DNA of 64,000 bases, taken from positions 9,291-73,290 of the forward strand of contig CAZXAN010000002.1 of the NCBI GenBank assembly GCA_964638585.1, read 5' to 3'. The position numbers were made by a program, and so were the translations under genes. Source of the DNA: an uncultured Candidatus Saccharibacteria bacterium. Its GTDB lineage: Bacteria; Patescibacteriota; Minisyncoccia; Phycocordibacterales; Phycocordibacteraceae. Below, in pieces: positions 1 to 64,000 of this stretch (within the stretch, counting starts at the first letter, position 1; each line of letters starts with the position of its first letter). The notes under the pieces were generated by a model that had not been told where the DNA came from, made no database searches, and saw only the letters and a program-made list of their open reading frames with translations.

Positions 1-198
1 ACGAATATCAATGAGATGATGCGGGACTCCACGCATCTCTTCGGTTGTTATCTTCTCTGTACCTATGTCTAGCCCGCGATAGACCTGTCGTGAATCTACA
101 GAAATTATCTCGCCATTCCGCGCCAGCGCTTCTTCAATCGCGCGAGCAGACTTACCAGAGGCCGTGGGGCCAGCGATACAGACTATTTGTGTTGCCAT
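1..198 (-). CDS. miaA: tRNA dimethylallyltransferase MiaA, N-terminal 66 aa (partial, runs off left edge)
   Basis: Reverse-complement translation from ATG at 198-196: [65 protein letters not shown]; P-loop GPTASGKS plus [13 protein letters not shown] and VPHHLIDI blocks typical of MiaA. Confidence 0.7.
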
Positions 199-216
199 TA
201 GTCGCGATGGTATCAT

Positions 217-253
217 ACTAGAGCCTAGTACCTAAAGCCTAATTACCTAACAT
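217..253. repeat. GCCTA-heptad repeat block (right-arm type) immediately upstream of peroxiredoxin ATG
   Basis: ctaGAGCCTAgtaCCTAaaGCCTAattaCCTAacat; same unit family as 56474-56504 and 58583-58610. Confidence 0.4.
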
Positions 254-913
254 ATGAAAGAAACAAAAAGCAATTATTGTGAAGACTGTGGAGAGTTCCA
301 CGATTCTATCTGTGATCACGTGTCTTTGGTAAAGGTCGGAGAGCCTGTGCCAAGCTTTACGTTTGAGGCATATCACAATGACGAGATAAAAGAGATGAAC
401 CTATCGCAACTGCGCGGTAAGTGGGGAATACTAGTTTTCTATCCAGCCGACTTTACCTTTGTTTGCCCGACAGAGCTTGAGGAGCTGGCGAAGCTGTATC
501 CCAAATTTCAAGAGCTGAATGCCGAGATAATATCCTTCTCTACCGACACAGTGTTTACTCACAAGGCTTGGCACGACACCTCTGCTGGCATAAAAGAAAT
601 TAAGTATCCGATGGGTGCTGATCCTTCTGGCAAGATAGCAGAGGCGTTTGGAGTACTCATTGAGGGGGGTGGTATTGGGCTCACACCAGACGAGGGTCTA
701 GCTCTGCGTGGCACATTTATCGTTGACCCGTCTGGCATATTGCGCTCAATGGAGATAAATGACAACTCTATAGGGCGTAAGGGCGCTGAGACTCTGCGTA
801 AGCTACAAGCCGCGCAGTATGTTGAGACTCATAAAGGCAAAGTTTGTCCAGCTTCGTGGGAGCCAGGCTCTGACACTCTTGAACCAGGCCTTGGCTTGGT
901 GGGGAAGTTATAG
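254..913 (+). CDS. 2-Cys peroxiredoxin (AhpC/Tsa family) with N-terminal Cys/His-rich extension
   Basis: Peroxidatic motif FTFVCPTE, resolving VCP near C-terminus, GTFIVDP block; N-terminal CEDCGEFHDSICDH extension. Confidence 0.85.
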   Translation: MKETKSNYCEDCGEFHDSICDHVSLVKVGEPVPSFTFEAYHNDEIKEMNLSQLRGKWGILVFYPADFTFVCPTELEELAKLYPKFQELNAEIISFSTDTVFTHKAWHDTSAGIKEIKYPMGADPSGKIAEAFGVLIEGGGIGLTPDEGLALRGTFIVDPSGILRSMEINDNSIGRKGAETLRKLQAAQYVETHKGKVCPASWEPGSDTLEPGLGLVGKL

Positions 914-943
914 AAAACAAAATATGTGATAATCTCCAATTAG

Positions 944-1028
944 GCCGGGATGGCGGAATTGGCAGACGCACAGGATTCAAAACCCTGCGCCGCAAGGCAT
1001 GAGAGTTCGATTCTCTCTCCCGGCACCA
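944..1028 (+). tRNA. tRNA-Leu(CAA), long variable arm, CCA encoded
   Basis: Acceptor GCCGGGA/TCCCGGC, D-arm TGGCGGAATTGGCAGACGCA, anticodon loop TTCAAAA, long variable arm, T-arm GAGAG-TTCGATT-CTCTC, 3' ACCA. Confidence 0.85.
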
Positions 1029-1053
1029 TAATTGATGTGCTAAAATATTTTGT

Positions 1054-2034
1054 ATGAAAGATGATGCGGCGTACGTACCGACTAAATATGACTCGGTCTT
1101 TTGGATTGATGTGGACAAGATTGTCCCCAACCCGTACCAACCGAGGAAGGAGTTTAGCGAAGAGGGCTTGAAGTCTCTGGCCGAGAGCATTCGCCAATAT
1201 GGAGTCCTACAGCCACTCGTCGTGAGTCGTGGAGAAAAGGAGAAGCCGGAGGGCGGGCTAGAGAGCGTCTACGAGCTTATCGCGGGCGAGCGACGCCTGC
1301 GCGCGAGCAAGCTGGCTGGGTTAAAGCAAGTGCCTGTTGTGATCCGCTCTGGCGACAGCAATCTCACCAAACTGGAGCTCGCTATAATTGAGAACCTGCA
1401 GAGAGAAGATTTAAACGCAATTGATAGAGCTAAGGCCCTGCAAAAGCTCATTGACGAGTTTGGTATCTCGCACGCAGAGTGTGCGGCCAAGATCGGCAAG
1501 AGCCGAGAGTATGTATCTAATTCACTACGGTTGCTGTCTCTACCAGAACATATGCAAACGGCGATTGTAAGCAAAGAGATTAGCGAGGGGCATGCGCGTC
1601 CACTCATGGCGCTCAACGACCGTCCAGAAGAGCGCGAAACTCTTTTCAAAGAAATTATTTTAAGACGACTTAACGTACGTTCTGCCGAACGTATTGCGCG
1701 TTCAATAGCTCAAGAACGAGCTCATAAACACAATCGCAAATCACAAGATATAGTTGCTCTTGAAAAATCGCTTACAGAGACTCTCGGCACGCGAGTGATA
1801 ATAGAGACAAATGCAGAGGGAGGGTGTCTGCGCATAGACTTTTTCTCTCCAGATGATCTGCAACAGCTTGTTGATACTCTCGCAGTAGAGCGTGATGCTA
1901 AATCAGAGTCTGACAAACAACCGAACATATTCCCAAACACAACTCAATTAACTGACGACCCAGTACCACCTCCTGCGCCAGAAGAGAAGGACGGTGACAA
2001 TGAGTTATATTCTGTAAGCAACTTTAGCGTCTGA
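1054..2034 (+). CDS. parB: ParB/Spo0J-family partition protein with Pro-rich acidic C-terminal tail
   Basis: ParB box LIAGERRLRASKLAGL, HTH region, N-terminal DKIVPNPYQPR; no parA in window. Confidence 0.8.
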   Translation: MKDDAAYVPTKYDSVFWIDVDKIVPNPYQPRKEFSEEGLKSLAESIRQYGVLQPLVVSRGEKEKPEGGLESVYELIAGERRLRASKLAGLKQVPVVIRSGDSNLTKLELAIIENLQREDLNAIDRAKALQKLIDEFGISHAECAAKIGKSREYVSNSLRLLSLPEHMQTAIVSKEISEGHARPLMALNDRPEERETLFKEIILRRLNVRSAERIARSIAQERAHKHNRKSQDIVALEKSLTETLGTRVIIETNAEGGCLRIDFFSPDDLQQLVDTLAVERDAKSESDKQPNIFPNTTQLTDDPVPPPAPEEKDGDNELYSVSNFSV

Positions 2035-2043
2035 TTATTTAAA

Positions 2044-3624
2044 TCACGTTTTCTTAGCTTTATTGGCTGGTTTTGTCTGTTCTGTCATACCGAGTGCAGA
2101 GCGGATGTGTCTACGCGCGAGAGAAGTTTTGGCTATCTCTAGCCACTTGGTTGACGGGTGTGCAGAGTCTCTCCTGATTATCTCTACAACTTCTCCGTTG
2201 CCGAGTGCAGTGTCAAACGAGACGAGCTTGCCATTGACCTTTGCGCCTTGCAGGTGGTCACCAAGGTCACTGTGTATCGCGTATGCAAAGTCTATCGGCG
2301 TAGACGCCGCTGGCAGGTCTATCACATCTCCCTTTGGAGTAAAGACGAATACGCGATGAGAAAAGAAGTCCTCCTTCAATCCCTCTACAAACTCTTGAGA
2401 GCCAGCGATGTCGGTGTGCGCTTCAGCGAGCTCAGCGAGCCACTCTGGCGCCTTGAGCGCTCCCTCTACTCTGTTTCCATTTTCTTTTTTCGTAAATCTC
2501 ATTAGCGATGGGATAAGTGAGCGCACCCAAGTGAAGGAGAGCGATGAAAACCTGCTTTTCTGTTCGCTTTTTTCAAGATTTTCTATACCTTTACCAAGCT
2601 GTTTATACGACATATGCGATGCGATACCGAACTGCGCATCGCGATGCATATCTTCTGTTCGTATCTGTATCTCTACGATGCCTGCGTTTGGTGTCACGAC
2701 TGTTGTGTGTAGAGACTGATAACCGTTTGGCTTGGGGAAGGCGATATAGTCTTTAAATTCTCCAGGTAGTGGTTTGTAAAGCGCGTGTACTATGCCAAGC
2801 GCCGCGTAACAATCTTCAACTCGCGGTACTATAAGGCGTAGTGCGGCGATATCGTGAATTAGCGTTATGTCATCATTTTTTCTCTGCAATTTCTGATGCA
2901 AGCTCCACAGCCCCTTCATACGAATAGAAGTTTTAAATTCTTTGATATCTTTTCGCATCAGCTCGCGCTTTATGTCCTTTTGTATTTGGATCAAACCGTC
3001 TTCGGTCTCTTTTGTCTTCAGTTTGCGCACCTCGGCTGTGTGAACAGCTGCGTCTGGGTCTACATAAGGGAACGCGAGATCCTCTAGCGCACGCTTCATA
3101 CGCCCCATACCAAGACGGTCTGCGATTGGCGCGTATATCTCAAGAGTTTCTAGCGCGATGCGCTTACGCTTGTGTTCTGGCACGTGCTCAAGTGTCTGCA
3201 TATTGTGTTCGCGGTCTGCGAGCTTCACTATTAGCACACGGATGTCGCTCGCTGTCGCAACAAGCAAGCGACGCAAGCTCTCTGCGTGGCGTTCTGCACC
3301 GCGATATTTGTGAGTGCCGAGCTTGGTAACTCCGTCAACGATAAAGAGAAGTTCTTTGCCGAATTCTTTTTCCATTTCTTCACGAGACACGCGACCATCC
3401 TCAACAGCGTCATGGAGTAGACCGGCGGCAATAGTCGTCGCGTCCATGCCGTATTCAGCGAGCGTCTTGGCTGTTGCAGCTGGGTGTATGAAGTACGGTT
3501 CGCCAGAGTAGCGCTTCTGCCCATCGTGAGCCTTTTTAGAAAATTCGTACGCCTTTTCTACTACTGCTACATCTCCCTCAGTCGGGCTAACCATCTCGGC
3601 GACAATATCCTTGACTGGTGTCAT
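2044..3624 (-). CDS. rel: Short bifunctional (p)ppGpp synthetase/hydrolase Rel (HD + synthetase + TGS, no ACT domain)
   Basis: HD hydrolase block HDAVEDG, synthetase block (DIAALRLIV, YQSLHTTV), TGS-like VFVFTPKGDVIDLP; only 526 aa. Confidence 0.85.
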   Translation of the reverse strand: MTPVKDIVAEMVSPTEGDVAVVEKAYEFSKKAHDGQKRYSGEPYFIHPAATAKTLAEYGMDATTIAAGLLHDAVEDGRVSREEMEKEFGKELLFIVDGVTKLGTHKYRGAERHAESLRRLLVATASDIRVLIVKLADREHNMQTLEHVPEHKRKRIALETLEIYAPIADRLGMGRMKRALEDLAFPYVDPDAAVHTAEVRKLKTKETEDGLIQIQKDIKRELMRKDIKEFKTSIRMKGLWSLHQKLQRKNDDITLIHDIAALRLIVPRVEDCYAALGIVHALYKPLPGEFKDYIAFPKPNGYQSLHTTVVTPNAGIVEIQIRTEDMHRDAQFGIASHMSYKQLGKGIENLEKSEQKSRFSSLSFTWVRSLIPSLMRFTKKENGNRVEGALKAPEWLAELAEAHTDIAGSQEFVEGLKEDFFSHRVFVFTPKGDVIDLPAASTPIDFAYAIHSDLGDHLQGAKVNGKLVSFDTALGNGEVVEIIRRDSAHPSTKWLEIAKTSLARRHIRSALGMTEQTKPANKAKKT

Positions 3625-3660
3625 AGGTTAGTACTATACACCACGTTAGGGCTGTGTTAA

Positions 3661-3701
3661 GCAACAAAAAGCGCTCGCCAATGGCGAGCGCTTTTTGTTG
3701 C
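3661..3701 (-). terminator. Perfect hairpin GCAACAAAAAGCGCTCGCC-aat-GGCGAGCGCTTTTTGTTGC downstream of csp
   Basis: 19-bp inverted repeat with T/A runs on both sides; acts as rho-independent terminator for minus-strand csp. Confidence 0.6.
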
Positions 3702-3714
3702 TTAGTTTAATTGC

Positions 3715-3924
3715 TTAAACCTTGCTGACGCCTAGGGCGTTCGGGCCCTTTGGGCTGTCTCCGATAGTGAAAGAAACCTTGTCGCCCTCCTGGAGCTCAT
3801 CGAACGAAATGTTCTGGAGCTCGTTGGAATGGAAGAAAAGATCCTTTGCGCCTTCTGCGGCGCCATCGACTTTAATAAAGCCGAAGCCCTTATCGTTTTT
3901 CTTGATTACTATGCCGTTTTGCAT
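3715..3924 (-). CDS. csp: Cold-shock protein (CspA family)
   Basis: KGFGFI (RNP1) and DLFFH (RNP2-like) motifs, 69 aa. Confidence 0.85.
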   Translation of the reverse strand: MQNGIVIKKNDKGFGFIKVDGAAEGAKDLFFHSNELQNISFDELQEGDKVSFTIGDSPKGPNALGVSKV

Positions 3925-4088
3925 AACTATAGATTTAGATAATTGCGTGTCTAATGTATCAAATCAGTAGCCGAAGTTAGAAGCTCGATCCCACTTCTCT
4001 GGATCCAGCGCTGGTTGATTTGTCTAGAATAGCAGATGGGCTCTTTTTTGTCAAGCCTTTTCTTATGTGCGTCTCGTTCACGTAAAAG

Positions 4089-4790
4089 ATGGTTTGCATG
4101 CTACAATTTTTCAAAATGCACCAAGAAGAAGCTTTCACATTCAGAGATTTGTTCAGACGCGACCGATTGCCCTCGCTTATCACAGCGTTTGCTCTACTCG
4201 GCGTGGCTTACACCTTTGAGCACTATGCAAATGTATACGCTTTTATCTATACAGAACGCTCTACAACTACACACGTAGGCGATTTTATCTTAGACGGTAT
4301 CCCAGCTATTGATCTCAACTTTATAATAATTGAAGTGGCTCTGTTCGCGATTGTAATCGGCACGGCATATGTGATCTCTAAGCCAAGGTACCTTGTGTTT
4401 ACGCTCAAAGCGATTGCACTCTTCATAATTATCCGCGCAATATTTATTTCTCTCACGCACGTTGGCATCCACCCAGAAAATATAGCTCCGGGACGTGGGT
4501 TCTTTGACGCTATTTACTTATATCTCCATTTTCAAACCGGACTATTCTTCTCTGGCCACACTGGGTTACCATTTTTAATTGCACTTATATTCTGGAAGAA
4601 GCCTGTCGTGCGCAATATACTTTTGTTACTATCGCTTGTCTTCGCCGCTGCTGTTCTCTTGGCGCATGTGCACTACTCTATAGATGTATTCGCTGCTCCG
4701 TTTATGGCATACGGCATCTACCGCATCGCACGATACTTTTTCCCCAAGGACCACGAGCTTATTGAAAAAGATACAGTGTTTAAGGAGTAA
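4089..4790 (+). CDS. PAP2-superfamily-like integral membrane protein
   Basis: Multi-TM; motifs resembling PAP2 signature: ISKPRY, FFSGHTG, LAHVHYSIDVF (H..D). Confidence 0.45.
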   Translation: MVCMLQFFKMHQEEAFTFRDLFRRDRLPSLITAFALLGVAYTFEHYANVYAFIYTERSTTTHVGDFILDGIPAIDLNFIIIEVALFAIVIGTAYVISKPRYLVFTLKAIALFIIIRAIFISLTHVGIHPENIAPGRGFFDAIYLYLHFQTGLFFSGHTGLPFLIALIFWKKPVVRNILLLLSLVFAAAVLLAHVHYSIDVFAAPFMAYGIYRIARYFFPKDHELIEKDTVFKE

Positions 4791-4792
4791 TT

Positions 4793-5788
4793 TTATTTGC
4801 CACGGCCGAAGTATTTTTTGAGAAGAGCGACATGCTCTGCATACGTCTGCGAACAGTGGAATCGTCTAGCCGAATCGTGGAAGTAGAAGATGCAAGAAGT
4901 ATTTCTAGGATTAAGGGCTGCTAGCACAGACGCAACTGACGGGTTAGAGATAGGTGTAGGTGGCAGTCCCTTGTTGAGATATGTATTATATGGCGACTTG
5001 CGAGATATATCTCTAGGTGGGACAACCTTTGGCCACCAGCCTGCGCCCTTTACGCTATTCGCTTTGGCGTACTGTAGTGTTGCGTCTATTTGTAAGGGCA
5101 TGTTTATAAAAAGTCTGTTCCAGATGATTCCAGATATGAGGCGTCTATCGTCAGCACCGCCAGCCTCTCTCTCAATCATAGAGGCGATAGAGAGAGCCTG
5201 CTCAAGAGGGACAATTTGCGCAATGGTCTCACTATATCGCGAGAGGATGTCGTTATAGAATCGTTCATTTACAAGAGCCTGTGCCTCTATTGGTGTTGTG
5301 TTGGGCGTGACTAGGTATACGCCTGGAGAGAAAGAGCCTTCTATAAGTGGTAGAGATTCGTCTGGTCTCGCAGTTAGGAATTCTTTTTTCTGTATCGCGC
5401 TCCACGAGAGAACCTTTGCAAATGCGTTTGCCACCTGTTCTTTGCGCATACCAGCAGTGATTTTAACAAAGCGTCCGTCTACTCCCGCGATGCTCTGATA
5501 GAAGGGTATCTCACTAATCGCTATAGCGACCCAGTCAAACACGCTAGAAAATATTTCTGCCATGTTACCAGTGGCAGCTTGGAGTGGCGAATTTTGATTT
5601 TCAAAAAATGTGTTCACGTCAGCATTCTCAACTATCACTCTATTCTTTGGGTCAACAGTGACAGGGAACTGTTCTGAATATGCAGTTATACTGCTGTCAC
5701 TCTGAACATTTGATGCAAGGATTATAGGCAGAGAGAACATTACTACAGTAAACAAAACGACTATTAAAACTATTAGACCAGTCCTCAT
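4793..5788 (-). CDS. mltG: Endolytic murein transglycosylase MltG (YceG family)
   Basis: N-terminal TM, YNTYLNKGLPPTPISNPS motif typical of MltG, overall YceG architecture. Confidence 0.75.
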   Translation of the reverse strand: MRTGLIVLIVVLFTVVMFSLPIILASNVQSDSSITAYSEQFPVTVDPKNRVIVENADVNTFFENQNSPLQAATGNMAEIFSSVFDWVAIAISEIPFYQSIAGVDGRFVKITAGMRKEQVANAFAKVLSWSAIQKKEFLTARPDESLPLIEGSFSPGVYLVTPNTTPIEAQALVNERFYNDILSRYSETIAQIVPLEQALSIASMIEREAGGADDRRLISGIIWNRLFINMPLQIDATLQYAKANSVKGAGWWPKVVPPRDISRKSPYNTYLNKGLPPTPISNPSVASVLAALNPRNTSCIFYFHDSARRFHCSQTYAEHVALLKKYFGRGK

Positions 5789-5816
5789 GTACGACTATTA
5801 TACCTCATTAGGTTGG

Positions 5817-6050
5817 TTATGAGGTTCTTGTTTTTGAGGTTATCCAATCCATGACTTTTTTGCGATGCTGGTCTAGCGACCACAAGCCATCGCTCTTGAA
5901 GAGGCTGGAATGAAACTTTTTAAATTCTCGCAGTAGAGCGAGCGTAGCTCGCGGGAATTGGGAAGGCAGGTCGTCATTATATGACTTCATAAACTCGCCA
6001 AAAGAGAGCGATTTCTCGCTCCGTATCTTATCTAGATCAGGCGCTTTCAT
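5817..6050 (-). CDS. Hypothetical small protein
   Basis: 77-aa ORF in correct context, no recognisable motif. Confidence 0.3.
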   Translation of the reverse strand: MKAPDLDKIRSEKSLSFGEFMKSYNDDLPSQFPRATLALLREFKKFHSSLFKSDGLWSLDQHRKKVMDWITSKTRTS

Positions 6051-6136
6051 TGGCTCTAGTATACCATAAACCTAAGGAAATGAAAAGTCGTCCGCCAACG
6101 ACCTTTCATTGGTAGACGACCTTGTCTGCGTTTTAA

Positions 6137-6517
6137 TCATCTCCTCCTTACCATTGACCACTTACGGAATGAGCAGAGCGAGTAAAAGATTGCCTCGTCT
6201 GCATGTCCATTATCGCTCAGAATCCCGACGAGCTTTTTGGCAAATTCTGCTGTGGCCCGCTGCGCAGACGGAGTTCCTGCGAGATGAGTGCCTAACTCCA
6301 TTTCAGCACAGTACTCGTAGGTAATCGCGATAAGTGCCGGGCTCTCCTCTTTATTGTAGGTAAGTGGCAAAAGGAGCTTTGAGTCAATCAGGCGTGACAA
6401 CTTGATGACGTCGTTCGCGTCCGGCTCCTCGGTTGAGAGTGTCGTACACGCTGAAATAAGTAACGCTGCTGCGATAGTGACTATTCTAACGAACGTTTTC
6501 ATTTGCGTGCTCCCCAT
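6137..6517 (-). CDS. Hypothetical lipoprotein (probable start at internal Met, MKTFVRI...)
   Basis: Signal peptide with lipobox LLISAC. Confidence 0.4.
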   Translation of the reverse strand: MGSTQMKTFVRIVTIAAALLISACTTLSTEEPDANDVIKLSRLIDSKLLLPLTYNKEESPALIAITYEYCAEMELGTHLAGTPSAQRATAEFAKKLVGILSDNGHADEAIFYSLCSFRKWSMVRRR

Positions 6518-6612
6518 GACGTTTAACTGCGGAACTGCTCGGTTATGAATCTATTGTTTGGAATATCATTTTTTAACACAAAAATCAATGACGGATACTG
6601 TATAAAAAACAG

Positions 6613-6656
6613 AGAACCCGTTTGACCGAAGCCTTGCGGGTTTCTGGTCAAACGGG
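6613..6656 (-). terminator. Rho-independent terminator (13-bp stem AACCCGTTTGACC/GGTCAAACGGGTT) followed on the transcribed strand by CTCTGTTTTTTATAC
   Basis: Immediately downstream of stop of 6658-7347 gene; tail sequence shared with terminator at 7443-7490. Confidence 0.5.
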
Positions 6657-6657
6657 T

Positions 6658-7347
6658 TTAGTAACGGGAGCGTATGAGATTTATTTTGTCCCGCAGTTGC
6701 TTGTTTCCTTTGTGCAATACCCGGTCCACTATTCTAACTTGATGGTGAATCTTATCCTGGGTAAATCCTCCAAGCAATATCCCTATCTGCAAGGACGAGA
6801 CTTTCGCATCAATCCTTAGTAAATACATAAGGACTTGCTGCGGCAGGGTAACGTTGATAGCCATTCCGTCCCATTCGAGTAAAGACTCTGGCCGCACCAA
6901 GCACGCATCGCAGACGAGACCAATAACCTTGCTCATCTGCGGTACGCAGCTGGCTTTGACCATGGGTGCCGGGGACAGCTCTACTTTTTCGACAGTCGGT
7001 TGGACCGTTTTGGGCTTAGCTATTGACGGTTGCGGTCTGGCTGTTTTAAGAGTGAACCTAGTCAGTGGCAGGATAAAAACCTTGATGGGTTTAACTACGG
7101 GCACCGAGGGTTTAGCAACTTCTATCGGTGCGGTTTGCAGAACGGTTGTGATCGTTTCCTGCTTCGGCAACACGTGACGTGCTCGTAACAGTTCAAGTGC
7201 TTCTTGTTGCGCCTGAATGCTCCGATGCGATAAACATTTGCCGGTATTGTTATAGCGGTTAAGAGGCGCACCGCACTCGCGACAGCATTTTTGGGGAGGC
7301 CTCGGCGGGCCATCGTCCCCGCTCCAATCAAAGATCTCATATGCCAT
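6658..7347 (-). CDS. Hypothetical protein: N-terminal zinc-ribbon (CCRECG...CLSH), Pro/Lys-rich linker, conserved-looking C-terminal domain
   Basis: 229-aa ORF flanked on both sides by TATAAAAACAGAGAACCCGTTT terminator modules. Confidence 0.4.
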   Translation of the reverse strand: MAYEIFDWSGDDGPPRPPQKCCRECGAPLNRYNNTGKCLSHRSIQAQQEALELLRARHVLPKQETITTVLQTAPIEVAKPSVPVVKPIKVFILPLTRFTLKTARPQPSIAKPKTVQPTVEKVELSPAPMVKASCVPQMSKVIGLVCDACLVRPESLLEWDGMAINVTLPQQVLMYLLRIDAKVSSLQIGILLGGFTQDKIHHQVRIVDRVLHKGNKQLRDKINLIRSRY

Positions 7348-7442
7348 GATTCTGCACTCCCGTGTCTGCTGGTTTGCCCTGCTAAAGATGACCCATGAGG
7401 ATTATTAATCGCGAATCAACAGAAGTCAAGTTAGTTTTTAGT

Positions 7443-7490
7443 ATAAAAACAGAGAACCCGTTTAGAGATTAGTGCTGGTTCTGTTTCCGT
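7443..7490 (-). terminator. Rho-independent terminator sharing the TATAAAAACAGAGAACCCGTTT module with 6597-6620
   Basis: Imperfect hairpin AACAGAACC...GGTTCTCTGTT then T-run on transcribed strand, directly after stop of 7469-7906 gene. Confidence 0.4.
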
Positions 7491-7906
7491 CTCCTTATCT
7501 TTTCGCGTTCGGCTGCGATCTTAGTGCGAACTCTCTGTTTGAGGGCGGCGGCCTTTTGTGAGGCATGCCAACCAAGGACGCTCATAACTATGTTTAGTAT
7601 TAAAACAAAACTCAAGTATAGTATGAAAGACTTTTCTGAAATCGCTGGCGCGAGGATAAAAAATGTCGGCAAGAAGCTAATCATGCCGACTACTACGTCC
7701 ATGAACCTGTTTGTAGGAGCTTCTTCTATATGCACCAACATTTCCCACATCTCGTATGCGATAAGTAAGAGTAGAGTAATGATGACTGATGCAAGCGCTT
7801 CAATCTGTAAAAAGTAAATGCAGAGTCCTATAGATATGCCGGAAAGGAAGTGTACGACACTCCACATGTCTAGCCACTTACCTTCGCGCCAAATGTCGGT
7901 TCTCAT
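7469..7906 (-). CDS. Hypothetical 4-TM membrane protein with basic C-terminal tail
   Basis: Hydrophobic segments; KIRRRKQNQH tail. Confidence 0.4.
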   Translation of the reverse strand: MRTDIWREGKWLDMWSVVHFLSGISIGLCIYFLQIEALASVIITLLLLIAYEMWEMLVHIEEAPTNRFMDVVVGMISFLPTFFILAPAISEKSFILYLSFVLILNIVMSVLGWHASQKAAALKQRVRTKIAAEREKIRRRKQNQH

Positions 7907-7931
7907 AGGTTTGTATTATACTGCAAATCTA

Positions 7932-8741
7932 ATGAAAAGATTCGTGGTATTGGATAAAAAAGTTGGTGAGACGCCACTTATGGCAGTGCAGGAGTGGAAG
8001 AGACAGAACCAAGAGTACATAAGTGTGCCGGCCAGCTACGCTGGCCGGCTAGACCCTATGGCCTCTGGCAAGCTACTTATTCTTCTTGGCGACGAGTGTA
8101 AGCGACAAAAGGCGTATACAAATTTAGATAAAGAATATGAGACTGAAGTATTGCTTGGGGTCGGTAGCGATACAGGAGACGTGCTCGGTATGCCGACGAT
8201 CTCAGACAAGCATGCTGATGTAAGTGAAATAAAGAGAGTATTAGATAATGAGCTCGGCGCGCACTCGCGAAGCTACCCAGCGTTCTCATCAAAGACCGTA
8301 AATGGCAAACCGCTTTTCTTACACACACTAGAAGGTTCGCTTTCGCATATGGAAGTGCCGGAACATGTAGAGAGAATTTTTAAAATAAAGAATGTTGGCA
8401 CATATACAGTTTCAAATTCTGAATTGGAAAGAAGAGTATTAGATCTTTTGGCGCTAGTCCCGCGCACAGACGAACCGTCTAAGAGGCTTGGAGAAGACTT
8501 CCGCGTAGATGCTATCCGCGAACAATGGAGACGGCTATTTCAAACTACATCGGAGAGAAATTTTACCGTGCTCCGTCTGGATGTGGTTTGCGCCTCCGGG
8601 ACCTACATGCGCTCCTTATCTGGTCGTATTGGCGAGTCGCTTGACACCAAGGCGCTCGCGCTTTCCATCAGAAGGACGAAGATAGGGAAGTATGTTCACC
8701 TCTGGTGCGGATTAGGTTGCTGGGTACGCTCATATAAGTAA
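7932..8741 (+). CDS. truB: tRNA pseudouridine(55) synthase TruB
   Basis: AGRLDPMASGKLLILLG catalytic-Asp block, C-terminal ASGTYMRSL; start moved to ATG 7932 (track start 7818 overlaps upstream gene). Confidence 0.8.
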   Translation: MKRFVVLDKKVGETPLMAVQEWKRQNQEYISVPASYAGRLDPMASGKLLILLGDECKRQKAYTNLDKEYETEVLLGVGSDTGDVLGMPTISDKHADVSEIKRVLDNELGAHSRSYPAFSSKTVNGKPLFLHTLEGSLSHMEVPEHVERIFKIKNVGTYTVSNSELERRVLDLLALVPRTDEPSKRLGEDFRVDAIREQWRRLFQTTSERNFTVLRLDVVCASGTYMRSLSGRIGESLDTKALALSIRRTKIGKYVHLWCGLGCWVRSYK

Positions 8742-8746
8742 ACGAG

Positions 8747-8778
8747 TAGTCCACTCCCCGAAAGGAGTGGACTTTTTC
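8747..8778 (+). terminator. Hairpin AGTCCACTCC-ccgaaa-GGAGTGGACT + TTTTTCT after truB
   Basis: 10-bp stem, T-run. Confidence 0.55.
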
Positions 8779-8800
8779 TGAGGTTCCGCCAGGAGTCCCT

Positions 8801-8992
8801 TCAGCGAGCGCGTGGGTACCGGATGCGAATCAGCGCGGTAAGTGGCTTGGGCAGAGGGTGACTATAATTCTCGTATCGCGAACCGGCACTCTGCGTGACG
8901 CCGAATTGTGTCCAGAATTCCGTTTGATTCAGTCCTGTGCGTGCGCGCAGGTTCTGTACCAGAAGGATTCCTCTGAAATCAAAACTTTTCAT
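8801..8992 (-). CDS. Small XRE-like HTH protein (tentative)
   Basis: LRARTGLNQTEFWTQFGVTQSAGSRYE resembles Cro/C1 HTH. Confidence 0.35.
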   Translation of the reverse strand: MKSFDFRGILLVQNLRARTGLNQTEFWTQFGVTQSAGSRYENYSHPLPKPLTALIRIRYPRAR

Positions 8993-9245
8993 TTGTGCAA
9001 TTCCTTAAAATATTGTGAATCGACAATACTTCGCTCATACATCTGTCAGACATGTTATATCCTGCCCGTCAGAGAGTAAAGAAGAAGATGCGGCTAGATG
9101 GGGGTCTTATGTTTAATAAACAAAAACCACTCACGAAGAGGGGTTCTTGTCCCTTTTTGCGAGTGGTTGACCGCCTAGGCGGTTTTGAATGCGTTGTCGA
9201 GTGCGAGTTCAGCTGCGTTTCTGGTCTCGAAATAGGTAGTCGTTG

Positions 9246-10226
9246 CTAGTCAAACAAAGAAATAAGATACGCATCTATGTCGCGCTGGTCCATTGTGTAG
9301 AGATATGAATTAGAGTTGTGCAGTTCTGTTGCTAGCTTCACACCCACAAAGCGCCAGTGCCACGGCTCAAAGACATAATAGCCATTATTCTTAGGATATG
9401 AGAGGACAAAGCCGTATTTATAGGCATTTGCGACGACCCACTCGTAGGCAGGAGTGCGATCAAATCCAGAGAGCTGGCCACCAGTACCTGTAGTGATTAG
9501 GTCAACAGTTGTGCCGAGCTGATGTTCTGAATATCCTTGATCGGCAGAAAAGGAATTAGCGGTGCCGGCACCGTAGACGACGCTGTACTGTCCCTTAAGC
9601 GCCTGTTGGGTGTTAAACGAACGATAAGCGGAACTGACATACAGTGTTACGCCATCTGTCTTGGCCTGACCAATCATCCGTGTCAGGTAGGGAAGAACTT
9701 CGGGGATAATCTGCAACGGCAACTTCTCGTCATATTTATATACGGCGGGAATCTCTACAAGTCTGGCAGGTGCGTAGGTATCGCTTAAGAAAAAGACTTT
9801 TGAATATTTTGCGAGGAGCTCGGGGTCGGTCTTACTCAACTTCTGCAGACTCGTCAACGTCCCACTGAGAGAGCCGACCTGATTTTGGACTCCGCCCAGC
9901 TGTGACTGCACATTTTGTTTTTCTTGGTTTATCGCATTTGCCAAAGAGGTTGTTTTATCAGTAATACTGTTCTGTAGAATAGCGGTTGTTGATGCAAGTC
10001 CAGAGCTTAGTTCCAAAGTAAGTTCATCAACGCGCGCGGACAGCGCAGTAAACTGCACATATCCGTACCAGGATATTGTGAATATCGCAGAAACAACCAA
10101 AGCAAACCCGGCGACCGTGAACCACTGGCCAGTCAAAATAGTCTGAATAAATTTGTGAGCATGCTTTACTTCCATCCAGCCAGTATACGATACATTGCGA
10201 CATATTATTTTTGCGATAGAATGCAA
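9246..10226 (-). CDS. VanY-like D,D-carboxypeptidase (peptidase M15B) with N-terminal TM and coiled coil
   Basis: SEHQLGTTVD and EPWHWRFVG zinc-ligand blocks. Confidence 0.7.
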   Translation of the reverse strand: MHSIAKIICRNVSYTGWMEVKHAHKFIQTILTGQWFTVAGFALVVSAIFTISWYGYVQFTALSARVDELTLELSSGLASTTAILQNSITDKTTSLANAINQEKQNVQSQLGGVQNQVGSLSGTLTSLQKLSKTDPELLAKYSKVFFLSDTYAPARLVEIPAVYKYDEKLPLQIIPEVLPYLTRMIGQAKTDGVTLYVSSAYRSFNTQQALKGQYSVVYGAGTANSFSADQGYSEHQLGTTVDLITTGTGGQLSGFDRTPAYEWVVANAYKYGFVLSYPKNNGYYVFEPWHWRFVGVKLATELHNSNSYLYTMDQRDIDAYLISLFD

Positions 10227-10290
10227 ACACGTCCTCAGAAATGGGGGCTAATAGATTCCGGGATAGCTCAACGGTAGAGCAGCGCCCTGT

Positions 10291-10872
10291 GGTCCATTTC
10301 CTCCCCCCGCCACGGTATATAATGTACCGAATGGCAGACAAGAGGAAATACGCCGACAGGAGAGAAGAACTCATTCGAGCGGTTGCAAAGCGCAGAAGAA
10401 AGATTAAGAGCATGGCGATTGAGTACAAAGGTGGCAAATGCCAAATTTGTGGCTACTCAAAATATCAAGGAGCGTTTGATCTTCACCACATTGATCCGAA
10501 ACAAAAAGACTTTGGTATCGGCGATAAGGGTTACACCCGATCGTGGGAGAGGGTTAAAGCGGAACTCGATAAATGCATCTTGGTTTGTGCGAATTGTCAT
10601 CGCGAGGTTGAGGCCGGCGTTACGCAGCTTCCTAAAGAGATTTAGGTTGAAAAATGAGGTGAATTCGGGGAAACCCTAACAGCGGAAATGCTGTGGGCAA
10701 TCCCGAGCCAAGCCACGACGACAGGCGTTGTGGAAGGTGTAGAGACTATCCCGCAAGGGAGTACCCTTCGAAGCTTTATGCGAAGTAGGGGAAGCGCCTC
10801 ACACCCTCGATCTGCGAAAGCAGGTACGGGTGATGATATAGTCCATCCCTCTAGGTAACTTAAGGAGCGATG
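10291..10872 (+). mobile_element. Group I intron (putative) with internal HNH ORF
   Basis: U at 5' splice site, G at 3' end; GNRA hairpins GGGGAAACCC, CAGCGGAAATGCTG, CCCGCAAGGG; P7-like GACTA/TAGTC in GTAGAGACTAT...GATATAGTCC resembling R/S elements. Confidence 0.55.
10331..10645 (+). CDS. HNH homing-endonuclease-like protein encoded inside the intron
   Basis: CQICGY...LHHIDP...CANCHR HNH/zinc-finger pattern; track ORF 10241 start is an in-frame upstream extension across the tRNA exon. Confidence 0.6.
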   Translation: MADKRKYADRREELIRAVAKRRRKIKSMAIEYKGGKCQICGYSKYQGAFDLHHIDPKQKDFGIGDKGYTRSWERVKAELDKCILVCANCHREVEAGVTQLPKEI

Positions 10873-10910
10873 TAAGGCGTTGGTTGCAAGTTCGAATCTT
10901 GCTCCCGGAG

Positions 10911-10953
10911 CAAATGAAAATGAGAGGCGCCCGTGAGGGCGCTTTTCATTTGC
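10911..10953 (+). terminator. Long hairpin CAAATGAAAA-TGAGAG-GCGCCC-gtga-GGGCGC-TTT-TCATTTG after tRNA-Asn
   Basis: Nested inverted repeats with T-run. Confidence 0.6.
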
Positions 10954-11235
10954 GACGGGAAGGAAGTTCGGGGCACTTTCGTGCAAGATTCGAAGATCTT
11001 GCGAGCATATTTTGCAATTTCCTGAAGCAAAATATCCGCAAGGTGTACTGGTCATGTAATGACCGAAAAATGTACTCATGTTCTTGCCGTGCCCGTCCGT
11101 AGCTTCTGAGCGAAGGAGGGCTCCCGGAGCAAATTTGACGGAATTGAACATGTATGTGAATATTCCTCAAGAAATTTTTTGGCAATAGCACATTGTAAGA
11201 AATAATCCGATCAACATCTTGAGTGAGGAGACACA

Positions 11236-12189
11236 ATGCTTTCCTTTAAACTTGATGTTTCAGCATCAAGCAAACCAGCCTTTCCGATCTGCTTTTTGAC
11301 CACGTATGTCCTGTGTGATTCTCTTTGGAGACGGCGCGGGCATTCTCGGTGGTGTCCGGCTCTGATCGTGAAGTTCTTGAGCAAGGCGCTCCTGGCTTTA
11401 TTCACGCCTCGCGGTTCATTAAGCGTCGCTTTAGCCGTATATGCTTGGTTACGATGCGTCGACGATGTCTTTGATGAAGACTCGGTAGCTCCATGGAGCA
11501 AAGACCGCATTCTGTATCTCAAGCGTAAGGAACAGGTAATGAATGCAGTCCGTTCAGGCAATCGTCTCGTTCTCGATCCAGAAGATCTCCTCCTTGCGTA
11601 TGCACTTTACGCAATGGACTGTCGTGGCATAGACATACGGACCGAGCTCGGCGATATCTGGGACTCTATGGAATGGGTCGAGCGTAGACGCCTAGGTCGT
11701 TGGATAGCGACAAACGAGGAGTTGGTCCACTTTACGAACCTGGACGACGCAGGCGCGGTTGGACTCTGTGTGAAGGTCTTTGGTGGCGACGTGGGATTGT
11801 TCGAAAAAATTGCGCCCGCGATTAAAGGTGTCTTCATGAGAATCGATATGCACACCGATTTTCTGGAGGATATTAGAAGAGGGGTTGTTAACATTCCTAG
11901 TGAATCCCTGTCACTATTCGGTATCGATATAAGGCGGATAGAGGTCTGCCGTTTATGGGCAGAACTTAGAAATGTCCCTGGTTTCCTATCGTGGTACGAC
12001 AGTCAAATAAAAACTCTTCGCAAGGAATTATCGACTGTCTTGACACTGCTAGAGGTCAACAGCAAGACATTGCTACCGAGCCTCTTCATTTGGTTCCTAT
12101 TTAAACTACGTGTACACCACAACTGCAAGCATATGCTCGATCTGGCAGAAGCTCGCGTACAAACAAATCACCCGCCCCAACAGGAATAG
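11236..12189 (+). CDS. Squalene/phytoene synthase family (head-to-head isoprenoid synthase-like) protein
   Basis: AVYAWLRCVDDVFDE (first Asp-rich motif) and GVFMRIDMHTDFLEDIRRGVVNIP (second motif, cf. [21 protein letters not shown]). Confidence 0.5.
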   Translation: MLSFKLDVSASSKPAFPICFLTTYVLCDSLWRRRGHSRWCPALIVKFLSKALLALFTPRGSLSVALAVYAWLRCVDDVFDEDSVAPWSKDRILYLKRKEQVMNAVRSGNRLVLDPEDLLLAYALYAMDCRGIDIRTELGDIWDSMEWVERRRLGRWIATNEELVHFTNLDDAGAVGLCVKVFGGDVGLFEKIAPAIKGVFMRIDMHTDFLEDIRRGVVNIPSESLSLFGIDIRRIEVCRLWAELRNVPGFLSWYDSQIKTLRKELSTVLTLLEVNSKTLLPSLFIWFLFKLRVHHNCKHMLDLAEARVQTNHPPQQE

Positions 12190-12465
12190 GAGACTTTCCA
12201 CTTGTTGCATGGCGGGTTTCCTATTTCCATATCAAGCAGGCTCGAACCCCCAAGGGGACTGCGACTTGTTTCCAATCGATGGCTCTTGGACAAGCCGGTA
12301 GCCCTCAAGAGGACTGCGTTTTTCTAAGTCCGATTACGAACTAACAAAAACGGGAGCATCCTCTATCAAGCGGAGCAAGAACTACACACATTTGCTCTTA
12401 GTTAATGCTGGCTGTCCACATTTATTTCTACAACGAAGCCGCCACGGTGAGACTGTGGCGGCTTT

Positions 12466-13155
12466 TTAGTTTCTTCTTGTCGTGGGGTACCCTCGACGCC
12501 GTAGTAGACGCTCGAGGCGCGGAAGCTCTGCGCACGGCAGAACCGCTCGCAAGGGGAAGGCAAGACGATAGGTCACGTCGCCGATAGTTGTTGAGAGCTT
12601 GATACGGCTCGTGACCGTACTAAATGCTATCGGGTTGACGCCGAGCTGGGTAAGCCCGAAGTGGAGACCATCATTTGCGAAGTCGTAGGCCTCCGAGCAG
12701 CGAACATCAATCGTCTGACTGCCCAGATGACCCATGATGCTCTTACTCGAGACCGACCGCGTCTTCCGCCAGCGTTCAACGATAGATAAGTCAAAGATGA
12801 GACCCCACATCGTCGCGCTCGCGAGATATGCGCGGACCGCCTCTGCGGTCGTGTGCTGCGCGAGCTCTGTCGAACGTTCCCCCCTTTTCCCACGATTATT
12901 GCGATAGGCAAAGAACATATACCATGCTCGATCGAACGGGAACCGACTGATCTTCCCATACCGTTCGATCTGCTCGAGACTCAGGCGAAAGCCGTACGAC
13001 GACTTATATCCCGACGCCTTCACTTCAACTGAAGTGGCCAGGCGCCAGAGACATATGTCACCGTCATCGTTTCGCGAGAGACTCCCACCAAGAATCTGGT
13101 GTCCTACTTGTTCGTAGAAATTACCGACGATAGTATGTTTCAAGCCGATATCCAT
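12466..13155 (-). CDS. Hypothetical protein, possible PD-(D/E)xK nuclease fold
   Basis: DDGDICLWRLATSVEVKAS (D...EVK) motif; GC-rich ORF. Confidence 0.3.
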   Translation of the reverse strand: MDIGLKHTIVGNFYEQVGHQILGGSLSRNDDGDICLWRLATSVEVKASGYKSSYGFRLSLEQIERYGKISRFPFDRAWYMFFAYRNNRGKRGERSTELAQHTTAEAVRAYLASATMWGLIFDLSIVERWRKTRSVSSKSIMGHLGSQTIDVRCSEAYDFANDGLHFGLTQLGVNPIAFSTVTSRIKLSTTIGDVTYRLAFPLRAVLPCAELPRLERLLRRRGYPTTRRN

Positions 13156-13633
13156 GCGACACCTCCTCGCTTCATTATACGCGTACTCTTCTCAAACGCA
13201 CGTTTGATGACTTCGGCTGGACTTTTCGTTTATATAGCATTTCCTTTCGAATTTCTTTCACCCAGCGGAGCAAAATAGAAAACACCTTCCGTCTTGGAAG
13301 GTGTTTTCTATTTATTCTGCAGATTTTTCTTCGTGTGCGATGGCGGCATCCTTATGAGCCTCTCCCGCTACTTGTTCAGCTTCTTTAGCCTGTTCGTCGG
13401 CAGCGTTTGCTATCTCGTCTGCACCTTTTGTGTTTATGTCGTCCATAGTAGAAATATAAATGAATAAAATAGCCCAAACCTAAAGACTACTCTCACTCTG
13501 CATGTGCCGAATAAACGCATGAAATATTACATATAGCTTTTTGTCACTTAGAATAAAGACACCCAGCCACATGCTGTGACTGGGTGCCAGATTAAAAAGA
13601 ACAGAAGTACAAGGCCTAGATTTGTTTTGCGGA

Positions 13634-15163
13634 TTAGTTTGCGTGATGTTCGGCGCGAACTTCTCCTTTATTATCTATCTCTAAGAGATGGACTCCGTAC
13701 CCCCATAACGACGCCAAATGCGTAAGCGTCTTATTAACAGAGGTTTTATCAAGTAGCACTCCGTGGCTAATGGCGTGGTGCAAAGTCAGCGTTCTGTCGC
13801 TGTCAAGGTCCACGTCTTCGATACGGATATCAGGATCATTTTGTGCGACATCGTACTGATTAGCGAGAAACCGCCTAATCTTGCGATAGCCACGCTCATC
13901 GTGAATTGCATTTACGATGATCTCCTTGTTTTCGCTTGCATCGTACAAGCTGAAAAACTTGAAGTCGCGAATGACTTTTGGTGAGAGGAATTGTTGGATA
14001 AAGCTTTCATCCCGAAATTCCTTCCACGCATCCCGCAGTATAGTCCATGGGTCACCCTTTCCAGCAAAATCTCGGAACCAGCGACGATCTTCCTCCGTTG
14101 GCTCCGTTGCTATGCGGAATATATCGCGCATCATCGCGAAGCCTAGAGCATATGGATTGATCCCCATACGATCAAAACCTCGCTGATTAAACCATGGCTG
14201 GTACACAACACTGGTATGCGAATGCAAGAATTCCAACATCGCACCATCAGTGATGAGTCCTTTTTCGTGCAGTCTGTGCATGGTTTGATAATGAACGAAT
14301 GTTGCACACCCCTCGTTCATTACCTGCGTTTGCCGCTGGGGATAAAAGTACTGTGCGATTTTCCGCACAATCCGCACAATTTCCCTTTGCCATGGCTCCA
14401 TCTTTGGTGCATGCTTCTCAACGAAATAGAGCAAATTTTCTTCTGGCAGTCCGAGTCTCCTCCTGCGCTTCTCGCGCTCTTCCTCGGTCGCCGATTTGTG
14501 GCGTTCGGGGAGCGTTTTTTTCCACAGGTCGTTGTAGGTGAGTTCAGCATGCTCCATTCTGGTCTTCTGACGTTTTTTTTCATCCGAGAGACTCAATTTC
14601 ATCGGACGTGGTGCTCGGTTGATACCGAGTGTGTGGAGAGCATGAGCTGAGTCCAGAACCTGCTCTACACGTTTTGCTCCGTGCTCGTCCTCGCATTTCA
14701 TTACGAAGTCGCGCGCGAAGGCGAGGTAGCCAAGGATCCCAGAAGCATCAGTCCACTGCTTAAAGAGATGATTATTCTTAAAGAAGTGGTTGTGACCGAA
14801 TGCCGCATGCGCGATAGTCAGTGCCTGCATCGTCATGGAATTTTCCTCCATGAGATGCACGATGCACGGATTCGTGTTAATGACGATCTCGTATGCCAGG
14901 CCAGTGATTCCTTTTTGATAAAGCCTCTCATGTTGAGCGAAATGCTTTCCGAAGGACCAGTGGCGATACATAAACGGCATGCCGTTTGATGCATATCGGT
15001 CAAGCATTTGCTCCGATGTGATGATGTCAATCTGGTTTGGATAAACATCCAGCCCGTATTCATCGATGGCTATCCTCTCAATCTCGTCGTAGGTTGCACG
15101 AATGATTGACGGTGTCCAGACGGAACTGTCGAAGAGCGGTGTGCCACATGAAGCTTTGTTCAT
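13634..15163 (-). CDS. spoVR: SpoVR/YcgB family protein
   Basis: 509 aa; conserved SpoVR blocks (HAAFGHNHFFKNN, VYQPWFNQRGF); 4-bp overlap with upstream yeaH. Confidence 0.8.
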   Translation of the reverse strand: MNKASCGTPLFDSSVWTPSIIRATYDEIERIAIDEYGLDVYPNQIDIITSEQMLDRYASNGMPFMYRHWSFGKHFAQHERLYQKGITGLAYEIVINTNPCIVHLMEENSMTMQALTIAHAAFGHNHFFKNNHLFKQWTDASGILGYLAFARDFVMKCEDEHGAKRVEQVLDSAHALHTLGINRAPRPMKLSLSDEKKRQKTRMEHAELTYNDLWKKTLPERHKSATEEEREKRRRRLGLPEENLLYFVEKHAPKMEPWQREIVRIVRKIAQYFYPQRQTQVMNEGCATFVHYQTMHRLHEKGLITDGAMLEFLHSHTSVVYQPWFNQRGFDRMGINPYALGFAMMRDIFRIATEPTEEDRRWFRDFAGKGDPWTILRDAWKEFRDESFIQQFLSPKVIRDFKFFSLYDASENKEIIVNAIHDERGYRKIRRFLANQYDVAQNDPDIRIEDVDLDSDRTLTLHHAISHGVLLDKTSVNKTLTHLASLWGYGVHLLEIDNKGEVRAEHHAN

Positions 15164-16443
15164 GATGCGCTTACTCCTTTCATTGTGTTGTCGCGCCCGA
15201 AAAGTCGGTAGAATACTCTGATAATATCTTCGGGATTTTCAACGCGCTGCATCGCGAAGTGCTCTGTCCGTATTTTTTCATAAGCACGCCACAATATTGA
15301 TGGGTGGGATTGTTCTCCAACCTCAATATATGCGTAGTACTGAAGAACTGGCAGGACTTCTGTCAACAGCTTCACGACGTCCGTAGTGTCGGCTCGATCA
15401 TTATCGCCGTCGGACGCTTGTGCAACATACATATTCCATTCGCTTGCATAGCGTACACGGATTATTTTCCTCATTTCCTCAATGGCGGACGAGACTGCCG
15501 TCCCACCGGTTTCCTGAGAAAGAAAGAAGGTTTCTTCATCAACTTCGCTTGCGCGGTCTGTGTGGCGAATGAAGACCACGTCGACTCGCTTATAGCGATT
15601 TTCCAGGAACAAACGAAGAAGAAGAAAGAAACGCTTGGCACAGTTCTTCCGCTCCTCCGTCATAGACCCGGATACATCCATCAGACAAAACATGACTGCC
15701 CTTAAAATCGGCTTCGGTGTCCTTTCAAAACGCCTGAAGCGGACATCATGGTCTGGCTCAATGAATGGAATGCGGAAATATCGAATCTTGAGTCGTGCCA
15801 GTTGCTCTCGCAACTCTCTCAGAAGTTCAGATTCTCCGTGTTTCGCTTCTTCAGTTGTAACCGCTTCTTCAAGCGCATTTAATTCCGCAAGCTTTGGACG
15901 CCCTAGAGCTATTCTTCTTCCGAGGCTCTGCCGCATCGTGCGAACGAGGTCCATCTGAGAAGGTGAGCCACTTTTTGAGAAACCAGAACGCTCACGAATG
16001 AACAAGTCGGTTTCGCCAGCCGTCTGCTTCTTCAGATTTGGCAATTCGCAATCCTCGAAGAAAAGCTCAAGGAATTCCTCGCGAGAGATGACAAACTGAA
16101 ATGAGTCAGTGGCGTCGCCTTTACCGGCAGTATCTCCTGTTCCCATTCCTCCGTCTCCTGACCCTCCGCTCGGACGAGCAATTCGATCTCCCTCGGTGAA
16201 TTTTTCATTGCCGGGGAATACACGATTGCGATCGCCACCGGAGTTTGATTTGCGAATGAACGGTTCGTCAATGCCGTCGATAGGTATCGATACTTGTTTG
16301 CTGTTGCCAGGGTCGGTGATTATACTCTTTCCCTGAAGTGCTTCGTCCACTATACGGCGTACGTTCGCTTTCGCTCTCTTGATAAACCGCACACGATTGG
16401 GGACGCTTGCTCCGCGTGATCCGCGTTTGTCTCTAATCTCCAT
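15160..16443 (-). CDS. yeaH: YeaH/YhbH (DUF444) vWA-like protein
   Basis: 427 aa, Gly-rich segment, acidic blocks; positioned between prkA and spoVR. Confidence 0.75.
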   Translation of the reverse strand: MEIRDKRGSRGASVPNRVRFIKRAKANVRRIVDEALQGKSIITDPGNSKQVSIPIDGIDEPFIRKSNSGGDRNRVFPGNEKFTEGDRIARPSGGSGDGGMGTGDTAGKGDATDSFQFVISREEFLELFFEDCELPNLKKQTAGETDLFIRERSGFSKSGSPSQMDLVRTMRQSLGRRIALGRPKLAELNALEEAVTTEEAKHGESELLRELREQLARLKIRYFRIPFIEPDHDVRFRRFERTPKPILRAVMFCLMDVSGSMTEERKNCAKRFFLLLRLFLENRYKRVDVVFIRHTDRASEVDEETFFLSQETGGTAVSSAIEEMRKIIRVRYASEWNMYVAQASDGDNDRADTTDVVKLLTEVLPVLQYYAYIEVGEQSHPSILWRAYEKIRTEHFAMQRVENPEDIIRVFYRLFGRDNTMKGVSAS

Positions 16444-16524
16444 AGTCGATTCTCCTTGGTGACCATTTTTTGAAAAGAAAAGGGCTGGCAGACGTGATGC
16501 CTGCCAGCCCCCGTTCCGTCCAGC

Positions 16525-18522
16525 CTAGGATTTCTTGACTCGAATGTACCACTCCACTAAACGCCTGATTTGGCGTTCGGTGTTTCCGTTTTTCTTCATC
16601 CGAGCGACAAAATCCAAATGTTTCCTTTCTGTCTCCGAGTCCTTCTTGGTGTCAAAGGTGAGAACAGGCAGAAGGTCCTCCATAGAACCGAATACCTGAC
16701 TCTCTATAACGTGCCGCAGTTTTTCGTATGAATCCCACCGCGGATTCCTGCCGCCGTTATTTGCTCGATAGCGAAGCACATAATTAAGCACCTCGTTGCG
16801 GAAGTCCTTCGGATTTGCGATGCCCGCAGGCTTCTCAATCTTGGAGAGTTCCGCATCGATCGACTCCTTGTTTAGTAGCTGGCCGGTTTGCTGATCCCTG
16901 AAGTCATTGTTGGCCACCCACGCATCCGCCCAATCGATGTAGCGGTCAAACTTGTTCTGGCCATACTCTTCGAATGACTCCAGGTACGCCGATTGAAGTT
17001 CCTTTTCCAGATGCTCAGCATACTTTGGCAGTAGTTCCCCCTTGATGAACGCGAGAAGCTGTTTCGTTCGCTCAGAAGGGAATTCCTCGCGAAGAATCTG
17101 CTGTTCCAGTACGTACATGAGCTGTACGGGATCAGCAGCGACTTCAACAGTGTCATGGTTGAAGGTAGCGGACAGGACCTTATACGCAAGTCGCGTTGAA
17201 AGTCCAATCATGCCCTCGTCCTGACCTGCCGCATCGCGGTATTCCTGCACCGACTTTGCCTTCGGATCAGTATCCTTGATATCGTCGCCGTTGTAGACGC
17301 GCATCTTGGAATAAAGATCAGAGTTTTCATGCTCCTTGAGCCGAGATAGTACGCAGAACTGCGCCAGCATCTCGAGCGTTCCGGGTGCACACGGCGAACC
17401 GACAAGCTCACTTCCAGAGATCAACTTCTTGTAAATTTGTTGCTCTTCCGAATACCGGAGGCAGTACGGTACCTTGACGATACAGATGCGATCCAGAAAG
17501 GCTTGGTTGTTCTTGTTGCTCTTGAACGCCAGCCACTCTGTCTCGTTGCTGTGTGCAAGGATGATGCCCTGGAAGGGCAACATACCGATGTTATCGGTTC
17601 CCGCATAATTGCTTTCCTGCGTCGCGGTCAAGAGCGGATGAAGCATCTTGATCGGTGCCTTGAACATTTCAACGAACTCAAGAAGCCCCTGATTAGCCCG
17701 ATTAAGCCCGCCGGCGTAGCCGTATGCATCTGCGTCGCTTTGAGAAAATTGATCAAGCTTGCGCAGATCAACCTTCCCGATAAGTGCAGAGACATCCTGA
17801 TTGTTCTCATCTCCGGGCTCCACCTTCGCCACGGCAATCTGCCGTAATTGCGAAGGATACAGCTCCAGAACGGAGAACCTCGTGATGTCATTGTCGAAAT
17901 CTCTGTGGAGGCGATTAAGCGCCCACGGAGACGCGACAGAAACAAGCCTACGTCTCGGGATGTTGTAATTTCTTTCCAGCGTCGCACCATCCCGTTCTGC
18001 GTCGAAGAGCCCGAGAGGGCTTTCGAACAGTGGACTGGCTTCGTACTCTTGTCCGTCGATAGCGAAGAGAGGGCCGGTGATCACATCATTTTTTTCACCC
18101 ATCTTGCGCTTGGCGAGAACATAGATGGGTTCCTTTTCCATCAATGTTTTCAACCGTTCTGCAAGCGATGATTTACCGCCACCGACCGGACCGAGGAGAT
18201 ACAGAACCTGTTTTCGTTCCTCGAGTCCTTGTGCTCCATGTCTGAAGAATGCGACCAAAAATTCAATCGCCTCCTCCATGCCATAGAAGCCTTCAAATGC
18301 CGCATACCGCCGAATAGTCCGGCTCATGAAGATCTTTGCCAGACGCGGATCCTTCTCCTTCGGCGTGTCCACGAGAATGGGCTCACCAATCGCCTTGAGC
18401 ATTCGCTCGTGGGCGTTCGCATAAAAAGCGGGAGACTTCCTGCATCCTTCGAGATATTCTTCCAGCGACATCTTCCTTACCTGCCTGTTACGGTGAAGCT
18501 CTTTCAGTTCCGAAATGCTCAT
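16525..18522 (-). CDS. prkA: PrkA-type serine protein kinase (YeaG)
   Basis: Walker A LLGPVGGGKSSLAERLK, 665 aa PrkA architecture. Confidence 0.85.
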   Translation of the reverse strand: MSISELKELHRNRQVRKMSLEEYLEGCRKSPAFYANAHERMLKAIGEPILVDTPKEKDPRLAKIFMSRTIRRYAAFEGFYGMEEAIEFLVAFFRHGAQGLEERKQVLYLLGPVGGGKSSLAERLKTLMEKEPIYVLAKRKMGEKNDVITGPLFAIDGQEYEASPLFESPLGLFDAERDGATLERNYNIPRRRLVSVASPWALNRLHRDFDNDITRFSVLELYPSQLRQIAVAKVEPGDENNQDVSALIGKVDLRKLDQFSQSDADAYGYAGGLNRANQGLLEFVEMFKAPIKMLHPLLTATQESNYAGTDNIGMLPFQGIILAHSNETEWLAFKSNKNNQAFLDRICIVKVPYCLRYSEEQQIYKKLISGSELVGSPCAPGTLEMLAQFCVLSRLKEHENSDLYSKMRVYNGDDIKDTDPKAKSVQEYRDAAGQDEGMIGLSTRLAYKVLSATFNHDTVEVAADPVQLMYVLEQQILREEFPSERTKQLLAFIKGELLPKYAEHLEKELQSAYLESFEEYGQNKFDRYIDWADAWVANNDFRDQQTGQLLNKESIDAELSKIEKPAGIANPKDFRNEVLNYVLRYRANNGGRNPRWDSYEKLRHVIESQVFGSMEDLLPVLTFDTKKDSETERKHLDFVARMKKNGNTERQIRRLVEWYIRVKKS

Positions 18523-18714
18523 CGTCTTCTCCTTGGTTTACGAGCTAGGGTCTTATTGAGGCCTTGTACTGTCAAAGAACAATAACCTCATTACAAGATT
18601 GCCTGCGTAACAATAAGCTTCTGTGTCATTTTGTCAATGCGCTCAACTGACATTTGGATAGTATCGTTAGCTCTCGTTAAAGCTATTACAAAAATTGATA
18701 TAATTTTAAATATT

Positions 18715-18951
18715 ATGTATATAAAAGTATTCGTCACGCCAGATGCGAAGCGGGAGAAGGTTGATGAGGAAGGTGACACCTTACGGATTTCTGTGCGGGA
18801 GCCTGCACTTCAGAACTGCGCGAATACGCGCGTAAGGGAAATCGTTGCGAATCGGCTAGGAGTAGAAGTAGGTAAGGTGCGGATACTGACAGGACATCGC
18901 TCACGGGTTAAGATGATAAGTGTTACTATCAAGCGAACGAGTGAAGAATGA
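18715..18951 (+). CDS. DUF167 (YggU) family small protein
   Basis: MYIKVFVTPDAKREKV...LRISVREPALQNCANT...LTGHRSRVK; start moved to ATG 18715; TATAAT at 18698-18703. Confidence 0.55.
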   Translation: MYIKVFVTPDAKREKVDEEGDTLRISVREPALQNCANTRVREIVANRLGVEVGKVRILTGHRSRVKMISVTIKRTSEE

Positions 18952-19018
18952 GATTCCTATCTTATTCTTCCGAGCGAGCGCAGAGAGGAAGCTTTGCTTA
19001 TTAGATAACATCTCACAC

Positions 19019-19381
19019 ATGAACATCACTATCAAGGCGACCAAGTACCGATTAACTCCAGAGACTGAAGCGATTATTCAAAAAAAACTTTCGGCGCCGC
19101 TCCGATTGCTCGGAGAGGATAGTGAGAGAGCGTTATTAGAAATAGATGTTGAAGAAGCGCCACCAGAGGGCAGATCATCAGAGCCCTGTCGTCTTGTCGC
19201 ACGACTCGCCATAGACGGGAAGATGTATCACGCCAAGGCCGTGAAGCCGACGCCAGAGAGCGCGGCAGACAGGGTCAGAAGCGAGTTAGAAGCAGAAATA
19301 CGAAAGGATCGCGGGCGCGAGAAGACGTTTGTGCGTCGTAGCGGCGCGGCGATTAAGAGGATGCTACGTTTTGGTAGTTAG
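19019..19381 (+). CDS. hpf: Ribosome hibernation promoting factor / RaiA family (short form)
   Basis: MNITIKATKYRLTPETEAIIQKKL N-terminus typical of HPF/YfiA; start at ATG 19019. Confidence 0.6.
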   Translation: MNITIKATKYRLTPETEAIIQKKLSAPLRLLGEDSERALLEIDVEEAPPEGRSSEPCRLVARLAIDGKMYHAKAVKPTPESAADRVRSELEAEIRKDRGREKTFVRRSGAAIKRMLRFGS

Positions 19382-20741
19382 ATTCGCGTTTGCCTTCGGG
19401 GATGACGCGTTCAACGATAAATTTTCCGTTTGAGAACGATGCTTTCGTTATTTTCATTCGCTTGCCAGCATCAAAAAAGAAAGTGCCGATAGAGTCGGCG
19501 TAGGCGCGGTATTTATTCCAATTATCACGGCTGTCGCCTTCTAGGTCCAGAAGGCCGTCTTCTTTTTTCAACTTGCGCGCGCGCGTAGCGCGCGCAGGGT
19601 CTTGAGCGACGGGAGTTATTTTACCCTCTAAATATTCTGGAATCGTGACAGTGAGCAAATTCGCTCCCATTTCTATCAATCTCGGCCGCAATTCTCGAGC
19701 CGTTTCTGTATCACCGATCCGAGTCGACTCTTGTGCGATGATATCGCCGGCATCGAGCTCTTTCACCATCTTTTGGATCGTCACTCCGGTCACGTCGTCT
19801 CCGTTTAGGAGAGCCGTCTCGAGTGGCGTGGCTCCGCGATATTTTGGGAGTAGGGAATAGTGCACATTTAATATGCCTTTTGGAAATGCATTGATAAGAT
19901 CTTCGGGCAGAATCTTCCCATATGCGACGCAGACAGCATACTCACAGTTCAGGTGCGCGATTTCTTCTATTGCCATTGTATCGAGCTCGTTGGGTGTAAT
20001 GACGGGAAGTTCGTTTGCTATCGCGAGGAGCTTTGTCTCTGACGGCGTGAGGGCGAGCCCGCGGCCTTTTGGCGCATCGGGCGATGTTACGACGAGTGAT
20101 GGTATAAAGCCATGCTCGATTAAGGTCGCGAGTGTCTCGGAGGCGACCTTCGGCGTGCCGAAGAATACAAAGGGATGCGCGGGGCCGTGCTTTATTCGGA
20201 TAAGCCGGTCGGCGTGGTCTATAAATAAAATGCCGTTTAAGTGATCAATCTCGTGTTCAAATATCTGTGCCATGAGGCCTCCGGCGCCGCGCATGATGTG
20301 TGAGCCATCGGCGCCGCGCGCTTTAATAGTCACGCGCTCGTGGCGATTGGTTGTCCCATAGACACCGTGGACCGACAAGCATCCCTCATCGGCGAGCGCA
20401 CGCTTTCTTGAAGTCTTCACTATCTCGGGATTCACATACACCTCGATCTGTGGCGGCGAGACACCCAAGTCAGACTTGGGTGTCTCGCCGCCAAGTGAAG
20501 TATCTGGAGATATAGGCAAGGTGCGGTCCTTCCTCACAATAAACATCCGCCAAGAAACGCCCACCTGCGGCGCGGCGAGCGCCACCCCTTCGGGGAATTG
20601 GTCAAGCGCCTCGCTCATATCCTCAATTAATTTGGACAGCTCCGCAGACGCGAACATTTCTTCGGGCACAGCCTTCGCTACCTCACGCAGTATCGTATCC
20701 CCATCTTGCACGATTTCTTTCATTGTTGTCCAGTATACCAA
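19353..20741 (-). CDS. def-fmt: Peptide deformylase - methionyl-tRNA formyltransferase fusion protein
   Basis: N-terminal Def motifs EGCLS and HEIDHLNG; after a 4-aa linker, Fmt N-terminus FFGTPKVASETL, middle HYSLLPKYRGATPLETALLNGD, Fmt C-domain; single uninterrupted 462-aa frame. Confidence 0.8.
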   Translation of the reverse strand: MVYWTTMKEIVQDGDTILREVAKAVPEEMFASAELSKLIEDMSEALDQFPEGVALAAPQVGVSWRMFIVRKDRTLPISPDTSLGGETPKSDLGVSPPQIEVYVNPEIVKTSRKRALADEGCLSVHGVYGTTNRHERVTIKARGADGSHIMRGAGGLMAQIFEHEIDHLNGILFIDHADRLIRIKHGPAHPFVFFGTPKVASETLATLIEHGFIPSLVVTSPDAPKGRGLALTPSETKLLAIANELPVITPNELDTMAIEEIAHLNCEYAVCVAYGKILPEDLINAFPKGILNVHYSLLPKYRGATPLETALLNGDDVTGVTIQKMVKELDAGDIIAQESTRIGDTETARELRPRLIEMGANLLTVTIPEYLEGKITPVAQDPARATRARKLKKEDGLLDLEGDSRDNWNKYRAYADSIGTFFFDAGKRMKITKASFSNGKFIVERVIPEGKRESNYQNVASS

Positions 20742-20743
20742 AA

Positions 20744-21028
20744 TTAGTGTTTTGTAGGGTCAAGCTCCCACCAGAAGGTTTTGCTGAAGCTCTTTGCCTG
20801 ACTGCAGACGCTTTTTAAATAATATAAATCTTTTGTCGGGATTTGTTCCAAGACGGTGCCGAGATGCGCCATTGTGATAGGCGCTAGGCCGTCCTGCTTT
20901 CTTGAATAATTTAAATGCCTCTGGAAGAATCGCATCAGCTCGCCCCTCTCCGTCTGCCGCTTTCTCCCCTTGGGCGCCTCCGCCGCTTTCTTTGTTATGT
21001 TCGGGAGCAACTCACCGATTGATTTCAT
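20744..21028 (-). CDS. Hypothetical basic protein between murA and def-fmt
   Basis: 94-aa ORF abutting both neighbours. Confidence 0.3.
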   Translation of the reverse strand: MKSIGELLPNITKKAAEAPKGRKRQTERGELMRFFQRHLNYSRKQDGLAPITMAHLGTVLEQIPTKDLYYLKSVCSQAKSFSKTFWWELDPTKH

Positions 21029-22332
21029 GTTGCTTCAATTGAGGCACCGAGTTTCTGCAGGCGCGAGACGATGTCTTCGTATCCGCGGTTGATAGAGTAG
21101 ACGTTACGGAGCGTGGAGCGGCCTTTGGCCGCGAGCATCGCGACGAGGATGATGGTCGCGGGGCGGAGCGCGGGTGGGCAGATCACTTCTGCGGCTTTCA
21201 GATCCCTTTTGCCCTCAATTGAAATGCGATGTGGATCGTGAAGGTTTGTTATAGCACCTAGGCGGTCTAGCTCGGTGTAATAAATAGCGCGTTTCTCATA
21301 AACCCAATCGTGAATTAGCGTCGTACCCTCTGCCTGAGTGGAGATAGCTGCAAAGAAAGGCAGGTTGTCCATATTTAGGCCGGGATACGGGCGCGCATGA
21401 ATCTTCTCAGGGAATGCGGTGAGGTGGGGCGAATGCTCTATAACAATATCTTTCAATTTCGTAATGCCGTTTTCAGATAGTCGGCTTTCAGAGAGTGAAA
21501 ATTTTAACCCCATTTTCTCTAGCACGAGAAGCTCCACTTCAAGGAATTCGTAAGGCGCGTTTGCTATCGTGATAGCCGAGCCGGTGACCGCCGCCGCAGA
21601 GATAAAGAACATTGCGTCTGTCGGGTCCTCAGCCACGCTATATGAGACATCTCTCCCGATGTCCGCGACACCGTGCACCGTGAGCGTCGTCGTGCCGATG
21701 CCGTCTACTTCAACGCCGATGGCGCGTAAGAATCCGCACACCTCCTGCACCTGATAATTCGCCGATGCATATTTAATTATAGAAATACCGGGGATGCGCG
21801 CGGCGGCGAAGAGAGCATTTTCAGTCGCCGTGTCGCTAGATTCAAAAAGGACTACTTCAGCAGGGTGGAGAGCGCTGTGTTTAATACTGAAATGATCAGT
21901 CAATGCTTCTATTTCAACACCGAACTTTTCCAGAGCGAAGAGATGAGGGCGCACAGTGCGCAATCCAAGAGTGCAGCCACCGGACTGCGGTAGTTCAAAT
22001 TTTTTAAACATGTGAATCAATGGGCCGATGAACATCAAGATGCTACGCGTCTTGGTCGCCGCGACGGTATCAATCGTTTCCAGATTAATTTTTTCTGGTG
22101 GAGTTATCACCACGTTCGCATCCTCCCATATGACCGATACTCCAATAGACTTAAGCACCTCAATGAGGCGATGTACTTCTTCTATCTTCGGCACGTTAAG
22201 TAATGTTGTCGTGCCGCGATTTAAGAGAGAAGCGGCGAGGAGCGCGACCGCGCCGTTCTTAGATCGGCTCGTCTCTACTCTCCCCGAGAGATGCTTGCCG
22301 CCGTCTACTACGAAATTCATCTCGCCTTGCAT
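21025..22332 (-). CDS. murA: UDP-N-acetylglucosamine 1-carboxyvinyltransferase MurA
   Basis: N-terminus MNFVVDGGKHLSGRVETSRSKNGAVALLAASLL; start trimmed to Met at 22332 (or 22320). Confidence 0.85.
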   Translation of the reverse strand: MQGEMNFVVDGGKHLSGRVETSRSKNGAVALLAASLLNRGTTTLLNVPKIEEVHRLIEVLKSIGVSVIWEDANVVITPPEKINLETIDTVAATKTRSILMFIGPLIHMFKKFELPQSGGCTLGLRTVRPHLFALEKFGVEIEALTDHFSIKHSALHPAEVVLFESSDTATENALFAAARIPGISIIKYASANYQVQEVCGFLRAIGVEVDGIGTTTLTVHGVADIGRDVSYSVAEDPTDAMFFISAAAVTGSAITIANAPYEFLEVELLVLEKMGLKFSLSESRLSENGITKLKDIVIEHSPHLTAFPEKIHARPYPGLNMDNLPFFAAISTQAEGTTLIHDWVYEKRAIYYTELDRLGAITNLHDPHRISIEGKRDLKAAEVICPPALRPATIILVAMLAAKGRSTLRNVYSINRGYEDIVSRLQKLGASIEAT

Positions 22333-22361
22333 AGGGCTATCGTAACACTTATGATGACCAC

Positions 22362-23387
22362 ATGTCATTCTTTTCTCCCAAACTCGGAATAGACTTAGGC
22401 ACCACAAACGTACTTGTCTTCGTGCCAGGGAAGGGGGTGGTGATTAATGAGCCGTCGGTGGTGGCGGTGGGGAAGGCGCGCGGATCTCGAGGTAATAATA
22501 AAATTCTCGCCATCGGTGTAGAGGCTAAGAAGATGGTCGGCCGCACACCTGACGACATTATCGCTTATCGACCTATGAAGGACGGAGTGATAGCCGATTA
22601 CAGAGTTACAGAAGCAATGCTTAGGTATTTTATGAAAAAAGCCCTCGGACGTAACCCCTTCAAGCCTACTGTATTAATTTCTGTCCCCGCTGGCGTGACA
22701 TCTACTGAAAAAAGAGCAGTCATAGAAGCTGCGATAAAAGCTGGCGCCAAGAATGCATATGTGGTGAAGGAGCCGATACTTGCCGCGATTGGCGCGGGCA
22801 TCCCCATTCACGAGCCGATGGGGCGAATGGTCGCAGACATCGGCGGTGGGACGATAGACGTGGCAGTGATATCGCTCGGAGGAATCGTTGCTTCCACGAG
22901 CGTGAAGTGCGCGGGCGATCGCTTGGATCATTCCATCATTGACCACGTGAAGAAGACTCACAATCTCGCGATAGGCGAGAAGACCGCTGAAGAATTAAAG
23001 ATTAAAGTTGGCGCTGCTGTGCCGATGAACGAAGAGATCACGATGGCGATAAAGGGGCGCGACCTGATGAGCGGGCTCCCGCGCACGGTAGAGCTTGGCA
23101 CCAACGAGCTCGTGCAGGCAATGTCAAAAGAGTTGCGTGAGATGACGCAGGCTATCCGCAAGGTGCTCCAAGAGACACCGCCAGAGCTCGCCGCCGACAT
23201 CATAGACAACGGCATAATCCTCACAGGTGGCTCCTCCCAACTTCGCCAGATGCCCGAGCTCGTCTACCGCCGTACCGGCGTGGTCGCCAAGCTCGGTCAA
23301 GACCCGTACTTTTGCGTAGCGCGCGGCACGGGCGTGGCGCTGAAGCATCTCCATACCTACCAAAAAAGCATCCTCGCGAAGCAATGA
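22362..23387 (+). CDS. mreB: Rod shape-determining protein MreB (paralog 1)
   Basis: IDLGTTNVLVFV, DIGGGTIDVAVISLGG actin-fold motifs. Confidence 0.85.
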   Translation: MSFFSPKLGIDLGTTNVLVFVPGKGVVINEPSVVAVGKARGSRGNNKILAIGVEAKKMVGRTPDDIIAYRPMKDGVIADYRVTEAMLRYFMKKALGRNPFKPTVLISVPAGVTSTEKRAVIEAAIKAGAKNAYVVKEPILAAIGAGIPIHEPMGRMVADIGGGTIDVAVISLGGIVASTSVKCAGDRLDHSIIDHVKKTHNLAIGEKTAEELKIKVGAAVPMNEEITMAIKGRDLMSGLPRTVELGTNELVQAMSKELREMTQAIRKVLQETPPELAADIIDNGIILTGGSSQLRQMPELVYRRTGVVAKLGQDPYFCVARGTGVALKHLHTYQKSILAKQ

Positions 23388-24067
23388 ACACAACTAGACA
23401 TCATGCGTTTGTTATTGAGGCGGAGGCAGAGGAGGGGATACAGGTAGCGCAGGCGTGGGTGAAAGATAATATCGGGATGGAGGCAAAGGCGAACCCAGAT
23501 ATGATTGTGTTGAGATATGGACTATTCTCGGTTGAGGATGCGCGGCGAGTTTCTGAACTCGCCGCGAGCGCGCCTTTTGATGGCGAAAGTAAGGTGCTAA
23601 TTATTGCCGCGAGTCGCGCTTATCACGAAGCGCAGAATTCGCTCTTGAAACTTTTTGAAGAACCATCCCCAGGCACATACTTGTTTTTAATATTGCCAAG
23701 TTTGGGCGGGCTGTTACCGACACTGCGTTCCCGCGTCCAGATACTCGGTGGAAAGTGGGGACTTACGAAGTCCCCACTTCCGGGCGCGGCGGAGGAGTTT
23801 ATGAAGGCTAGTAAAGAAAAAAGAAGCGTGATGATAAAGAAGATAGCGGCGCACGCTGATGGCGATGCTGTCTCGGCGAGAGAAGAGGCTCTCGCTATCG
23901 TAAACGGCATTGAGGCGGTCGCATACATGTCGGGACGTACGACGTCCCGACATCGAGAATTGCTTGAAGATATACAAGTGCTACGCGGATACCTAAATGA
24001 TCGCTCGGCACCTGTGCGTATGATTCTGGAGCACGTATCAATGATAATTCCCAAAAATTTGCTATAA
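23384..24067 (+). CDS. holB: DNA polymerase III delta'-like subunit (short, no Walker A)
   Basis: LLKLFEEPSPGTYLFLI and LPTLRSR blocks; ATGA overlap with mreB stop. Confidence 0.65.
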   Translation: MNTTRHHAFVIEAEAEEGIQVAQAWVKDNIGMEAKANPDMIVLRYGLFSVEDARRVSELAASAPFDGESKVLIIAASRAYHEAQNSLLKLFEEPSPGTYLFLILPSLGGLLPTLRSRVQILGGKWGLTKSPLPGAAEEFMKASKEKRSVMIKKIAAHADGDAVSAREEALAIVNGIEAVAYMSGRTTSRHRELLEDIQVLRGYLNDRSAPVRMILEHVSMIIPKNLL

Positions 24068-24115
24068 TTACTGCATTATCCTGCTTACTGCCTTCTGCTA
24101 ACTGCTTACTATTTT

Positions 24116-24676
24116 ATGGCATACGATTTTTCAAAATTAAAAGCGCAAATTAAAGAGACAGAGGAGTGGCTCGCGCGTGAGCTGTCGGGCGTGAGGACTG
24201 GCAGAGCGACGCCGACATTGCTCGACGCTGTGAAGCCCGAAGCATATGGTACTAGAACAGCGCTGAAAGAGCTTGGCTCTGTATCTACTGAAGATGCTAG
24301 GACTTTGCGCATTATCCCCTGGGATAAAACTCTTCTGAAAGCAATAGAGAAGGGAATTACAGACGCTGATCTAGGAGTTGGTGTCTCTACTGACGACCAG
24401 GGCATCCGCGTCTCGTTTCCAGAACTCACAAGCGAGCGTCGTGAGCAGTTAACAAAAATAGCGAGGGACAGAACAGAACAAGCGAAAGTGACGCTACGCC
24501 AGCACCGCACCGACGCGCTTAAAGCGCTTAAAGCGCTTGAAGTCGCAGAAGAGGCAGGTGGTATGGGAGAGGATGAAGTTGCGCGCCTGAAGACAGAAAT
24601 CCAGAAATTGATTGACGCGGGCAACGAATCGCTCGCCAAAGTCCTGGAACGTAAGGAGACTGAGATAAGTCAGTAA
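24116..24676 (+). CDS. frr: Ribosome recycling factor
   Basis: 186 aa, GVRTGRATPTLLD and DQGIRVSFPELTSERREQL blocks. Confidence 0.85.
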   Translation: MAYDFSKLKAQIKETEEWLARELSGVRTGRATPTLLDAVKPEAYGTRTALKELGSVSTEDARTLRIIPWDKTLLKAIEKGITDADLGVGVSTDDQGIRVSFPELTSERREQLTKIARDRTEQAKVTLRQHRTDALKALKALEVAEEAGGMGEDEVARLKTEIQKLIDAGNESLAKVLERKETEISQ

Positions 24677-24703
24677 GCACCAAGCAGGAGCAGGTCGCAG
24701 GAT

Positions 24704-25852
24704 TTGTTATACTCACTGTATGACTGCCTACTGCTCCTGCTAACTGCTATGTCTATTCTCATTTTTATTGTCGTTATAGTGGCGCTCATTATTGTCCACG
24801 AGCTTGGGCATTTTATCGTAGCTAAATGGTCGGGGATGCGCGTGGACGAATTCGGACTCGGATATCCACCGCGTGCGATGATCATCGGTGAGAAAAACGG
24901 CACTCTCTACACTCTTAACTGGTTGCCATTTGGAGGCTTTGTGAAGATATTTGGCGAAAATAGTGAGCAGGAAGCAGTAGCAGACAGCAGATCATTCACA
25001 TCAAGGCCAAGAATCCAGCAGGCGCTGGTGCTTGTCGCTGGGGTTGCGATGAATCTCTTATTTGCGTACGTACTGATCACAGGCGCGCTAATCGCCGGCA
25101 CACCGCGAGCGCTTTCTGAGAGCGAAGTCGCTACTGCAAAAAATGTAGAGCTTGCTGTCGCAAATGTTCTATCTGGCTCGCCAGCCGCGCTCGCAGGGGT
25201 TGTGCCGGGCGACATAATCCTCTCGTCAGAAGACGGACACTATTTATATGATGGGACAGATCCTGCAGAGTTCACAAAGTTTGTCGCAAATGGAGCCGGC
25301 AACACAACTATCGCACTCTCTGTACGGCACGCGAGCGGAGAAGAAGAATTACTTTTTGCACGGCCAGTAGCTGGTGTAATCGCCTCAGACAAGTCGCGCC
25401 CTGCGCTCGGCGTTGAAGTCGCGACAATCGGCGTAGTGCCTATTTCGTTTGGCTCGGCGATTGTTGAAGGCGCACGGCTCACATGGGGTGCGACTGTCTT
25501 GACTGCGCAAGGCCTCTGGCACTTCTTCTACGGCGTCTTCACCTTTTCAGCCGATCTCTCGCAAGTCGCCGGGCCGGTCGGCATCGCTGGTGCTGTCGGT
25601 TCGGCGTCTATGCAAGGCTTTGGTTATCTATTTTCAATAATGGCTATTATTTCTATCAATCTCGCGCTCATTAATTTAATTCCTATTCCTGCGCTTGATG
25701 GTGGCCGTCTTCTTTTTGTAATTATAGAAAGCATCATTCGCAGACCGATTAAAGCGAGTGTCGCGCAGGCGGTCAACGGCGTCGGCTTCGTCTTCTTAAT
25801 TCTTCTAATGCTCGTCGTCACAGCCAACGACATCTTCAAAATCGTCGGCTAG
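24704..25852 (+). CDS. rseP: RseP-type site-2 zinc metalloprotease with PDZ domain
   Basis: HELGHF, PDZ GSPAALAGVVPGDIIL, C-terminal LDGG. Confidence 0.8.
   Translation: MLYSLYDCLLLLLTAMSILIFIVVIVALIIVHELGHFIVAKWSGMRVDEFGLGYPPRAMIIGEKNGTLYTLNWLPFGGFVKIFGENSEQEAVADSRSFTSRPRIQQALVLVAGVAMNLLFAYVLITGALIAGTPRALSESEVATAKNVELAVANVLSGSPAALAGVVPGDIILSSEDGHYLYDGTDPAEFTKFVANGAGNTTIALSVRHASGEEELLFARPVAGVIASDKSRPALGVEVATIGVVPISFGSAIVEGARLTWGATVLTAQGLWHFFYGVFTFSADLSQVAGPVGIAGAVGSASMQGFGYLFSIMAIISINLALINLIPIPALDGGRLLFVIIESIIRRPIKASVAQAVNGVGFVFLILLMLVVTANDIFKIVG
25811..25852 (+). repeat. Copy A of 42-bp direct repeat (3' end of rseP)
   Basis: CTCGTCGTCACAGCCAACGACATCTTCAAAATCGTCGGCTAG versus copy B at 26207-26248; 35/42 identical. 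Confidence 0.6.
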
Positions 25853-26292
25853 TGGGGAAGTGTGATTTTCGTCTCGATTGCGAGAGCTTCTATCTGTCTG
25901 TCGTGTCGAGCGAGATGTATAGAACCCATGCTATTTTCATTTCGTAAATCCTGGATCGCCCCCGAGAGACCGTCAACTGCGTTCTCGATTCGTCCGACCG
26001 CAAGTGCCACAGAGTCTAGTTTATCGCTGACTTCACCAATCTCGACTCGCACACCGACAATCTCCTCCCCAAGTTCTTTCTTTGTAGAAAAAGCTTTAAG
26101 GTCCGCTTTTGTAGCGAAGACACTTTTAAGTTTAGTTATGTCCGTATCGGTAATCATGCGAGGAATTGTATCACAAGTAATGCTAAGGGGTATTCCGTAT
26201 TCACAGCTCGTCGTCACCGCCCACGACATCTTTAAAATTGTTGGGTAAATGCTTTTGCGCTTCGCGCGGGAGGGGCATATACTGTGAAGCAT
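25849..26292 (-). CDS. Hypothetical coiled-coil protein inserted between rseP and proS
   Basis: 147-aa ORF with protein-like composition, bracketed by the duplicated rseP 3' end. Confidence 0.35.
   Translation of the reverse strand: MLHSICPSRAKRKSIYPTILKMSWAVTTSCEYGIPLSITCDTIPRMITDTDITKLKSVFATKADLKAFSTKKELGEEIVGVRVEIGEVSDKLDSVALAVGRIENAVDGLSGAIQDLRNENSMGSIHLARHDRQIEALAIETKITLPH
26207..26248 (+). repeat. Copy B of 42-bp direct repeat (relic rseP 3' end)
   Basis: CTCGTCGTCACCGCCCACGACATCTTTAAAATTGTTGGGTAA; encodes ...LVVTAHDIFKIVG* versus rseP ...LVVTANDIFKIVG*. Confidence 0.6.
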
Positions 26293-27523
26293 GAGGCAGT
26301 CAAAGCTTTTTACTAAGGCGAGGCGCGAAGCGCCGAGCGACGAGGTCGCGAAAAATGCACAGCTCCTCGTGCGCGCGGGCTATATCCATAAAGAAATGGC
26401 GGGAGTGTATTCGTATCTGCCACTCGGTTTGCGTACTTTAAATAAGATAGTGCAGATTATTCGCGAAGAGATGAACGCCATCGGCGGACAGGAATTATTG
26501 CTTTCATCTCTACAAAATCCGGAACTGTGGAAGAAGACTGATCGATGGAATCAGGATGTGTGGTTTAAGACGTCGCTCAACGTCGGTGGCGAGTTAGGCC
26601 TCGGCTGGACACAAGAAGAAGCGATTACGCACATGGCGACACAACACGTTAGCTCGTATCGCGACTTACCTTTCGCCGGTTACCAGATACAAACGAAGTT
26701 TAGAAATGAAGAGCGTGCGAAGTCTGGCATCATGCGCGGGCGCGAATTCTTAATGAAGGACTTGTATTCTTTTCATGTTGATCAAAACGATCTGGATGCG
26801 TTTTACGAGAAAGCTACTGAGGCGTACAAGAATGTATTTAATAGAGCTGGCATCGGCGATAAAACATTTGTGACGTTTGCATCTGGCGGAGCATTTTCTA
26901 AATATAGTCACGAATTCCAGACGCTTAATCCAGCCGGCGAGGACACTATATATGTATCGCGTGAGAAAAATATTGCAATAAATAAAGAAGTTTTGACTGA
27001 TGAGGTGTTAGCTGACCTCGGCGTATCGCGAGAGAGCCTAGAGGAGTCGCAGGCAGTAGAAGTCGGCAATATATTTAAACTCGGCACGCGCTTTTCCGAG
27101 CCACTCGGACTCTCATATGTAGATAAAGATGGCAAAAAGAATCCAGTGGTTATGGGTTGTTATGGCGTTGGTCCTACGCGCTTGATGGGTGTCATTGTTG
27201 AAGCTTTGTCTGACGACAAGGGTCTTGTCTGGCCCGAGGCTGTCGCGCCGTTTAAAGTACATCTCGTTTCGCTCGGCAAAGAAGGCGATGACATAACGAA
27301 ATGCGCAGAAGGCGTTTATGCTGAGCTTGTCGAAGCAGGTGTTGAAGTCTTGTATGACGATCGCGATGCACGCGCCGGCGAGAAGTTCGCAGAAAGTGAC
27401 CTGCTCGGCATACCAAAGAGAATTGTGGTCGGGAAGGACGCGGTCGCCACTGGCGAGTTTGAAGTGGTTGACCGCGCGAGTGGAAAGGTAGAGAAAGTGT
27501 CGCGCGCAAAACTGGTTGGATAA
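26291..27523 (+). CDS. proS: Prolyl-tRNA synthetase (short bacterial type without insertion/editing domain)
   Basis: Class II motifs FRNEERAKSGIMRGREF and GCYGVGPTRLMGV, C-terminal anticodon-binding domain. Confidence 0.85.
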   Translation: MRQSKLFTKARREAPSDEVAKNAQLLVRAGYIHKEMAGVYSYLPLGLRTLNKIVQIIREEMNAIGGQELLLSSLQNPELWKKTDRWNQDVWFKTSLNVGGELGLGWTQEEAITHMATQHVSSYRDLPFAGYQIQTKFRNEERAKSGIMRGREFLMKDLYSFHVDQNDLDAFYEKATEAYKNVFNRAGIGDKTFVTFASGGAFSKYSHEFQTLNPAGEDTIYVSREKNIAINKEVLTDEVLADLGVSRESLEESQAVEVGNIFKLGTRFSEPLGLSYVDKDGKKNPVVMGCYGVGPTRLMGVIVEALSDDKGLVWPEAVAPFKVHLVSLGKEGDDITKCAEGVYAELVEAGVEVLYDDRDARAGEKFAESDLLGIPKRIVVGKDAVATGEFEVVDRASGKVEKVSRAKLVG

Positions 27524-27525
27524 GT

Positions 27526-28578
27526 ATGAAAAAGTTTTCAAAGAATGCGCTCTTCAGCAGTGATATCGCTATTGACCTCGGTACCACCAACACACTTGTT
27601 TATGTGCGAGGCAGGGGAGTCGTGATTAATGAGCCCTCGGCGGTTGCGATAAATGATAAAACGCATCAGGTAGTCGCAGTTGGCAAAGATGCTAAAACGA
27701 TGCTCGGTAAAACGCCAGGGCATATCCGCGTTGTGCGCCCACTCTCGCACGGCGTCATCTCTGACTTTGAAGTTACAGAAGAGTTGCTCACTTACTTAAT
27801 CAACAAAGCGCAAAATGGCAGAGTGAGACTCTTCGGTCCACGCGTCGTTATCGGCGTGCCGACGGGCGTGACGAACGTGCAGAGCCGTGCGGTGCGCGAC
27901 GCGGCCAAGAACGCAGGAGCTCGCGAAGCGATTATCCTTGAAGAGCCTGTGGCTGGTGCTATAGGCGCGAAACTGCCTGTACACGAAGCAGTCGGGACTA
28001 TGGTGCTAGACATAGGCGGTGGTACTACAGATATTGCCGTGATTTCTCTTAAGGGGGTTGTAGCGAGTAAGTCGTCTCACGTAGCTGGTGACCGATTCAA
28101 CGACAATATTATTGACTTTGTTCGTAGCGAGTTCAAGCTCGGTATCGGCGAGCGCACAGCCGAGGACGTGAAGATTGCGATAGGCGCCGTGATGCCTCTT
28201 ACCGAGGCTCTGTCGCGTACTGTGCGTGGCAGAGACTTTGCAACAGGGCTCCCGCGCGAGATAACTCTCACAGACGCTCACGTCCGTGAAGCGATTGCCC
28301 CCTCTCTTGATGCACTTATGGACGCGATGAAGGAAGTCATTGAAGCGACGCCTCCAGAACTGCTTTCAGACGTTTTACAACACGGCGTAACAGTCTTTGG
28401 TGGTGGGGCACTCTTGCGCGGATTACCGCAGATATTGGCGAAAATGCTCGGAGTGCCGGTGAGAGTCGCACCGGATCCGCTCACCGCAGTGGTGCGTGGC
28501 GCGGGTGTCGTGACAGAAGACCCTGCACCGTACGAAGACTTTTTTGTAGATGAAGAAGACATTCTTAACGAAGCGTAA
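27526..28578 (+). CDS. mreB: Rod shape-determining protein MreB (paralog 2)
   Basis: IDLGTTNTLVYV, DIGGGTTDIAVISL; heads the mreC-mreD-pbp2 cluster. Confidence 0.85.
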   Translation: MKKFSKNALFSSDIAIDLGTTNTLVYVRGRGVVINEPSAVAINDKTHQVVAVGKDAKTMLGKTPGHIRVVRPLSHGVISDFEVTEELLTYLINKAQNGRVRLFGPRVVIGVPTGVTNVQSRAVRDAAKNAGAREAIILEEPVAGAIGAKLPVHEAVGTMVLDIGGGTTDIAVISLKGVVASKSSHVAGDRFNDNIIDFVRSEFKLGIGERTAEDVKIAIGAVMPLTEALSRTVRGRDFATGLPREITLTDAHVREAIAPSLDALMDAMKEVIEATPPELLSDVLQHGVTVFGGGALLRGLPQILAKMLGVPVRVAPDPLTAVVRGAGVVTEDPAPYEDFFVDEEDILNEA

Positions 28579-29377
28579 CGCCCTGCTCTCTGGAGAGAGT
28601 GTATCGTGGGGCATTGTTGCTCTCGCATTTGCGATTGTTATGTTGTTGATGAGACTGCTAACGCCAAACTTGTTCTGGTATATCACAGCACCAGCATTTA
28701 GTACTGCAGGCGTGCTCACAGACAAGAGCCATATTTTTTTATCAATCTTTGGTGATAGGTCTGCACTCACAATTGAGAACGAACAACTTAGAAATGAAAA
28801 CGCAGCACTTGTTTCAGAGAATCAAGCACTTGTTAAAAGAGTTGGCGATACAATCACCTCACTTGGGATCGTTGCAAGCATCGCCTCACGACCGCCCGAG
28901 AGCCCGTACGACACTCTTATTATCTCTGCTGGGCGTGAAGATGGTGTTGTAGTAGGGATGGAAGCGTTTGGTATTGTTAATGCGCAAAAAAATATCGGCG
29001 GTATACCTATTGGAGTAGTGTCTAATGTCATGGATCGTTACTCTCGCGTTACTCTCTTTTCTTCTCCTAGATCTACATTGAATGGATGGGTGGGTAAAGA
29101 GAGCGTACCGCTTATCATTCGCGGAGAGGGGGCTGGCGCATTCAGCGCATCTGTAGCGCGCTCTGCCGAGATAAATGTATCTGATATCGTGTACGCACCA
29201 GGCCCGGGGATGTTGCCTATCGGTTCTGTTGCAAGAATTGACGGCGACTTGTCTGCTCCGTCTGTAACGTTGCGGATACAATCTTCAGTTAACATATTTT
29301 CACTCTCGTTGGTTGACTTACGCGATTCTGGCAGGATACCTTTTATCCAAGTGTCTGCCACGACAACATTGCCATGA
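28550..29377 (+). CDS. mreC: Rod shape-determining protein MreC
   Basis: N-terminal TM, coiled-coil NEQLRNENAALVSENQALV, beta-rich C-terminus; position after mreB. Confidence 0.6.
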   Translation: MKKTFLTKRNALLSGESVSWGIVALAFAIVMLLMRLLTPNLFWYITAPAFSTAGVLTDKSHIFLSIFGDRSALTIENEQLRNENAALVSENQALVKRVGDTITSLGIVASIASRPPESPYDTLIISAGREDGVVVGMEAFGIVNAQKNIGGIPIGVVSNVMDRYSRVTLFSSPRSTLNGWVGKESVPLIIRGEGAGAFSASVARSAEINVSDIVYAPGPGMLPIGSVARIDGDLSAPSVTLRIQSSVNIFSLSLVDLRDSGRIPFIQVSATTTLP

Positions 29378-29625
29378 TACGAGGCGTATTAACGATTTTT
29401 ACATTTATATCTGTCATATTATTCCCGTGGCAGTTCTCGGCTCTTCTGGCTATTGCATCTTCTATATACGTACCATTGTTGCCAGTCTCTGCTGGGATAT
29501 TTGCAGATACTCTTTATTACACTTCGCAGACGAGCTTCTTACCGATATACAGCATTTTTGGAGCCATCTTTTCTGGTATAGCAATATTCGTGCGTAACCG
29601 TCTCTCAGCTAGTATCATCAAGTAA
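29374..29625 (+). CDS. Small membrane protein, possible short MreD
   Basis: 83 aa, 2-3 TM, located between mreC and pbp2. Confidence 0.3.
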   Translation: MIRGVLTIFTFISVILFPWQFSALLAIASSIYVPLLPVSAGIFADTLYYTSQTSFLPIYSIFGAIFSGIAIFVRNRLSASIIK

Positions 29626-31334
29626 TGTTGTGGAAGAGCAAAAGGCGTAAGGATCCAGAAATCGCTCCTGACGAGATATTTCTTGATGCATCAAACACAC
29701 CCGAATTTGACAGAGACCGTTTTGAGGGCCGGCTAGAGGAGCCTCTCTCTATAGGCACCTTTGTGTCGCTAGCAATTACTTTGTCCATAATTTTTCTCAT
29801 CTTAGTAACGCGCGCATGGAATCTAGAAATCACGAATGGCTCCGAGTTTGCGATACAGAGCGCGCATAACAGTCTTGAATCCACTATTATTTTTGCTCGC
29901 AGAGGAGTCATTACAGACGTTAATGGCATAGTTCTTGCAGAAAACGTGCAAAAAGATGAAGGGCTGTCCGGTCAAGATATTACAGAACGCAGGTACTCTC
30001 TGCCAGCTCTCGGTCAGATCATTGGCTATGTGTCGCTTCCTAAGAAAGATGCAAAAGGCATTTATTACGATACTAAACAAACTGGGCTAGCCGGTCTTGA
30101 AGTAGAATACGATAATGTTCTTGCGGGTAAAAACGGAGAGATCCTTACTGAAAAAGACGTGTCAGGCCGTGTCCGCTCAGAGGGTAATATTGTGATGCCA
30201 GAAGACGGTAAGCCACTGCGTCTATCAATAGACGCAAATCTTGAGAAGGCATTTGCGCGAGCGATAAGCGACGCGGTAGAGAGCCAAAACTTTATTGCCG
30301 GTGCCGGAGTCATAATGTCTGTAGATAGTGGTGCCGTGCGTGCGATAGTCTCTTACCCCTCTTACGACCCAAATGTGATGAGTAGTGGAGGACCGTCTGA
30401 GACAATAGCCAAATATTCTACGGACAAGGGCCACCCATTTCTTGACCACACTGTACAGGGGGTGTACGCGCCAGGCTCTATTGTGAAGCCGTTTATAGCG
30501 TCAGGCGCTCTGACAGACGGCATTATCACGCCTAACACAGTCATTAATGACCCAGGTTTTATATCAATCCCAGATCCATATCGCCCAGGTGAAAAGTTCG
30601 TCTACACAGGATGGAAGGTGCTTGGCCCTGTGGACGTGAGGAAGGCGATTGCGTGGTCGTCTGACATTTTCTTCTACACAGTTGGCGGTGGCTTCGGGAA
30701 TCAAAAAGGTTTAGGAATAGATAGGCTTGGATATTGGTATAAACAATTTGGATTAGGTAGCAAGACTGGCATTGACTTGCCAAACGAAGTCTCTGGGCTA
30801 GTGCCAAGCCCATCTTGGAAGAAGGCTACATTTAAAGAGTCATGGTATACGGGCGACACCTACTTCACTGCGATAGGACAGTATGGGACGCAGGTGACTC
30901 CGATACAGATGGTGCGTGCGACCTCGGCGATTGCCAACGGCGGTAAACTATTTACCCCGAACATGATTGAGGGGTTTACGCCAATCTACACAACAGTTCC
31001 TGTGAGTTCAGACGCATTAAAAGTTGCGCGAGAGGGGATGCGACAAGCAGTGACAGATGGAACTGCTGGAGCCATTAATCTTTCGTATATAAAAGTTGCA
31101 GCGAAGACTGGCACAGCGCAGACAGGCACGCGCAATCAATATAACAACTCGTTGATTGAAGGATTCTTCCCATATGAGAATCCCAAATATGCTTTCGTTG
31201 TTGTTCTTGAGAGAGGCCCAGCCAGCGCCGGCGGGCAAGCGACAAACGTAATGCGCCAATTTTTTGACTCTCTATATGCCCAAAATTCTCCGTATGTTGG
31301 TGGCAATGCTACTACAACGCAAGCCCAGTACTAA
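29625..31334 (+). CDS. mrdA: Penicillin-binding protein 2 (elongation transpeptidase)
   Basis: SIVKPF (SxxK), SSD, KTGTAQ motifs; N-terminal TM. Confidence 0.8.
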   Translation: MLWKSKRRKDPEIAPDEIFLDASNTPEFDRDRFEGRLEEPLSIGTFVSLAITLSIIFLILVTRAWNLEITNGSEFAIQSAHNSLESTIIFARRGVITDVNGIVLAENVQKDEGLSGQDITERRYSLPALGQIIGYVSLPKKDAKGIYYDTKQTGLAGLEVEYDNVLAGKNGEILTEKDVSGRVRSEGNIVMPEDGKPLRLSIDANLEKAFARAISDAVESQNFIAGAGVIMSVDSGAVRAIVSYPSYDPNVMSSGGPSETIAKYSTDKGHPFLDHTVQGVYAPGSIVKPFIASGALTDGIITPNTVINDPGFISIPDPYRPGEKFVYTGWKVLGPVDVRKAIAWSSDIFFYTVGGGFGNQKGLGIDRLGYWYKQFGLGSKTGIDLPNEVSGLVPSPSWKKATFKESWYTGDTYFTAIGQYGTQVTPIQMVRATSAIANGGKLFTPNMIEGFTPIYTTVPVSSDALKVAREGMRQAVTDGTAGAINLSYIKVAAKTGTAQTGTRNQYNNSLIEGFFPYENPKYAFVVVLERGPASAGGQATNVMRQFFDSLYAQNSPYVGGNATTTQAQY

Positions 31335-31390
31335 AAATTTTAGTGCTGGGCTTGCGCAATAACTGTGTTCGCGTACAATGCCTGCACTAC

Positions 31391-31864
31391 ATGACTGATA
31401 TACCTGAGAGCGTTGTCTCGCAAGAAAAATTTGACGAGATGGTTAAAGAGCTGGAGCACCTTAAGACGGTGCGACGTACTGAGATTGCCAAGAATCTGGA
31501 ATACGCTCGCTCGCTCGGTGACTTGTCAGAGAATGCTGAATATCAAGAGGCGCGCGACTTGCAGTCTGCTACAGAAGAGCGAATCAAGAAGCTTGAAGAG
31601 CTGGTCAAGAACACTAAGATTATTACTGACAACAAGAAGAAGAGCGAAGTCGGTTTTAATTCAGTAGTTTCTATAAAAAAAGATGACAGTGACACTCTGC
31701 ACGAATACACGATCGTGGGCTCTGAAGAGGCAGATATGAGAGTTAAAAAGCTCTCGCACATGTCGCCACTCGGCTCGGCACTTATGGGCAAGAAGAAGGG
31801 TGACGTATTCACATTTGAGACACCGGCCGGCAAGCAGACGTACACTATTGAGAAGGTTAGTTAA
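31391..31864 (+). CDS. greA: Transcription elongation factor GreA
   Basis: KFDEMVKELEHLKTVRRTEIAKNLEYARSLGDLSENAEYQEARD; start at ATG 31391. Confidence 0.85.
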   Translation: MTDIPESVVSQEKFDEMVKELEHLKTVRRTEIAKNLEYARSLGDLSENAEYQEARDLQSATEERIKKLEELVKNTKIITDNKKKSEVGFNSVVSIKKDDSDTLHEYTIVGSEEADMRVKKLSHMSPLGSALMGKKKGDVFTFETPAGKQTYTIEKVS

Positions 31865-31882
31865 AAAAGTGGTGGTATAGTA

Positions 31883-33352
31883 GTGGGTATGGCATTGATA
31901 GAAACCGTGAGAGCAGAGAGGCTGGCGAAGATTGAGAAGCTGAAAGAAGCGGGGATGGAGGCGTATCCAGCCAAGTCTCTGCGCACATACACGATTGACC
32001 AATTCTTAGAGAATCACGAGACTTTGTTAAAAAATAGCGAAGAAGTTATTCTCGCCGGCAGAGTGATGTCTATCCGCGAGCATGGCGGTTCGCTCTTTGT
32101 AGATATCTTTGACGGCACTGTTAAGGCGCAGGCATATTTCCAGAAAGAGAATCTCGCCGAAAATGTATTTGATAATTTTTTATCTCTTGTTGACACGGGC
32201 GACATTATTGAGGTGGGTGGTGTGGCGTTTGTTACAAAACGTGGGATGCCATCGCTCCTAGGCAATAGCTGGCGCATGCTCGCCAAGTCGCTCGCACCTG
32301 TGCCAGACCAATGGTTCGGGATTAAAGACGAGGACGAGAGATTTCGTAAACGTTATTTAGATATTCTGCTTACAAAAGACTTGGCAGACAGAATCAGGCG
32401 TCGTTCTATTTTTTGGAACAGTATCCGACAGTTTTTGTTAGAGAGGAACTTTGTTGAAGTAGAGACTCCAGTGTTAGAGACTACTACTGGAGGCGCCGAT
32501 GCGCGGCCATTTGTTACGCACCACAATGCTTTAGATATAGACGTGTATTTGCGCATCTCGGCAGGCGAGCTGTGGCAGAAGCGCCTTATGGTCGCCGGAT
32601 TACCAAAAGTTTTTGAGATCGGTAGGATATTTAGGAACGAGGGGATGTCTGCCGAACACGCACAAGACTACACGCAAGTAGAGTTCTATGAAGCGTTTAA
32701 GGATTATGAAGCGGGGATGGAGATGGTAACTGATTTATATAGAACAGTTGCTGACAAGGTATACGGCACGCGCGTTTTCAAGATAAAAGATTTTAATATT
32801 GACCTAGATGCAGAGTGGCAGAGATACGACTTCTGCGAGCTTATTAAAAAAGAATTCAACATTGATCCACTTACTACAACAGCAGAAGAAGTGCGAGTTG
32901 TCCTTGATGATAAAAAAATAAAATATGAAGAAAAAGGGCTTAATCTAGAGCGAGGTGTAGACACGATGTGGAAGCAGATTAGGAGGACTCTTGGTGGCCC
33001 AGGGTTCTTAATCGGCGTGCCAGTCTACTTAGAGACTCTTGCTAAGAAGAGCAGTAGTGACCCAAGAGTTGTAGAGAGATTCCAAGTTATTCTGGGCGGG
33101 TCAGAGATAGGCAAGGGCTTTAGCGAGCTCAACGACCCTGTTGACCAAGCAGATAGATTCAAGCATCAACAGGCTCTGCGTGAGGCTGGCGACGAAGAGG
33201 CGCAGATGAATGACGCCTCGTATGTAGAGGCGCTTGAATACGGCATGCCACCCGCACTCGGCTTTGGCGTCTCTGAACGCCTCTTCTCATTTCTTGAAGG
33301 TGTCTCTATTCGCGAGGCGCAAATCTTCCCACTCCTCCGCCCCCGCGATTAA
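31883..33352 (+). CDS. lysS: Lysyl-tRNA synthetase, class II
   Basis: OB-fold N-domain, class II motifs (FRNEGMSAEHAQDYTQVEFY, GGSEIGKGFSELNDP). Confidence 0.85.
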   Translation: MGMALIETVRAERLAKIEKLKEAGMEAYPAKSLRTYTIDQFLENHETLLKNSEEVILAGRVMSIREHGGSLFVDIFDGTVKAQAYFQKENLAENVFDNFLSLVDTGDIIEVGGVAFVTKRGMPSLLGNSWRMLAKSLAPVPDQWFGIKDEDERFRKRYLDILLTKDLADRIRRRSIFWNSIRQFLLERNFVEVETPVLETTTGGADARPFVTHHNALDIDVYLRISAGELWQKRLMVAGLPKVFEIGRIFRNEGMSAEHAQDYTQVEFYEAFKDYEAGMEMVTDLYRTVADKVYGTRVFKIKDFNIDLDAEWQRYDFCELIKKEFNIDPLTTTAEEVRVVLDDKKIKYEEKGLNLERGVDTMWKQIRRTLGGPGFLIGVPVYLETLAKKSSSDPRVVERFQVILGGSEIGKGFSELNDPVDQADRFKHQQALREAGDEEAQMNDASYVEALEYGMPPALGFGVSERLFSFLEGVSIREAQIFPLLRPRD

Positions 33353-33403
33353 CTGATTACTCACTTGGCGGCGAGACACCCAAGTGGGTGTGCATAACGT
33401 GAG

Positions 33404-36400
33404 TTGTGGTGGGCGAGGAGCAGTATATTGAGAATAATGCGTGTTAGATACGTTGCGTTATTTTTTGTAAGTATCGTACTTGTGTGGAGTGCACTACCAC
33501 CTCTGACCCAAGCCTCGTCGCTATTTAACATAAGTAGAACGAAATTCATATCTCTTCCGTTTATCCCAAACACATATGGTGTTCCGTATCAGACCGCACT
33601 TCGCGCAGGTGACAGTCCTATGCTACAAGTTGGTGTACGCAGTGCATATATTGCAGAATATAGTGTTTCGGTTGACCTGTCACAACTTGGCATATCAGAT
33701 TCTAGTGTCTTACCAGTTTGGCGTAGTAGCCCAGACGCCGACTCCACTTATTTTTATCATATAGGGCCGTTCACTATAGGTCCGGACATTTCGGACGGAA
33801 TAAAAACAGTTTTTGCAACTGCGATAGACACAGACGGCCGTATCGCCACGTCTACTGCACACATCACAGTTGATAATGTGAAGCCGATCATCTCACTTTC
33901 TAGCGTCACATTCGCTACTACGTCGCTGCAAGGTGGAGATTATGTGTTTGTCTCGGGCATAGTAGACGGGACAGGTAGCGCAGTTGCTCCAGCTAGAGCA
34001 TCGGTGACTCTTCTTAATGCTAATTATCAACAAATAGATGTATTCGGATCAACGCAATACATACTAGATCTTGCCGCGGCATTCGCCTCTTCAACCGATG
34101 GACATTTTTCAAATGCACCTCTACTCCTTTTTAAAATTGGCACTCCAGACGAGGTAACGACTGCCACTTACTTAAAAATTGATACGTCGGTCTATGACGA
34201 GGCTGGCAACGTCGCCACATCAAGTTTGACAGTAGCTCTCCCGAAACCAGTTCCGCCCGATCCATGCGTCGCGCTCGGTAACTGCGCCTCAAATGTTTTA
34301 TTTTTGCCCGGCATAGAATCTAGTCGGCTGTATAGGCCCGATTACAACCTCGGTACCGACCAGCTCTGGGAGCCAAATATAGACGGTGATGTACAGGACT
34401 TATATATGAACCCAGACGGCACAAGCGTGCGTAATGATGTGTATACCAAGAAGAGAGACGTGATAGACGAGTTACCAAGCGGGGCGAACATTTATAAATC
34501 GTTTATTGCGAAAATGGATGATTTAAAAACAAGTGGCACCATCAGAGATTGGGAGCCGATTGCGTATGACTGGCGTCTATCGCTAGACGATATCCTTAAC
34601 TACGGCAACGACGTGCAAGGCAGGATTTATTATTCGGGCGACTTGCGCGCCACGAGTACTCCGTATGTTATTCAAGAATTGAGACGCCTAGCTGGCGCAT
34701 CAAAGACAGGTAAGGTGACTATCGTCGCGCACAGTAACGGCGGGCTCCTCGCTAAGAGGTTAACAGAGCTACTTGGCCCTACAGAGTCTGCACGACTTAT
34801 TGATAAAATGATTTTTGTCGCTGTACCGCAGGCTGGAACGCCGATGGCTATACCGGCCGGCCTGCACGGATATAAGCAAGACCATGTCTTGGGCATTGTC
34901 ACTTCTAAATCAACTGCGCGCACATTTGCCAAGAACTCGCCGATGGAGTATCAGCTTTTACCATCAGCGAGTTACTTCACTTATGTAGACGATCCTGTCG
35001 TTACGTTTGACGCATCGCTCACAGATTGGATATCGCGTTATGGAGCGACGATTCACTCGCAGAGCAGTCTACGCACGTTCCTCACCGACACGTACGGCAG
35101 AGTAGATGCACAGACTGGTGACATTAATCAGCCGATACAATTTAGCAGTTCGCTTCTCACAGGTGCAGAAACGCTTCACGCTAGCCTAGACAACTGGACT
35201 GCACCTGCTGGTGTTGATGTAATACAAATCGCCGGTTGGGGAGTGCCGAAGACTGTCGGGGGGATTACGTATAAGAAAAAGGGTACGTGGGTAACTCCAG
35301 AGGCCAACTTCACAATTGACGGCGACGGCACCGTCGTCGTCCCGAGCGCGCTCTGGACTAGCACAACTACTGGCGCGACGAATTATTGGGTGGATTTAAA
35401 GTCTTACAATACATTGGCAAACAGAATTTTAGGATTACGTTTGAAAACCGGTCACGCTTCTATTTTGGAAGTTCCAGAGCTTTTGACTTTTATTGCTGAT
35501 GATCTTCTATCACACAGTATTGACTCTCTCCCTCAGTATATTTCAACATCAATTCCTCCATCCGATCCGCATGATATTCGCCTCCGATACGCACTACATT
35601 CGCCACTCACTCTAAATCTATATGACAACGAAGGCCGTCATACCGGAGTCTCCACGACTACAGGACAGATAGAAGAGCAGATACCTGGTACCTACTACGC
35701 CGAGTTTGGCGATGTTAAATACATATTCTCTGATGCTGACACTTCTGCGAGTGTAATAATGAATGGCTACGATACGGGCACGTTCACCTTTAATGTTGAC
35801 CAATACTCTGGAGACACAGTTACCGCGAGTACAACATTTAAAGACATCCCTACAACTGCTAGCACTGCAGTATCTCTAGACGTGCAGTCTGACATCTCTA
35901 CGCTCTCGCCAATGCAGATAGACGAGGACGGCGATGGCATTATAGACGTAACTTTATCGCCAAGGTTAAACGACATCGTCACTCTAGATACCACTCCGCC
36001 CGAGCTCCAGCTCACATTTAGCACGTCTACTAGGTCAATTGCATTTATCGGTACAGACGATAGCGGAACTGTCGTAATCACATCAACAACTACATATCCT
36101 GTTCTAAAAAAGAATCAAAAAGAAAAAGAAGAGAGGGAGCGTAAGGGTATCGCGACTACTACTGTGACCGTTACAGACGAGGCTGGCAACACAACGGCTC
36201 TAGTCTATACAGAACAGCTACCATCGCCAGAGAAGCGCGATACGATTACTCTACGAGCGCTTTCATATGGTTCGACAGGCTCACCACAGGTAACATCGCT
36301 ACTACAGGCAGTAGTTTCGTATAAATGGCGAATTAATAAAAACGGCTCGTTCAATATATTTGCATCAAATTTGCGCAACGCTTCTACCACGCTTGAATCA

Positions 36401-36568
36401 CACTATCGACCGAAGAAGAATAAGACGCTCATTATGACCAAACCGCAAGAGCTTGATGACCGTGAAGAAGATGATGACGCAGATATGCGACCAACTAGGC
36501 AGACACTGCCAGGGATGGTGATACCATATATAGTGACAAAAGATAGAAACTTAATTATTAATTATTAA
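33404..36568 (+). CDS. Large secreted/surface protein with alpha/beta-hydrolase (PGAP1/LCAT-like lipase) domain and beta-rich repeats
   Basis: Signal/TM at Met 33437; GxSxG-type nucleophile motif VAHSNGGLLAKRL in a lipase-like context; 1054 aa, Thr/Ser-rich. Confidence 0.5.
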   Translation: MWWARSSILRIMRVRYVALFFVSIVLVWSALPPLTQASSLFNISRTKFISLPFIPNTYGVPYQTALRAGDSPMLQVGVRSAYIAEYSVSVDLSQLGISDSSVLPVWRSSPDADSTYFYHIGPFTIGPDISDGIKTVFATAIDTDGRIATSTAHITVDNVKPIISLSSVTFATTSLQGGDYVFVSGIVDGTGSAVAPARASVTLLNANYQQIDVFGSTQYILDLAAAFASSTDGHFSNAPLLLFKIGTPDEVTTATYLKIDTSVYDEAGNVATSSLTVALPKPVPPDPCVALGNCASNVLFLPGIESSRLYRPDYNLGTDQLWEPNIDGDVQDLYMNPDGTSVRNDVYTKKRDVIDELPSGANIYKSFIAKMDDLKTSGTIRDWEPIAYDWRLSLDDILNYGNDVQGRIYYSGDLRATSTPYVIQELRRLAGASKTGKVTIVAHSNGGLLAKRLTELLGPTESARLIDKMIFVAVPQAGTPMAIPAGLHGYKQDHVLGIVTSKSTARTFAKNSPMEYQLLPSASYFTYVDDPVVTFDASLTDWISRYGATIHSQSSLRTFLTDTYGRVDAQTGDINQPIQFSSSLLTGAETLHASLDNWTAPAGVDVIQIAGWGVPKTVGGITYKKKGTWVTPEANFTIDGDGTVVVPSALWTSTTTGATNYWVDLKSYNTLANRILGLRLKTGHASILEVPELLTFIADDLLSHSIDSLPQYISTSIPPSDPHDIRLRYALHSPLTLNLYDNEGRHTGVSTTTGQIEEQIPGTYYAEFGDVKYIFSDADTSASVIMNGYDTGTFTFNVDQYSGDTVTASTTFKDIPTTASTAVSLDVQSDISTLSPMQIDEDGDGIIDVTLSPRLNDIVTLDTTPPELQLTFSTSTRSIAFIGTDDSGTVVITSTTTYPVLKKNQKEKEERERKGIATTTVTVTDEAGNTTALVYTEQLPSPEKRDTITLRALSYGSTGSPQVTSLLQAVVSYKWRINKNGSFNIFASNLRNASTTLESHYRPKKNKTLIMTKPQELDDREEDDDADMRPTRQTLPGMVIPYIVTKDRNLIINY

Positions 36569-36574
36569 ATTTTT

Positions 36575-37006
36575 ATGTGTAACAAAAAAAATACACTAAT
36601 CGTTTCGTTGGTTGGAGTTTTACTTTTTGTTCTGTTTCTTTTTGCTAAAAATCTTGGACTCTGTGCTTTTATTAACTCTTCCTGTACAGAAACATTTGAC
36701 CCAATCGCCGAAAATATTTCCGTCTTCATTCCGCTATTTATCCTATCCATCGTCACCTACAAAATGCGTGACGAGGTGTACCACGCGTGGCTAAGGTTCG
36801 CACAGTGGTGGATACCCCTCTCTATTCTCGCCATATTTCTCGCGCCCGAATATAGCTCCGACTGGATGTTTCCAGTTGAGAAGGGTACGGTAGCATTTTT
36901 CTCATCGCTCCTCTTCGTCATCATCTCTCTCCTCATCATCGCGTGGAAGTACCTCTCGCCACGCGCCAAATACAAAGACGACTTCAAAGAGGGCAGTCGC
37001 ACCTAG
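36575..37006 (+). CDS. Hypothetical 4-TM membrane protein
   Basis: Hydrophobic helices, no motif. Confidence 0.35.
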   Translation: MCNKKNTLIVSLVGVLLFVLFLFAKNLGLCAFINSSCTETFDPIAENISVFIPLFILSIVTYKMRDEVYHAWLRFAQWWIPLSILAIFLAPEYSSDWMFPVEKGTVAFFSSLLFVIISLLIIAWKYLSPRAKYKDDFKEGSRT

Positions 37007-37007
37007 C

Positions 37008-37403
37008 ATGGATACCTATACTTCATACGCAACGTTGATCAAGCCGTGGTGGAGCCCGCCGGCATGGGTCTTTGGCCCCGTGTGGACTATTCTCTACGCG
37101 ATTATCGCGGTCACCTACGGAACAGTATTTTATAAAGCGTTTACAGGAGAGCTACCGTGGAAGGTCGCTCTGCCGTTCGCGCTTAACCTCGTCTTTAACT
37201 TCGCCTTTACCTATTTCCAGTTTGGTCTAAAAAATAATTACCTCGCCGCCGCCGACATCCTTCTAGTGCTCGCTACCCTCATCTGGGCGCTCTTTGTCAT
37301 CTACCCATACATAAAATGGGTCGCCCTCGCCAACCTCCCGTACCTCCTCTGGGTCTCATTCGCCACCGCGGTTCAATTAACTATCACCTATCTAAATAGG
37401 TGA
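37008..37403 (+). CDS. tspO: TspO/MBR (translocator protein) family membrane protein
   Basis: PWWSPPAWVFGPVWTILYAIIA N-terminal signature, Trp-rich 5-TM. Confidence 0.6.
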   Translation: MDTYTSYATLIKPWWSPPAWVFGPVWTILYAIIAVTYGTVFYKAFTGELPWKVALPFALNLVFNFAFTYFQFGLKNNYLAAADILLVLATLIWALFVIYPYIKWVALANLPYLLWVSFATAVQLTITYLNR

Positions 37404-37669
37404 CGATAGGTCTAATTATAATTTTTATGGAACCAGAAATAAAAAAAGAAAATTGTGGGAGTTGTGAAGGGAAGTGCTGTGGGAAGCATAAGTGGCACAA
37501 ACACGGTCATCAGTCATCCGGCGCGCTCTACTGTCTAGGTGTCATCGGCGCGGCTGTTTATTATATTCAGCTCGCACCGACCTTCTGGGCCGGATTCATC
37601 GGCGTCCTTAAGGCTCTCGTCTGGCCCGCCTTCCTCGTGTACAACCTGCTCGGCTATCTGGGGATGTAG
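37400..37669 (+). CDS. Small membrane protein with Cys/His-rich N-terminus
   Basis: CGSCEGKCCGKHKWHKHGH followed by two TM helices. Confidence 0.3.
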   Translation: MTIGLIIIFMEPEIKKENCGSCEGKCCGKHKWHKHGHQSSGALYCLGVIGAAVYYIQLAPTFWAGFIGVLKALVWPAFLVYNLLGYLGM

Positions 37670-37698
37670 CACCGCTCGAAATAGCCAAATAATCCCAG

Positions 37699-37733
37699 CC
37701 CGCGGAGAGCTCGCTCTCCGCGGGTTCTTTGTT
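37699..37733 (+). terminator. Hairpin CCCGCGGAGAG-ctcg-CTCTCCGCGGG + TTCTTTGTT
   Basis: 11-bp perfect stem plus T-rich tail; near-identical module at 38233-38275. Confidence 0.6.
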
Positions 37734-37744
37734 AATGAATGAGA

Positions 37745-37772
37745 TTGACAATACTGTTGGAGTGTGTATAAT
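37745..37772 (+). promoter_or_regulatory. Consensus sigma70-type promoter TTGACA-16nt-TGTG-TATAAT, followed by AGGAG RBS at 37804
   Basis: Exact -35 and -10 hexamers with extended -10 TG; drives 37815-38087. Confidence 0.6.
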
Positions 37773-37814
37773 AGAGAGGCTCGTCAATTGGCGAGTTAAC
37801 AGAAGGAGTTTGTC

Positions 37815-38087
37815 ATGAAAATGACGAAGGAAAGGATGGGCGAAATCGCCCTTGCATTGCTCATGGCCAAGTGGGACGCCGATGGTGGACTGAAAATTGG
37901 GACTCAATGGCCACGCACGCGTGGTCAACTGTCAAAAGACACAGGCATCTCCAACGATGAGCTTGATGTATTTTCAAAGGCGGTGCTCGTTCGCATGATC
38001 GGCAAGGCCTATGGGATGCAACACGTCGGTTTGACGATGGACGGTCCCATCAAGCCGCAGCCCGACGTGGAAGTCATCCAACTGTAG
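37815..38087 (+). CDS. Hypothetical small protein at left edge of defense island
   Basis: 90 aa, strong promoter and RBS, flanked by terminators. Confidence 0.45.
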   Translation: MKMTKERMGEIALALLMAKWDADGGLKIGTQWPRTRGQLSKDTGISNDELDVFSKAVLVRMIGKAYGMQHVGLTMDGPIKPQPDVEVIQL

Positions 38088-38195
38088 TACTTTCAAATAC
38101 CGATCCTGGTGGAGCTTTGGCTCCTTAAACGGGTAATTGCTCCTCTCTCCTCGTGAGACATTGGGCAGAACAAGAACCGTTCCCTCATCGGTACG

Positions 38196-38231
38196 CCGGC
38201 GGACTAACACTCCGCCGGTTTTCTTTTTTCC
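38196..38231 (+). terminator. Hairpin CCGGCGGA-ctaacac-TCCGCCGG + TTTTCTTTTTT
   Basis: 8-bp stem plus T-run. Confidence 0.5.
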
Positions 38232-38232
38232 A

Positions 38233-38275
38233 GCTCGCGAAGAGTTCTGCTCTTCGCGGGCTCTTTGTTTCTTTC
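38233..38275 (+). terminator. Hairpin CGCGAAGAG-ttctg-CTCTTCGCG + GGCTCTTTGTTTCTTT, paralog of 37699 module
   Basis: 9-bp stem; tail GGCTCTTTGTT matches GGGTTCTTTGTT of 37699 copy. Confidence 0.5.
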
Positions 38276-38357
38276 CTATCATAGCAAACGACTCAGACTG
38301 TCTGAGCCATTCGACTCCCTCACTCTGAGGCATTCGTCCGTTTGGTATAGTTAAATC

Positions 38358-38603
38358 ATGAAGGGAATCGCATCTGGCACTGTGCACAAGATGCCCGCAG
38401 ACCTGCGCAGGGCTCTCACTGCTTCTCCACCGGCGCGAGCGGTGTGGGGAGATATCACACCGCTCGCGCGTAACGAATGGATCTGTTGGGTGACGTCCGG
38501 TAAGAGAGAAGAGACGCGGAATATCCGTATAGAGAAGGCACTTTCTAAGCTCTCGGGCGGGATGCGCCGGCCCTGCTGTTGGGCAGGCTGTCCCCATCGC
38601 TGA
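38358..38603 (+). CDS. Hypothetical small protein with C-terminal CCWAGCPHR motif
   Basis: 81 aa, basic, Cys pair at C-terminus. Confidence 0.35.
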   Translation: MKGIASGTVHKMPADLRRALTASPPARAVWGDITPLARNEWICWVTSGKREETRNIRIEKALSKLSGGMRRPCCWAGCPHR

Positions 38604-38775
38604 CGCATCATCACCTTCACGGCATTCACCTTACGTATGGGCATGTTCGTTATCTCCCACGACCGTCGGACTTAACGAACATCACGTGGCGTGTACCAGA
38701 ACGTATTCGAACAAATAGAGCGCAAGCCACAGGTGGTTTTTGGGGTATTTAGGAGTAGTATAAAGGAACAAATTT

Positions 38776-39828
38776 ATGGAAAAGAAATCTTCAAATTCAA
38801 GTCTTCATCGGGCAGCCAAGGTGAAAAATGATGAGTTTTACACGCAACTCGCGGACATTGAAAGGGAGCTGAAACACTATAAAAATCAGTTTCTGGGGAA
38901 GGTCATTTATTGCAATTGCGATGACCCATTTGAGAGCAATTTTTTTAAATATTTTGCTGCCAACTTTAACGCATTAGGACTGAAAAGACTTATTACCACA
39001 AGTTACATAAAGTCGCCAATTGCTGGCGGGCAGTTGCCACTATTTGAAGTAGAAGGACTAAAGCCATTAGGTAAAGAGCCGTTTAAGATTGAAATTAATG
39101 AAGTACCAGATTCTGATGAAGATGGTGCAATAAATCTTGATGACGTTAAGTTTTTACTAAGGCACAACAAGAACACCGCTACACCGCTACGCGGCACCGG
39201 CGATTTCCGAAGCGAAGAATGTGTAGAACTTCTCAAGGAAGCAGATATAGTTTGCACCAATCCTCCATTTTCTCTTTTTCGTGAGTATGTAGCTCAACTC
39301 GTTGAATATGGGAAGAAATTTTTGATTATAGGAAACGACAATGCGAGAAAGTATCAAGATATTTTTAAACTAGTTCAAAAAAATAAACTCTGGCCTGGCT
39401 ATGGGAGAGTAAAAGAATTTATGCAACCAGATAAAACTATCAAGAAATTTGGTAATGTCGGATGGTTTACGAATCTTGATGTGGCAAAAAGAGATGAGTC
39501 TTTGACTCTGTATAAAAAATACAACTCAAAAGAGTTTCTCAAATATGATAATTACGATGCAATAGAAGTATCAAAGGTCTCAGAGATTCCGATGGACTAT
39601 AAGGGCGTAATGGGCGTTCCAATAACTTTTCTTGATAAATATAATCCAAATCAATTTGAAATTTTGGGAATGTCAGACAATAGAGATCCCAATTACAAGT
39701 TTCGAACCAAGTTGTATACTCAAAAGGATTCACCAGAGTATAACGACTTAAATAGGGGCACAGTGATAAAAATCAAGGGAGAACTTAAATCCACGTTTAC
39801 TCGTTTGTTAATCAAAGCTAAAAAATAA
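38776..39828 (+). CDS. N6-adenine DNA methyltransferase (EcoRI-methylase-like family)
   Basis: N-terminal KNDEFYTQ and catalytic NPPF motif. Confidence 0.65.
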   Translation: MEKKSSNSSLHRAAKVKNDEFYTQLADIERELKHYKNQFLGKVIYCNCDDPFESNFFKYFAANFNALGLKRLITTSYIKSPIAGGQLPLFEVEGLKPLGKEPFKIEINEVPDSDEDGAINLDDVKFLLRHNKNTATPLRGTGDFRSEECVELLKEADIVCTNPPFSLFREYVAQLVEYGKKFLIIGNDNARKYQDIFKLVQKNKLWPGYGRVKEFMQPDKTIKKFGNVGWFTNLDVAKRDESLTLYKKYNSKEFLKYDNYDAIEVSKVSEIPMDYKGVMGVPITFLDKYNPNQFEILGMSDNRDPNYKFRTKLYTQKDSPEYNDLNRGTVIKIKGELKSTFTRLLIKAKK

Positions 39829-39829
39829 T

Positions 39830-40936
39830 ATGAAAATTGAATTGCAAAAAATTTCGATTCGCGATGTGATGACCGGCTATAAAGACAGTCACGAAGAAGG
39901 AGTGGTCGCTTACGACGGCAAACTCGATGTCCGTCCGAAATACCAACGTGAGTTTGTCTACAAAGACAAACAACGCGATGCAGTTCTTGATACCGTCAAG
40001 AAGGGATTCCCGCTCAACGTGATGTACTGGATGGTGCGCGATGATGGCGGCTACGAGGTACTCGATGGTCAGCAACGTACCATCAGCCTTGGCCAGTATG
40101 TCAGCGGCGACTTCTCGCTCAATGATCGCTTTTTCCATAATCTAACCAAGGAAGAGCAAGAGCAGATACTGGCTTATGAATTGATGATTTATTTCTGCGA
40201 GGGTACGGACAAGGAGCGACTGGACTGGTTTAAGACCATCAATATCGCGGGTGAAAAACTAACGGATCAAGAATTGCGAAATGCCGTTTATACCGGCCCG
40301 TGGCTTTCTGATGCGAAACTCAAATTCAGCAAATCAAATTGCGCCGCATATCTTCTTGCAAACGATGGAGGGCAGTTGGTAAGCGGTTCGCTCATTCGAC
40401 AGGAATATTTGGAAACTGCACTTTCGTGGATAAACAACGATGAGATTGCTGACTACATGGCGAAGCATCAGCACGACAAAGATGCTAACGCATTGTGGGA
40501 GTATTTTCAAAATGTCATTGCATGGGTGCGTAAGGTATTTCCGAGCTACCGCAAAGAAATGGCGAGTGTAAATTGGGGCGAGTTGTACAATCAGTTCAAA
40601 GATAAGGAACTGGACGCCACGAAACTAGAGGTCGAAGTTGCAAAGTTGATGCAGGACGAAGACGTGACGAAAAAGTCCGGTATTTATCCATATCTCTTAA
40701 CAGGAGAAGAAAAACATCTTTCTATCCGTGCGTTTAACGATAAGATGAAACGCGAGGCATATGAGAGACAGAAAGGTATTTGCACTCACTGCAAAGGTGA
40801 AGACAAGAAAAAGAAATGGGAAATAGAAGAAATGGAAGCCGATCATATAAAGCCTTGGCATGAGGGTGGAAAAACTACCGCTGGGAATTGCCAGATGTTG
40901 TGCAAACAGGATAATCGCACTAAGTCTGGGAAATAA
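39830..40936 (+). CDS. DUF262 (ParB-like, DGQQR) + C-terminal HNH/DUF1524 nuclease (GmrSD-like)
   Basis: DGQQRTISL motif; C-terminal CTHCKG...ADHIKPWHEGGKTTAGNCQMLCKQDN HNH; starts 2 nt after MTase stop. Confidence 0.65.
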   Translation: MKIELQKISIRDVMTGYKDSHEEGVVAYDGKLDVRPKYQREFVYKDKQRDAVLDTVKKGFPLNVMYWMVRDDGGYEVLDGQQRTISLGQYVSGDFSLNDRFFHNLTKEEQEQILAYELMIYFCEGTDKERLDWFKTINIAGEKLTDQELRNAVYTGPWLSDAKLKFSKSNCAAYLLANDGGQLVSGSLIRQEYLETALSWINNDEIADYMAKHQHDKDANALWEYFQNVIAWVRKVFPSYRKEMASVNWGELYNQFKDKELDATKLEVEVAKLMQDEDVTKKSGIYPYLLTGEEKHLSIRAFNDKMKREAYERQKGICTHCKGEDKKKKWEIEEMEADHIKPWHEGGKTTAGNCQMLCKQDNRTKSGK

Positions 40937-40988
40937 AACAGTGAAAGGCTGACTACGATCCAGCATCGATCCATATGGATAAATCGAA

Positions 40989-41456
40989 ATGAAAAACCTA
41001 GCATATCAAGACATAATTAAGGAAAATATCACCATTATCTTAACGTTTGTATTTTCTCGCGAGAGGCTGCAGGAGATATCAAACGATAGGACCTTGGGAG
41101 AGTGGAAATTTCTAGGGGACGCAGTTAGCGAGGCCACTTTGGCCAGAGCAGAACGTGCCGCACTGGAGTTGGGGATTTTATTTCGCCTACTGGACGACAA
41201 GTATAAAATACCGAACTACTTTAAAGATAAAAAGACAATTGTTTTTGGTTTAATCTCTGGAGGATCGGAGTCAGGTCAACATCTGTCTGCTAGAGAAATG
41301 TCCAACAAAATCGTGCATGCACAAGATTTGAAATGGGATACGAGATCATCGAAAGAACCTAAGCTAATTTGCATATCCAACCAACCAGACAGATGGCAAT
41401 CAGCAGAAATCGATGTTTTAAAGCTTGCTCTCCTTTGTAGTCAGCTCATGCGTTGA
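40989..41456 (+). CDS. Hypothetical protein (no recognisable domain)
   Basis: 155 aa between GmrSD-like gene and mrr. Confidence 0.35.
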   Translation: MKNLAYQDIIKENITIILTFVFSRERLQEISNDRTLGEWKFLGDAVSEATLARAERAALELGILFRLLDDKYKIPNYFKDKKTIVFGLISGGSESGQHLSAREMSNKIVHAQDLKWDTRSSKEPKLICISNQPDRWQSAEIDVLKLALLCSQLMR

Positions 41457-41602
41457 AATTGTATGGTGGGAAATGGGTACAGAAACTATTGTTTTGCGTT
41501 TGCGTGATCTGATAATTCAGCAAAGTGGGTGCTGATGGACGAGTACACTCAATCATTATTTCAATCATTGCATTGAGGACCTAAAGATGATCTAATCATC
41601 GA

Positions 41603-42493
41603 ATGGAGAAGCAGATACCTAAATTTCAAGAGACATTTTTGCCAATTTTAAAAGTCCTTGATAAGGAAGGAACTATTCGAACGAGTGAGTTGAAGAAAAA
41701 AGTTCGAGATGGATTTTATGGAGATCTTCCGAAAGAGTTACTTGAGGAGACCACAAAGAATGGAGACATCTTAATACTTAATCGTATCGCCTGGGGTAAG
41801 GCATATCTGAAGCAGGGAGGAATGATTGAGCAGCCAGAACGAGCACTCGTTCGGATCACTGCTAAAGGGCAAAAGATATTAAAACAAGGTGGACTCTCAC
41901 TAAAAGAATTGTTGCATGACGAGGACTTTCTGGCACGCAGACTAGAAGGCAAAAAAACAAGAGAGGAAGAAGACACTATTGATGCGAGCGCTTCGCCCCA
42001 GGATCTAATTGACGCTGGCTTCAAAGCAGTCGAGACTTCAGCAAAAACTGATTTATTATCTAGATTGAAAGGCATTGATCCCTTCTATTTTCAGAAGGTT
42101 ATTTTACTGCTATTGGAAAAAATGGGTTACGGGGATTTCATCGAGACGCCAAAGTCAGGGGACGGAGGGATTGACGGCGTGATTAGTCAGGATAAACTCG
42201 GGCTTGAGAAAATATATATCCAGGCGAAAAGATATACTGAAAATAAGGTAAGAGAGGGCGAGATTCGTAATTTTATTGGAGCGATGAGTCGCGATGCGAA
42301 TAAGGGGATTTTTGTTACTACCTCTACGTTTGATGAAAAGGCTGTTCAGAAGGCGCGCGATGCTGGGCAGAAAATAGTTCTAGTCGATGGCTCTATGTTG
42401 GTTGATCTAATGTATAAATATGGAATCGGGGTGCAGGTACGAAGTACCTATGAGATTAAACAAGTTGATGATGATTTTTTTGAAGAAGAATAA
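41603..42493 (+). CDS. mrr: Mrr-family restriction endonuclease (Mrr_N winged helix + Mrr_cat)
   Basis: GDGGIDGV...YIQAKRY catalytic block, N-terminal wHTH. Confidence 0.7.
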   Translation: MEKQIPKFQETFLPILKVLDKEGTIRTSELKKKVRDGFYGDLPKELLEETTKNGDILILNRIAWGKAYLKQGGMIEQPERALVRITAKGQKILKQGGLSLKELLHDEDFLARRLEGKKTREEEDTIDASASPQDLIDAGFKAVETSAKTDLLSRLKGIDPFYFQKVILLLLEKMGYGDFIETPKSGDGGIDGVISQDKLGLEKIYIQAKRYTENKVREGEIRNFIGAMSRDANKGIFVTTSTFDEKAVQKARDAGQKIVLVDGSMLVDLMYKYGIGVQVRSTYEIKQVDDDFFEEE

Positions 42494-42557
42494 CAACTTC
42501 AGGTTTTAGCAACGGGAACCCTTGCTCACTCGCGAATGCTAGAGGCATTGTAGTTGT

Positions 42558-42637
42558 GCGGTATAATGGGGGTGTTACCAGTTAATGCGAAAGCTATGCA
42601 TAATCCACACAAGGGAGGGCTCTTTTTCGGGGCGGTT
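42558..42637 (+). repeat. Copy 1 of ~80-bp direct repeat (promoter-like TATAAT + ATG CAT AAT CCA... gene start), upstream of fic
   Basis: GCGGTATAATGGGGGTGTTACCAGTTAATGCGAAAGCTATGCATAATCCACACAAGGGAGGGCTCTTTTTCGGGGCGGT; encodes truncated MHNPHKGGLFFGAV... (21 aa then stop). Confidence 0.6.
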
Positions 42638-42739
42638 ATACACAGGTGGCTTACAAGTTAGTTGACAGGAGTGCTTCTAGGATATACTATATCGATAGTT
42701 AGTTTATCTACTAAGCATCACCATAAACTAACTCGAAAT

Positions 42740-43861
42740 ATGAATATAGAGATAGGCAAAACAGTGAAGCAACGAGAAGGCTTTTCAGCCTTTGTTCCGA
42801 ACCCTTTTCCACCAGAGGGTCTCTTTGACCTACCACAGGACATTCTCATCAAGGCGGCCGAAGCCGATCGTTTAGTCGGCAAACTAGATGGCATTACACA
42901 CACGCTCCCAGACGTAGATTTTTTCCTGCATATGTTCGTTGCAAAGGATGCAGAGTCCTCAGCCCAAATCGAGGGTACGCGGGCGACTATGATGGATGCT
43001 CTAAAGAAGGGTGCCGGTCTCGTACCAACTGCGACTGACGCCGACGATATTCTCTACTATATACAAGCGTTGAATTACGGAACAAAACGACTCAAGACTT
43101 TGCCACTATCCTCCAGACTCATACGGGAAGTACACGCTAAGCTTATGGTGGGGGCTCGAGCCACGCATTTCGCAAATCCTGGCGAATTCAGGACGTCGCC
43201 AAACTGGATTGGCGGCACGGCGCCAAACAACGCGCTCTATGTACCGCCGCCCGCGCCTGAGATGCATCGCGCACTCAATGATTTTGAAAAATTTCTTCAT
43301 GACGAGAAAAGTGTGCTGCCTCTGATTCATATCGCGCTTGCGCATGCCCAATTTGAGACGATCCATCCGTTTTTGGACGGTAATGGCCGCACAGGCCGTC
43401 TCATCGTTACGATGCTTCTTTGTCATCGCGGCTTACTTGAGCGGCCGGTATTATTTCTTTCATCCTATTTTAGACGACATCAGAAGGTCTACTACACTCG
43501 GCTGAATGGTTATCATGACGGTGATGTTCACGCGTGGCTGGATTTCTTTCTGGATGGCGTTATTGATACGGCAAACGAATCTATTGAGATATCAAAAAAG
43601 ATACGCAAGATTCGTGATACTGACATGGCAAAAATTCAGGCTCTCGCAAAAAGGGAGTCGGAGAGTGGCGTGGTTGTACTACCGCGTCTTTTCCGTGAAC
43701 CTGTCGTAACAGCCACGACGGTGATGAAGTGGACAAGGTTTTCACGAGCAGGGGCTCTCAAATTACTCGATCGCTTTGTCGCGCTTGGGATTCTTGAATC
43801 CGTTCAGTCGCAAGGGCAGGGGCGAAGTTTTGTATATCGACGTTATATTGATGTGTTTTAG
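42740..43861 (+). CDS. fic: Fic/Doc family protein
   Basis: Fic motif HPFLDGNGRTGRL; start at ATG 42740. Confidence 0.8.
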   Translation: MNIEIGKTVKQREGFSAFVPNPFPPEGLFDLPQDILIKAAEADRLVGKLDGITHTLPDVDFFLHMFVAKDAESSAQIEGTRATMMDALKKGAGLVPTATDADDILYYIQALNYGTKRLKTLPLSSRLIREVHAKLMVGARATHFANPGEFRTSPNWIGGTAPNNALYVPPPAPEMHRALNDFEKFLHDEKSVLPLIHIALAHAQFETIHPFLDGNGRTGRLIVTMLLCHRGLLERPVLFLSSYFRRHQKVYYTRLNGYHDGDVHAWLDFFLDGVIDTANESIEISKKIRKIRDTDMAKIQALAKRESESGVVVLPRLFREPVVTATTVMKWTRFSRAGALKLLDRFVALGILESVQSQGQGRSFVYRRYIDVF

Positions 43862-43904
43862 GACTACCATGGCTCACTTGCGAAGTCTAAAGATTGGTAG
43901 TCGC

Positions 43905-43983
43905 GCGGTATAATAGGGGTGTTACCAAATAACGATAAAGCTATGCATAATCCACACAAGGGAGGGCTCTTTTTCGGGGCGGT
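43905..43983 (+). repeat. Copy 2 of ~80-bp direct repeat; here it is the functional promoter and 5' end of gene 43919-44200
   Basis: GCGGTATAATAGGGGTGTTACCAAATAACGATAAAGCTATGCATAATCCACACAAGGGAGGGCTCTTTTTCGGGGCGGT; about 90 percent identical to copy 1. Confidence 0.6.
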
Positions 43984-44200
43984 GCTGGGCGGGGTGCACG
44001 TCGTCTGGGCTCTACTCATCGCGCTCGGATGGGCACAGTCGCTCATTAACTTCAGCTTCTGGGCGCACATGATCCACTTGAATGTCGTTATTGGGCCCTT
44101 TGACGCGACGGCCGCACTGACGGTCATCGTCGTGGCCGCTATCATCGGTTACGTGGTCGGCTATCTCGCCACGCTCATCTGGAACAGGGTCAATCGTTAA
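43919..44200 (+). CDS. Small 2-3 TM membrane protein
   Basis: 93 aa hydrophobic; 5' end lies in repeat copy 2. Confidence 0.35.
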   Translation: MLPNNDKAMHNPHKGGLFFGAVLGGVHVVWALLIALGWAQSLINFSFWAHMIHLNVVIGPFDATAALTVIVVAAIIGYVVGYLATLIWNRVNR

Positions 44201-44271
44201 TTAGCCCGTAAGGTGACACCTCGTTGCGAGGAGTCAACTTACGAATCTTATAAACTCATTTATAATTATTT

Positions 44272-44688
44272 ATGAATATTATTGCGATTTTGGTTGCGGC
44301 GGCGGCGATGTTCGTGATCGGATTTCTCTGGCATGGGCCATTATTCGGGAAGACTTGGATGCGGCTCGCCGGCGTGACTCCGACAGGGCAGGAGAAGCTC
44401 TCGGACATGATCCCGCAGATGGTGTGGAACTATGTGGCCAACGTTGTGGTCGCAGGCGTCTTCGCGGCGATGTTCGGCTATATCGGCTCACTTGTTCTCA
44501 GTCCCGATTTCTTTACATGGTCTCGTGGTGCGATATTCGCTGGCTGGATCTGGTTTGGATTCTTGGTGCCGATCTCGGCATACAACGTGATCTGGATGAA
44601 GGAGTCTAAGAAACTCTGGCTCTTTGAGCTCTCGTCACAGCTCGCCTCATTCGTCGCGATGGGCGCGATCATCGGCGCGTGGCGATAG
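44272..44688 (+). CDS. DUF1761-family membrane protein
   Basis: FLWHGPLFGKTW N-terminal motif, 4 TM; flanked by GTAAGGTGACACCT motifs at 44205-44221 and 44703-44720. Confidence 0.5.
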   Translation: MNIIAILVAAAAMFVIGFLWHGPLFGKTWMRLAGVTPTGQEKLSDMIPQMVWNYVANVVVAGVFAAMFGYIGSLVLSPDFFTWSRGAIFAGWIWFGFLVPISAYNVIWMKESKKLWLFELSSQLASFVAMGAIIGAWR

Positions 44689-44749
44689 GGCAGGTCGTAA
44701 GGTGACACCTTACTGAGTCCTTTGCTCTTTTTGAATCGTTCTGAACAGC

Positions 44750-45484
44750 TTGAATTTGCGTTATAATCAGATGCAAATGAGTGAGAAACATATACCAGCG
44801 TTTAGAGAGCCAATTGCCGTGAGTAACTTTGATAATATCTTTCATCCAGAACCTAAGCTTCACGAATTCGAGAACGACAAGCGGTTTGTTGTACGAAAGG
44901 CGGACGAAGACATGTTTGCGCCAGACCAATACACGACGCCCGAAGAAATGGGAGAGGTTCTTAAGGGATTATTTAAAGAGTTGAGAGATACATATGGTAT
45001 CGAGACCCCTGTGCATTTTGTCGTTGCCAATGATGAAAACAGCGTCCCCAGTTTATTTATCCTGACCGAGCGAATTGCGCGAGTTGATTTCGCCGGGCTT
45101 GATGATGCGAAGAAGCACGAATCTGCTGAAGGCATCCGACACATTTTCAGCTCACTCGTAGATTATTATGAAAAAAAGTATGCATCTGGTGCACGATATT
45201 TGAGTGACCTGCCGTATCTCGGACAATTCACGTATGGAGTCAAAGAAGAGGGGCAGAGTCCTCGGTGGTTCTTGACTGACACAGACCCTTACTTCGATGA
45301 TGACAAAGAGTCCTTATTTGAGGTAATGGACGCGTTCGATATCGAGATACCAACTATTCAAGAGAAATATGCTATCGATCTAGAAGGTGAGCATGCTCGA
45401 GTAAAGGTTCTCAAAGAGAAGCTTGGAAGAGATTTGGAGTACGAGTATAGGTCAGACGCCAACTCACTTGGCGACGAATCGTGA
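44750..45484 (+). CDS. Hypothetical acidic cytoplasmic protein
   Basis: 244 aa, no motif; TATAAT at 44752-44757 suggests true start at a downstream Met. Confidence 0.35.
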   Translation: MNLRYNQMQMSEKHIPAFREPIAVSNFDNIFHPEPKLHEFENDKRFVVRKADEDMFAPDQYTTPEEMGEVLKGLFKELRDTYGIETPVHFVVANDENSVPSLFILTERIARVDFAGLDDAKKHESAEGIRHIFSSLVDYYEKKYASGARYLSDLPYLGQFTYGVKEEGQSPRWFLTDTDPYFDDDKESLFEVMDAFDIEIPTIQEKYAIDLEGEHARVKVLKEKLGRDLEYEYRSDANSLGDES

Positions 45485-45522
45485 ACGCTAGAAATATTTG
45501 CTGGTGGTGGTAGAGTATTTGT

Positions 45523-46260
45523 ATGAACCAGAAATTTATTGATCGGCCGTTTGTAGTACCAGCTTTAATCATAGGGGCTTTCTTTGTCGTGGCGATGGGG
45601 CTCTTGGGGTCTAATATCGCGAATCGTGGTAGCGACAGCACAATCGTCGTTACGGGTTCTGTTATCTCGGACGTGCGCTCAGATAAGGTGACATGGCAGA
45701 TAGGAGTGCAGAGGACAGCATATGTCGGTGGGACATCATTTGCCTATGAGGCAGTGTCGCGCGACGCTAATATCGTTAAGGCATATTTTGAAGACCAGAA
45801 GTTAGCCTCGTCTAGCATCACAGCGTCTGTTATCTCTACTGACGAGAATTATAAGCAGAACCAGAACGACCCTACAACCTTTATTGTTAGAGAGACGCTG
45901 ACGATACAGACAACAGATGTTGATAAGATAGACCAGCTCTCGCGTGGTCTCGGAGTAGTCACAGCTAAGATATCTCCAGACACGCGCCTAGTGCCGTATC
46001 AGCCAGAATATTACATATCGGCACTACCGGGGCTACGCGTCTCTCTCCTTAGTCAGGCGATTAAAGATGCACGGGCGCGTGCAGTCTCTATAGCCTCAAG
46101 CGGGAGCACTAAGGTTGGCGCGCTTAAGAGCGCATCATCGGGCGTGGTGCAGGTCTTGGCGCCCAACTCTACCAACGTTGAGGACTACGGCTCCTATGAC
46201 ACTTCTACAATCCAGAAGCAGGTGATGGTCTCTATCCGCGCGACCTTTTACGTCAAATAG
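45523..46260 (+). CDS. SIMPL-domain (DUF541) protein with N-terminal TM
   Basis: 245 aa, beta-rich; architecture of periplasmic SIMPL-domain proteins. Confidence 0.5.
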   Translation: MNQKFIDRPFVVPALIIGAFFVVAMGLLGSNIANRGSDSTIVVTGSVISDVRSDKVTWQIGVQRTAYVGGTSFAYEAVSRDANIVKAYFEDQKLASSSITASVISTDENYKQNQNDPTTFIVRETLTIQTTDVDKIDQLSRGLGVVTAKISPDTRLVPYQPEYYISALPGLRVSLLSQAIKDARARAVSIASSGSTKVGALKSASSGVVQVLAPNSTNVEDYGSYDTSTIQKQVMVSIRATFYVK

Positions 46261-46324
46261 AGATTCCACAAGGTCGGGCCTTTAAGTTTTATGCATGAGC
46301 AAGGGTAGCCCTTGCTCCAAACAA

Positions 46325-46357
46325 AAACCCCGTCACCGGACGGGGTTTGCCTTTTTG
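46325..46357. terminator. Bidirectional terminator AAACCCCGTC-accg-GACGGGGTTT + GCCTTTTTG between convergent genes
   Basis: 10-bp stem, T-run on plus and A-run on minus. Confidence 0.6.
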
Positions 46358-46365
46358 ACATCTTC

Positions 46366-46785
46366 TCATACTCCTTTGCCGTTGGCGAGACAGGGCAACC
46401 CTGCCAAGTAATCTTCAGGACTCATGATGAGGGTAACCCATGTTCTGCGAACGATCGCCACAGGAGTCAGTGCTCTTCTGTCTATTGAGATGATAAGTCT
46501 TTCTATCGGACCAAGCGCGAACACCGTTTCCGATTTAGGAATAGCCTTTTTCTCAAAGGTGAAGTGTATGATTTTCCCATCCGTTGTTTCGCCTGCGGCG
46601 AAATAATCTCCGCAGGCTTTCCAGCTACCTCCCGTTTTTATTTCCTCCATAACGCTCGTTCTAAGCGCGATAATAGGATATATATCCTCGGCACTTCGTG
46701 CCGAGCCTGACATAGTTAACGTAAACCAAAGTAGTAAACCGACAATGACGTACCTCATAGCATCTCCCTCTGGTTGATGATTCAA
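46366..46785 (-). CDS. Hypothetical secreted protein (signal peptide)
   Basis: MRYVIVGLLLWFTLTMSGSA signal-like N-terminus. Confidence 0.35.
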   Translation of the reverse strand: MNHQPEGDAMRYVIVGLLLWFTLTMSGSARSAEDIYPIIALRTSVMEEIKTGGSWKACGDYFAAGETTDGKIIHFTFEKKAIPKSETVFALGPIERLIISIDRRALTPVAIVRRTWVTLIMSPEDYLAGLPCLANGKGV

Positions 46786-46977
46786 GCCTTCTATTTCTAC
46801 TCCTCAAGTACTCTATTACTTGCATCACCAAAGTCAAATGAACCAACTAGGACTGAGCGGAGTGGTGTGGATAACTATTATTAGGCTGGTGGGGTAGGGT
46901 GGGATATAATGCAAGAATGGTTAGTGAAGTGGGATACGGGGTCATGGCCGTGTCCCACCCTCCAGCCAACAAGCACT

Positions 46978-47406
46978 ATGTTCCTCGGAGAATATCTACA
47001 CACATTTGATACAAAAAACAGGATTTCTGTCCCGTCAAAATTCCGTAAGGGTCTGGGCCGTGTTGTCGTAGTGACACGCGGCCTTGATCATTGTCTATAT
47101 GTCTACTCTAAGCGGGCGTGGGAGAGAGAAGCGGTCAAATACGCTACCGAGATCAACGGCAGTTCAGCAAGGCGAGGCCTCGCTAGGTTATTTCTCGCCG
47201 GCTCGTTTGAAGCAGAGGTAGACAGCGGTGGCAGAGTACTAGTGCCAGAAAACTTGAAGTCGTTTGCATCAATTTCTGATAAAGCAGTTATAGCTGGCGT
47301 TGCAGACAGAGTTGAGATATGGGAGGAGAATGCGTGGAAGAACTACACAAGCGAGATAGAGCGTAATGCAGACTCCTTTGCCGAGAAGGTCGGCGATACG
47401 AAATAA
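46978..47406 (+). CDS. mraZ: Transcriptional regulator MraZ
   Basis: MFLGEYLHTFDTKNRISVPSKFR and second DSGGRVLVPENL SpoVT/AbrB-like repeat; start at ATG 46978. Confidence 0.8.
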   Translation: MFLGEYLHTFDTKNRISVPSKFRKGLGRVVVVTRGLDHCLYVYSKRAWEREAVKYATEINGSSARRGLARLFLAGSFEAEVDSGGRVLVPENLKSFASISDKAVIAGVADRVEIWEENAWKNYTSEIERNADSFAEKVGDTK

Positions 47407-47407
47407 T

Positions 47408-48358
47408 ATGGAGAAGAAACACGATTCAGTACTGACAAAAGAATGTCTAAAAGCGCTCGCGGTGCAACCTGCCGACACTGTCGTTGACGCGACACTCGGC
47501 GGGGCAGGGCATTTTGCTAAGCTTCTCTCTGCTCTCACAGAGGGTGGAGTGATTATAGGGATTGACGCTGACCCAGAGGCAGTAGATCGCGGGCGCGAGG
47601 CGTATGCACAAGACCGCAGATCAGATAGACCCGTAGCACATTTGGTAAATGACAACTTCCGCAATCTATCGCGCATCTTAGAGCGTTTAAACATAGGCAA
47701 GGCAGACGCAATACTCTTTGATCTTGGATGGAGCGGATACCAGATCGCTTCTCCTAGAGGCTTCTCATTTCTAAACGAAGAACCGCTTCTTATGAATTAT
47801 GGCGAGACAGGCGAGACAGCCGCCGACATAATCAACAGCTCTTCAGAAAAAGATCTGGCAGATATAATCCACACTTATGGCGAAGAGAGGTTTGCGCGCA
47901 GTATCGCGCACGCGATTGTAGAAGAGCGCGCGAGGGGGCGAATACTCACCACCTGTGCACTAGTCAAAGTTGTTAAAGCCGGCACGCCAGCGTGGTATCA
48001 CGCTGGCAAGACACATCCGGCGACAAAGACCTTTCAAGCTCTGCGTATCGCAGTAAACGACGAGATAGGCGCTCTGCGCGAGGGCCTTGCGTCAGCCCTC
48101 TCTTCTCTCGCACCTCTCGGCAGGCTCGCTGTTATCTCATTTCATAGTATTGAGGACAGGATAGTTAAGAACGCATTCCGCGACGCGGCGCTTACAGGTC
48201 TCGGCGATGTTGCGACCAAGAAGCCTATAGTGCCAACGTGTGCCGAGATAGTAGCGAACCGCCGTGCGCGGAGCGCGAAGCTCCGCGTCTTTGTGCGGTC
48301 TATAGCTACTGCAGGACAGCCTGTAGACTCGCCAGTCGCCATACATTCATATGCATAA
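47408..48358 (+). CDS. rsmH: 16S rRNA (cytosine1402-N4)-methyltransferase RsmH (MraW)
   Basis: HDSVLTKECL, DATLGGAGH, FDLGWSGYQI, HSIEDRIVK blocks. Confidence 0.85.
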   Translation: MEKKHDSVLTKECLKALAVQPADTVVDATLGGAGHFAKLLSALTEGGVIIGIDADPEAVDRGREAYAQDRRSDRPVAHLVNDNFRNLSRILERLNIGKADAILFDLGWSGYQIASPRGFSFLNEEPLLMNYGETGETAADIINSSSEKDLADIIHTYGEERFARSIAHAIVEERARGRILTTCALVKVVKAGTPAWYHAGKTHPATKTFQALRIAVNDEIGALREGLASALSSLAPLGRLAVISFHSIEDRIVKNAFRDAALTGLGDVATKKPIVPTCAEIVANRRARSAKLRVFVRSIATAGQPVDSPVAIHSYA

Positions 48359-48644
48359 TTACGTCTCACGCCTGCCATTTTCTGCCGTATTCCTCTCATC
48401 TGGGATTGTGGCAATTTTAGCTGTGGCTTATGTAGGCCTTATTGCCGTAGTTATGAGCTACGCGACTATCACAGTTGAGTTCTCGCAATCGGTCAAGAAC
48501 AACGAGACAGCGGTCGCAGCTCTTGAATCAAAATATCTGGATAATGTAACCAGAATTCACAGTACCGACTACGTCGCAGAGGGATACGCTATGCCATCAA
48601 GCAAAATATTTGTGCCAGTAAAGAGCGTTACAGCTCTAAGGTGA
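48351..48644 (+). CDS. ftsL: FtsL-like cell division protein (single TM)
   Basis: 97 aa, one TM, positioned between rsmH and ftsI. Confidence 0.45.
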   Translation: MHNYVSRLPFSAVFLSSGIVAILAVAYVGLIAVVMSYATITVEFSQSVKNNETAVAALESKYLDNVTRIHSTDYVAEGYAMPSSKIFVPVKSVTALR

Positions 48645-48645
48645 T

Positions 48646-50376
48646 ATGCGCGCACAGTTCCGCTTTCGTATACGCATTGTATTAATATTTATTGTTCTCA
48701 CGGCACTTCTGATACTCACTCGTTTATATTTTTTACAAATCGTACAAGGCGATGAATATGCTCTAAAGGCGGACAGACAGTTTGCCTCTGGCGGTAATCA
48801 ACTCTTTGACCGAGGGACAATCTACTTCACTCGCAAAGATGGCACTCTTATCTCTGGCGCGGCACTCTCTTCGGGATTTCTTATTGCGATAAATCCGCAA
48901 ACACTTAAAGACCCAGAGAAGGCCTTTTTTGAAATCACATCATTCGCCTCTTCTACAATCAGCCATGACTCTTTTATCACAGCGTCTGGCAAGAAGTCTC
49001 AAGTTTATATTGAAGTCGCACACCGCGTGTCAGAGCAAGCAGGCAAAGCTCTCTCGGCTAAAAAGATTCCTGGCGTGCAAGTTCTTAGAGAACGTTGGCG
49101 ATACTACCCTGGGGGCACTCTTGCCTCGCAATCTATCGGCATAGTCTCTTATGGCTCTAGCTCTGTGCTAGCTGGCCGGACCGGACTAGAGGCAAAATAT
49201 GAGACCACTCTGTCTAGATCTGGCGACTCTCTATATAAAAACTTTTTTGCAGAACTTTTTTCAAATGTCGGTAACATATTTGTAAATGCTAAAGACGCTC
49301 GCGAGGGAGACATAATAACGACGATAGAGCCAGAGGTGCAGACACGCCTCACAGACAACATTGCAAAAGTGAATCGGCGTTATTCAAGCAGTGAGTCGGG
49401 CGGTATTATCATGGACCCGTCTACTGGAGCAATCATTGCTCTAGCAACATACCCTTCGTATGACGGTAATAACTTGCAGAGCATTGATCCAACACTCCTT
49501 GGCAACTCTCTTGTAGAACACGTGTACGAGTTTGGCTCTATCATTAAGCCGATCACTATTACCTCTGCGCTTGATGCCGGAGCAATTACGACAAAGTCTA
49601 CTTACGACGACACGGGCTGTATGAAGGTAGATAAATTTGAGATCTGCAATTGGGACGGCAAGGCGCGCGGTAAGAATACTCCAGTAAAACAAATCATAGT
49701 CCAATCGCTCAACCTCGGTGCCTCTTGGGCTGCGAGAGAGCTGGGTCAGGAGAAGTTCCGTAACTACTTCACCAAACTCTTTGGGCAGGAGACAGGTATT
49801 GACTTACCAAATGAAAATGGTGCACTTATAGGCAACCTGTCAAAGCCACAGCAAGTGGGATATGATACGGCAGCCTTTGGGCAGGGGATAGCGGTGACTC
49901 CTCTACAGATGATCCGCGCCCTGGGGGCTATAGCAAACAGCGGTGTTATGGTAGAACCGCATTTGGCTAGTGGAGTGCGCCTTAACTCTGGCATAGTGCG
50001 CGATATAGAATGGGAGGAGAAGACGCCTGTATTCTCTCCAGAATCAACTAGAGCTACGACAGAGATGATGGACGCGTTTACAGAGACTCTTGTTGGCGGT
50101 AAGGAGGTGTCTCGTACAATGTCTGTAGCATCAAAGACCGGTACCTCTCAACTCACGCATCCAGACGGCGGATATTATACTGACCGTTTCTTCCACTCAT
50201 TTGTAGGGTTCTTTCCGTCTTATAATCCGCGTTTCATCATCTTGCTTTATACAAACGACCCAAAGAATGTCTCGTTTGCCTCTGAGACTTTGAGTCCTAC
50301 ATTTTTTGATATAGTTCGATTCTTGATAAATTATTATGAAGTGCCTCCAGATCGCGGTCTATCATCAACACAATGA
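48646..50376 (+). CDS. ftsI: Penicillin-binding protein, FtsI-like transpeptidase
   Basis: SIIKPI (SxxK), KTGTSQ, N-terminal TM; dcw-cluster position. Confidence 0.8.
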   Translation: MRAQFRFRIRIVLIFIVLTALLILTRLYFLQIVQGDEYALKADRQFASGGNQLFDRGTIYFTRKDGTLISGAALSSGFLIAINPQTLKDPEKAFFEITSFASSTISHDSFITASGKKSQVYIEVAHRVSEQAGKALSAKKIPGVQVLRERWRYYPGGTLASQSIGIVSYGSSSVLAGRTGLEAKYETTLSRSGDSLYKNFFAELFSNVGNIFVNAKDAREGDIITTIEPEVQTRLTDNIAKVNRRYSSSESGGIIMDPSTGAIIALATYPSYDGNNLQSIDPTLLGNSLVEHVYEFGSIIKPITITSALDAGAITTKSTYDDTGCMKVDKFEICNWDGKARGKNTPVKQIIVQSLNLGASWAARELGQEKFRNYFTKLFGQETGIDLPNENGALIGNLSKPQQVGYDTAAFGQGIAVTPLQMIRALGAIANSGVMVEPHLASGVRLNSGIVRDIEWEEKTPVFSPESTRATTEMMDAFTETLVGGKEVSRTMSVASKTGTSQLTHPDGGYYTDRFFHSFVGFFPSYNPRFIILLYTNDPKNVSFASETLSPTFFDIVRFLINYYEVPPDRGLSSTQ

Positions 50377-51647
50377 AAAAAATAATAAAATCTGTTGTCA
50401 TACGTATGCTCGCAGTCTTTGCGCGAGCGGTTGTGCGCAGGTACTCTCCAAAAATAGTTATGGTAACCGGCTCGGTCGGCAAGACGTCTACTAAAGATGC
50501 TGTCGCCTCTGCCTTAGCGTCGCGCTTTTTTGTACGCAAGAGCGATAAGAGCTTTAATAGTGAATTCGGTGTCCCATTTACTGTACTTGGTGTAAAAAAT
50601 CCAGAGAGAAATGTGTTTGCGTGGCTATCTGTAATTAAGAACGCGATATCCCTCTTGGTCTTGCCTAACCATTATCCAAATATGCTCGTGCTAGAAGTTG
50701 GGTCTGGCAAGCCCGGCGACTTGGAACAGATATTGAAGATTGCTACGCCTGAAATGGTTATTGTAACTAGATTGCCAGAGATATCTGTGCACGTAGAGGC
50801 ATATTCCTCGCCAGAGGCAGTGAGAGAAGAAGAGTTCTCTCCGGCATATGCGCTACCAGCCTCGTCGCCACTTATCATACCTGCAGATGACTCATACGCG
50901 CGAGATATGTCTATAGGCACGCCTGCGAGAGTGAGTTCTTATGGCATGAGTGAGGGTGCGACAGTGCGCGTGAGTGATGTCGGATTTTATGAGAACGAGG
51001 GCAAGGTTGCAGGTATGCAGGCAAACATCACTGTAGGCGGAGAAAATGCGATGGTTGTAGTGAAAGGTTCAGTAGGTGTGACGCAGATCTTACCTGTCGC
51101 GGCCGCTGTGGCGGCCGCGACGGCCTTTGATATATCTCTCTCTGATGCGCTCAAGGCGCTTGATAGCTACGAGCCACCGCCAGGTCGTGGACGCCTCTTG
51201 GTCGGCAAGAACGGCTCTGTGATTATTGATGATTCTTACAACTCATCTCCTGTGGCGGTAGAAGAAGCTCTTGCAACACTTAAGAATTTTCCTCATGCAA
51301 AAAGACGTATAGCCGTACTTGGCGATATGCTTGAGCTAGGACGCTACTCTGTAACAGAGCATGGACGCGTCGGGAGTATAGCGTGCAAGTCTGCTGATGT
51401 GATTGCCACGGTAGGTATCCGCGCACGTGCGTTTATTACAGCAGACTGTAAGGTAGAAGTTATAAATTTTGACAGTGCAAAGTCTGCGGCAAAAGCGCTC
51501 CCAGACATTGTTCGCGAAGGGGATGTGATCTTGGTAAAAGGCTCGCAGTCTATGCGCACCGAACGCGTAGCAAAAGCTCTCCTATTCAATCCTGCCGACT
51601 CCTCTCTACTAGCTCGTCAAGACCGCGCGTGGCTCGGGCGTCTGTAG
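50373..51647 (+). CDS. murF: Mur ligase, most likely UDP-MurNAc-tripeptide--D-Ala-D-Ala ligase MurF
   Basis: VMVTGSVGKTSTKD P-loop, IIDDSYNSSP, C-terminal ILVKGSQSMRTERV. Confidence 0.6.
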   Translation: MKKIIKSVVIRMLAVFARAVVRRYSPKIVMVTGSVGKTSTKDAVASALASRFFVRKSDKSFNSEFGVPFTVLGVKNPERNVFAWLSVIKNAISLLVLPNHYPNMLVLEVGSGKPGDLEQILKIATPEMVIVTRLPEISVHVEAYSSPEAVREEEFSPAYALPASSPLIIPADDSYARDMSIGTPARVSSYGMSEGATVRVSDVGFYENEGKVAGMQANITVGGENAMVVVKGSVGVTQILPVAAAVAAATAFDISLSDALKALDSYEPPPGRGRLLVGKNGSVIIDDSYNSSPVAVEEALATLKNFPHAKRRIAVLGDMLELGRYSVTEHGRVGSIACKSADVIATVGIRARAFITADCKVEVINFDSAKSAAKALPDIVREGDVILVKGSQSMRTERVAKALLFNPADSSLLARQDRAWLGRL

Positions 51648-51681
51648 CGTATCGCGCATAAATCTGGTATAAAAAATCAAC

Positions 51682-51753
51682 GGCTCCATCGTCTAGCGGC
51701 TAGGACACATCCTTCTCAAGGATGGAACCGGGGTCCGATTCCCCGTGGAGTCA
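51682..51753 (+). tRNA. tRNA-Glu(CUC)
   Basis: GGCTCCA acceptor, D-arm TCGTCTAGCGGCTAGGAC, anticodon loop TTCTCAA, T-arm CGGGG-TCCGATT-CCCCG, discriminator A. Confidence 0.8.
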
Positions 51754-51835
51754 CAAATTATATGACAGGTAACAGTGTATAAAAAAAAGACCGGCTATAC
51801 CCGCCGATCCATGGGTTGGGTCGTCCTAGACGACC

Positions 51836-52108
51836 TCACTCGTAATCATTTCCGAGAATCTTGCGGTGACGAAATTCGTTTGCGAACGCATCACGAGGGA
51901 TTACTTTCTTTTTACTCGTTCGTCGTAAGTGTTCCTCGGTAGTAGACGGAACAACCGTGGCCTCAGTTTTTTCGTCATTCGCGGGAATTAATCCCGCGGC
52001 TTCAAGTTCCGTTCTACGTGCCTCACGCGTGGCCTGCGTATGTTTTAAAGCGTCTAGAACGAACTGTTTTTTTGCGTCCATGCTGGATTTCTCCATATTG
52101 AAGGACAT
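51836..52108 (-). CDS. Hypothetical protein
   Basis: 90-aa ORF. Confidence 0.3.
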   Translation of the reverse strand: MSFNMEKSSMDAKKQFVLDALKHTQATREARRTELEAAGLIPANDEKTEATVVPSTTEEHLRRTSKKKVIPRDAFANEFRHRKILGNDYE

Positions 52109-52207
52109 GCCTACAGTATGGCAAAAATAACGTCAGTGTCAATAGCGCACTGTGTATAAAAGTAAATCGGCACCACTAGGATGCCGATTTTTGGGCGGAA
52201 GAGACCG

Positions 52208-52546
52208 TCAGACTGTAAGCGCGAGTCGAACCTCTTTATAACTCGCCAACGGCTCCACTTTTGTCAGTTTGGCGCCTGTTATTGCAGACACCGCTTTTGC
52301 CAGGGCCAATGAGCGCTTGTAAATGGCGCGACGGCTGGTCATGCGATTCAGGAACATCACTGACGTACCGGTCCTGCCGGTGCGAACGCCGATGCGCCCA
52401 GACCAGCAATTCTCGTTGAGGCGCATGAGTTCTGCGTGCTGTTGCGACGAAATTGGCTTCATAACCAAAATCCCAACCATTGTTGCAGTATCGATTTCGA
52501 AGCTCTTTGGACGCACTATAAATCCATCAAAGTTACACTCGTTCAT
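52208..52546 (-). CDS. Hypothetical protein
   Basis: 112-aa ORF. Confidence 0.3.
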   Translation of the reverse strand: MNECNFDGFIVRPKSFEIDTATMVGILVMKPISSQQHAELMRLNENCWSGRIGVRTGRTGTSVMFLNRMTSRRAIYKRSLALAKAVSAITGAKLTKVEPLASYKEVRLALTV

Positions 52547-52666
52547 GTGCTACTCCTTTTGATTGACTAATTGTAAGTAGGATTTAGCCTGTAGGTACGT
52601 AAAGAACTATACGCACACAAGAACACAGCCGGATAGACTATACCATACAAATTATGAAAAGGGAAG

Positions 52667-53122
52667 CTAGGCAAGGAGGTTATCCACAACTGCCTTAACG
52701 TCACCACCGTCGGCCCTACCCTTAAGCTCTTTCATCAGAGCACCAGTAAATTTACCCGCATCGGCTTTTGTAGAGACGCCCAACTCTGTCATCTTGGCTT
52801 TTGCTATTACGAGAATCTCGTCACGGCTCATCATGGTGGGTAAGTATGTTTCTAGAATTGCTAGTTCAGCTTTCTCTGGCTCAACAAGGTCGTTGCGTGA
52901 TGCCTTTTCAAATTGTTCTATAGAATCCTTGTGCTGATTAACCGAGCGCTTGATAACAGCCAATGCCTCATCATCAGCGAGGTATTCGTCGGGCTTGCGT
53001 TTCTTCGCCACAACCTCGTTCGTCATTGCTGTAACCAGCGAGCGTAGGGTTCGAAGTTTTACTTCGTCATGGGCGCGTAGCGCATCTGGGATAGATTTCT
53101 TAATTGTTTCGTGAATAGCCAT
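52667..53122 (-). CDS. yqeY: GatB/YqeY-domain protein
   Basis: 151 aa, helical, LRTLRSLVTAMTNEVV and C-terminal GKFTGALMKELKG pattern. Confidence 0.65.
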   Translation of the reverse strand: MAIHETIKKSIPDALRAHDEVKLRTLRSLVTAMTNEVVAKKRKPDEYLADDEALAVIKRSVNQHKDSIEQFEKASRNDLVEPEKAELAILETYLPTMMSRDEILVIAKAKMTELGVSTKADAGKFTGALMKELKGRADGGDVKAVVDNLLA

Positions 53123-53143
53123 ATCGGGTAGTATACTACACGC

Positions 53144-54202
53144 ATGGATATCTTCACTGTCGCACTAATTGTTCTAGGATTGATTCTAGTGCAGGGCATT
53201 GGTCTATACTTTATATTCCGGCGCCGCGAAGCGACGCCGGCAGAAGATGGGGCAGGGATGGTTCTCCTCCAGCAACAACTACAGAATCTGGAAAAAACTC
53301 TTGATGCAAGAGTTTCAGAGTCTTCAAAAGCGATGCAGGAAAATTCGCACAGGCAGTTTTCAGAGTCTGCGCGTCTAATAAAAGAGATTACGCAAGAAGT
53401 AACGAGTGTGAAAGAGATTGGTCGACAGACCCAGGGCTTCGCCGAACAGTTACAGTCTCTACAAGATTTGCTTAAGAACCCTAAGCAGAGAGGTATTCTC
53501 GGCGAATATTATTTAGAGACTGTCTTGAAAAATGTAATGTCGCCCGAAGATTATCAGATCCAGTATCCATTTAAGAATGGTGAGATAGTAGACGCAGTTA
53601 TTTTCATAAATAAAAAGATAGTGCCCGTAGATTCTAAATTCTCACTCGATAATTACAACAGGTTTGTGAGCACGCAGATAGGGAGCGCAGAGAGGGCTGT
53701 GGCAGAGAAGGCGTTTGTGAATGATCTTAAAATGCGTATCCAAGAAACCGCGAAATATATCCGGCCTGAAGAGAACACGATGGACTTTGCTTTTATGTTT
53801 ATCCCTTCAGAAGGCATTTATTATGATCTTCTTACCAATCAGGTTGGCGCTGGAGAAGATGAAAATCTTATACAAAGAGCAGCAGGGAAGTGGAAGGTGA
53901 TAATAGTATCGCCGACATCTTTTCTCGCATATCTACAAACAGTCATGCAGGGGCTTAAAGCTTTGAAAATAGAAGAAAAAGCAGTAGAGATACAGCAGAG
54001 GGTAGGGGAGCTGGGGAAGCATGTACAGGCCTATGAGACTTTCTACAAGAAGCTGGGCGTCTCGCTCGGCACTTCTATCTCGCACTACAACGCGGGCTAT
54101 AAAGAATTGGGTAAAATAGACAAAGACGTGTATAGAATCTCCGAGTCTAAAATAGGTATTGAGCCCGAATTATTGGACAAGCCGCTAGCATCTGAAGCAT
54201 GA
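53144..54202 (+). CDS. rmuC: DNA recombination protein RmuC family
   Basis: N-terminal TM, long coiled coil, C-terminal FAFMFIPSEGIYYDL block. Confidence 0.6.
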   Translation: MDIFTVALIVLGLILVQGIGLYFIFRRREATPAEDGAGMVLLQQQLQNLEKTLDARVSESSKAMQENSHRQFSESARLIKEITQEVTSVKEIGRQTQGFAEQLQSLQDLLKNPKQRGILGEYYLETVLKNVMSPEDYQIQYPFKNGEIVDAVIFINKKIVPVDSKFSLDNYNRFVSTQIGSAERAVAEKAFVNDLKMRIQETAKYIRPEENTMDFAFMFIPSEGIYYDLLTNQVGAGEDENLIQRAAGKWKVIIVSPTSFLAYLQTVMQGLKALKIEEKAVEIQQRVGELGKHVQAYETFYKKLGVSLGTSISHYNAGYKELGKIDKDVYRISESKIGIEPELLDKPLASEA

Positions 54203-54217
54203 TGCTAGAATATATAT

Positions 54218-54997
54218 ATGCCAGAAGCAACTAATCAAAATCGCTGGAGTAAACTTAGTACCTTCCTTACCATAATTAGCTTGATTTTGGGTATTTTTGG
54301 AATTTCGTATACTGCTTTAATACTTGCCACGTGGGGTATATCTGTTTTTGGGCTTGAGGTCAATACCTATTTTTATGATTGGCCAGTTGTATACGCTCAT
54401 CAATTTTCTCTTACAATAGGTCCGCTTCTGTATCTGTACATAATCTTTGGATTTAAAAAAATCAAAAGAAATCTATGGTTTTCATTCACGATCTTGTTGT
54501 TAGCAATCATTTTTATTGCAGTTGGTCCATTTGAGCTCGCAGACAGATATCGTGAAAATATTCCGCACTATCAAGTTCCCCCGACATTACAAACATTTGA
54601 AACAGAGCTAAAAAATGGTGTCTACAGTAATGAAACAAATGCTACAGCCAGATGCTTGGATATATTACAATCTATATCTTCGGAAGTGAATTCAGCAAGT
54701 GTTCGATTTACTAATTCTTGCATCTACTTGATTGCGATCCACTTTGACGATCCGATGATGTGCCGCGAGAATATTTACCCTCACTTTATAAATACCGAAC
54801 CCTATGTTTTTGATGAGTTATGCCTAGAGGCTTACGGTATTACTAGAAAATCTGAAGCCAAATGTCTAACAATTCCAGATTATAAAGTTCAGTCCAGTAA
54901 AGATAGCTATGTGTATGGAACACATGGGCAATACCCCAGAGACTACTGCATTCAAATGTCCCATAGCAACCAATCGTCAAGGTTTGATAACATATAA
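54218..54997 (+). CDS. Hypothetical membrane protein (4 TM + Cys-rich C-terminal domain), AT-rich cassette 1
   Basis: 259 aa; lower GC than neighbours; bounded by rmuC 3'-end repeat copies. Confidence 0.35.
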   Translation: MPEATNQNRWSKLSTFLTIISLILGIFGISYTALILATWGISVFGLEVNTYFYDWPVVYAHQFSLTIGPLLYLYIIFGFKKIKRNLWFSFTILLLAIIFIAVGPFELADRYRENIPHYQVPPTLQTFETELKNGVYSNETNATARCLDILQSISSEVNSASVRFTNSCIYLIAIHFDDPMMCRENIYPHFINTEPYVFDELCLEAYGITRKSEAKCLTIPDYKVQSSKDSYVYGTHGQYPRDYCIQMSHSNQSSRFDNI

Positions 54998-55006
54998 GAA
55001 CGGCGT

Positions 55007-55027
55007 GAGCAAGGGCTACCCTTGCTA
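55007..55027. repeat. Hairpin GAGCAAGGG-cta-CCCTTGCTA, inverse copy of 46297-46317
   Basis: 9-bp stem; sits at the cassette boundary just before rmuC-repeat copy 2. Confidence 0.45.
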
Positions 55028-55035
55028 CAAACTCT

Positions 55036-55156
55036 GGCTACAAAGAGCTCGGCAAGATAGATAAAGACGTATATAGAATCTCCGAGTCCAAAATCGGTTC
55101 CGCCAGCTGGCGGAGAACCGGAGTTGCTTGATAAGCCCACAACAGAACTTGAATAG
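55036..55156 (+). repeat. Copy 2 of rmuC 3'-terminal segment (degenerate), containing a 16-bp perfect palindrome TCCGCCAGCTGGCGGA at 55099-55114
   Basis: GGCTACAAAGAGCTCGGCAAGATAGATAAAGACGTATATAGAATCTCCGAGTCCAAAATCGG... about 85 percent identical to 54093-54160 of rmuC. Confidence 0.6.
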
Positions 55157-55206
55157 GTATCCACAGAAGCAGTTGCAATCTGTACACGTACGTGTACAAT
55201 GGAAGC

Positions 55207-55476
55207 ATGAATACCATATTTACCAAAGTGCCCAAGACGCTCGGAGTGAGCGGCTTTCGAGCTGATCTCGCTCGTAATCTTGCGAGGGCTAAAAAGAGTC
55301 CGCTCATCATATCTGACAGGAAGGGCGGCGAGAGCTACGTCGTTCTCGGCGCAGACGCCTATAACGAGCTTATGGAACTCTGGGAGGACGAACAGGCGGG
55401 ACGTACACTCGCTCGACTCATAAAAGAAAATAAAGGTAAGAAGCTTATACCTTGGGAAAAGGTGCGAGGATATTAA
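55207..55476 (+). CDS. Phd/YefM-family antitoxin
   Basis: MNTIFTKVPKTLGVSGFRADLARNLARAKKSPLIISDRKGGESYVVLGADAYNELME pattern. Confidence 0.6.
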   Translation: MNTIFTKVPKTLGVSGFRADLARNLARAKKSPLIISDRKGGESYVVLGADAYNELMELWEDEQAGRTLARLIKENKGKKLIPWEKVRGY

Positions 55477-55488
55477 TTCATCTCAAAA

Positions 55489-55746
55489 ATGGCTCGCATC
55501 GTACTCACGCCGCCTGCCGAACGAGAGTACAAGCGCTTGCCGAGAGACGTGCAACAAATGGTTCAGGAGTTGTTTGATGGTCACTTTCGAATCGATCCAC
55601 TTGCTATTCAATTTAGAGCTAGGAAAGTGCAGGTACCTTTCACTGGGTATCGCCTGCGACTGAGAGACTACCGTGTACTTTTTGAATTCGAAGGAGAAGT
55701 TATTCTCGTGTATCGAATCAGACATCGCAAAGATTCATATAAATAG
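55489..55746 (+). CDS. RelE/ParE-family toxin
   Basis: 85 aa; ...YRLRLRDYRVLFEFEGEVILVYRIRHRKDSYK typical RelE/ParE C-terminus; 12-bp gap after antitoxin. Confidence 0.65.
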   Translation: MARIVLTPPAEREYKRLPRDVQQMVQELFDGHFRIDPLAIQFRARKVQVPFTGYRLRLRDYRVLFEFEGEVILVYRIRHRKDSYK

Positions 55747-55826
55747 ACAAAGACGTGTATAGAATTTCCGGCTCCAAAATCGACATCGAACCAGAATTGT
55801 TGGACAAACCAGCGACAGGGGAGTAA
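55741..55826 (+). repeat. Copy 3 of rmuC 3'-terminal segment
   Basis: AAATAGACAAAGACGTGTATAGAATTTCCGGCTCCAAAATCGACATCGAACCAGAATTGTTGGACAAACCAGCGACAGGGGAGTAA; encodes IDKDVYRISGSKIDIEPELLDKP... like RmuC C-terminus. Confidence 0.6.
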
Positions 55827-56097
55827 TGTTGCATTCGGCTCGGGCAACATGCTGTGGACGGAACGGGCCGACAGGCACGTTTGTGGGGTTCGATACCCTG
55901 CTCATGGGTGGATAGTGGTCTTTGTGGTGCATAGAATAGCTGGGAGACTGTGAAGTCTCGTTCCTGGACGGGATTGAGTCGCCGTTGAAATACCAGTCCC
56001 GCAGATGTATCAGTTGAAACTGCCCGAGCCGGCCCGTCATTTCGTAAGATTTGGCGGGCTTTCCTTTTTTATAGAACCGTGCTAGATTGTGGGGACT

Positions 56098-56415
56098 ATG
56101 GAAGTGGCCGTAATCAAGACCGGTGGGAAGCAGTATGTCGTCTCTAAGGGCGACACTATCGCTATAGAGAAGCTCCCAGGGGACTTGAAGAAGGGTGACA
56201 CGGTTGTATTTAACGAGGTGCTCCTCGTAGACAACGGCTCGGACACGACCATCGGCGCACCTATCATTAAGGGTGCAGAGGTCAAGGGCACTGTTGTTCT
56301 CGCCGGGCTGGGTAAGAAGGTGGAGGTGGTGAAGTACAAGCCGAAGAGTCGCTACTATAAGCGCAAAGGGCATCGACAACCACTCCTCAAAGTCAAGATA
56401 GATTCTATTAACTAG
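56098..56415 (+). CDS. rplU: 50S ribosomal protein L21
   Basis: MEVAVIKTGGKQYVVSKGDTI...; preceded by ~260-nt structured leader. Confidence 0.85.
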   Translation: MEVAVIKTGGKQYVVSKGDTIAIEKLPGDLKKGDTVVFNEVLLVDNGSDTTIGAPIIKGAEVKGTVVLAGLGKKVEVVKYKPKSRYYKRKGHRQPLLKVKIDSIN

Positions 56416-56504
56416 GCACTCTGACAGGCTTTAGGCGCTAGTTATTAAGTCACACAATTATTCAGTTTGTATCGCTAGTGCCTAGAGCCTAGCGCCTAAT
56501 ATCT
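56416..56504. repeat. MITE-like element with inverted GCCTA/TAGGC heptad arms around an AT-rich core
   Basis: CTAGGCACTCTGACAGGCTTTAGGCGCTAG...AT-rich...GCTAGTGCCTAGAGCCTAGCGCCTAA; same architecture at 58527-58610. Confidence 0.5.
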
Positions 56505-56512
56505 AATTACAT

Positions 56513-57856
56513 ATGCAAGTAGGGCGTTGGAATCATCAAACATCAACAAGTAGTGGCAGGAGCAGTTCGCAGAGTGCAGGTCGCTCTTATTCTTCACGCC
56601 CACCACAGCGTGGCGGTGCTAGCCGTTTTCCATCTCGCGGTGCGTATGGCGCGCGTGGCGGATACAGTGGCAGACCGAGTTTTGGAAGTAGGGGAGGGAG
56701 TCGCGGCGGCGGAGCACGCCGCGGAGGCTTCGGCGTATTCGGCGAGACAGAAGCAGAAATTTCAAAATTTATGAACAAGACGGTCGTTACTACCGAGGAG
56801 CCGGTGTTCATTCCAGAGCACAAGTTCTCAGATTTTGACATAAACGAACATCTCAAAAAAAATATCACTGCAAGAAAATACGAAAACCCAACTCCTATTC
56901 AGGATAAGGCTATTCCGCACGCGCTACTCGGCCAAGACGTCGTCGGCCTCGCCGCCACAGGCACAGGGAAGACGGCGGCATTTCTTATTCCACTTATTGA
57001 TAAGGTCGTGAAGCAGAAAGGCGAACGCATTCTTATTATGGCGCCGACTCGAGAGCTCGCAGTGCAGATAGAAAAAGAACTTGCAGGTTTCGCGCGAGGT
57101 CTCGGTTTTCGCGGTATGGTCGCGGTAGGCGGTGCGAATATCGGCCCACAGATTTCTCAACTGAAGCACAGTCCGGCGTTCGTTATAGGTACTCCAGGCA
57201 GATTAAAGGATTTGATGGAGCGCCGTGCGCTCGACCTATCAGGCTTCGGCACGGTCGTCTTGGACGAGGCAGACCGCATGCTAGACATGGGCTTCATTGA
57301 TGATATGCGTTCTATCTTGAGCAAGATGCGCAAAGAGCGTCACACGCTCTTCTTCTCGGCGACGATGGGTAAGGATATTGAGCGTCTTATCGGAGACTTT
57401 CTTACCAGCCCAGTAACCATCTCTGTTAAGACGCGCGACACGCCAAATAGTGTTGACCAGGACGTTGTGAGGATACCTCGCGGAAAGGATAAATTTGAAG
57501 TTCTGTCGGAGATGTTAAAGGATCGAGAGTTTAGCAAGGTGCTTGTATTCGGCCGGACCAAGTTCGGCGTAGAGAAGCTCGCCAAGGCCCTCTCTCGACT
57601 ACACATCCATTCTGAGAGTATCCACGGCAATAAGACCCAGGGAGCGCGCCAGAGGGCTCTGGAGGCTTTTAAGGCAGGGAAGGTCACTGTCCTCGTGGCG
57701 ACCGATGTTGCCGCACGCGGTATCGACATCCCAGCTGTATCGCACGTTATCAACTATGATCTACCGTCTACCTATGAGGACTACGTCCACCGAATCGGCC
57801 GCACCGGCCGCGCTGCGCTGAAGGGCAAAGCACTCACTTTCGTCCAAGGCCGCTAG
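56513..57856 (+). CDS. DEAD-box ATP-dependent RNA helicase with N-terminal RGG/SR-rich low-complexity extension
   Basis: Q-motif, AATGTGKT, DEAD (VVLDEADRMLDMGF), SAT, HRIGRTGRA; residues ~10-75 Arg/Gly/Ser-rich. Confidence 0.85.
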   Translation: MQVGRWNHQTSTSSGRSSSQSAGRSYSSRPPQRGGASRFPSRGAYGARGGYSGRPSFGSRGGSRGGGARRGGFGVFGETEAEISKFMNKTVVTTEEPVFIPEHKFSDFDINEHLKKNITARKYENPTPIQDKAIPHALLGQDVVGLAATGTGKTAAFLIPLIDKVVKQKGERILIMAPTRELAVQIEKELAGFARGLGFRGMVAVGGANIGPQISQLKHSPAFVIGTPGRLKDLMERRALDLSGFGTVVLDEADRMLDMGFIDDMRSILSKMRKERHTLFFSATMGKDIERLIGDFLTSPVTISVKTRDTPNSVDQDVVRIPRGKDKFEVLSEMLKDREFSKVLVFGRTKFGVEKLAKALSRLHIHSESIHGNKTQGARQRALEAFKAGKVTVLVATDVAARGIDIPAVSHVINYDLPSTYEDYVHRIGRTGRAALKGKALTFVQGR

Positions 57857-57860
57857 TTTT

Positions 57861-57897
57861 CGTAAGGTGTCACCTTGCTACAAGGTGACACCTTACG
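57861..57897. terminator. 16-bp perfect inverted repeat CGTAAGGTGTCACCTT-gctac-AAGGTGACACCTTACG between convergent helicase and recR
   Basis: Each arm is itself the AAGGTG-N-CACCTT palindrome seen at 44205 and 44703. Confidence 0.55.
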
Positions 57898-57900
57898 GAA

Positions 57901-58521
57901 TTAGGTTTCTTTGCGGTTGGTTAGGGCGGCGCGGAGGGTCTCGGCGTCGGAGTATTCGAGCTCACTGCCGGTGGCGAGGCCGCGGCCGAGCTCAGATATC
58001 TTCAGGTGATCGCGATGTGGCGCGAGGAGCTCGCGCACACGGTCGGTCGTGTGCTCGCCTTCGCTTGTTGCAGAGAGAGCTAGCACTACTTCTTTGAGGG
58101 ACGTTAGACGTCCCTCACGGGGGATGAGGCGACGTTCAATCGTTTTTAGTAATTCTTTTTCGCGTATAGCGCCCTTGCCCGAGAGAGTTAGCACGCCGCC
58201 GAGAACAAAATAGCGGCCGCGGTAGGTACCAGCGCGTTCGACTGCAGATAAGTCTTGATCCTTTTCTACTATCATCAGGAGAGAGTCATCGCGCTTAGTG
58301 TCAGAACAGTAATTACAAATGATTGCCGTACCTCCATTATAGAAGCGCAAGCACTCGGGACATTGGCGAACGTCTTTGCCCAACGTTGCAATGAGTTCTG
58401 TGAGCCTCTTGCGCTCGTCAACGGGAGCGGAGAGTAGATAATAAACAAAGCGCTTGCCCTGCCTCGGGCCGATACCGGGGAAGCGGGCGAGCGCACGTGC
58501 GAGTTCTTCAATGTGATCCAT
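57901..58521 (-). CDS. recR: Recombination protein RecR
   Basis: HhH GIGPRQGKRF, C4 zinc finger CPECLRF...CNYC, Toprim. Confidence 0.85.
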   Translation of the reverse strand: MDHIEELARALARFPGIGPRQGKRFVYYLLSAPVDERKRLTELIATLGKDVRQCPECLRFYNGGTAIICNYCSDTKRDDSLLMIVEKDQDLSAVERAGTYRGRYFVLGGVLTLSGKGAIREKELLKTIERRLIPREGRLTSLKEVVLALSATSEGEHTTDRVRELLAPHRDHLKISELGRGLATGSELEYSDAETLRAALTNRKET

Positions 58522-58526
58522 GTTGG

Positions 58527-58610
58527 TAGGCGTTAGGCTTTAGGCTATAGGCTTTAGCTAAAAAATACAACTCCTGAAAACTAATGCCTAGAGCCTAGTG
58601 CCTAAAATTC
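58527..58610. repeat. MITE-like GCCTA/TAGGC heptad element (second full copy)
   Basis: TAGGCGTTAGGCTTTAGGCTATAGGCTTTAGCTA-aaaaatacaactcctgaaaacta-ATGCCTAGAGCCTAGTGCCTAAAATTC. Confidence 0.5.
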
Positions 58611-59978
58611 TTGTGCCAACTCACCGTAACCTGCTTTATCCATCGGCTGGAAGGTCGTGCGTTTGTCGTCAAAGTAGAGTTCTACTTTTCCTATTGGACC
58701 GTTGCGGTGTTTTTCTATCAAAATTTCAGCGACACCAGGGCGCTCGCTCTCTTTATTCGTTTTGTCATCGCGATGTATAAACATAACGACGTCAGCATCT
58801 TGTTCAATAGAACCGGAGTCGCGCAGGTCCGAGAGGCGCGGTCTGCCACCGCGCTGTTCTACCGCGCGAGAAAGCTGTGAGAGCGCGATGACGGGCACCT
58901 CTAGCTCGCGCGCGAGCCCCTTCAAGGAGCGCGAAATTTCAGTAATCTGCTGGACCATAGAGTCAGAGGCTTTTGTCGTCGTTGGCGCCATGAGCTGGAG
59001 ATAATCAACTACGATAAGGCCAATACCTCTCTCTCGCTTCAACCTGCGGGCGACGGCGCGCATCGCGAGGATATTGTTGCCTGGCTTGTCATCAATAAAG
59101 ATTGGCGCTTTTGAGAGTATCTCTAATGCATCGCGAATGCGACTAAAATCTTCCTCTTCTTTGACTTGTCCAGTTCGCAATTTCCACGAGTTCACAAAAG
59201 ACTCTGCAGATAGCATGCGGTCAATAATCTGTTCGGAGCTCATTTCAAGAGAGAAGATGCCTACAGGCACGTTGTGACGAACAGCAGCGTTGCGAGCGAT
59301 ATCAAGAGCTAGAGACGTTTTACCGACAGATGGTCGGGCAGCTATGATTACAAGATCAGATGGGTGGAATCCTGATAAGAGATTATCAAGATCAGGAAAG
59401 CCAGACGGCACTCCACGAATGCCGTCTTCTCTCTTAGACAGCGCTTCTATGCGGTCCCAAGCCTCGTGCACCTTATCGCCGATGGCAGTGAATTTGTGTG
59501 CGGCAGATGCGTTACCAATCGCGTAGATACTTTTTTCTGCCTCATCAAGCACCTCCATTGTCTCGCGTGCTTCATCAAATGCCGATTCTGTAATACCGTA
59601 TGCGGCGTCAATAAGGGAACGCATGAGCGACTTGCGCGAAACTAAATCGGCATAGTGTGAGAAGTTGCCCGGCGCTGGTGCAGAGCCGGCAAGTTCGGCG
59701 AGATAACTCCTGCCACCACCGCGCTCTAGTAGTCCTTGATCAAGGAGTCTCTGCGACAGAGATAGAAGATCTATCGGCTCGCCACGATCTGCAAGCTCAC
59801 GCATAGCGGTGTAAATAAGCCTGTGCTTCTCTGCATAAAAAGAATCGCTGTGAATGAGATCCGACACATCGTGAATCGCGTCCGGCTTCAAGAGAAGCGC
59901 ACCGAGAAGCGCGCGTTCAGATTCGAGTGATTGTGGTGGTACGCGATCAACAGAAGCCATTATCCCTGATTGTATCAA
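58602..59978 (-). CDS. dnaB: Replicative DNA helicase DnaB
   Basis: N-terminal domain, Walker A GARPSVGKTS, RecA-like C-domain. Confidence 0.85.
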   Translation of the reverse strand: MIQSGIMASVDRVPPQSLESERALLGALLLKPDAIHDVSDLIHSDSFYAEKHRLIYTAMRELADRGEPIDLLSLSQRLLDQGLLERGGGRSYLAELAGSAPAPGNFSHYADLVSRKSLMRSLIDAAYGITESAFDEARETMEVLDEAEKSIYAIGNASAAHKFTAIGDKVHEAWDRIEALSKREDGIRGVPSGFPDLDNLLSGFHPSDLVIIAARPSVGKTSLALDIARNAAVRHNVPVGIFSLEMSSEQIIDRMLSAESFVNSWKLRTGQVKEEEDFSRIRDALEILSKAPIFIDDKPGNNILAMRAVARRLKRERGIGLIVVDYLQLMAPTTTKASDSMVQQITEISRSLKGLARELEVPVIALSQLSRAVEQRGGRPRLSDLRDSGSIEQDADVVMFIHRDDKTNKESERPGVAEILIEKHRNGPIGKVELYFDDKRTTFQPMDKAGYGELAQEF

Positions 59979-61465
59979 AGAGTCGTCCGAGTCAACACTA
60001 CTCCAGAAGGCCCGTCATCCACATGATATCCACTTTTCTCTATTTCACCGCGTATTCTATCAGCTTCATTAAAGTTCTTTGCAGAACGCGCTAGAGAGCG
60101 GAGTGCTAGCATTTCGCGTATTTGAGAGGGGATATCCGCCTCTTTAATAGCTTCGGTTATAGGAGGGTTTACTAGAGAGAGCCCGAGATGCGCATCTGCA
60201 TCTTCAATGAGCCCCCATTTCTCTTCTGGCGAATAGTCATCGCTCTTAAGAGACTCCCATAAGACTCCAACGGCTTGTGGGGTCGCCAAGTCATCACGAA
60301 TTGCCGCGAGGAAGCGCACGCGAGCTTCAGAATCTTCACTCTCGCGTTTTGATTCTTTAGCAATCTCTGCAGACATCTTCCATAATCTATCAAGCGCACC
60401 AGCGGCGCCGGCAAGTGCGTCCCAAGAAAATGATATTGGAGTGCGATAATGTGCTTGCAAGAAAAAGTAGCGCAACGCTAATGGGTTAAATCCCTGCCTA
60501 CCGGCAGGCAGGCTTTTCGCCGTCACATCAGAGAGATAAAAAACATTCCCGACAGATTTTGAAGCTTTCTCGCCATCTTGCGCATTTAAAAAAGCATTAT
60601 GCATCCAGTAGTGTACAAATGTACGGCCACTGGCCGCTTCTGATTGGGCTATCTCGTTGTTGTGATGCACAGGAGAAAGATCTTCTCCGCCCAAGTGTAT
60701 GTCTATCTCTTGACCCAAGAGTGAGCGTGACATTGCCGAGCACTCAATATGCCAACCGGGGAATCCTTTTCCCCACGGGCTTTCCCACCCAAGCTTGTTA
60801 TCGGGCTTCCATAGTACAAAGTCGGCTGGATTGCGCTTTTCGCGACTCTGTTTTACGCGTATTCCTGATTGTTGAGCGCTTAAATTAATCTCACCAAGCT
60901 TGCCATAGTTTGGGAATTTGGACGTATCAAAGTACACCCCGTCTTTTGTACGATATGTATAACCCTTTTGCTCAAGTGTATTGATTAAGGCTATTTGTTC
61001 GTGGATATAGTCGCTCGCACGCGGGAATATTATCTGTTCTACATCTACCCCAACACTAGCGAGATCCTCAATAAATATAGCGGCATACTTCTCAGACATC
61101 GCGCGCATATTCTCCATCGTGAGCTCTAGCCCCTCGCGTCTAAGGCCTTTTGTCATTTTATCTTCGCCATCGTCGCCGTCGGTGACTAAGTGCCCGAAGT
61201 CAGTGATATTGATCACACGACGTACGCGGTATCCGGCATATTCAAGAGTGCGTGCAACAGTGTCAGAAAAGACATATGCGCGTAGGTTACCAATGTGTGC
61301 CGTGCTGTATGAGGTTGGTCCGCACGTATACATTGAAACTACTTTTGGCTTGACCGGTATAAAAAGTTCTTTACTGCCAGAGATCTCGTTGGTGAAAAAT
61401 ATTCTAGGCGCTTGATTCTGATCAGAATTTTTGCGTTTTTTAAATATGTTATTGAACCATGACAT
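59975..61465 (-). CDS. cysS: Cysteinyl-tRNA synthetase
   Basis: CGPTSYSTAHIGN (HIGH-type) and KASKSVGN (KMSKS-type) motifs, zinc-binding Cys; ATGA overlap with dnaB. Confidence 0.85.
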   Translation of the reverse strand: MSWFNNIFKKRKNSDQNQAPRIFFTNEISGSKELFIPVKPKVVSMYTCGPTSYSTAHIGNLRAYVFSDTVARTLEYAGYRVRRVINITDFGHLVTDGDDGEDKMTKGLRREGLELTMENMRAMSEKYAAIFIEDLASVGVDVEQIIFPRASDYIHEQIALINTLEQKGYTYRTKDGVYFDTSKFPNYGKLGEINLSAQQSGIRVKQSREKRNPADFVLWKPDNKLGWESPWGKGFPGWHIECSAMSRSLLGQEIDIHLGGEDLSPVHHNNEIAQSEAASGRTFVHYWMHNAFLNAQDGEKASKSVGNVFYLSDVTAKSLPAGRQGFNPLALRYFFLQAHYRTPISFSWDALAGAAGALDRLWKMSAEIAKESKRESEDSEARVRFLAAIRDDLATPQAVGVLWESLKSDDYSPEEKWGLIEDADAHLGLSLVNPPITEAIKEADIPSQIREMLALRSLARSAKNFNEADRIRGEIEKSGYHVDDGPSGVVLTRTTL

Positions 61466-61468
61466 AAA

Positions 61469-62389
61469 TTAAGAGATCCAGCGTTTATGTACGAAGAAGA
61501 TTGTGAGCGCAATCGCCACTGCCAGCATGATGCCTAGAACTATCCAAAATCCGTTTGGAGATCCGATAATAGGCATACCCTCTGTGCGCATGGCGAATAT
61601 CCACGCTATGAGGCCAAGTGGCAAGAAGATGAAATTGACTATTGTCAGAGTCTTCATAATTTCATTTTGGCGCGTCTCTAACAAAGCCATGTTCGTCTCT
61701 CGCAGTTCTGCAGTGATTGCGCGGTGCGTCTTGATAAGCTGTGCAATCTGTGTGCGCTCGGCGATCATTCGCTCGGCACGTTCTACAAATGTGTTGCCGA
61801 AGAAGTCCGTCTGCTCAAGCAGTTTTAAGAATCTCATTAATGGGCCTTCTTGATTAGCAAGTGTTGACTCCATATGCAAGAATTCTCTGCTGACACTTGA
61901 TATGAGGCGAACAGTAGTTCGTTCTCGCCCAGAGAACATATCATTTTCAATTGTCTCAAGATGATTTGCCGTGTGGTTGGTGTGGTCGCGCACAGAGGTG
62001 TAGAGGTGTGCGAAGAGTATTTCTAACAAAATGTCTGTAGTTATTGATGCTCGGCCAGTTACAAGCTCTTGTGCCTCAAGAAGCTTCTTCAGGTGGTGCA
62101 GTGGCACAACGACTTCGTAGCGTACAGTTATGATAAAATTATTCCCGACAATAAAATCCATTTCTTGATTTTTTGTATCACCGTCTTCTTCTCCGTGAGA
62201 AGGGAAGTGGAGTACAAGAAGTGCTATGTTGCCATCGCGAGCAGTGAGAGGCGCCGGGGTTGGAGCGAGCACTTCTGTCACGATTCGTTGACCGATTGAA
62301 AATTCTTCGGCAATCTGTCTGACCTCCTTCTCGCTTGGTTGTTCTAGGTCAACCCATACTCCGCCATGGTACTCGTGTCTAAATATCAT
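61469..62389 (-). CDS. corA: CorA-like divalent cation transporter with variant GMP instead of GMN signature
   Basis: Cytoplasmic domain + two C-terminal TM helices with loop MRTEGMPIIGSP. Confidence 0.6.
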   Translation of the reverse strand: MIFRHEYHGGVWVDLEQPSEKEVRQIAEEFSIGQRIVTEVLAPTPAPLTARDGNIALLVLHFPSHGEEDGDTKNQEMDFIVGNNFIITVRYEVVVPLHHLKKLLEAQELVTGRASITTDILLEILFAHLYTSVRDHTNHTANHLETIENDMFSGRERTTVRLISSVSREFLHMESTLANQEGPLMRFLKLLEQTDFFGNTFVERAERMIAERTQIAQLIKTHRAITAELRETNMALLETRQNEIMKTLTIVNFIFLPLGLIAWIFAMRTEGMPIIGSPNGFWIVLGIMLAVAIALTIFFVHKRWIS

Positions 62390-62408
62390 AATTCTAGAAT
62401 ATCACGAC

Positions 62409-62984
62409 TCATGCGAGATTTCTCGCCACGAGTGCAATTGCCAATATGCCAAGCGAATTGAATATGAGTGATACTGGAATAAGAGTTGACATCTTTGCTT
62501 TGGAAAGGCCCATCATCGCGAGTCCAAGCTCATCTGGCAATGGCGACGAGATGACAAGCGCGCCAAGAAAAAACGTTATCCAGCGGAAAACCTTCATTCG
62601 GATTATATGGCGCAGTTTGCCGTTGCCAGAATAGTTTATGAGTCCGACGATGTCTCTGTCGAATCTGTCACGCATGAAGCGAAATATGATTAGGTCGCCG
62701 AATAGTGCTCCGAACCCCCCGAATAGTACTACCGGAACAAGAGAATCTGAAGTTTGCGCTATTTGACCGAGTGTAGCTATTGCAGGGGCAGTAGTGAAAA
62801 TCGAGGTAAAAAATAAACCTGCTATGAAGCTGTCGAGAAACAACAGATGTTCTGTCGACTTAAGAAACTCGTTTATTACTCCAGTTTGAACCAGAAGTAT
62901 CGCGACGATAACGCTGAGAAATATTATCCCTATGTCAACTTTGAAATTATTCTTGACTCGATTTTTTAAATACGCATTCTTCAT
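62409..62984 (-). CDS. Hypothetical 5-6 TM membrane protein
   Basis: 191 aa hydrophobic; no confident family assignment. Confidence 0.35.
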   Translation of the reverse strand: MKNAYLKNRVKNNFKVDIGIIFLSVIVAILLVQTGVINEFLKSTEHLLFLDSFIAGLFFTSIFTTAPAIATLGQIAQTSDSLVPVVLFGGFGALFGDLIIFRFMRDRFDRDIVGLINYSGNGKLRHIIRMKVFRWITFFLGALVISSPLPDELGLAMMGLSKAKMSTLIPVSLIFNSLGILAIALVARNLA

Positions 62985-63074
62985 ATGTTCTTTTGAACGT
63001 TCAGAATAAATAATAACTCATTATTAGAAGTTATACGCTATGCAAGGAGCATAGAACTGGGTATACTGATAAAA

Positions 63075-64000
63075 ATGGAATCAGAGGATATCGTCAAAGC
63101 CGTTGGACAAAACGTAATCAAGCGCGGTGTCTCTCTAGCTCTAGTTGCAGCTATAGCGTTTGGAGCCGGTGTATTTGTCGGAGGAGGTTCTTCTGCATCG
63201 GTCGTGAATCGTATCCCGATCATTGGAGATGGACTTGATGCGACTCCAGCTTCTGGAGTAGATCTAACTGACTTTTGGAAGGCGTGGAATGCACTTGAAG
63301 CGCATTACGTTATAACGCACGCCTCATCAACTATCCCGACTGCAAAAGAGCGTATTTATGGTGCGATGGAGGGGCTAGCATCTTCGTATGGTGATCCTTA
63401 CACAGTATTTATGCCACCTAAGGAGGCGAAACAGTTCGCGGAGAGTATATCTGGTAGCTTTGCAGGAGTTGGAATGGAGATTGATGTTAAAGAGGGTGTA
63501 TTGACTGTGGTTGCTCCTCTTAAAGGCACTCCAGCAGAAAGAGCTGGCATTAAAGCTGGCGATCAGATCATTACGATTGATAGCAAATCAACCGACGGAC
63601 TGTCTGTTGAGAAGGCTGTGAGCCAGATCCGCGGGCCCATAGGCACAACTGTAGAATTCACGATTATACGTGGAGGTAAGGCGTTAAATATAAAAGTAGT
63701 TAGAGATACTATCCAAGTGCCTGAGACAGAAGATGGTTTGGATGCTGGTAGTGGTGTGTATCACATCGCTCTCTATGAGTTCACCTCTAATTCGGCAGAC
63801 TTGTTCAGTCAAGCTTTTGCACGATTTAAAAACTCTGGTTCAAATAAGCTTGTAGTTGATCTGCGAGGCAACCCAGGCGGGTATCTAGATTCAGCAGTAA
63901 ATATAGCAAGTCACTTCTTGCCTAAAGGAGCTGTGATTGTAACAGAAGACTTTGACGGCAAAGAGGGAGAAGAAAATCAGGTGCACACAAGTCTCGGGTA
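63075..64000 (+). CDS. ctpA: C-terminal processing (tail-specific) peptidase, family S41, partial (runs off right edge)
   Basis: N-terminal TM, PDZ (GVGMEIDVKEGVLTVVAPLKGTPAERAGIKAGDQIITID), catalytic region LVVDLRGNPGGYL; not in ORF track because no stop codon inside the window. Confidence 0.7.
   Translation, partial: MESEDIVKAVGQNVIKRGVSLALVAAIAFGAGVFVGGGSSASVVNRIPIIGDGLDATPASGVDLTDFWKAWNALEAHYVITHASSTIPTAKERIYGAMEGLASSYGDPYTVFMPPKEAKQFAESISGSFAGVGMEIDVKEGVLTVVAPLKGTPAERAGIKAGDQIITIDSKSTDGLSVEKAVSQIRGPIGTTVEFTIIRGGKALNIKVVRDTIQVPETEDGLDAGSGVYHIALYEFTSNSADLFSQAFARFKNSGSNKLVVDLRGNPGGYLDSAVNIASHFLPKGAVIVTEDFDGKEGEENQVHTSLG

Follow-up and report, generated by a model that had tools for sequence, protein, structure and literature searches.

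The window, a 64-kb stretch of DNA from a Patescibacteria genome, harbours a fic gene that lies between two long direct repeats, downstream of a defence block and immediately upstream of a gene for a small membrane protein (Table 1). The Fic protein carries the active-site motif HPFLDGNGRTGR, which matches HxFx(D/E)GNGRxxR, and is recognized by the Pfam Fic model at E = 7e-18; the inhibitory-helix motif SAQIEG, which fits (S/T)xxxE(G/N), is found in the Fic_N region of the same polypeptide. Class II Fic proteins are defined by an inhibitory helix motif located N-terminally in the same polypeptide (PMC12249575). The PADLOC SoFic model is matched over the full length of the protein (residues 15–373, E = 9.5e-106) and the SoFic structures 3eqx and 3zcn are matched at E ~1e-29. 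By family assignment the product is of the SoFic type, a known single-gene anti-phage system, and SoFic has been characterized as a toxic abortive-infection gene (PMC12249575). No domains beyond Fic_N and Fic were identified by Pfam in the cassette, domain annotation detected no recombinase, transposase or integrase in the cassette or in the neighbouring genes, and a repeat search found no terminal inverted repeats at the cassette ends.

Table 1. Features of the fic locus and its surroundings, in window coordinates.
Feature	Position	Strand	Description and basis
Variable island, 6.84 kb, TspO to DUF1761	37404..44243	.	contains defence block, fic, both repeats and membrane gene
Defence block upstream, 41% GC (low)	38776..42493	+	type II MTase (EcoRI-like), GmrSD_N/HNH REase, 155-aa unknown, type IV Mrr
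Repeat copy 1 (upstream, relic)	42522..42636	+	-35/-10-like promoter (GGTATAAT at 42560), 5' UTR, first 14 membrane-protein codons; repeat finder and alignment
Truncated 21-codon ORF in copy 1	42596..42661	+	MHNPHKGGLFFGAV + IHRWLTS and stop; TAG stop 1 nt short of fic -35 hexamer
Inserted SoFic cassette, 1233 bp (putative)	42637..43869	+	leader and fic ORF; between repeat inner edges
Cassette's own promoter (predicted)	42657..42690	+	GTTAGTTGACA (-35 TTGACA 42662-42667), 17 nt, TATACTAT (-10 42685-42690)
11-nt inverted repeat, -10 to ATG interval	42697..42733	+	AGTTAGTTTAT / ATAAACTAACT; fold z = -1.8
SoFic-type class II Fic AMP-transferase gene, 373 aa	42740..43861	+	Pfam Fic_N and Fic; PADLOC SoFic; SoFic structures
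Repeat copy 2 (functional)	43870..43983	+	promoter (GGTATAAT at 43907), 5' UTR, first 14 codons, runs into intact membrane-protein gene
85-aa membrane protein, gene hit by insertion, kept intact	43943..44200	+	uncharacterised Patescibacteria family; no Pfam match
Strong hairpin 3' of membrane-protein gene	44207..44243	+	z = -3.67; its 3' end is the right island edge

The bracketing repeats measure 115 and 114 bp, and their gapped alignment comprises 116 columns with 16 differences (86.2% identity). A repeat finder recovers an ungapped core of 87 nt at 91% identity (42550–42636 versus 43897–43983, spacing 1347). The mismatches are distributed very unevenly: all 16 lie in columns 1–69 and none in the final 47 nt, an outcome with P ~2.5e-4 under a uniform spread of differences. 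The 5' 69 columns are only 77% identical, a degree of divergence that would make a simple in-situ duplication an old one. At the 3' side the edge is sharp, copy 1 passing from GGGGCGGT into TATACAC and copy 2 from GGGGCGGT into GCTGGGC. The 41-mer that extends from ATGCATAATCC to GGGGCGGT occurs exactly twice in the window, with none expected on the basis of 100 shuffles, and the repeat is not dispersed: two copies are present in the 64 kb and none on viral contigs. Both diverged copies and the locus sequence recur unchanged (100% identity) in at least four independent assemblies, as well as in separate Logan runs, and are therefore no assembly artefact. The short Logan contigs were considered as a sign of circles or polymorphism and dismissed as such: their breaks fall inside the 47-nt identical repeat, as expected for a graph with k = 31.

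Much of what an earlier note had read from this DNA stands. The direct repeats that it put at ~80 bp and ~90% identity align at 86–91% over 87–115 nt, clear of the 85% over 70 bp below which its reading would have been abandoned; the -10-like element that it saw in each copy is GGTATAAT, and the truncated 21-aa ORF of copy 1 consists of 21 codons and a stop, with the translation MHNPHKGGLFFGAVIHRWLTS. Copy 2 contains the true beginning of the membrane-protein gene, as the note had proposed, but the GTG at 43919 that it chose as start codon gives way to the ATG at 43943, which is likelier in view of a homologue alignment and gene calls.

The module formed by promoter, 5' UTR and codons 1–14 is, by sequence comparison, native to the membrane-protein gene. 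In a diverged genome (L008) it is present once, as GCGCGGTATAAT, the UTR and an identical stretch of 44 nt, without fic and in a non-syntenic context. All 14 of 14 third codon positions of the 44-nt core are conserved in L008, and the 47-nt core avoided by the 16 differences is also invariant there. Homologues of the membrane protein elsewhere likewise occupy non-syntenic contexts. One of them, P0013, was examined as a gene starting at the duplication breakpoint and set aside: only the start-codon call is at issue, and in L181 the 5' end is complete.

The ends of the cassette are given independently by comparison across loci. With loci that carry fic in unrelated contexts (L172, L175 and L176) the window shares DNA homology from ~85 nt 5' of the ATG, at 42655, to the stop codon at 43861, and the inner edges of the repeats (42636 and 43870) meet these ends. 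As the cross-locus homology is limited to leader and fic, the repeats abut the cassette at both sides. No inverted repeats were found at or near 43862–43869. A SoFic block that is likewise discrete, spanning -201 to +34, is found in replicons of S. meliloti and S. fredii, where it is allelic with a RelE/RelB pair and has a breakpoint 4 nt past the fic stop. S. meliloti was rejected as an empty site: the difference is an allelic substitution, SoFic versus RelE/RelB.

The predicted promoter of the cassette shows 10 of 12 consensus matches and is conserved across the aligned fic loci. The inverted repeat that follows it and the GTTAGTT at the -35 element may constitute three half-sites of a putative operator; in the alignment the three half-sites are altered together at L096. 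The relic promoter and the 21-codon stub of copy 1 now point into fic, with no terminator predicted between that promoter and the gene. A regulatory-RNA leader, such as a riboswitch or an attenuator, was considered and discarded: the leader has no Rfam match, and the repeat module, with a fold z of +1.0 for both copies, is no more structured than its shuffles.

The whole assemblage lies in a variable island that is absent from the relative L194/L195, whereas L196 carries other cargo; synteny with L194 picks up again at 44244. The neighbours of the fic unit are R-M, Mrr and membrane-protein genes, and the 'resident' membrane gene is itself part of the island. No repeats were detected around the whole R-M block or the island. 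An empty site, in which Mrr is followed by the promoter and the membrane gene without fic, was not found: exact-match protein searches with Fic, Mrr and the membrane protein gave the occupied form only, from genomes that amount to one population, and among syntenic relatives the DUF1761 orthologues show the whole island missing. Which way the event ran, and that the target was once single-copy, are therefore inferred, not seen. Viral contigs yielded only relatives at ≤41% identity, with the module absent.

The same geometry recurs well beyond the window. Bracketing repeats are present at 18 of 128 other fic loci (14%) compared with 2 of 200 neighbouring genes (1%; p = 1.7e-6), and a conservative count, which leaves out L031 as its 'bracketing repeat' is an element of a three-copy array, gives 14 of 123 (p = 4.5e-5). 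Three of the positive loci (L153, L164 and L166) are non-independent and three (L031, L085 and L086) involve repeat arrays. Two independent sets of fic loci agree on the geometry, which is seen in many genomes of many phyla, with different host DNA duplicated at each locus: a whole tRNA-Gly, the 5' part of a tRNA-Pro, the first 105 nt of a rhuM-like gene, the 3' ends of hsdM, isocitrate lyase and recD2, and also operon junctions. The duplications range from 24 to 145 nt and share no core. At every bracketed locus the upstream copy lies at least 80 nt from the fic ATG, which is consistent with the leader belonging to the cassette. Differences between copies fall at third codon positions in 24 of 37 cases (p = 9e-5 against one third, p = 0.049 against one half); this bias, marginal against the stricter null, and the pattern of the 47-nt core would fit recombination between diverged functional alleles, which gives an indirect explanation for the divergence of the window copies in their 5' part. 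No bracketing repeats were found at the closest fic relatives (L172, L175 and L176) or at seven plasmid SoFic loci, so that most insertions leave no such footprint or the footprint decays. An enterobacterial plasmid SoFic, examined for an occupied/empty pair in E. coli, had no DNA match in 5,426 genomes.

The arrangement is likely to have arisen by insertion of the SoFic cassette at the 5' end of the membrane-protein gene, without a recombinase and with ~115 bp of target on both sides, namely an insertion with long target duplication. The inserted unit would consist of a leader of ~95 nt, putatively autoregulated, and fic. Because the target (promoter, UTR and codons 1–14) would have been duplicated, copy 2 would keep promoter and ORF whole, leaving the gene that was hit intact. 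The earlier note had already seen in the locus the footprint of a fic cassette insertion at the 5' end of a resident gene, and the discrete cassette ends, the native module and the recurring geometry speak for that view; the relatives with which it suggested comparing the locus lack fic there, together with the whole island, instead of all possessing it.

As to the route, the cassette probably spread by single-crossover insertion-duplication between diverged alleles. In a related donor, a circle (or a terminally redundant fragment) containing fic and one target copy would leave the chromosome by way of the flanking repeats; a single RecA-type homologous crossover inside the 47-nt identical stretch would then insert the circle, the partners being ~80%-identical alleles. 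The first insertion at any new target would necessarily be an illegitimate event. The circle route is preferred because the pattern of differences fits it best. Such Campbell-type insertion-duplication, a single homologous crossover of a circle with a chromosomal fragment, is used for mutagenesis in transformable bacteria. It needs RecA alone and leaves the cargo between two direct copies of the homologous segment, whose length is that of the homology carried; both copies end up as donor/recipient chimeras, and the crossover lies where conservation is highest. The window differs from the laboratory procedure in that it would be a natural case, read from difference patterns alone.

Other histories can be envisaged. 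The upstream copy might be what remains of a second membrane gene: two diverged promoter-plus-gene copies, either paralogues or two cassettes acquired independently, would have been present in the island and fic would have replaced the upstream one past codon 14, with no target duplication. This is unlikely. The membrane gene is accessory and non-syntenic elsewhere and may thus move as a unit, and the 5' halves of the copies differ by ~23%, like two alleles; the deletion, however, must end just at the point, no more than 8 nt from the fic stop, at which the copies become homologous. This coincidence counts against such a history because a duplication gives the same edge for free. Moreover, the copies resemble each other for ~31 nt more on the upstream side than the gene resembles L008, which leaves their common left edge without the look of an evident cassette end, and the bracketing of fic by unrelated host DNA in 11–14% of other loci is left unexplained. 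Quite unlikely, too, is a duplication in situ at a de novo illegitimate insertion, followed by long divergence during which gene conversion or selection kept the 47-nt 3' part, with neither donor allele nor circle. Such a history would be insertion with long target duplication, as known for R-M units, at its simplest, gene conversion could plausibly act on repeats separated by 1.3 kb, and the identity in L008 and the intact third positions indicate that the 44-nt core is under some nucleotide-level constraint. Yet a decaying relic should change uniformly, at variance with the confinement of all differences outside the last 47 nt, and at other loci relic and functional copies differ mostly at synonymous third positions. 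In-situ duplication and the preferred insertion-duplication are events of the same kind and part company in route only.

Far less room is left for explanations that assign the repeats a function or a recombinase. Reuse of the promoter-plus-leader module to regulate fic, be it integron-like, riboswitch-like or by leader-peptide control, is very unlikely, even though copy 1 places a GGTATAAT promoter and a short ORF just 5' of fic with no predicted terminator between: only two copies exist in the 64 kb and none on viral contigs, Rfam offers no match and the leader fold has z ~+1, fic has its own conserved promoter and putative operator in every context, and close fic relatives are found without the module. 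The absence of an integrase and of an attC-like inverted repeat also weighs against it, and with two copies, an unstructured leader and a cassette that has its own promoter, the integron-like alternative voiced in the earlier note is not retained. Site-specific integration, in which the repeats would be attL and attR of a small integrative element served by an integrase in trans, is scarcely credible. The duplicated segment varies by locus in length (24–145 nt) and sequence and lacks a shared core, no integrase lies in or beside the window unit, and what is duplicated of the target gene in both L169 and the window is its 5' portion, whereas the 3' portion is usual; these points outweigh the occasional duplication of a tRNA gene (L080 and L169), a classical att target, and the phage-integrase fragment that L172 has ~900 nt 3' of fic.

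Insertion with long target duplication has been described for R-M gene units (Furuta, Abe & Kobayashi 2010, NAR, PMC2853133) and has been on record for them since Nobusato et al. (2000, Gene 259:99). Like the fic unit, these are small units of 'selfish' defence genes without transposase or integrase, and the long direct repeats that enclose them vary in length from tens to hundreds of bp. Their repeats, as at the fic loci, are host sequence, often gene ends or whole tRNAs, are 84–100% identical and leave the neighbours intact, and the window unit shares their defence/R-M context; its lineage is regarded as naturally competent. The definition of Furuta et al. (2010) specifies repeats above 30 bp, here 115/114 bp at 86% with a 47-nt identical core, an insert below 20 kb with no mobile-element gene, here 1233 bp, and a repeat other than a dispersed multi-copy one, here two copies in the 64 kb; it also specifies R and M homologues as cargo, whereas the cargo of the window unit is SoFic only and the R-M genes lie outside the repeats. 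By analogy, then, the fic locus is taken to work like the R-M class while standing outside its original operational definition. The published R-M cases are based on occupied/empty genome pairs, whereas the window locus is known in the occupied form alone; it also differs from them in its Patescibacteria host and in copies that are more diverged (86%) and mosaic. A search of the literature found no report of fic or SoFic moving with long target duplications, although absence from the searchable literature is not proof.

With the SoFic system the window gene has in common the full-length HMM match, the active-site motif, the N-terminal inhibitory helix motif, the C-terminal domain and a defence-island position beside R-M genes; an AS1 antitoxin is reported for the E. 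coli H397 SoFic locus, whereas the window has no conserved small downstream gene like AS1. Integron cassettes are similarly single-gene units found in many contexts, but the window unit has its own promoter and no attC, IntI or array, and its repeats are target DNA that differs per locus. In tRNA-targeting islands, too, the direct repeats may include a tRNA, as at L080 and L169; the fic loci, in contrast, have no integrase and no common core, show whole genes or 5' parts duplicated, and mostly involve protein-gene ends or junctions as targets. Unlike insertion sequences and transposons, the fic unit has neither terminal inverted repeats nor a transposase, and the length of the duplication is not fixed (24–145 nt).

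A more ambitious reading, which is rather doubtful, would regard SoFic cassettes as widespread recombinase-free selfish elements with a life cycle of their own, made up of insertion, circle excision, RecA-dependent spread and operator silencing. The cycle would begin with an illegitimate insertion that duplicates a long stretch of target; DNA damage by the toxin itself may provoke this step, in parallel with the DNA breaks proposed for R-M units. A circle would then be excised through the flanking repeats and undergo RecA-dependent insertion-duplication at the conserved target in relatives, while the conserved GTTAGTT putative operator would silence the toxin in transfer.

To our knowledge, the recombinase-free movement of defence genes between genomes is poorly understood, and insertion with long target duplication is on record, without a mechanism, essentially for R-M systems only. 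The window locus and the ~11–14% of SoFic loci that have the same geometry suggest that in many phyla, the Patescibacteria with their reduced genomes among them, an abortive-infection toxin encoded by one gene also moves in this way. Such an insertion destroys nothing, as whatever it hits (gene, tRNA or operon junction) is rebuilt, and it is reversible via the flanking repeats. For tests of the mechanism, one gene in a 1.2-kb unit whose ends are defined offers a much simpler substrate than an R-M operon. The repeats also break short-read assemblies at the cassette ends, giving gene-sized contigs, so that defence genes can escape surveys based on MAGs. If the life cycle outlined above proved true, toxic defence genes in general would move by long target duplication, which would then be no peculiarity of R-M systems.

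The SoFic-type fic gene is bracketed by direct repeats, as proposed in an earlier note that put their identity at about 90%. A repeat finder run on the window returns 87 nt at 91% ungapped identity with a spacing of 1347 nt, and a gapped alignment widens the pair to 116 columns with 16 differences, equivalent to 86.2% identity and above the 85% over at least 70 bp that the note had set for a pairwise alignment. Homology stops sharply after ...GGGGCGGT in both copies. All 16 differences fall in columns 1–69, which leaves the final 47 nt identical, a distribution with a probability of ∼2.5e-4 assuming a uniform spread of differences. A 41-mer singled out previously occurs exactly twice in 64 kb, with zero occurrences expected by chance. 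The downstream repeat, copy 2, comprises the -10-like box GGTATAAT, a short UTR and codons 1–14 of an 85-aa membrane protein; the upstream repeat, copy 1, displays the same elements and then yields only a 21-codon stub, the truncated ORF already described. Copy 2 is indeed the real beginning of the membrane-protein gene, with its 14 codons present, but homologues and gene calls favour an ATG at 43943 over the start at 43919 assigned in the note. As the whole structure, diverged 5' halves included, is 100% identical in contigs of at least four independent assemblies and in separate Logan runs, an assembly artefact is excluded. Short Logan contigs end within the identical 47 nt, the kind of break expected when a repeat exceeds the k of the assembler.

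Coordinates of the fic locus, its surroundings and compared elements
Sequence	Feature	Position	Description
Window	Group I catalytic intron (+)	10600-10865	Rfam RF00028, 62 bits, full-length model; surrounding stretch without long ORF, no rRNA/tRNA call around
Window	Variable island	37404-44243	6.84 kb; small ORFs, R-M block, Mrr, copy 1, SoFic, copy 2, membrane gene and hairpin
Window	Copy 1, gapped	42522-42636	stub ends at 42661
Window	Copy 1, ungapped	42550-42636	
Window	SoFic leader	42657-42733	
Window	fic gene	42740-43861	Pfam Fic_N and Fic domains
Window	Copy 2, gapped	43870-43983	
Window	Copy 2, ungapped	43897-43983	
Window	Membrane-protein gene	43943-44200	85 aa
Window	First 44 nt of membrane-protein gene	43943-43986	aligned with L008 295-338
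Window	Strong hairpin	44207-44243	CGTAAGGTGACACCTCGTTGCGAGGAGTCAACTTACG, z = -3.67, 3' of membrane-gene stop; right edge of island
Window	Second occurrence of CGTAAGGTGACACCT	44696-44710	exact; first 15 nt of hairpin, after DUF1761 stop
L031	Three copies of ∼176-nt element	4497-4672, 6198-6373, 7516-7691	spacing 1701 and 1318 nt
L086	Tandem array on both sides of fic	4254-4419, 5586-5751	∼40-nt palindrome-containing units (CCATGTTCAACGCAGCGTTTACTATGG...)

The window protein matches the SoFic structures 3eqx and 3zcn (E about 1e-29) and, over its full length, the PADLOC model SoFic, a single-gene anti-phage system (E = 9.5e-106). Both the active-site motif HPFLDGNGRTGR and the inhibitory motif SAQIEG of class II Fic proteins, as defined in PMC12249575, are present. 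The family has a very wide and patchy spread: members with 70–92% amino acid identity are found in bins labelled Micrarchaeota and Nitrospirota as well as in many lineages of Patescibacteria, and many matches lie on gene-sized contigs of 1.3–1.45 kb. The nearest relatives on long contigs, L172 (89% amino acid identity), L175 and L176, reside in wholly different neighbourhoods. DNA homology between the window and these loci extends from 42655, 85 nt 5' of the fic ATG, to the fic stop codon at 43861; 3' of the stop no similarity was found among the loci compared. The leader common to the window and its relatives contains a promoter, GTTAGTTGACA and TATACTAT separated by 17 nt (consensus score 10/12), and an 11-nt inverted repeat, AGTTAGTTTAT/ATAAACTAACT. 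The repeats stop at 42636 and resume at 43870, at most 18 nt and 8 nt from these independently defined cassette ends, and the unit between them is thus a discrete cassette whose ends coincide with the repeats. Complete Sinorhizobium replicons agree with this: S. fredii and S. meliloti share a block spanning -201 to +34 around the SoFic ORF and nothing else.

The leader is kept across unrelated contexts (L172, L175, L176, L092 and L096) and harbours three half-sites of the GTTAGTT type: one overlaps the -35, and the other two make up the inverted repeat 5' of the ATG. In the more distant L096 all three are altered together, a co-variation that suggests a putative autoregulatory operator; the DNA-binding protein acting on it could plausibly be SoFic itself, through its C-terminal domain. 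L176 (ERZ27247830, same study as the window population) contains a second SoFic cassette from the same sample set; it encodes an 83% identical protein in a different organism, between Peptidase_M48 and Peptidase_S8 genes, which is consistent with ongoing exchange within the community. In S. meliloti, a RelE/RelB toxin-antitoxin pair on pSymA of strain ABS7 (L192) takes the place of the SoFic block of R28 pSymA (L190); the site adjoins a LysR gene, the homology breakpoint lies 4 nt past the fic stop, and the difference amounts to an allelic swap of toxin modules.

The duplicated module is part of the membrane-protein gene and not of fic. The nearest homologue of the 85-aa protein in another genome, P0002 in L008 (GCA_018968865.1; 74% amino acid and 81% nucleotide identity), has GCGCGGTATAAT, a similar UTR and identical first 44 nt in a single copy with no fic nearby, and nothing like the module was found in L172, L175 or L176. 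Identity with L008 is 100% over these 44 nt and 78% elsewhere, with 14/14 third positions conserved in the former and 53/72 in the latter, suggesting that the 5' coding region is either constrained at the nucleotide level or was exchanged recently.

Fic flanks were compared in 160 loci from species-representative genomes and metagenomes. With 600-nt flanks and a score of at least 30, repeats were detected at 7 of 66 fic loci and 3 of 325 shifted control segments; with 400-nt flanks and a score of at least 18, a second locus set gave 11/60 and 1/165. Against a gene-aligned control of other 250–550-aa ORFs from the same loci, the figures are 18/128 (14.1%) for fic and 2/200 (1.0%) for the control (p = 1.7e-6). 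A conservative count, from which the array- or REP-type loci L031, L085 and L086 were removed and in which three hsdM-fic-hsdS loci resembling a single event were merged, gives 14/123 (p = 4.5e-5). The duplicated host DNA is another sequence at each locus. It is a complete tRNA-Gly with the 42 nt preceding it in L080 (119 nt, 99%) and the 5' portion of a tRNA-Pro in L169. L116, where the first 105 nt of a rhuM-like gene 3' of hsdM are repeated, is an exact analogue of the window. Gene 3' ends are duplicated in L108 (isocitrate lyase; 145 nt), L153 (hsdM), L034 (recD2) and others, and the list also includes a terminator hairpin (L017) and short operon junctions (L125). Repeat length ranges from 24 to 145 nt, both neighbouring genes stay intact at every listed locus, and the upstream copy is always at least 80 nt from the fic ATG, consistent with a leader that belongs to the cassette. 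In L031, a Pseudomonadota MAG, the element copies separate fic and the next gene and are array-like, unlike the target duplications of the other loci; in L086 fic lies within a tandem array.

Cassette ends, native module and recurrence support the insertion of a SoFic defence cassette together with duplication of ∼115 bp of target, and the footprint at the 5' end of a resident gene envisaged in the earlier note is upheld. Copy 1 could instead be the leftover of a second, diverged membrane-gene copy truncated by fic, an unlikely history: the deletion must have stopped exactly at the start of the inter-copy homology, and the recurrence at other fic loci is left unexplained. That the module is a regulatory or integron-like element being reused, the note's own alternative, is very improbable given that the window contains only two copies, no structure or Rfam match for the module, no attC and no integrase, and that fic has its own promoter. 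Least credible of all are site-specific att sites, as the fic loci share no common core and no integrase lies in or beside the unit in the window.

At six other loci that have one of the two copies inside an intact ORF, inter-copy differences number 8, 5 and 24 at codon positions 1, 2 and 3, about 26 being synonymous and 11 non-synonymous. The third-position excess has p = 9e-5 against equal thirds and a marginal p = 0.049 against the 1:1 ratio that a neutral relic paired with a constrained functional copy should give; from this bias, relic copies look as if they diverged while still coding. L008, too, matches the difference-free 47-nt core of the window at 100%, against 78% identity in the remainder of the gene. 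Codon-position bias and clean core point beyond simple in situ duplication followed by decay, and both are expected from a circle route. Recombination between the flanking repeats in a donor would release a circle, or a terminally redundant fragment, bearing fic and one target copy; one homologous crossover, placed in the only stretch of sufficient length, would then integrate it into a related genome. By such a Campbell-type insertion-duplication both copies would become donor/recipient chimeras. At any new target, the first insertion would have to be illegitimate. The window cassette may well have arrived in this way, the main alternative route being an in situ event with later gene conversion between the copies.

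Directly 5' of the fic locus lies a low-GC block (41% versus about 48–49%) encoding a type II methyltransferase, a GmrSD_N/HNH restriction enzyme, an unknown 155-aa protein and a type IV Mrr; downstream of fic follow the membrane protein, a DUF1761 protein, a SIMPL protein, MraZ and RsmH. The labels of homologues point to a Kaiserbacteria-like member of the Patescibacteria as the source organism. In L194/L195, a relative whose DUF1761 protein is 85% identical, TspO is followed by DUF1761 after 112 nt: the variable island has no counterpart there, and synteny returns at 44244, at the exact end of the hairpin, which may be a terminator or a REP-like end-of-gene element. Another relative, L196, accommodates a MazG-like gene and a Schlafen-like helicase in the same gap. 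As the island is missing in one relative and swapped in the other, the TspO/DUF1761 junction is a variable hotspot for defence islands within this lineage, and the 'resident' gene into which fic was inserted is itself accessory. No repeats bracketing the whole island were found. In the comparison with relatives suggested in the note, L194/L195 lack fic together with the entire island, and no matching empty site for the window locus was found.

Insertion with long target duplication has been described for restriction-modification units that lack any mobility gene and lie between long and variable direct repeats of host DNA (Furuta et al. 2010, PMC2853133); an earlier report, Nobusato et al. 2000, is cited in PMC3874152. 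The cases cover all R-M types, mostly in naturally competent species; the mechanism is unknown, DNA breakage has been suggested, and one hypothesis is a virus-like cycle in which units insert, amplify and excise through the repeats (PMC2853133). The window agrees with this class in repeat length, lack of a recombinase and non-dispersed repeats, and, of the features compared, departs from it only in the operational requirement for R and M genes as cargo. Like R-M systems, SoFic is a toxic defence gene, acting by abortive infection (PMC12249575), and no report of this insertion mode for fic or SoFic was found in the body of literature that could be searched. Recombinase-free gene insertion of this kind is already known; the aspects for which no prior description was found are its repeated association with SoFic in different phyla and copies that have diverged like alleles.

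Follow-up and report, generated by a model that had tools for sequence, protein, structure and literature searches.

The window, the whole 64-kb stretch of DNA that was analysed, carries rmuC and, downstream on the same strand, rplU, which encodes ribosomal protein L21 and whose start was placed at the conserved MEVAVIK. The gene order yqeY-rmuC-rplU-DEAD is kept in most of the related loci fetched. Three kinds of sequence occupy the gap and its edges (Table 1): (i) three copies of the rmuC 3' end, referred to here as tails, (ii) two blocks of cargo, a membrane-protein open reading frame (ORF) between copies 1 and 2 and a toxin-antitoxin (TA) pair between copies 2 and 3, and (iii) the native leader of rplU.

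Table 1. Features of the rmuC-rplU interval, in window coordinates
Feature	Position	Strand	Basis or remark
Functional rmuC	53144..54202	+	352 aa; Pfam RmuC E=2e-50
Tail copy 1, current rmuC end (...KIDKDVYRISESKIGIEPELLDKPLASEA, stop)	54093..54202	+	Alignments
Extended -10-like motif TGCTAGAAT	54203..54211	+	6 nt upstream of the membrane ORF ATG; read from sequence
Cargo 1 ORF, 259 aa	54218..54997	+	Hydrophobic N-terminal segments, low GC
Hairpin AGCAAGGG-CTA-CCCTTGCT	55008..55026		Directly 5' of copy 2
Tail copy 2, probable displaced rmuC end (..YNSGYKELGKIDKDVYRISESKIG, +13 nt, EPELLDKPTTELE, stop)	~55024..55156	+	Tail profile match 55030-55147, nhmmer E=1e-16
16-nt perfect palindrome TCCGCCAGCTGGCGGA	55099..55114		In copy 2; replaces ATC, net +13 nt
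Predicted TA promoter TTGCAA-16-TACAAT	55173..55200	+	Promoter scan
18-nt perfect palindrome TGTACACGTACGTGTACA	55181-55198		Overlaps the -35/-10 region of the TA promoter
Phd/YefM-family antitoxin (cargo 2a), 89 aa	55207..55476	+	Pfam PF02604 E=1.8e-4
ParE/RelE-family toxin (cargo 2b), 85 aa	55489..55746	+	Pfam PF05016 E=2.3e-8
Tail copy 3, probable oldest displaced end (IDKDVYRISGSKIDIEPELLDKPATGE, stop)	55741..55826	+	Tail profile match 55741-55825, nhmmer E=4e-13; frame intact
Native rmuC-rplU leader	55827..56097	+	Holds a conserved small-RNA-like unit
Leader promoter-like site	55909-55937	+	Promoter scan
Leader stem, then T-run (putative terminator)	56032-56039/56052-56059	+	Read from sequence
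rplU promoter -10 motif TGCTAGATT	56080-56088	+	After the small-RNA-like unit
rplU (ribosomal protein L21)	56098..56415	+	Pfam E=9e-33; right-hand hotspot border

The tails form a single three-copy family in a repeat search (54114-54183, 55055-55124 and 55741-55810). An nhmmer profile built from the tails of 160 rmuC genes matches copies 2 and 3, and tblastn returns 96% identity over 23 amino acids and 81% over 27. The three approaches agree with the first-pass annotation that three rmuC 3' ends lie at or near the positions it gave, save that copy 2 begins at ~55024 instead of 55036. Both extra copies had been called decayed. They do exist, but copy 3, which matches copy 1 at 83% of 70 ungapped nucleotides and is contiguous with the native downstream leader, keeps its reading frame and stop codon, and where the two extra copies depart from copy 1 the changes are mainly synonymous. 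Copy 2 carries a 1-nt indel near its start and a palindrome insertion. The rare codons TAT AGA, specific to this genome, and the short exact runs AAAGACGT and TATAGAAT (8-nt) are common to all three copies. In alignments the tip of copy 1 is similar to those of the closest relatives, L081 and L001; outside the window, copy 2 finds its best nucleotide match in the functional tail of L005.

Between copies 2 and 3 the yefM-relE/parE pair first read there is recovered by Pfam as Phd/YefM and ParE. The antitoxin scores 21.6 bits against PhdYeFM, below the curated cut-off of 29.8, and its homologues carry PF02604; the toxin scores 34.9 bits against ParE_toxin, above the cut-off of 23. The two genes are 12 nt apart, and the parE stop codon falls inside the start of copy 3. 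As adjacent genes of matching families they constitute a predicted type II Phd/YefM-ParE/RelE module. The promoter and its palindrome are conserved in L003, L083, L161, L163 and L164, and TGTACACGTACGTGTACA is likely to be the TA operator. Homologues of yefM fall into 75 clusters at 65-95% identity, and all those with a named source are Parcubacteria-type. All seven with an examined context (74-93% identity) lie between rmuC and rplU; one homologue at 65% identity lies upstream of rpsL. The parE-tail junction is the same in the window and in L003, though the rmuC tree, a single-gene tree without support values and a rough guide only, sets the two apart; the junction occurs in three registers in all (window/L003, L161 and L177). 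The TA pair is an old resident of the rmuC-rplU gap.

The cargo between copies 1 and 2 is, as originally described, an AT-rich membrane-protein gene: it has hydrophobic N-terminal segments, and the GC content of 54001-55000 is 38.6%, against about 48% elsewhere in the window. Pfam gives no match to the 259-aa ORF, and among 5.8 billion proteins only the ORF itself was found; one relative at 34% identity has a different gene context. Tracing its origin through homologues came to nothing, the gene being essentially an ORFan. Its upstream motif TGCTAGAAT was not reported by the promoter consensus scan; in a comparison with rplU upstream regions it resembles the rplU motif TGCTAGATT, and it is likely to serve as the promoter of a leaderless cargo gene. 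The same 21-nt hairpin that precedes copy 2 occurs a second time at 46297-46317, in reverse orientation, in the gap between the called ORFs 45523-46260 and 46366-46785. The leader is strongly conserved with that of L164. Rfam has no match for it and nothing relevant in 54950-56110 or the whole window, and the promoter-hairpin unit of L083 and L095 is absent from the window.

Across 80 related Parcubacteria genomes the gap between rmuC and rplU measures 13-2463 bp, and its cargo varies by genome. Empty sites, in which ~41-49 bp separate the rmuC stop from the rplU start, are common among relatives (L004, L006, L013, L017, L087 and others). These empty sites, with cargo that differs between genomes, bear out the earlier claim of an insertion hotspot with serial acquisition: the gap is a hotspot of gene swapping and recombination. 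Orphan rmuC tails beyond the window occur in six other genomes (L003, L095, L110, L161/L162, L164 and L177). At least six independent assemblies share exactly the layout of the window. Over 53144-56420, or whatever part of it each one covers, six independent contigs from several samples match at 100% identity, which, together with the same layout in L003 from another study, rules out an assembly artefact. A search for a polymorphic population found all assemblies of this organism identical, with no event caught midway.

Between orphan and functional tails 106 codons differ, 79 of them synonymously, where random substitution would give 18% (p=1e-36). For copy 2 against copy 1 the count is 15/17 (p=7e-10), for copy 3 it is 7/9, and for an orphan end of rseP elsewhere in the window it is 6/7. 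This synonymous excess argues that selection on the protein was acting while the copies diverged, each at the end of a working gene in its own lineage. The central block of the tail is 82% identical within genomes and 73% between them (permutation p=0.0002), whereas the last ~25 nt, unrelated between copies, show 45% identity within genomes and 46% between (p=0.63). Each tail is a mosaic of a conserved core and a variable tip, which evolve independently. Because their differences are mostly synonymous and their last ~25 nt unrelated, the window tails are different alleles and not duplicates of one target, contrary to the target duplication that had been proposed. The tip of copy 3, with the TGTTGCATTCGGC that follows it, is matched by the functional tail and following sequence of L110, by copy 1 of L095 and by copy 2 of L164. 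Tips are linked with what comes after them, and the units grow older with distance from rmuC.

Exchange at this locus can extend to the whole gene. The RmuC of L161/L162 is 42% identical to that of the window and at most 46% identical to any of 164 others, while its neighbours are clade-typical (YqeY 85% identical to L008, L21 88% to L110 and YefM 92% to the window). The same locus retains two clade-type orphan tails and an orphan rplU promoter with the first 11 codons. In L161 the whole of rmuC has been swapped for a foreign allele, an anchor-like behaviour for recombination. In the window's own rmuC, a sliding-window nearest-neighbour search for recombination breakpoints was uninformative, the relatives all lying at 75-85% nucleotide identity.

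The palindrome in copy 2 is present where it was first seen, and occurs once in the window against 0.02 expected. It recurs at three sites elsewhere, namely in frame at the functional rmuC end of L005, within a MurF-like ORF of L095 and in an unannotated stretch of L110; the translation of all four is PPAGG, and neither copies 1 and 3 nor any other orphan tail has it. The palindrome is a separate small insertion. A shared recombination site was considered and rejected, since the motif is missing from the other tail copies and turns up in unrelated sequence. Nor is the suggestion of a recombinase or regulator site supported: this is a net 13-nt insertion that recurs in the L005 tail and two other places.

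The extra rmuC ends are probably the ends of earlier rmuC alleles, displaced by incoming DNA through general recombination, and not footprints of an insertion machine. Related Parcubacteria would exchange small accessory units at the gap by general homologous recombination, probably after DNA uptake, for which competence is a plausible means; Patescibacteria retain recombination and competence genes (PMC12455944). An incoming piece would comprise three parts: the conserved end block of rmuC (KELGKIDKDVYRI...), a variable tip of its own with the stop codon, and at least one cargo gene. One crossover would fall in rmuC or in the conserved tail block. At the other end, a first entry would need an illegitimate join to the resident tail, by homology-facilitated illegitimate recombination (HFIR) or a circular intermediate, whereas in later entries the partial tail already lying behind the cargo could act as a second homology arm. 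The molecular route may thus be HFIR, a circular intermediate or a double crossover; HFIR has been modelled for arrays of orphan immunity genes (PMC5361080). The resident tail would not be destroyed but shifted downstream to become an orphan, and rmuC would always have a complete end.

Applied to the window, displacement of former ends would begin from copy 3 and the leader as the original arrangement. A unit of the copy-2 tip with yefM-parE would then have displaced copy 3, and a unit of the copy-1 tip with the membrane ORF and hairpin would have displaced copy 2, so that the newest unit adjoins rmuC and the oldest tail is copy 3. The direct repeats would also permit precise loss of cargo. 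The TA pair may resist such loss by addiction and so stabilise the array, which could account for its long residence at the gap. The TAT AGA codons shared by all three copies require closely related donors or some gene conversion. Against displacement, the orphan tails abut a hairpin or the parE stop very exactly, and parE meets the tail in three registers, features not expected of an illegitimate join made wholly at random. Junctions such as TATAAATAGAC could accommodate 3-4 nt of microhomology.

Site-specific integration with tandem accretion would call for an integrase of the tyrosine or serine type, encoded elsewhere, that recognises an att site within the rmuC tail; the cassettes, lacking an integrase, would carry a replacement tail in attP and be mobilised in trans (CIME/satellite-like). 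The order functional end, cargo, partial end, cargo, partial end fits attL/attR accretion. Elements that integrate into genes typically bring a replacement 3' end which differs at synonymous positions. The exact runs common to the three copies also suit an att core, as do TA cassette ends that are the same in several contexts. This reading is nevertheless unlikely. Pfam finds no recombinase, integrase or transposase in the 30 ORFs of the window or in any cassette; recR is present. The cassettes measure just 0.1-0.9 kb, and the left borders of orphan tails fall in six or more different registers, with no motif after the stop codons. The terminus repeats of rseP (25810/26206) and fic (42550/43897) reported earlier are real, giving three terminus duplications in the window, but these orphans, with the orphan rplU 5' end, would demand several specificities, and att insertion cannot replace a whole rmuC body as in L161. 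The lack of a recombinase in the window, the variable left borders, the orphan rplU starts and the L161 swap also mean that the active, uncharacterised cassette-insertion mechanism of the first-pass annotation is not needed. Its remark that a protein-coding 3' end is an unusual target carries little weight, since such ends serve as sites for phage 21/e14 (icd) and ICESt1 (fda).

It appears distinctly unlikely that the clade has a dedicated cassette-mobilising activity, HUH/RAYT-like or another single-strand enzyme encoded outside the window, which joins cassette-end hairpins to conserved gene termini. If it did, the result would be integron-like arrays without an integron integrase, with the exact hairpin-tail and parE stop-tail junctions, in several registers, as its footprint. 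A dedicated hairpin-guided single-strand cassette system (integron-like or of the IS200/RAYT HUH type) that moves cargo and hairpin into gene ends is very improbable, although the three terminus duplications would suit it and short hairpins lie directly 5' of most orphan tails that do not abut parE (L003, L095, L110, L161 and L164). A 46-nt long hairpin unit flanks the TA cassette in L083 and L164, and Y1_Tnp (IS200-like) genes flanked by direct hairpin copies lie immediately 3' of rmuC in L003 and L012 (Pfam E=4e-6 and 1e-7). However, tblastn of these two Y1_Tnp proteins finds no homologue in the window, and the hairpins belong to at least four unrelated families and occupy positions where terminators are expected. 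IS200/IS605 insertion makes no duplication, and the orphan tails are different alleles, not copies. Nor do the tails resemble attC hairpins: none shows attC-like folding above shuffled controls (DNA folding z = 0.27 for copy 1 and 1.12 for copy 3), and the inserted palindrome alone explains the z = -2.2 of copy 2. On a further reading, slippage, template switching or a long target-site duplication would have copied the rmuC end locally, and the copies would then have decayed neutrally, with gene conversion now and then. This would account for the greater likeness of central blocks within genomes, the 44 identical nucleotides common to L003 copies 1 and 3 and the TAT AGA codons of the window copies, but it is scarcely credible. 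Synonymous changes make up 75% of the differing codons, where neutral decay predicts 18%; within a genome the distal tips bear no relation to one another; functional tails of other genomes resemble the tip of copy 3 and, with less clarity, that of copy 2; and the two slots hold unrelated cargo.

Displacement of former gene ends implies a fixed site, flanked by essential genes, at which very small and streamlined uncultured bacteria renew their accessory genes (the TA pair, ORFans and small genes of other kinds), and it would do without a mobile-element enzyme because each incoming piece brings its own intact gene end. Orphan gene ends with the signature of synonymous differences would offer a marker of past recombination that can be searched for genome-wide in metagenome-assembled genomes, and direct gene-end repeats around cargo should not automatically be annotated as att sites or target duplications. 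Orphans of 50-130 nt persist in such compact genomes, for which displacement gives no explanation.

Several known systems share part of this organisation. The cargo 2 pair resembles type II Phd/YefM-ParE/RelE modules in gene order, gene sizes, Pfam families and a likely palindromic operator overlapping the promoter; it differs in that the 74-93% homologues examined are confined to one chromosomal gap, rmuC-rplU. The TA-cassette arrays of chromosomal integrons likewise hold single-gene cassettes between ~100-nt repeats that are more alike within a genome, and a TA cassette with its own promoter may stabilise the array. At the rmuC locus, however, IntI is not adjacent, the genes upstream of the array being rmuC and yqeY, and was not found in the window, and the repeats are coding ends without an attC-type fold. 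Integrative elements at the 3' ends of protein genes supply a replacement end, and tandem integrase-less CIMEs occur among them (ICESt1/3 at fda; phage 21/e14 at icd). Alike are the synonymously differing replacement 3' end, the attR-like scars of partial ends and the tandem arrays, whereas the rmuC locus has no integrase found in the window, no evident fixed core and very small cargo, with orphans at both hotspot borders and whole-gene replacement in one relative.

Transformation and HFIR offer a further parallel (Johnston et al. 2013, PMC3784515; HFIR as cited in PMC5361080). HFIR combines one homologous anchor with a non-homologous join, accounting for variable left borders and an intact gene end, and in transformation-driven duplication a repeat-bearing donor fragment can pair in several ways. 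The lineage is reported to be competent and to have kept its recombination genes (PMC12455944). HFIR as described differs in that it usually deletes recipient DNA and leaves no partial duplicate.

Displacement of the kind proposed for rmuC has been described as C-terminal displacement in rhs, CDI and T6SS effector loci (Jackson et al. 2009, PMC2935791; Kirchberger et al. 2017, PMC5361080). There too a conserved block is the recombination anchor, a variable tip is linked to downstream cargo, and incoming units push earlier tips downstream into an array of orphan ends with the newest beside the gene; no dedicated integrase is involved, and the routes proposed are homologous recombination with circular intermediates or HFIR. 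RmuC, in contrast, is a housekeeping recombination protein and not a polymorphic toxin, and its tip is only ~8 residues long. The window cargo, an ORFan and a TA pair, is unrelated to the anchor and does not consist of cognate immunity genes. Orphans also arise from rplU, the gene at the other border, and the host is an ultra-small Patescibacterium. The rmuC locus behaves as a terminal displacement array does, yet it lies outside the rhs/CDI family.

The gap between rmuC and rplU is a true insertion hotspot, as the first-pass annotation had proposed. Downstream of rmuC in the window lie, in order, a 259-aa membrane-protein ORF without a Pfam match, a second rmuC end, a Phd/YefM-ParE toxin-antitoxin pair, a third rmuC end and rplU. 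A repeat search of the window groups the three ends into a single family, and a nucleotide profile made from 160 rmuC tails matches both extra copies, which bears out the described arrangement of three ends around cargo. An assembly artefact is ruled out as the source of this layout, since the tail and cargo region is 100% identical in six contigs assembled independently from several samples. The source is a Kaiserbacteria-like member of the Parcubacteria/Paceibacterota, within the Candidate Phyla Radiation (CPR), and further contigs of it, 44–154 kb long, are available in ERZ27247817 and ERZ27247837. The order yqeY(−)-rmuC-rplU-DEAD helicase is kept in most of the loci fetched from related genomes (designated by L numbers), in which the rmuC stop and the rplU start are 13–2463 bp apart. 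The empty sites that the annotation suggested looking for exist in many genomes: 41–49 bp separate the two genes, consisting solely of a compact rplU promoter (TTGYCT-17-TAGATT, then ATG). In other genomes the gap holds between one and seven small genes, which vary from genome to genome.

Coordinates of features in the window and in related loci
Feature	Locus	Position	Strand	Details
rmuC	window	53144-54202	+	Pfam RmuC, E=2e-50
Copy 2, profile match	window	55030-55147		E=1e-16
Copy 3, profile match	window	55741-55825		E=4e-13
Palindrome TCCGCCAGCTGGCGGA	window	55099-55114		copy 2
Palindrome TCCGCCAGCTGGCGGA	L005	7008-7023		functional rmuC tail
Palindrome TCCGCCAGCTGGCGGA	L095	3682-3697		MurF-like ORF
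Palindrome TCCGCCAGCTGGCGGA	L110	243-258		unannotated stretch
Hairpin GAGCAAGGG-TAG/CTA-CCCTTGCTC	window	46297-46317, 55007-55027		two copies, opposite orientation
Hairpin GTAAGGTGACACCTTAC	window	18770, 44697, 57858-57900		
Y1_Tnp gene	L003	7055-7920		IS200-like
Y1_Tnp gene	L012	7056-7830		IS200-like
Repeat GTGGAGATACCCTATCTCCACAGGGATAGGGGATTAACAC	L165	2915-3100		
Distant yefM-parE	L178/L179	4001-4530		
Promoter + 46-nt hairpin unit	L083	2962-3040, 3672-3745		
Promoter + 46-nt hairpin unit	L095	6121, 6644		
Promoter + 46-nt hairpin unit	L164	3412, 3855, 4533		
Reverse-transcriptase gene	L161/L162	1-242		RVT_1
rseP end, two copies	window	25810-25851, 26206-26247		last 42 nt
Fic/DOC gene, flanked stretch	window	42662-43861		
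fic direct repeats	window	42520-42636, 43868-43983		~115 nt
Defence islet	window	38776-42493		EcoRI-like adenine methylase; GmrSD_N+HNH endonuclease; Mrr-type restriction endonuclease
Group I intron	window	10600-10865		Rfam RF00028, 62 bits
Leader element	window	55909-56072		

The rmuC tail copies are distinct alleles rather than duplicates of a single target. In a codon-by-codon comparison of the conserved block, 79 of the 106 codons differing between orphan tails (extra rmuC 3' ends downstream of the functional gene) and functional tails are synonymous, against 18% expected for random substitution (p=1e-36). The same is true of 15 of the 17 differing codons in copy 2 of the window (p=7e-10) and of seven of nine in copy 3 (p=1.6e-4), which has an open frame and retains its own stop codon. 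Such a synonymous excess indicates that the copies diverged as working rmuC ends, each in a separate lineage; it rules out neutral decay of a local duplicate, and the target duplication initially suggested is not borne out.

Each tail is a two-part mosaic of conserved block and tip. The central block is 82% identical within a genome versus 73% between genomes (permutation p=0.0002); for the tip, the last ~25 nt, within-genome identity is 45%, versus 46% for random pairs. The copy-3 tip, followed by TGTTGCATTCGGCTCGGG and the leader (the native sequence up to rplU), recurs in three relatives: in L110 and L095 it forms the functional tail with its leader, in L164 copy 2 with its leader. Beyond the window, copy 2 is matched best at the nucleotide level by the functional L005 tail, palindrome included. 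Because the tails are mosaics with tips linked to the sequence that follows them, the mobile unit is the tip together with its cargo, which places the recombination breakpoint in the conserved block.

Two extra tails are present in each of L003, L095, L161/L162, L164 and L177, and one in L110. L003 has the layout of the window (tail, cargo, tail, yefM-parE, tail), with an IS200-like Y1_Tnp gene between hairpins in the slot occupied in the window by the membrane ORF. In L003 and L012 such a gene (46% identity between the genomes) lies directly 3' of the rmuC stop, with direct copies of a ~25-nt hairpin (core AAGTC(A/T)GACT) on both flanks. In the closest relative, L081 (92% RmuC identity), rmuC is followed by a small membrane ORF differing from that of the window and by a hairpin, and the contig stops at the possible start of a second tail. 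The hotspot of L165 contains a 36–40-nt repeat, present three times with spacers of ~30 nt, which resembles a mini-CRISPR array.

Direct evidence for displacement comes from L161/L162. YqeY (85% identity to L008), L21 (88% to L110), the DEAD helicase (76% to the window) and YefM (92% to the window) have identities typical of the clade, but RmuC is atypical, with 42% identity to the window and no more than 46% to any of 164 others. Two clade-type tails lie 3' of this foreign rmuC, in an array that also holds an orphan rplU promoter with the first 11 codons. Integration at an att site cannot replace a gene body; anchored recombination can exchange it for that of a diverged donor. About 1.1 kb away from yqeY, in the neighbourhood of the xenologous rmuC replacement, there is a reverse-transcriptase gene.

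The gap has long harboured the toxin-antitoxin pair. YefM has 75 homologue clusters (65–95% identity), and all seven yefM homologues whose context was examined (74–93% identity) lie between rmuC and rplU. A distant pair (65% identity) in L178/L179 is directly 5' of rpsL-rpsG-fusA, again adjoining a ribosomal-protein operon. The limits of the cassette are constant, from ~15 nt 5' of the -35 element to the parE stop, and its promoter overlaps a conserved 18-nt perfect palindrome. The window and L003, which lie apart in the single-gene rmuC tree, carry the cassette and have a parE-stop/ATAGA junction in common, although close relatives are without the cassette. This shared junction fits spread by ordinary double crossover, in which the partial tail behind parE would provide the homology on the right and the rmuC tail of the resident would be left as an orphan. 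Two further registers of the junction, in L161 and L177, point to at least three origins of parE/tail junctions. In L083, L095 and L164 a repeated unit couples promoter-like sequence to a 46-nt long hairpin (GCATATCAAA..ACCACGgtCGTGGT..TTTGATATGC); it flanks yefM-parE at the positions of the window's rmuC tails in L083, and brackets the cassette in L164.

An uncharacterised insertion mechanism, as first envisaged, found no support. Pfam searches of 30 window ORFs returned no recombinase, and the window has no Y1_Tnp homologue; recR is present. The tails fold no better than shuffled sequence, the left borders of orphans vary, and no conserved motif follows the tail stop codons. The reported 16-nt palindrome in copy 2 was confirmed, and is a separate small insertion, not a feature of the tail repeats: it stands in place of ATC (net +13 nt), and in L005 it is accompanied by a compensating 1-nt deletion upstream. 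Its exact sequence was found four times in ~1.5 Mb, reading PPAGG every time, and it resembles a tiny palindromic insert accommodated in frame by coding sequence. The window also has two dispersed hairpin families, whose members, for the most part found at gene ends or close to them, resemble terminators or REP-like elements.

Gene-end repeats are found elsewhere in the window. The two copies of the rseP end are 86% identical, with a small minus-strand ORF between them, and six of the seven differing codons in the orphan are synonymous, the displacement signature seen at rmuC. The direct repeats around the Fic/DOC gene are the 5'-end counterpart: each comprises the promoter of the small membrane gene downstream together with that gene's first 13 codons, and the coding parts are identical. 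A low-GC defence islet lies beside fic. Within the leader, a promoter-like site (TGGATA-17-TAGAAT), a GC stem with a T-run behind it, and ~100 nt strongly conserved with L164 suggest that this element, without a match in Rfam, could be a small RNA gene.

The rmuC-rplU array is most likely the product of serial displacement of rmuC ends by general recombination. The join between an orphan tail and its neighbour, a short hairpin or the stop codon of parE, is exact almost to the nucleotide, the rare codons TAT AGA are common to all three window copies, and orphans of 50–130 nt are kept in genomes otherwise nearly spacer-free. These features can be explained by closely related donors, by a degree of gene conversion, by a bias towards deletion and by hairpins acting as terminators; a dedicated hairpin-guided activity behind the arrays is improbable.

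The pattern matches the 'C-terminal displacement' of rhs loci, where conserved cores are decoupled from variable tips, and incoming tips push residents into arrays through homologous recombination and circular intermediates (PMC2935791). It agrees as well with homology-facilitated illegitimate recombination, the model put forward for arrays of orphan immunity genes in Vibrio T6SS clusters (PMC5361080). In transformation, alternative pairing of a donor fragment can produce repeat-bounded duplications (PMC3784515), and Patescibacteria reportedly retain homologous-recombination and competence genes (PMC12455944). In contrast with the rhs and T6SS systems, the anchor of the rmuC locus is a housekeeping gene and its tip has no known function, anchor and cargo are not related to each other, orphans derive from both border genes (rmuC and rplU), and the host belongs to the CPR.

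Follow-up and report, generated by a model that had tools for sequence, protein, structure and literature searches.

The 64,000-nucleotide stretch of DNA analysed here (the window), from an uncultured Candidatus Saccharibacteria bacterium, an ultra-small CPR organism that the analysis placed in Candidatus Kaiserbacteria, carries 7-bp-periodic arrays of GCCTA/TAGGC heptad units in three intergenic spacers (218-253, 56412-56509 and 58527-58605). At two of these loci the arrays form full palindromes, in which a TAGGC arm that begins at the stop codon of the upstream gene is followed by an AT-rich core and by a GCCTA arm that ends a few nucleotides short of the next start codon; the third is a lone arm. 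Such heptad palindromes may represent a dispersed intergenic repeat family that behaves in the manner of MITE and REP sequences and that is kept for a role at the mRNA level, including translational coupling, a reading that we adopt tentatively and at a little short of even confidence.

The lone arm (locus 1, 218..253, + strand) reads CTAGAGC CTAGTAC CTAAAGC CTAATTA CCTAACAT, runs up to the peroxiredoxin ATG at 254, and makes up the entire leader of this gene (~30 nucleotides), with no Shine-Dalgarno sequence. One nucleotide 5' of the array lies an extended -10-like box, TGGTATCAT (208..216, + strand), which, as read from the sequence, is a putative promoter where transcription would begin within the first unit of the array. 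The TGGTAT box of this locus is also present 5' of the arrays in L025, L042, L112 and L117. Locus 2 occupies the spacer between rplU and the gene for a DEAD-box helicase. Its 5' arm (56412..56441, + strand; CTAGGCAC..AGGCTTTAGGCGCTAG) is of the TAGGC type, includes the rplU stop codon TAG (56413-56415) in the first unit, and is interrupted by an irregular CTCTGAC bulge. The AT-rich core (56442..56474, + strand) has a right half, AATTATTCAGTTTGTATCG, that is identical in the related genome L198, and the 3' arm (56475..56509, + strand; CTAGTGC CTAGAGC CTAGCGC CTAATAT CTAATTA) consists of five in-phase CTA units, the final two degenerate, that end 3 nucleotides from the helicase ATG (56513).

Locus 3 lies between dnaB and recR, both on the - strand. 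Read in the sense of these genes, its 5' arm (58585..58605, - strand) is TAGGCAC TAGGCTC TAGGCAT, seen on the + strand as three GCCTA units; dnaB takes its stop codon from the first TAG (58604-58602). The core (58559..58584, - strand) is followed by a 3' arm (58527..58558, - strand; CTAAAGC CTATAGC CTAAAGC CTAACGC CTA, or four TAGGC units on the + strand) that stops 5 nucleotides short of the recR ATG (58521-58519). Both full copies share the arms, a first unit TAGGCAC, and a motif, TTCAG..TTGTAT, that is common to the two cores in the same orientation, with weak similarity of the cores as a whole (p about 0.07). The shared architecture of these loci, the half element before the peroxiredoxin ATG, and the names of the flanking genes, the last checked against Pfam, had all been correctly anticipated in the original prediction.

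That these clusters are real is supported by the pattern GCCTANNGCCTA, which has 8 matches in the window against a mean of 0.06 in shuffled sequence, and by Tandem Repeats Finder, which reports period-7 arrays at all three loci. The pentamer GCCTA shows no enrichment across the window, where the two strands have 39 and 45 occurrences against ~57 expected per strand, and thus the unusual feature is limited to the 7-bp-phased clusters. The original prediction had placed consecutive units on alternating faces of the helix, but a 7-bp period rotates them by ~240 degrees, such that three units correspond to two helical turns; the arrays were also said often to end 10-30 bp before a start codon, whereas the distance is 3-10 nucleotides.

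The initial list of loci was incomplete, as the same genome carries a second type of unit, TTACTGC/TAACTGC. A single array of this type (24081..24115, + strand; CTGCTTA CTGCCTT CTGCTAA CTGCTTA CTATTTT) adjoins the ATG, at 24116, of frr, the gene for ribosome recycling factor, with an extended -10 box, TGCTATAAT, 5' of it at 24060-24068, and a further second-type array precedes clpB, 5.4 kb upstream of the window. The spacer 5' of a gene for a 112-aa protein holds a possible weak array of three units (52578..52594, + strand; TAGGATT TAGCCTG TAG), an uncertain member. Before the four array-led genes (those at loci 1-3, and frr) the motifs GGAG, GAGG and AGGA are absent, and such motifs are found before other genes of the window. 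There is no rRNA gene in the window.

Nor is it the case that only these copies exist and that they lack common termini, as a metagenome scan with one arm as the query gave at least 120 loci. In this family, an arm is an array of 3-6 heptads with the consensus GCCTAR+N and a variable number of units, and the layout is 5'-(YTAGGCN)n, a short variable core, and (NGCCTAR)n-3', on either strand and with the arms pointing outward. The polarity is strict, with TAGG...CCTA in 24 elements and the reverse arrangement in none. Placement relative to genes is polarized as well: a stop codon is followed by TAGG in 61 cases and by CCTA in 14, and a start codon is preceded by CCTA in 40 cases and by TAGG in 10. 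The last CTA most often lies 7-10 nucleotides from the start codon. In 1.17 Mb of Kaiserbacteria loci, TAG recurs at a 7-nucleotide period 38 times, against 0-5 times at periods of 5, 6, 8 and 9. The GCCTAR-type unit is found in contigs of 30-73% G+C.

The genes downstream of elements in other genomes, as judged from their translations, are essential and highly expressed, and include those for S12, S7, S4, L14, L20, NusA and SSB. For instance, L178 carries elements at both junctions of the infC-rpmI-rplT operon. Many elements lie between cistrons inside operons, with cores of 7-20 bp that hold no -10-like box; a promoter in the core, plausible at loci 1-3, was accordingly dropped as a general feature. 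Several other candidate identities were also set aside. A stress regulon, suggested by prx, the DEAD helicase, recR and clpB, does not fit with the arrays that precede genes for ribosomal proteins, NusA and SSB elsewhere. For a CIRCE/HrcA link, TTAGGCACTC resembles TTAGCACTC, but spacing and multiplicity rule against it, and the five matches in a viral collection are approximately what an estimate gives for chance, leaving no case for a phage origin.

Comparison with relatives indicates that whole palindromes are gained and lost. The dnaB-recR junction is of the TAATG type in most of 80 relatives, among which heptad palindromes are present at this position only in L052, L058 and L062, with units that differ. 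The closest relatives (85-90% RecR identity) have no element there, and on a RecR tree the genomes bearing elements are scattered. At the rplU-DEAD junction, the spacer is 13-17 nucleotides in L005, L032, L043, L009 and L034, an element is present in L039 and L198, and in L006 the outermost units alone remain, as if the window element had lost its inner 71 bp. A small conventional terminator is located in the rplU-DEAD spacer of relatives at the position of the window element. Dispersal is evident from four CPR-like groundwater contigs (L113, L131, L133 and L136) that share one ~95-nucleotide element, arms and core included, within unrelated flanks, each copy lying 2-5 nucleotides from the ATG of a different, unrelated gene. 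Several metagenome contigs have 2-4 copies within 2-8 kb, and in element-rich genomes the density reaches one per 2-4 kb, with elements in every second or third spacer of some genomes.

Once present, an element may be well conserved. Between the window and L198, the arms of locus 2 are identical at 59/60 positions and the core at 29/33, as compared to 66-70% identity at rplU third codon positions (~70% at synonymous sites); the genome whose element is most alike, L198, is however also the one in which rplU has diverged furthest, and thus lateral exchange of the spacer could mimic purifying selection. No polymorphism in unit number was found among 12 contigs of the window population.

The description of the elements as MITE-like therefore stands for their behaviour, namely presence or absence among relatives, inverted polarity and dispersed ~95-nucleotide copies, and not for membership among classical MITEs, which finds no support in the variable number of units or in the weak core similarity of the two full copies in the window. 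No diagnostic target-site duplication was found, and the TA at both ends of each copy is inherent to the unit. Removal of the element restores the stop codon at locus 2, L052 and L058, and does not do so at locus 3 or L062. Among the genes called in ~84 kb of the host genome there is no transposase or RAYT gene, the sole recombinase being an integrase of the XerC/D type.

As RNA, the full elements have predicted folding energies between -31 and -50 kcal/mol, and their z-scores range from -3.7 to -6.2. The base of the predicted stem holds the stop and start codons, which pair with each other in L117 and L131, and the single arm of locus 1 has no fold of its own (z = 0.3). At the free positions of the arms, complementarity is 0.50 within an element and 0.53 between elements, which indicates that a perfect stem is not selected; a hairpin stem under base-by-base selection was dropped on these grounds. 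G-U wobble pairs favour the sense strand at locus 2 and the antisense strand at locus 3, an inconsistency that led us to abandon their use in assigning the RNA strand. Neither the window nor the two full elements have a match in Rfam, whether the gathering threshold is applied or E-values as permissive as 5 are allowed.

From these patterns we infer how the elements may spread and what part they may play in coupling. The family would act as a non-autonomous insertion element, with whole units coming and going in the very short intergenic spacers of compact CPR genomes. Insertion would often occur at the TA of a stop codon, where TA and the first G of the element remake TAG, and single arms such as 218-253 would be partial copies. 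An element that was at first tolerated could later be retained owing to its effect in the mRNA, where the 5' arm would close off the upstream gene with UAG in each of the three frames, and the 3' arm would provide a leader with no Shine-Dalgarno sequence that adjoins the next AUG. With both arms on one transcript, an interrupted hairpin of 20-30 bp would form whose base joins the stop and start codons, and a ribosome terminating upstream would open the downstream start site. The long hairpin would thereby probably preserve the translational coupling that relatives obtain from overlapping TAATG junctions. The single arrays that precede an ATG with no hairpin (218-253, frr and clpB) imply that an arm has, or tolerates, a role independent of a partner. 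A bolder proposal, which we consider doubtful though not far-fetched, is that CPR bacteria, together with some other phyla, may harbour a self-folding intercistronic cassette, a mobile palindrome of heptads that each bear a stop codon, from which the terminating ribosome would be handed to a start codon that has no Shine-Dalgarno sequence and is positioned at the stem base. Insertion of such a cassette into the stop-codon TA between coupled genes would be harmless, with the RNA folding away and all frames being closed.

Judged by form, the closest published analogue is found in marine Beggiatoaceae, cyanobacteria and Bacteroidetes, where direct repeats of the heptamer TAACTGA lie immediately 5' of start codons with no ribosome-binding site, and where one 'indirect repeat' was noted among 170 sets (MacGregor 2015, PMC4679880). 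Like these repeats, the heptad elements have a 7-nucleotide unit with a stop codon in 2-6 tandem copies, are intergenic and forward, lie a few nucleotides from a start codon with no Shine-Dalgarno sequence, precede housekeeping genes including those for ribosomal proteins, and have a patchy phylogenetic distribution. The main unit here, however, is GCCTAR+N, with one variable position rather than exact copies, most arrays are paired with an inverted array into a palindrome, and the host is a CPR bacterium. The CREE of Neisseria have a conserved full-length sequence and a demonstrable TA duplication, and their transcribed hairpins affect the expression of neighbouring genes. Our elements resemble CREE and other bacterial MITEs in their length of ~100 bp, inverted-repeat ends, intergenic position near gene starts, and presence or absence among relatives, and are compatible with insertion at TA as in CREE, but their ends are heptad arrays with a variable number of units, their cores are conserved within subfamilies only, and neither a diagnostic duplication nor a parent IS is seen. 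REP sequences are single hairpins of 20-40 nucleotides with a GTAG head, found mostly 3' of genes and associated with RAYT transposases. With REP and BIME sequences the elements have in common short imperfect extragenic palindromes in many copies, a species-specific sequence and a position between genes, and we take their (G)TAGGC/GCCTA(C) motif to resemble the ends of E. coli REPs; they differ in having multi-unit heptad arrays, a Y (C or T) rather than a G before the unit, and no RAYT gene in the ~84 kb covered.

Other systems are similar in unit length or spacing. The STRR of cyanobacteria and the heptanucleotide long simple sequence repeats of prokaryotes are long, exact, direct arrays that are attributed to slippage, and share with our elements tandem, non-coding 7-nucleotide units and the long perfect GCCTAA-type arrays of some metagenome contigs, but the arrays here are short, imperfect, conserved and inverted. 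Dimers of the omega protein of plasmid pSM19035, a known ribbon-helix-helix protein, bind contiguous WATCACW heptads, direct or inverted. Contiguous 7-bp units in both orientations near promoters are also seen here, although the unit is not WATCACW, the protein was not found, and many sites are within operons. HutP and TRAP recognize RNA sites of three UAG-N4 and eleven (G/U)AG-N2-3 repeats, respectively, with HutP requiring two UAG sets on the same strand; the RNA of the 5' arm reads UAG-N4-UAG-N4-UAG, which is the spacing for HutP, but the second set is the complement (CUA). Literature searches on the unit sequences, and on heptamer repeats of CPR bacteria, returned no description, and we could not find so widespread a family of heptad palindromes described elsewhere.

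The same evidence can be read in other ways. The arrays could act in RNA as leader elements of the TAACTGA kind. The functional unit would then be one array, (NGCCUAR)n, within the 5' untranslated region, forming a platform with a 7-nucleotide register on which the ribosome or an OB-fold protein (S1 or a cold-shock protein) would bind and which would drive or regulate Shine-Dalgarno-independent initiation, with the inverted arm as an anti-leader that masks the array. A cold-shock protein covers about 7 nucleotides, and one with a cold-shock domain is encoded at 3715-3924. This account draws support from the closeness of arrays to start codons, with the peak at 7-10 nucleotides between the last CTA and the ATG, from the lack of Shine-Dalgarno sequences before array-led genes, and from the preference of single arrays for the CCTA-to-start orientation (19:10). 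Single arrays also lie directly 3' of -10-like boxes in leaders of ~30-40 nucleotides (218-253, 24081-24115 and clpB), and the TAACTGC/TTACTGC units before frr and clpB match the published TAACTGA at 6/7 positions. We consider it unlikely all the same, because stop codons are followed by units in the reverse sense at a still higher ratio (61:14), so that a reading at the RNA level requires a second, separate function, whereas polarity at the level of the element accounts for both sides; moreover, no binding protein emerged, and this account explains neither how entire palindromes are gained and lost nor why dispersed copies share a core. At the other extreme, neutral heptanucleotide microsatellites that arise through replication slippage, with neither function nor mobility, would account for perfect arrays such as (TAGGCTT)7 and (TGCCTAA)n among the metagenome matches, and, in the summary that PMC4679880 gives of Mrazek et al. 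2007, heptanucleotide repeats are the commonest class of long simple-sequence repeats in many prokaryotes. We give this possibility almost no credence, as the units of the window vary at the free position yet retain GCCTAR, unit number is constant among the contigs of the population, the arms match those of L198 at 59/60 positions against ~70% at synonymous sites, and slippage cannot yield a fixed inverted polarity or dispersed copies with a common core.

Two further alternatives place the function in DNA binding or in transcript ends. One, also raised in the original prediction, takes the elements to be operators in double-stranded DNA. A heptad-reading protein, for instance an omega-like ribbon-helix-helix protein, would polymerise on the two inward-facing arrays, around or 3' of the promoter, and repress or insulate transcription. 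The contiguous 7-bp units, some direct and some inverted, would suit such a protein, and cooperative contacts between proteins can enforce a head-to-head polarity such as the 24:0 seen here. In addition, the arms are generic arrays and not stems optimised for pairing, and arrays start immediately 3' of -10-like boxes at three promoters. It is a distinctly improbable explanation, however, in that there is no candidate regulator (the small hypothetical proteins of the window have no Pfam match), the neighbours (ribosomal proteins, NusA, SSB, frr, clpB, prx and recR) have no common function, many intra-operon elements have cores of 7-20 bp that are too short for a promoter, and related genomes differ in unit sequence at the same junction; the occurrence of a GCCTAR-type unit across contigs of 30-73% G+C would, in addition, require a very widely conserved protein. 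Bidirectional transcription terminators or stabilisers of mRNA ends, as proposed for REP sequences, would be in keeping with the strong predicted hairpins, the 5' arm placed after stop codons, and the small terminator that relatives have in the rplU-DEAD spacer where the window has an element. Yet the stems have no U-tract, with no T-run after either full element, and at 57858-57900 the genome relies on a conventional terminator, perfect over 20 bp, which is the only site that a consensus scan calls, the heptad elements going undetected. Hairpin stability, furthermore, does not explain the 24:0 polarity, the single arms, or the elements in ribosomal-protein operons, and we regard a terminator function as very unlikely.

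If the heptad palindromes are, as we tentatively favour, a dispersed repeat family retained for an effect in mRNA, they connect a broader and testable class with the heptamer repeats that have gone unexplained in Beggiatoaceae, cyanobacteria and Bacteroidetes. There is also a practical consequence, as short-read assembly of CPR genomes breaks off at the elements; for instance, contigs of the window population end inside locus 3. The CPR, or Patescibacteria, make up a large share of bacterial diversity, and to our knowledge almost nothing is known of how transcription and translation start in these organisms. A family located at the stop and start codons of essential genes, in place of a Shine-Dalgarno sequence, offers a route into the expression of CPR core genes. 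Should the proposed self-folding cassette exist, it would represent a main mode by which translation initiation is organised for ribosomal-protein and other core genes in element-rich genomes.

The three GCCTA/TAGGC heptad loci of the original prediction are present in the window as described, and Tandem Repeats Finder returns a period-7 array at each. GCCTANNGCCTA matches the window eight times, where shuffled sequence would give 0.06. On its own the pentamer shows no enrichment there (39 on one strand and 45 on the other, with about 57 expected on each), so what stands out is the 7-bp phasing, with a repeat unit of GCCTAR plus one free base. The rplU-DEAD helicase locus (56412-56509) and the dnaB-recR locus (58527-58605, minus strand) each form a palindrome in which a (YTAGGCN)n arm, an AT-rich core and an (NGCCTAR)n arm follow one another. 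In gene sense, the TAG that comes first in the 5' arm doubles as the upstream gene's stop codon (rplU 56413-15, dnaB 58604-02), and the 3' arm ends 3-5 nucleotides before the next ATG (helicase 56513, recR 58521). Neither ATG is preceded by a Shine-Dalgarno motif, which is present at other window genes. The remaining locus is a single 3'-type arm (218-253), with an extended -10-like box (TGGTATCAT, 208-216) on its upstream side and the peroxiredoxin ATG on its downstream side. Pfam matches bear out the gene assignments around the loci (peroxiredoxin, L21, DEAD-box helicase, RecR, DnaB, and MiaA).

Two further genes of this genome are led by heptads of another kind: TTACTGC/TAACTGC units fill the stretch before frr (24081-24115), and CTGC-type units (CTGCCTA, CTGCTAT, CTGCATA, CTGCAAC, CTATTCA) adjoin the clpB ATG, outside the window and 5.4 kb upstream of its position 1 (L205, a sequence of the same genome, 4369-4405). 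The array-led genes of the host are thus prx, the DEAD helicase gene, recR, frr and clpB, and those read from translations in other contigs include S12, S7, S4, S5, L14, L20, NusA, NusB, SSB, TrxB, PBP2 and HtpG, with no functional theme among them. In one contig, L178, the two junctions of an infC-rpmI-rplT operon each have an element. High expression is compatible with the presence of elements, which also lie inside operons. Many other host genes have a -10-like box, TAnnnT (TATAAT, TATAGT, TAGTAT, TAGAAT), 6-9 nucleotides before the ATG and no Shine-Dalgarno motif, as at 2044-3624(-), 4793-5788(-), 52667-53122(-), 53144-54202(+) and 54218-54997(+). This arrangement is suggestive of widespread leaderless mRNAs in the Kaiserbacteria genome, in which clear GGAGG-type sites are found at other genes.

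Comparison of orthologous junctions shows gain and loss of the elements. Groundwater contigs in ENA are 99.98-100% identical to the window (one has a single mismatch), and the RecR relatives are Candidatus Kaiserbacteria/Paceibacterota MAGs. In most relatives dnaB and recR abut or overlap (…gaattcTAATGgac), and no element was found at this junction in any of the nearest relatives recovered (85-90% RecR identity). Only in L052, L058 and L062 does a heptad palindrome occupy the junction, beginning at the stop codon each time and built of differing units (TAGGC; TAGCC/TAGGG; TAAGG). At dnaB, TAG serves as the stop codon in the window, in L052 and in L058; relatives mostly use TAA. Genomes with the element are scattered across the RecR tree. 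The rplU-helicase spacer is 13-17 nucleotides in several close relatives; the element is present in L039 and L198, and in L006 only the outermost units remain (CTAGGCAC|AGCGCCTAATATCTAATTA), which corresponds to the window element without the inner 71 bp. In L084, a more distant relative, heptads of another unit (CTAAAAA, CTATCAA, CTATAAA, CTGAAAA; 7259-7288) precede the DEAD helicase gene, indicating that this gene gained heptad leaders on more than one occasion, with differing sequences. Across 1.17 Mb of Kaiserbacteria/Paceibacterota loci, TAG is the only trinucleotide specifically enriched at a 7-nucleotide period outside coding motifs (38 occurrences, against 0-5 at neighbouring periods).

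Two other structured inserts, neither annotated, occupy the dnaB-recR junction in relatives. A G+C-rich structured insert of ~150 nucleotides (…gcagcatggtaatttc..gcgccgaaatttgcg…) lies between dnaB and recR in L213 (2830-2985) and just upstream of recR in L027, L039, L042, L046 and L078 (~9850-10000), and resembles a further small element, mobile or structured, that uses this junction. The other insert, of ~110 nucleotides and different sequence (…ggggctccgcagactgacgaggcgaggactgagcg…cagcagaaaaatcgcgtaccc…), is found just upstream of recR in L040, L065 and L070 (~9880-10000). Rfam searches matched neither insert. A ParE toxin gene with an 89-aa partner is found just upstream of rplU in the window (55483-56088 region) and in L001 (12776-13315), and gene order upstream of rplU differs between L198 and the window. 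Elsewhere in the window, a group I intron (Rfam RF00028, 62 bits; 10600-10865, plus strand) overlaps the end of an HNH endonuclease ORF (10241-10645), with no tRNA or rRNA gene called at this position.

The original prediction proposed a search for further copies, and a metagenome scan with one arm (CCTAGNGCCTAGNGCCTAA) returned at least 120 loci. Of the matches listed, the majority form extended arrays or full palindromes (core length 1-45 nucleotides), several low-G+C contigs carry 2-4 elements within 2-8 kb, and contig G+C content ranges from 30 to 73%, from which we infer that CPR are not the only carriers of the unit. Viral contigs gave five matches, about the number estimated for chance alone. 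Four groundwater contigs (L113, L131, L133, L136) share one element of ~95 nucleotides, arms and core, with similarity ending at the element ends and each copy ending 2-5 nucleotides from an ATG that starts a different protein, as a dispersed repeat family would behave. Two of the 12 contigs of the host population end at locus 3, as expected of a repeat.

The original prediction proposed a check of hairpin potential, and full elements are predicted to fold as interrupted hairpins (-31 to -50 kcal/mol, z -3.7 to -6.2) with stop and start codons at the stem base, paired with each other in L117 and L131. A single arm has no predicted fold (z = 0.3), and Rfam returned no family match for the elements. 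Termination by these stems ranks third of four rival explanations. The stems lack a U-tract, and the form that terminators take in this genome is seen at 57858-57900, where the DEAD helicase and recR genes converge on a conventional bidirectional terminator, a perfect 20-bp hairpin. Free positions are no more complementary within elements (0.50) than between them (0.53), and the arms are therefore generic arrays rather than tuned stems. Counting pairs with three or more units in each arm and no more than 60 nucleotides of spacer gave 24 TAGG…CCTA arrangements and no CCTA…TAGG. Read along each strand, arrays after the stop of a long ORF are TAGG in 61 cases and CCTA in 14, and those before a start are CCTA in 40 and TAGG in 10 (19 and 10 for single arrays); GCCTAR thus points outward to the neighbouring gene at either gene end. 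Hairpin stability cannot explain this fixed polarity; transposon-like ends can, as can cooperative protein binding, the latter compatible with heptad operators for a DNA-binding protein, the second-ranked rival.

Neutral microsatellites rank last. Unit number is invariant among the 12 population contigs. Between the window and L198 the arms are identical at 59/60 positions and the core at 29/33, against 66-70% for rplU third codon positions, and the 25 nucleotides upstream of the helicase ATG are also conserved in L006 and L039. Of the four genomes, L198 is the one whose rplU has diverged most, making lateral spacer exchange an alternative to purifying selection. The leading rival is an RNA leader or binding platform like the TAACTGA heptamer repeats, the closest published analogue, which lie just upstream of start codons without ribosome-binding sites in Beggiatoaceae, cyanobacteria and Bacteroidetes, with function unknown (PMC4679880). 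That paper also cites Mrazek's finding that, among long simple repeats in prokaryotes, the heptanucleotide class is the commonest. A 69-aa cold-shock-domain protein encoded at 3715-3924 on the minus strand is a possible single-strand binder with a ~7-nucleotide footprint, and bears on the RNA-binding explanation. Our literature search found no description of the unit sequences or of heptamer repeats in CPR.

The best-supported interpretation is that the elements are a dispersed palindromic repeat family entering and leaving the tiny spacers of compact genomes. Entry would often occur at the TA of a stop codon, the G of the element completing TAG, and an element may then be retained for what it brings to the RNA: stop codons in every frame behind the upstream gene, a leader lacking a Shine-Dalgarno motif that adjoins the AUG, and a stem keeping stop and start together. 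Both the mode of spread and the coupling step are what we infer, the latter being that the stem could maintain the coupling that relatives obtain from TAATG overlaps.
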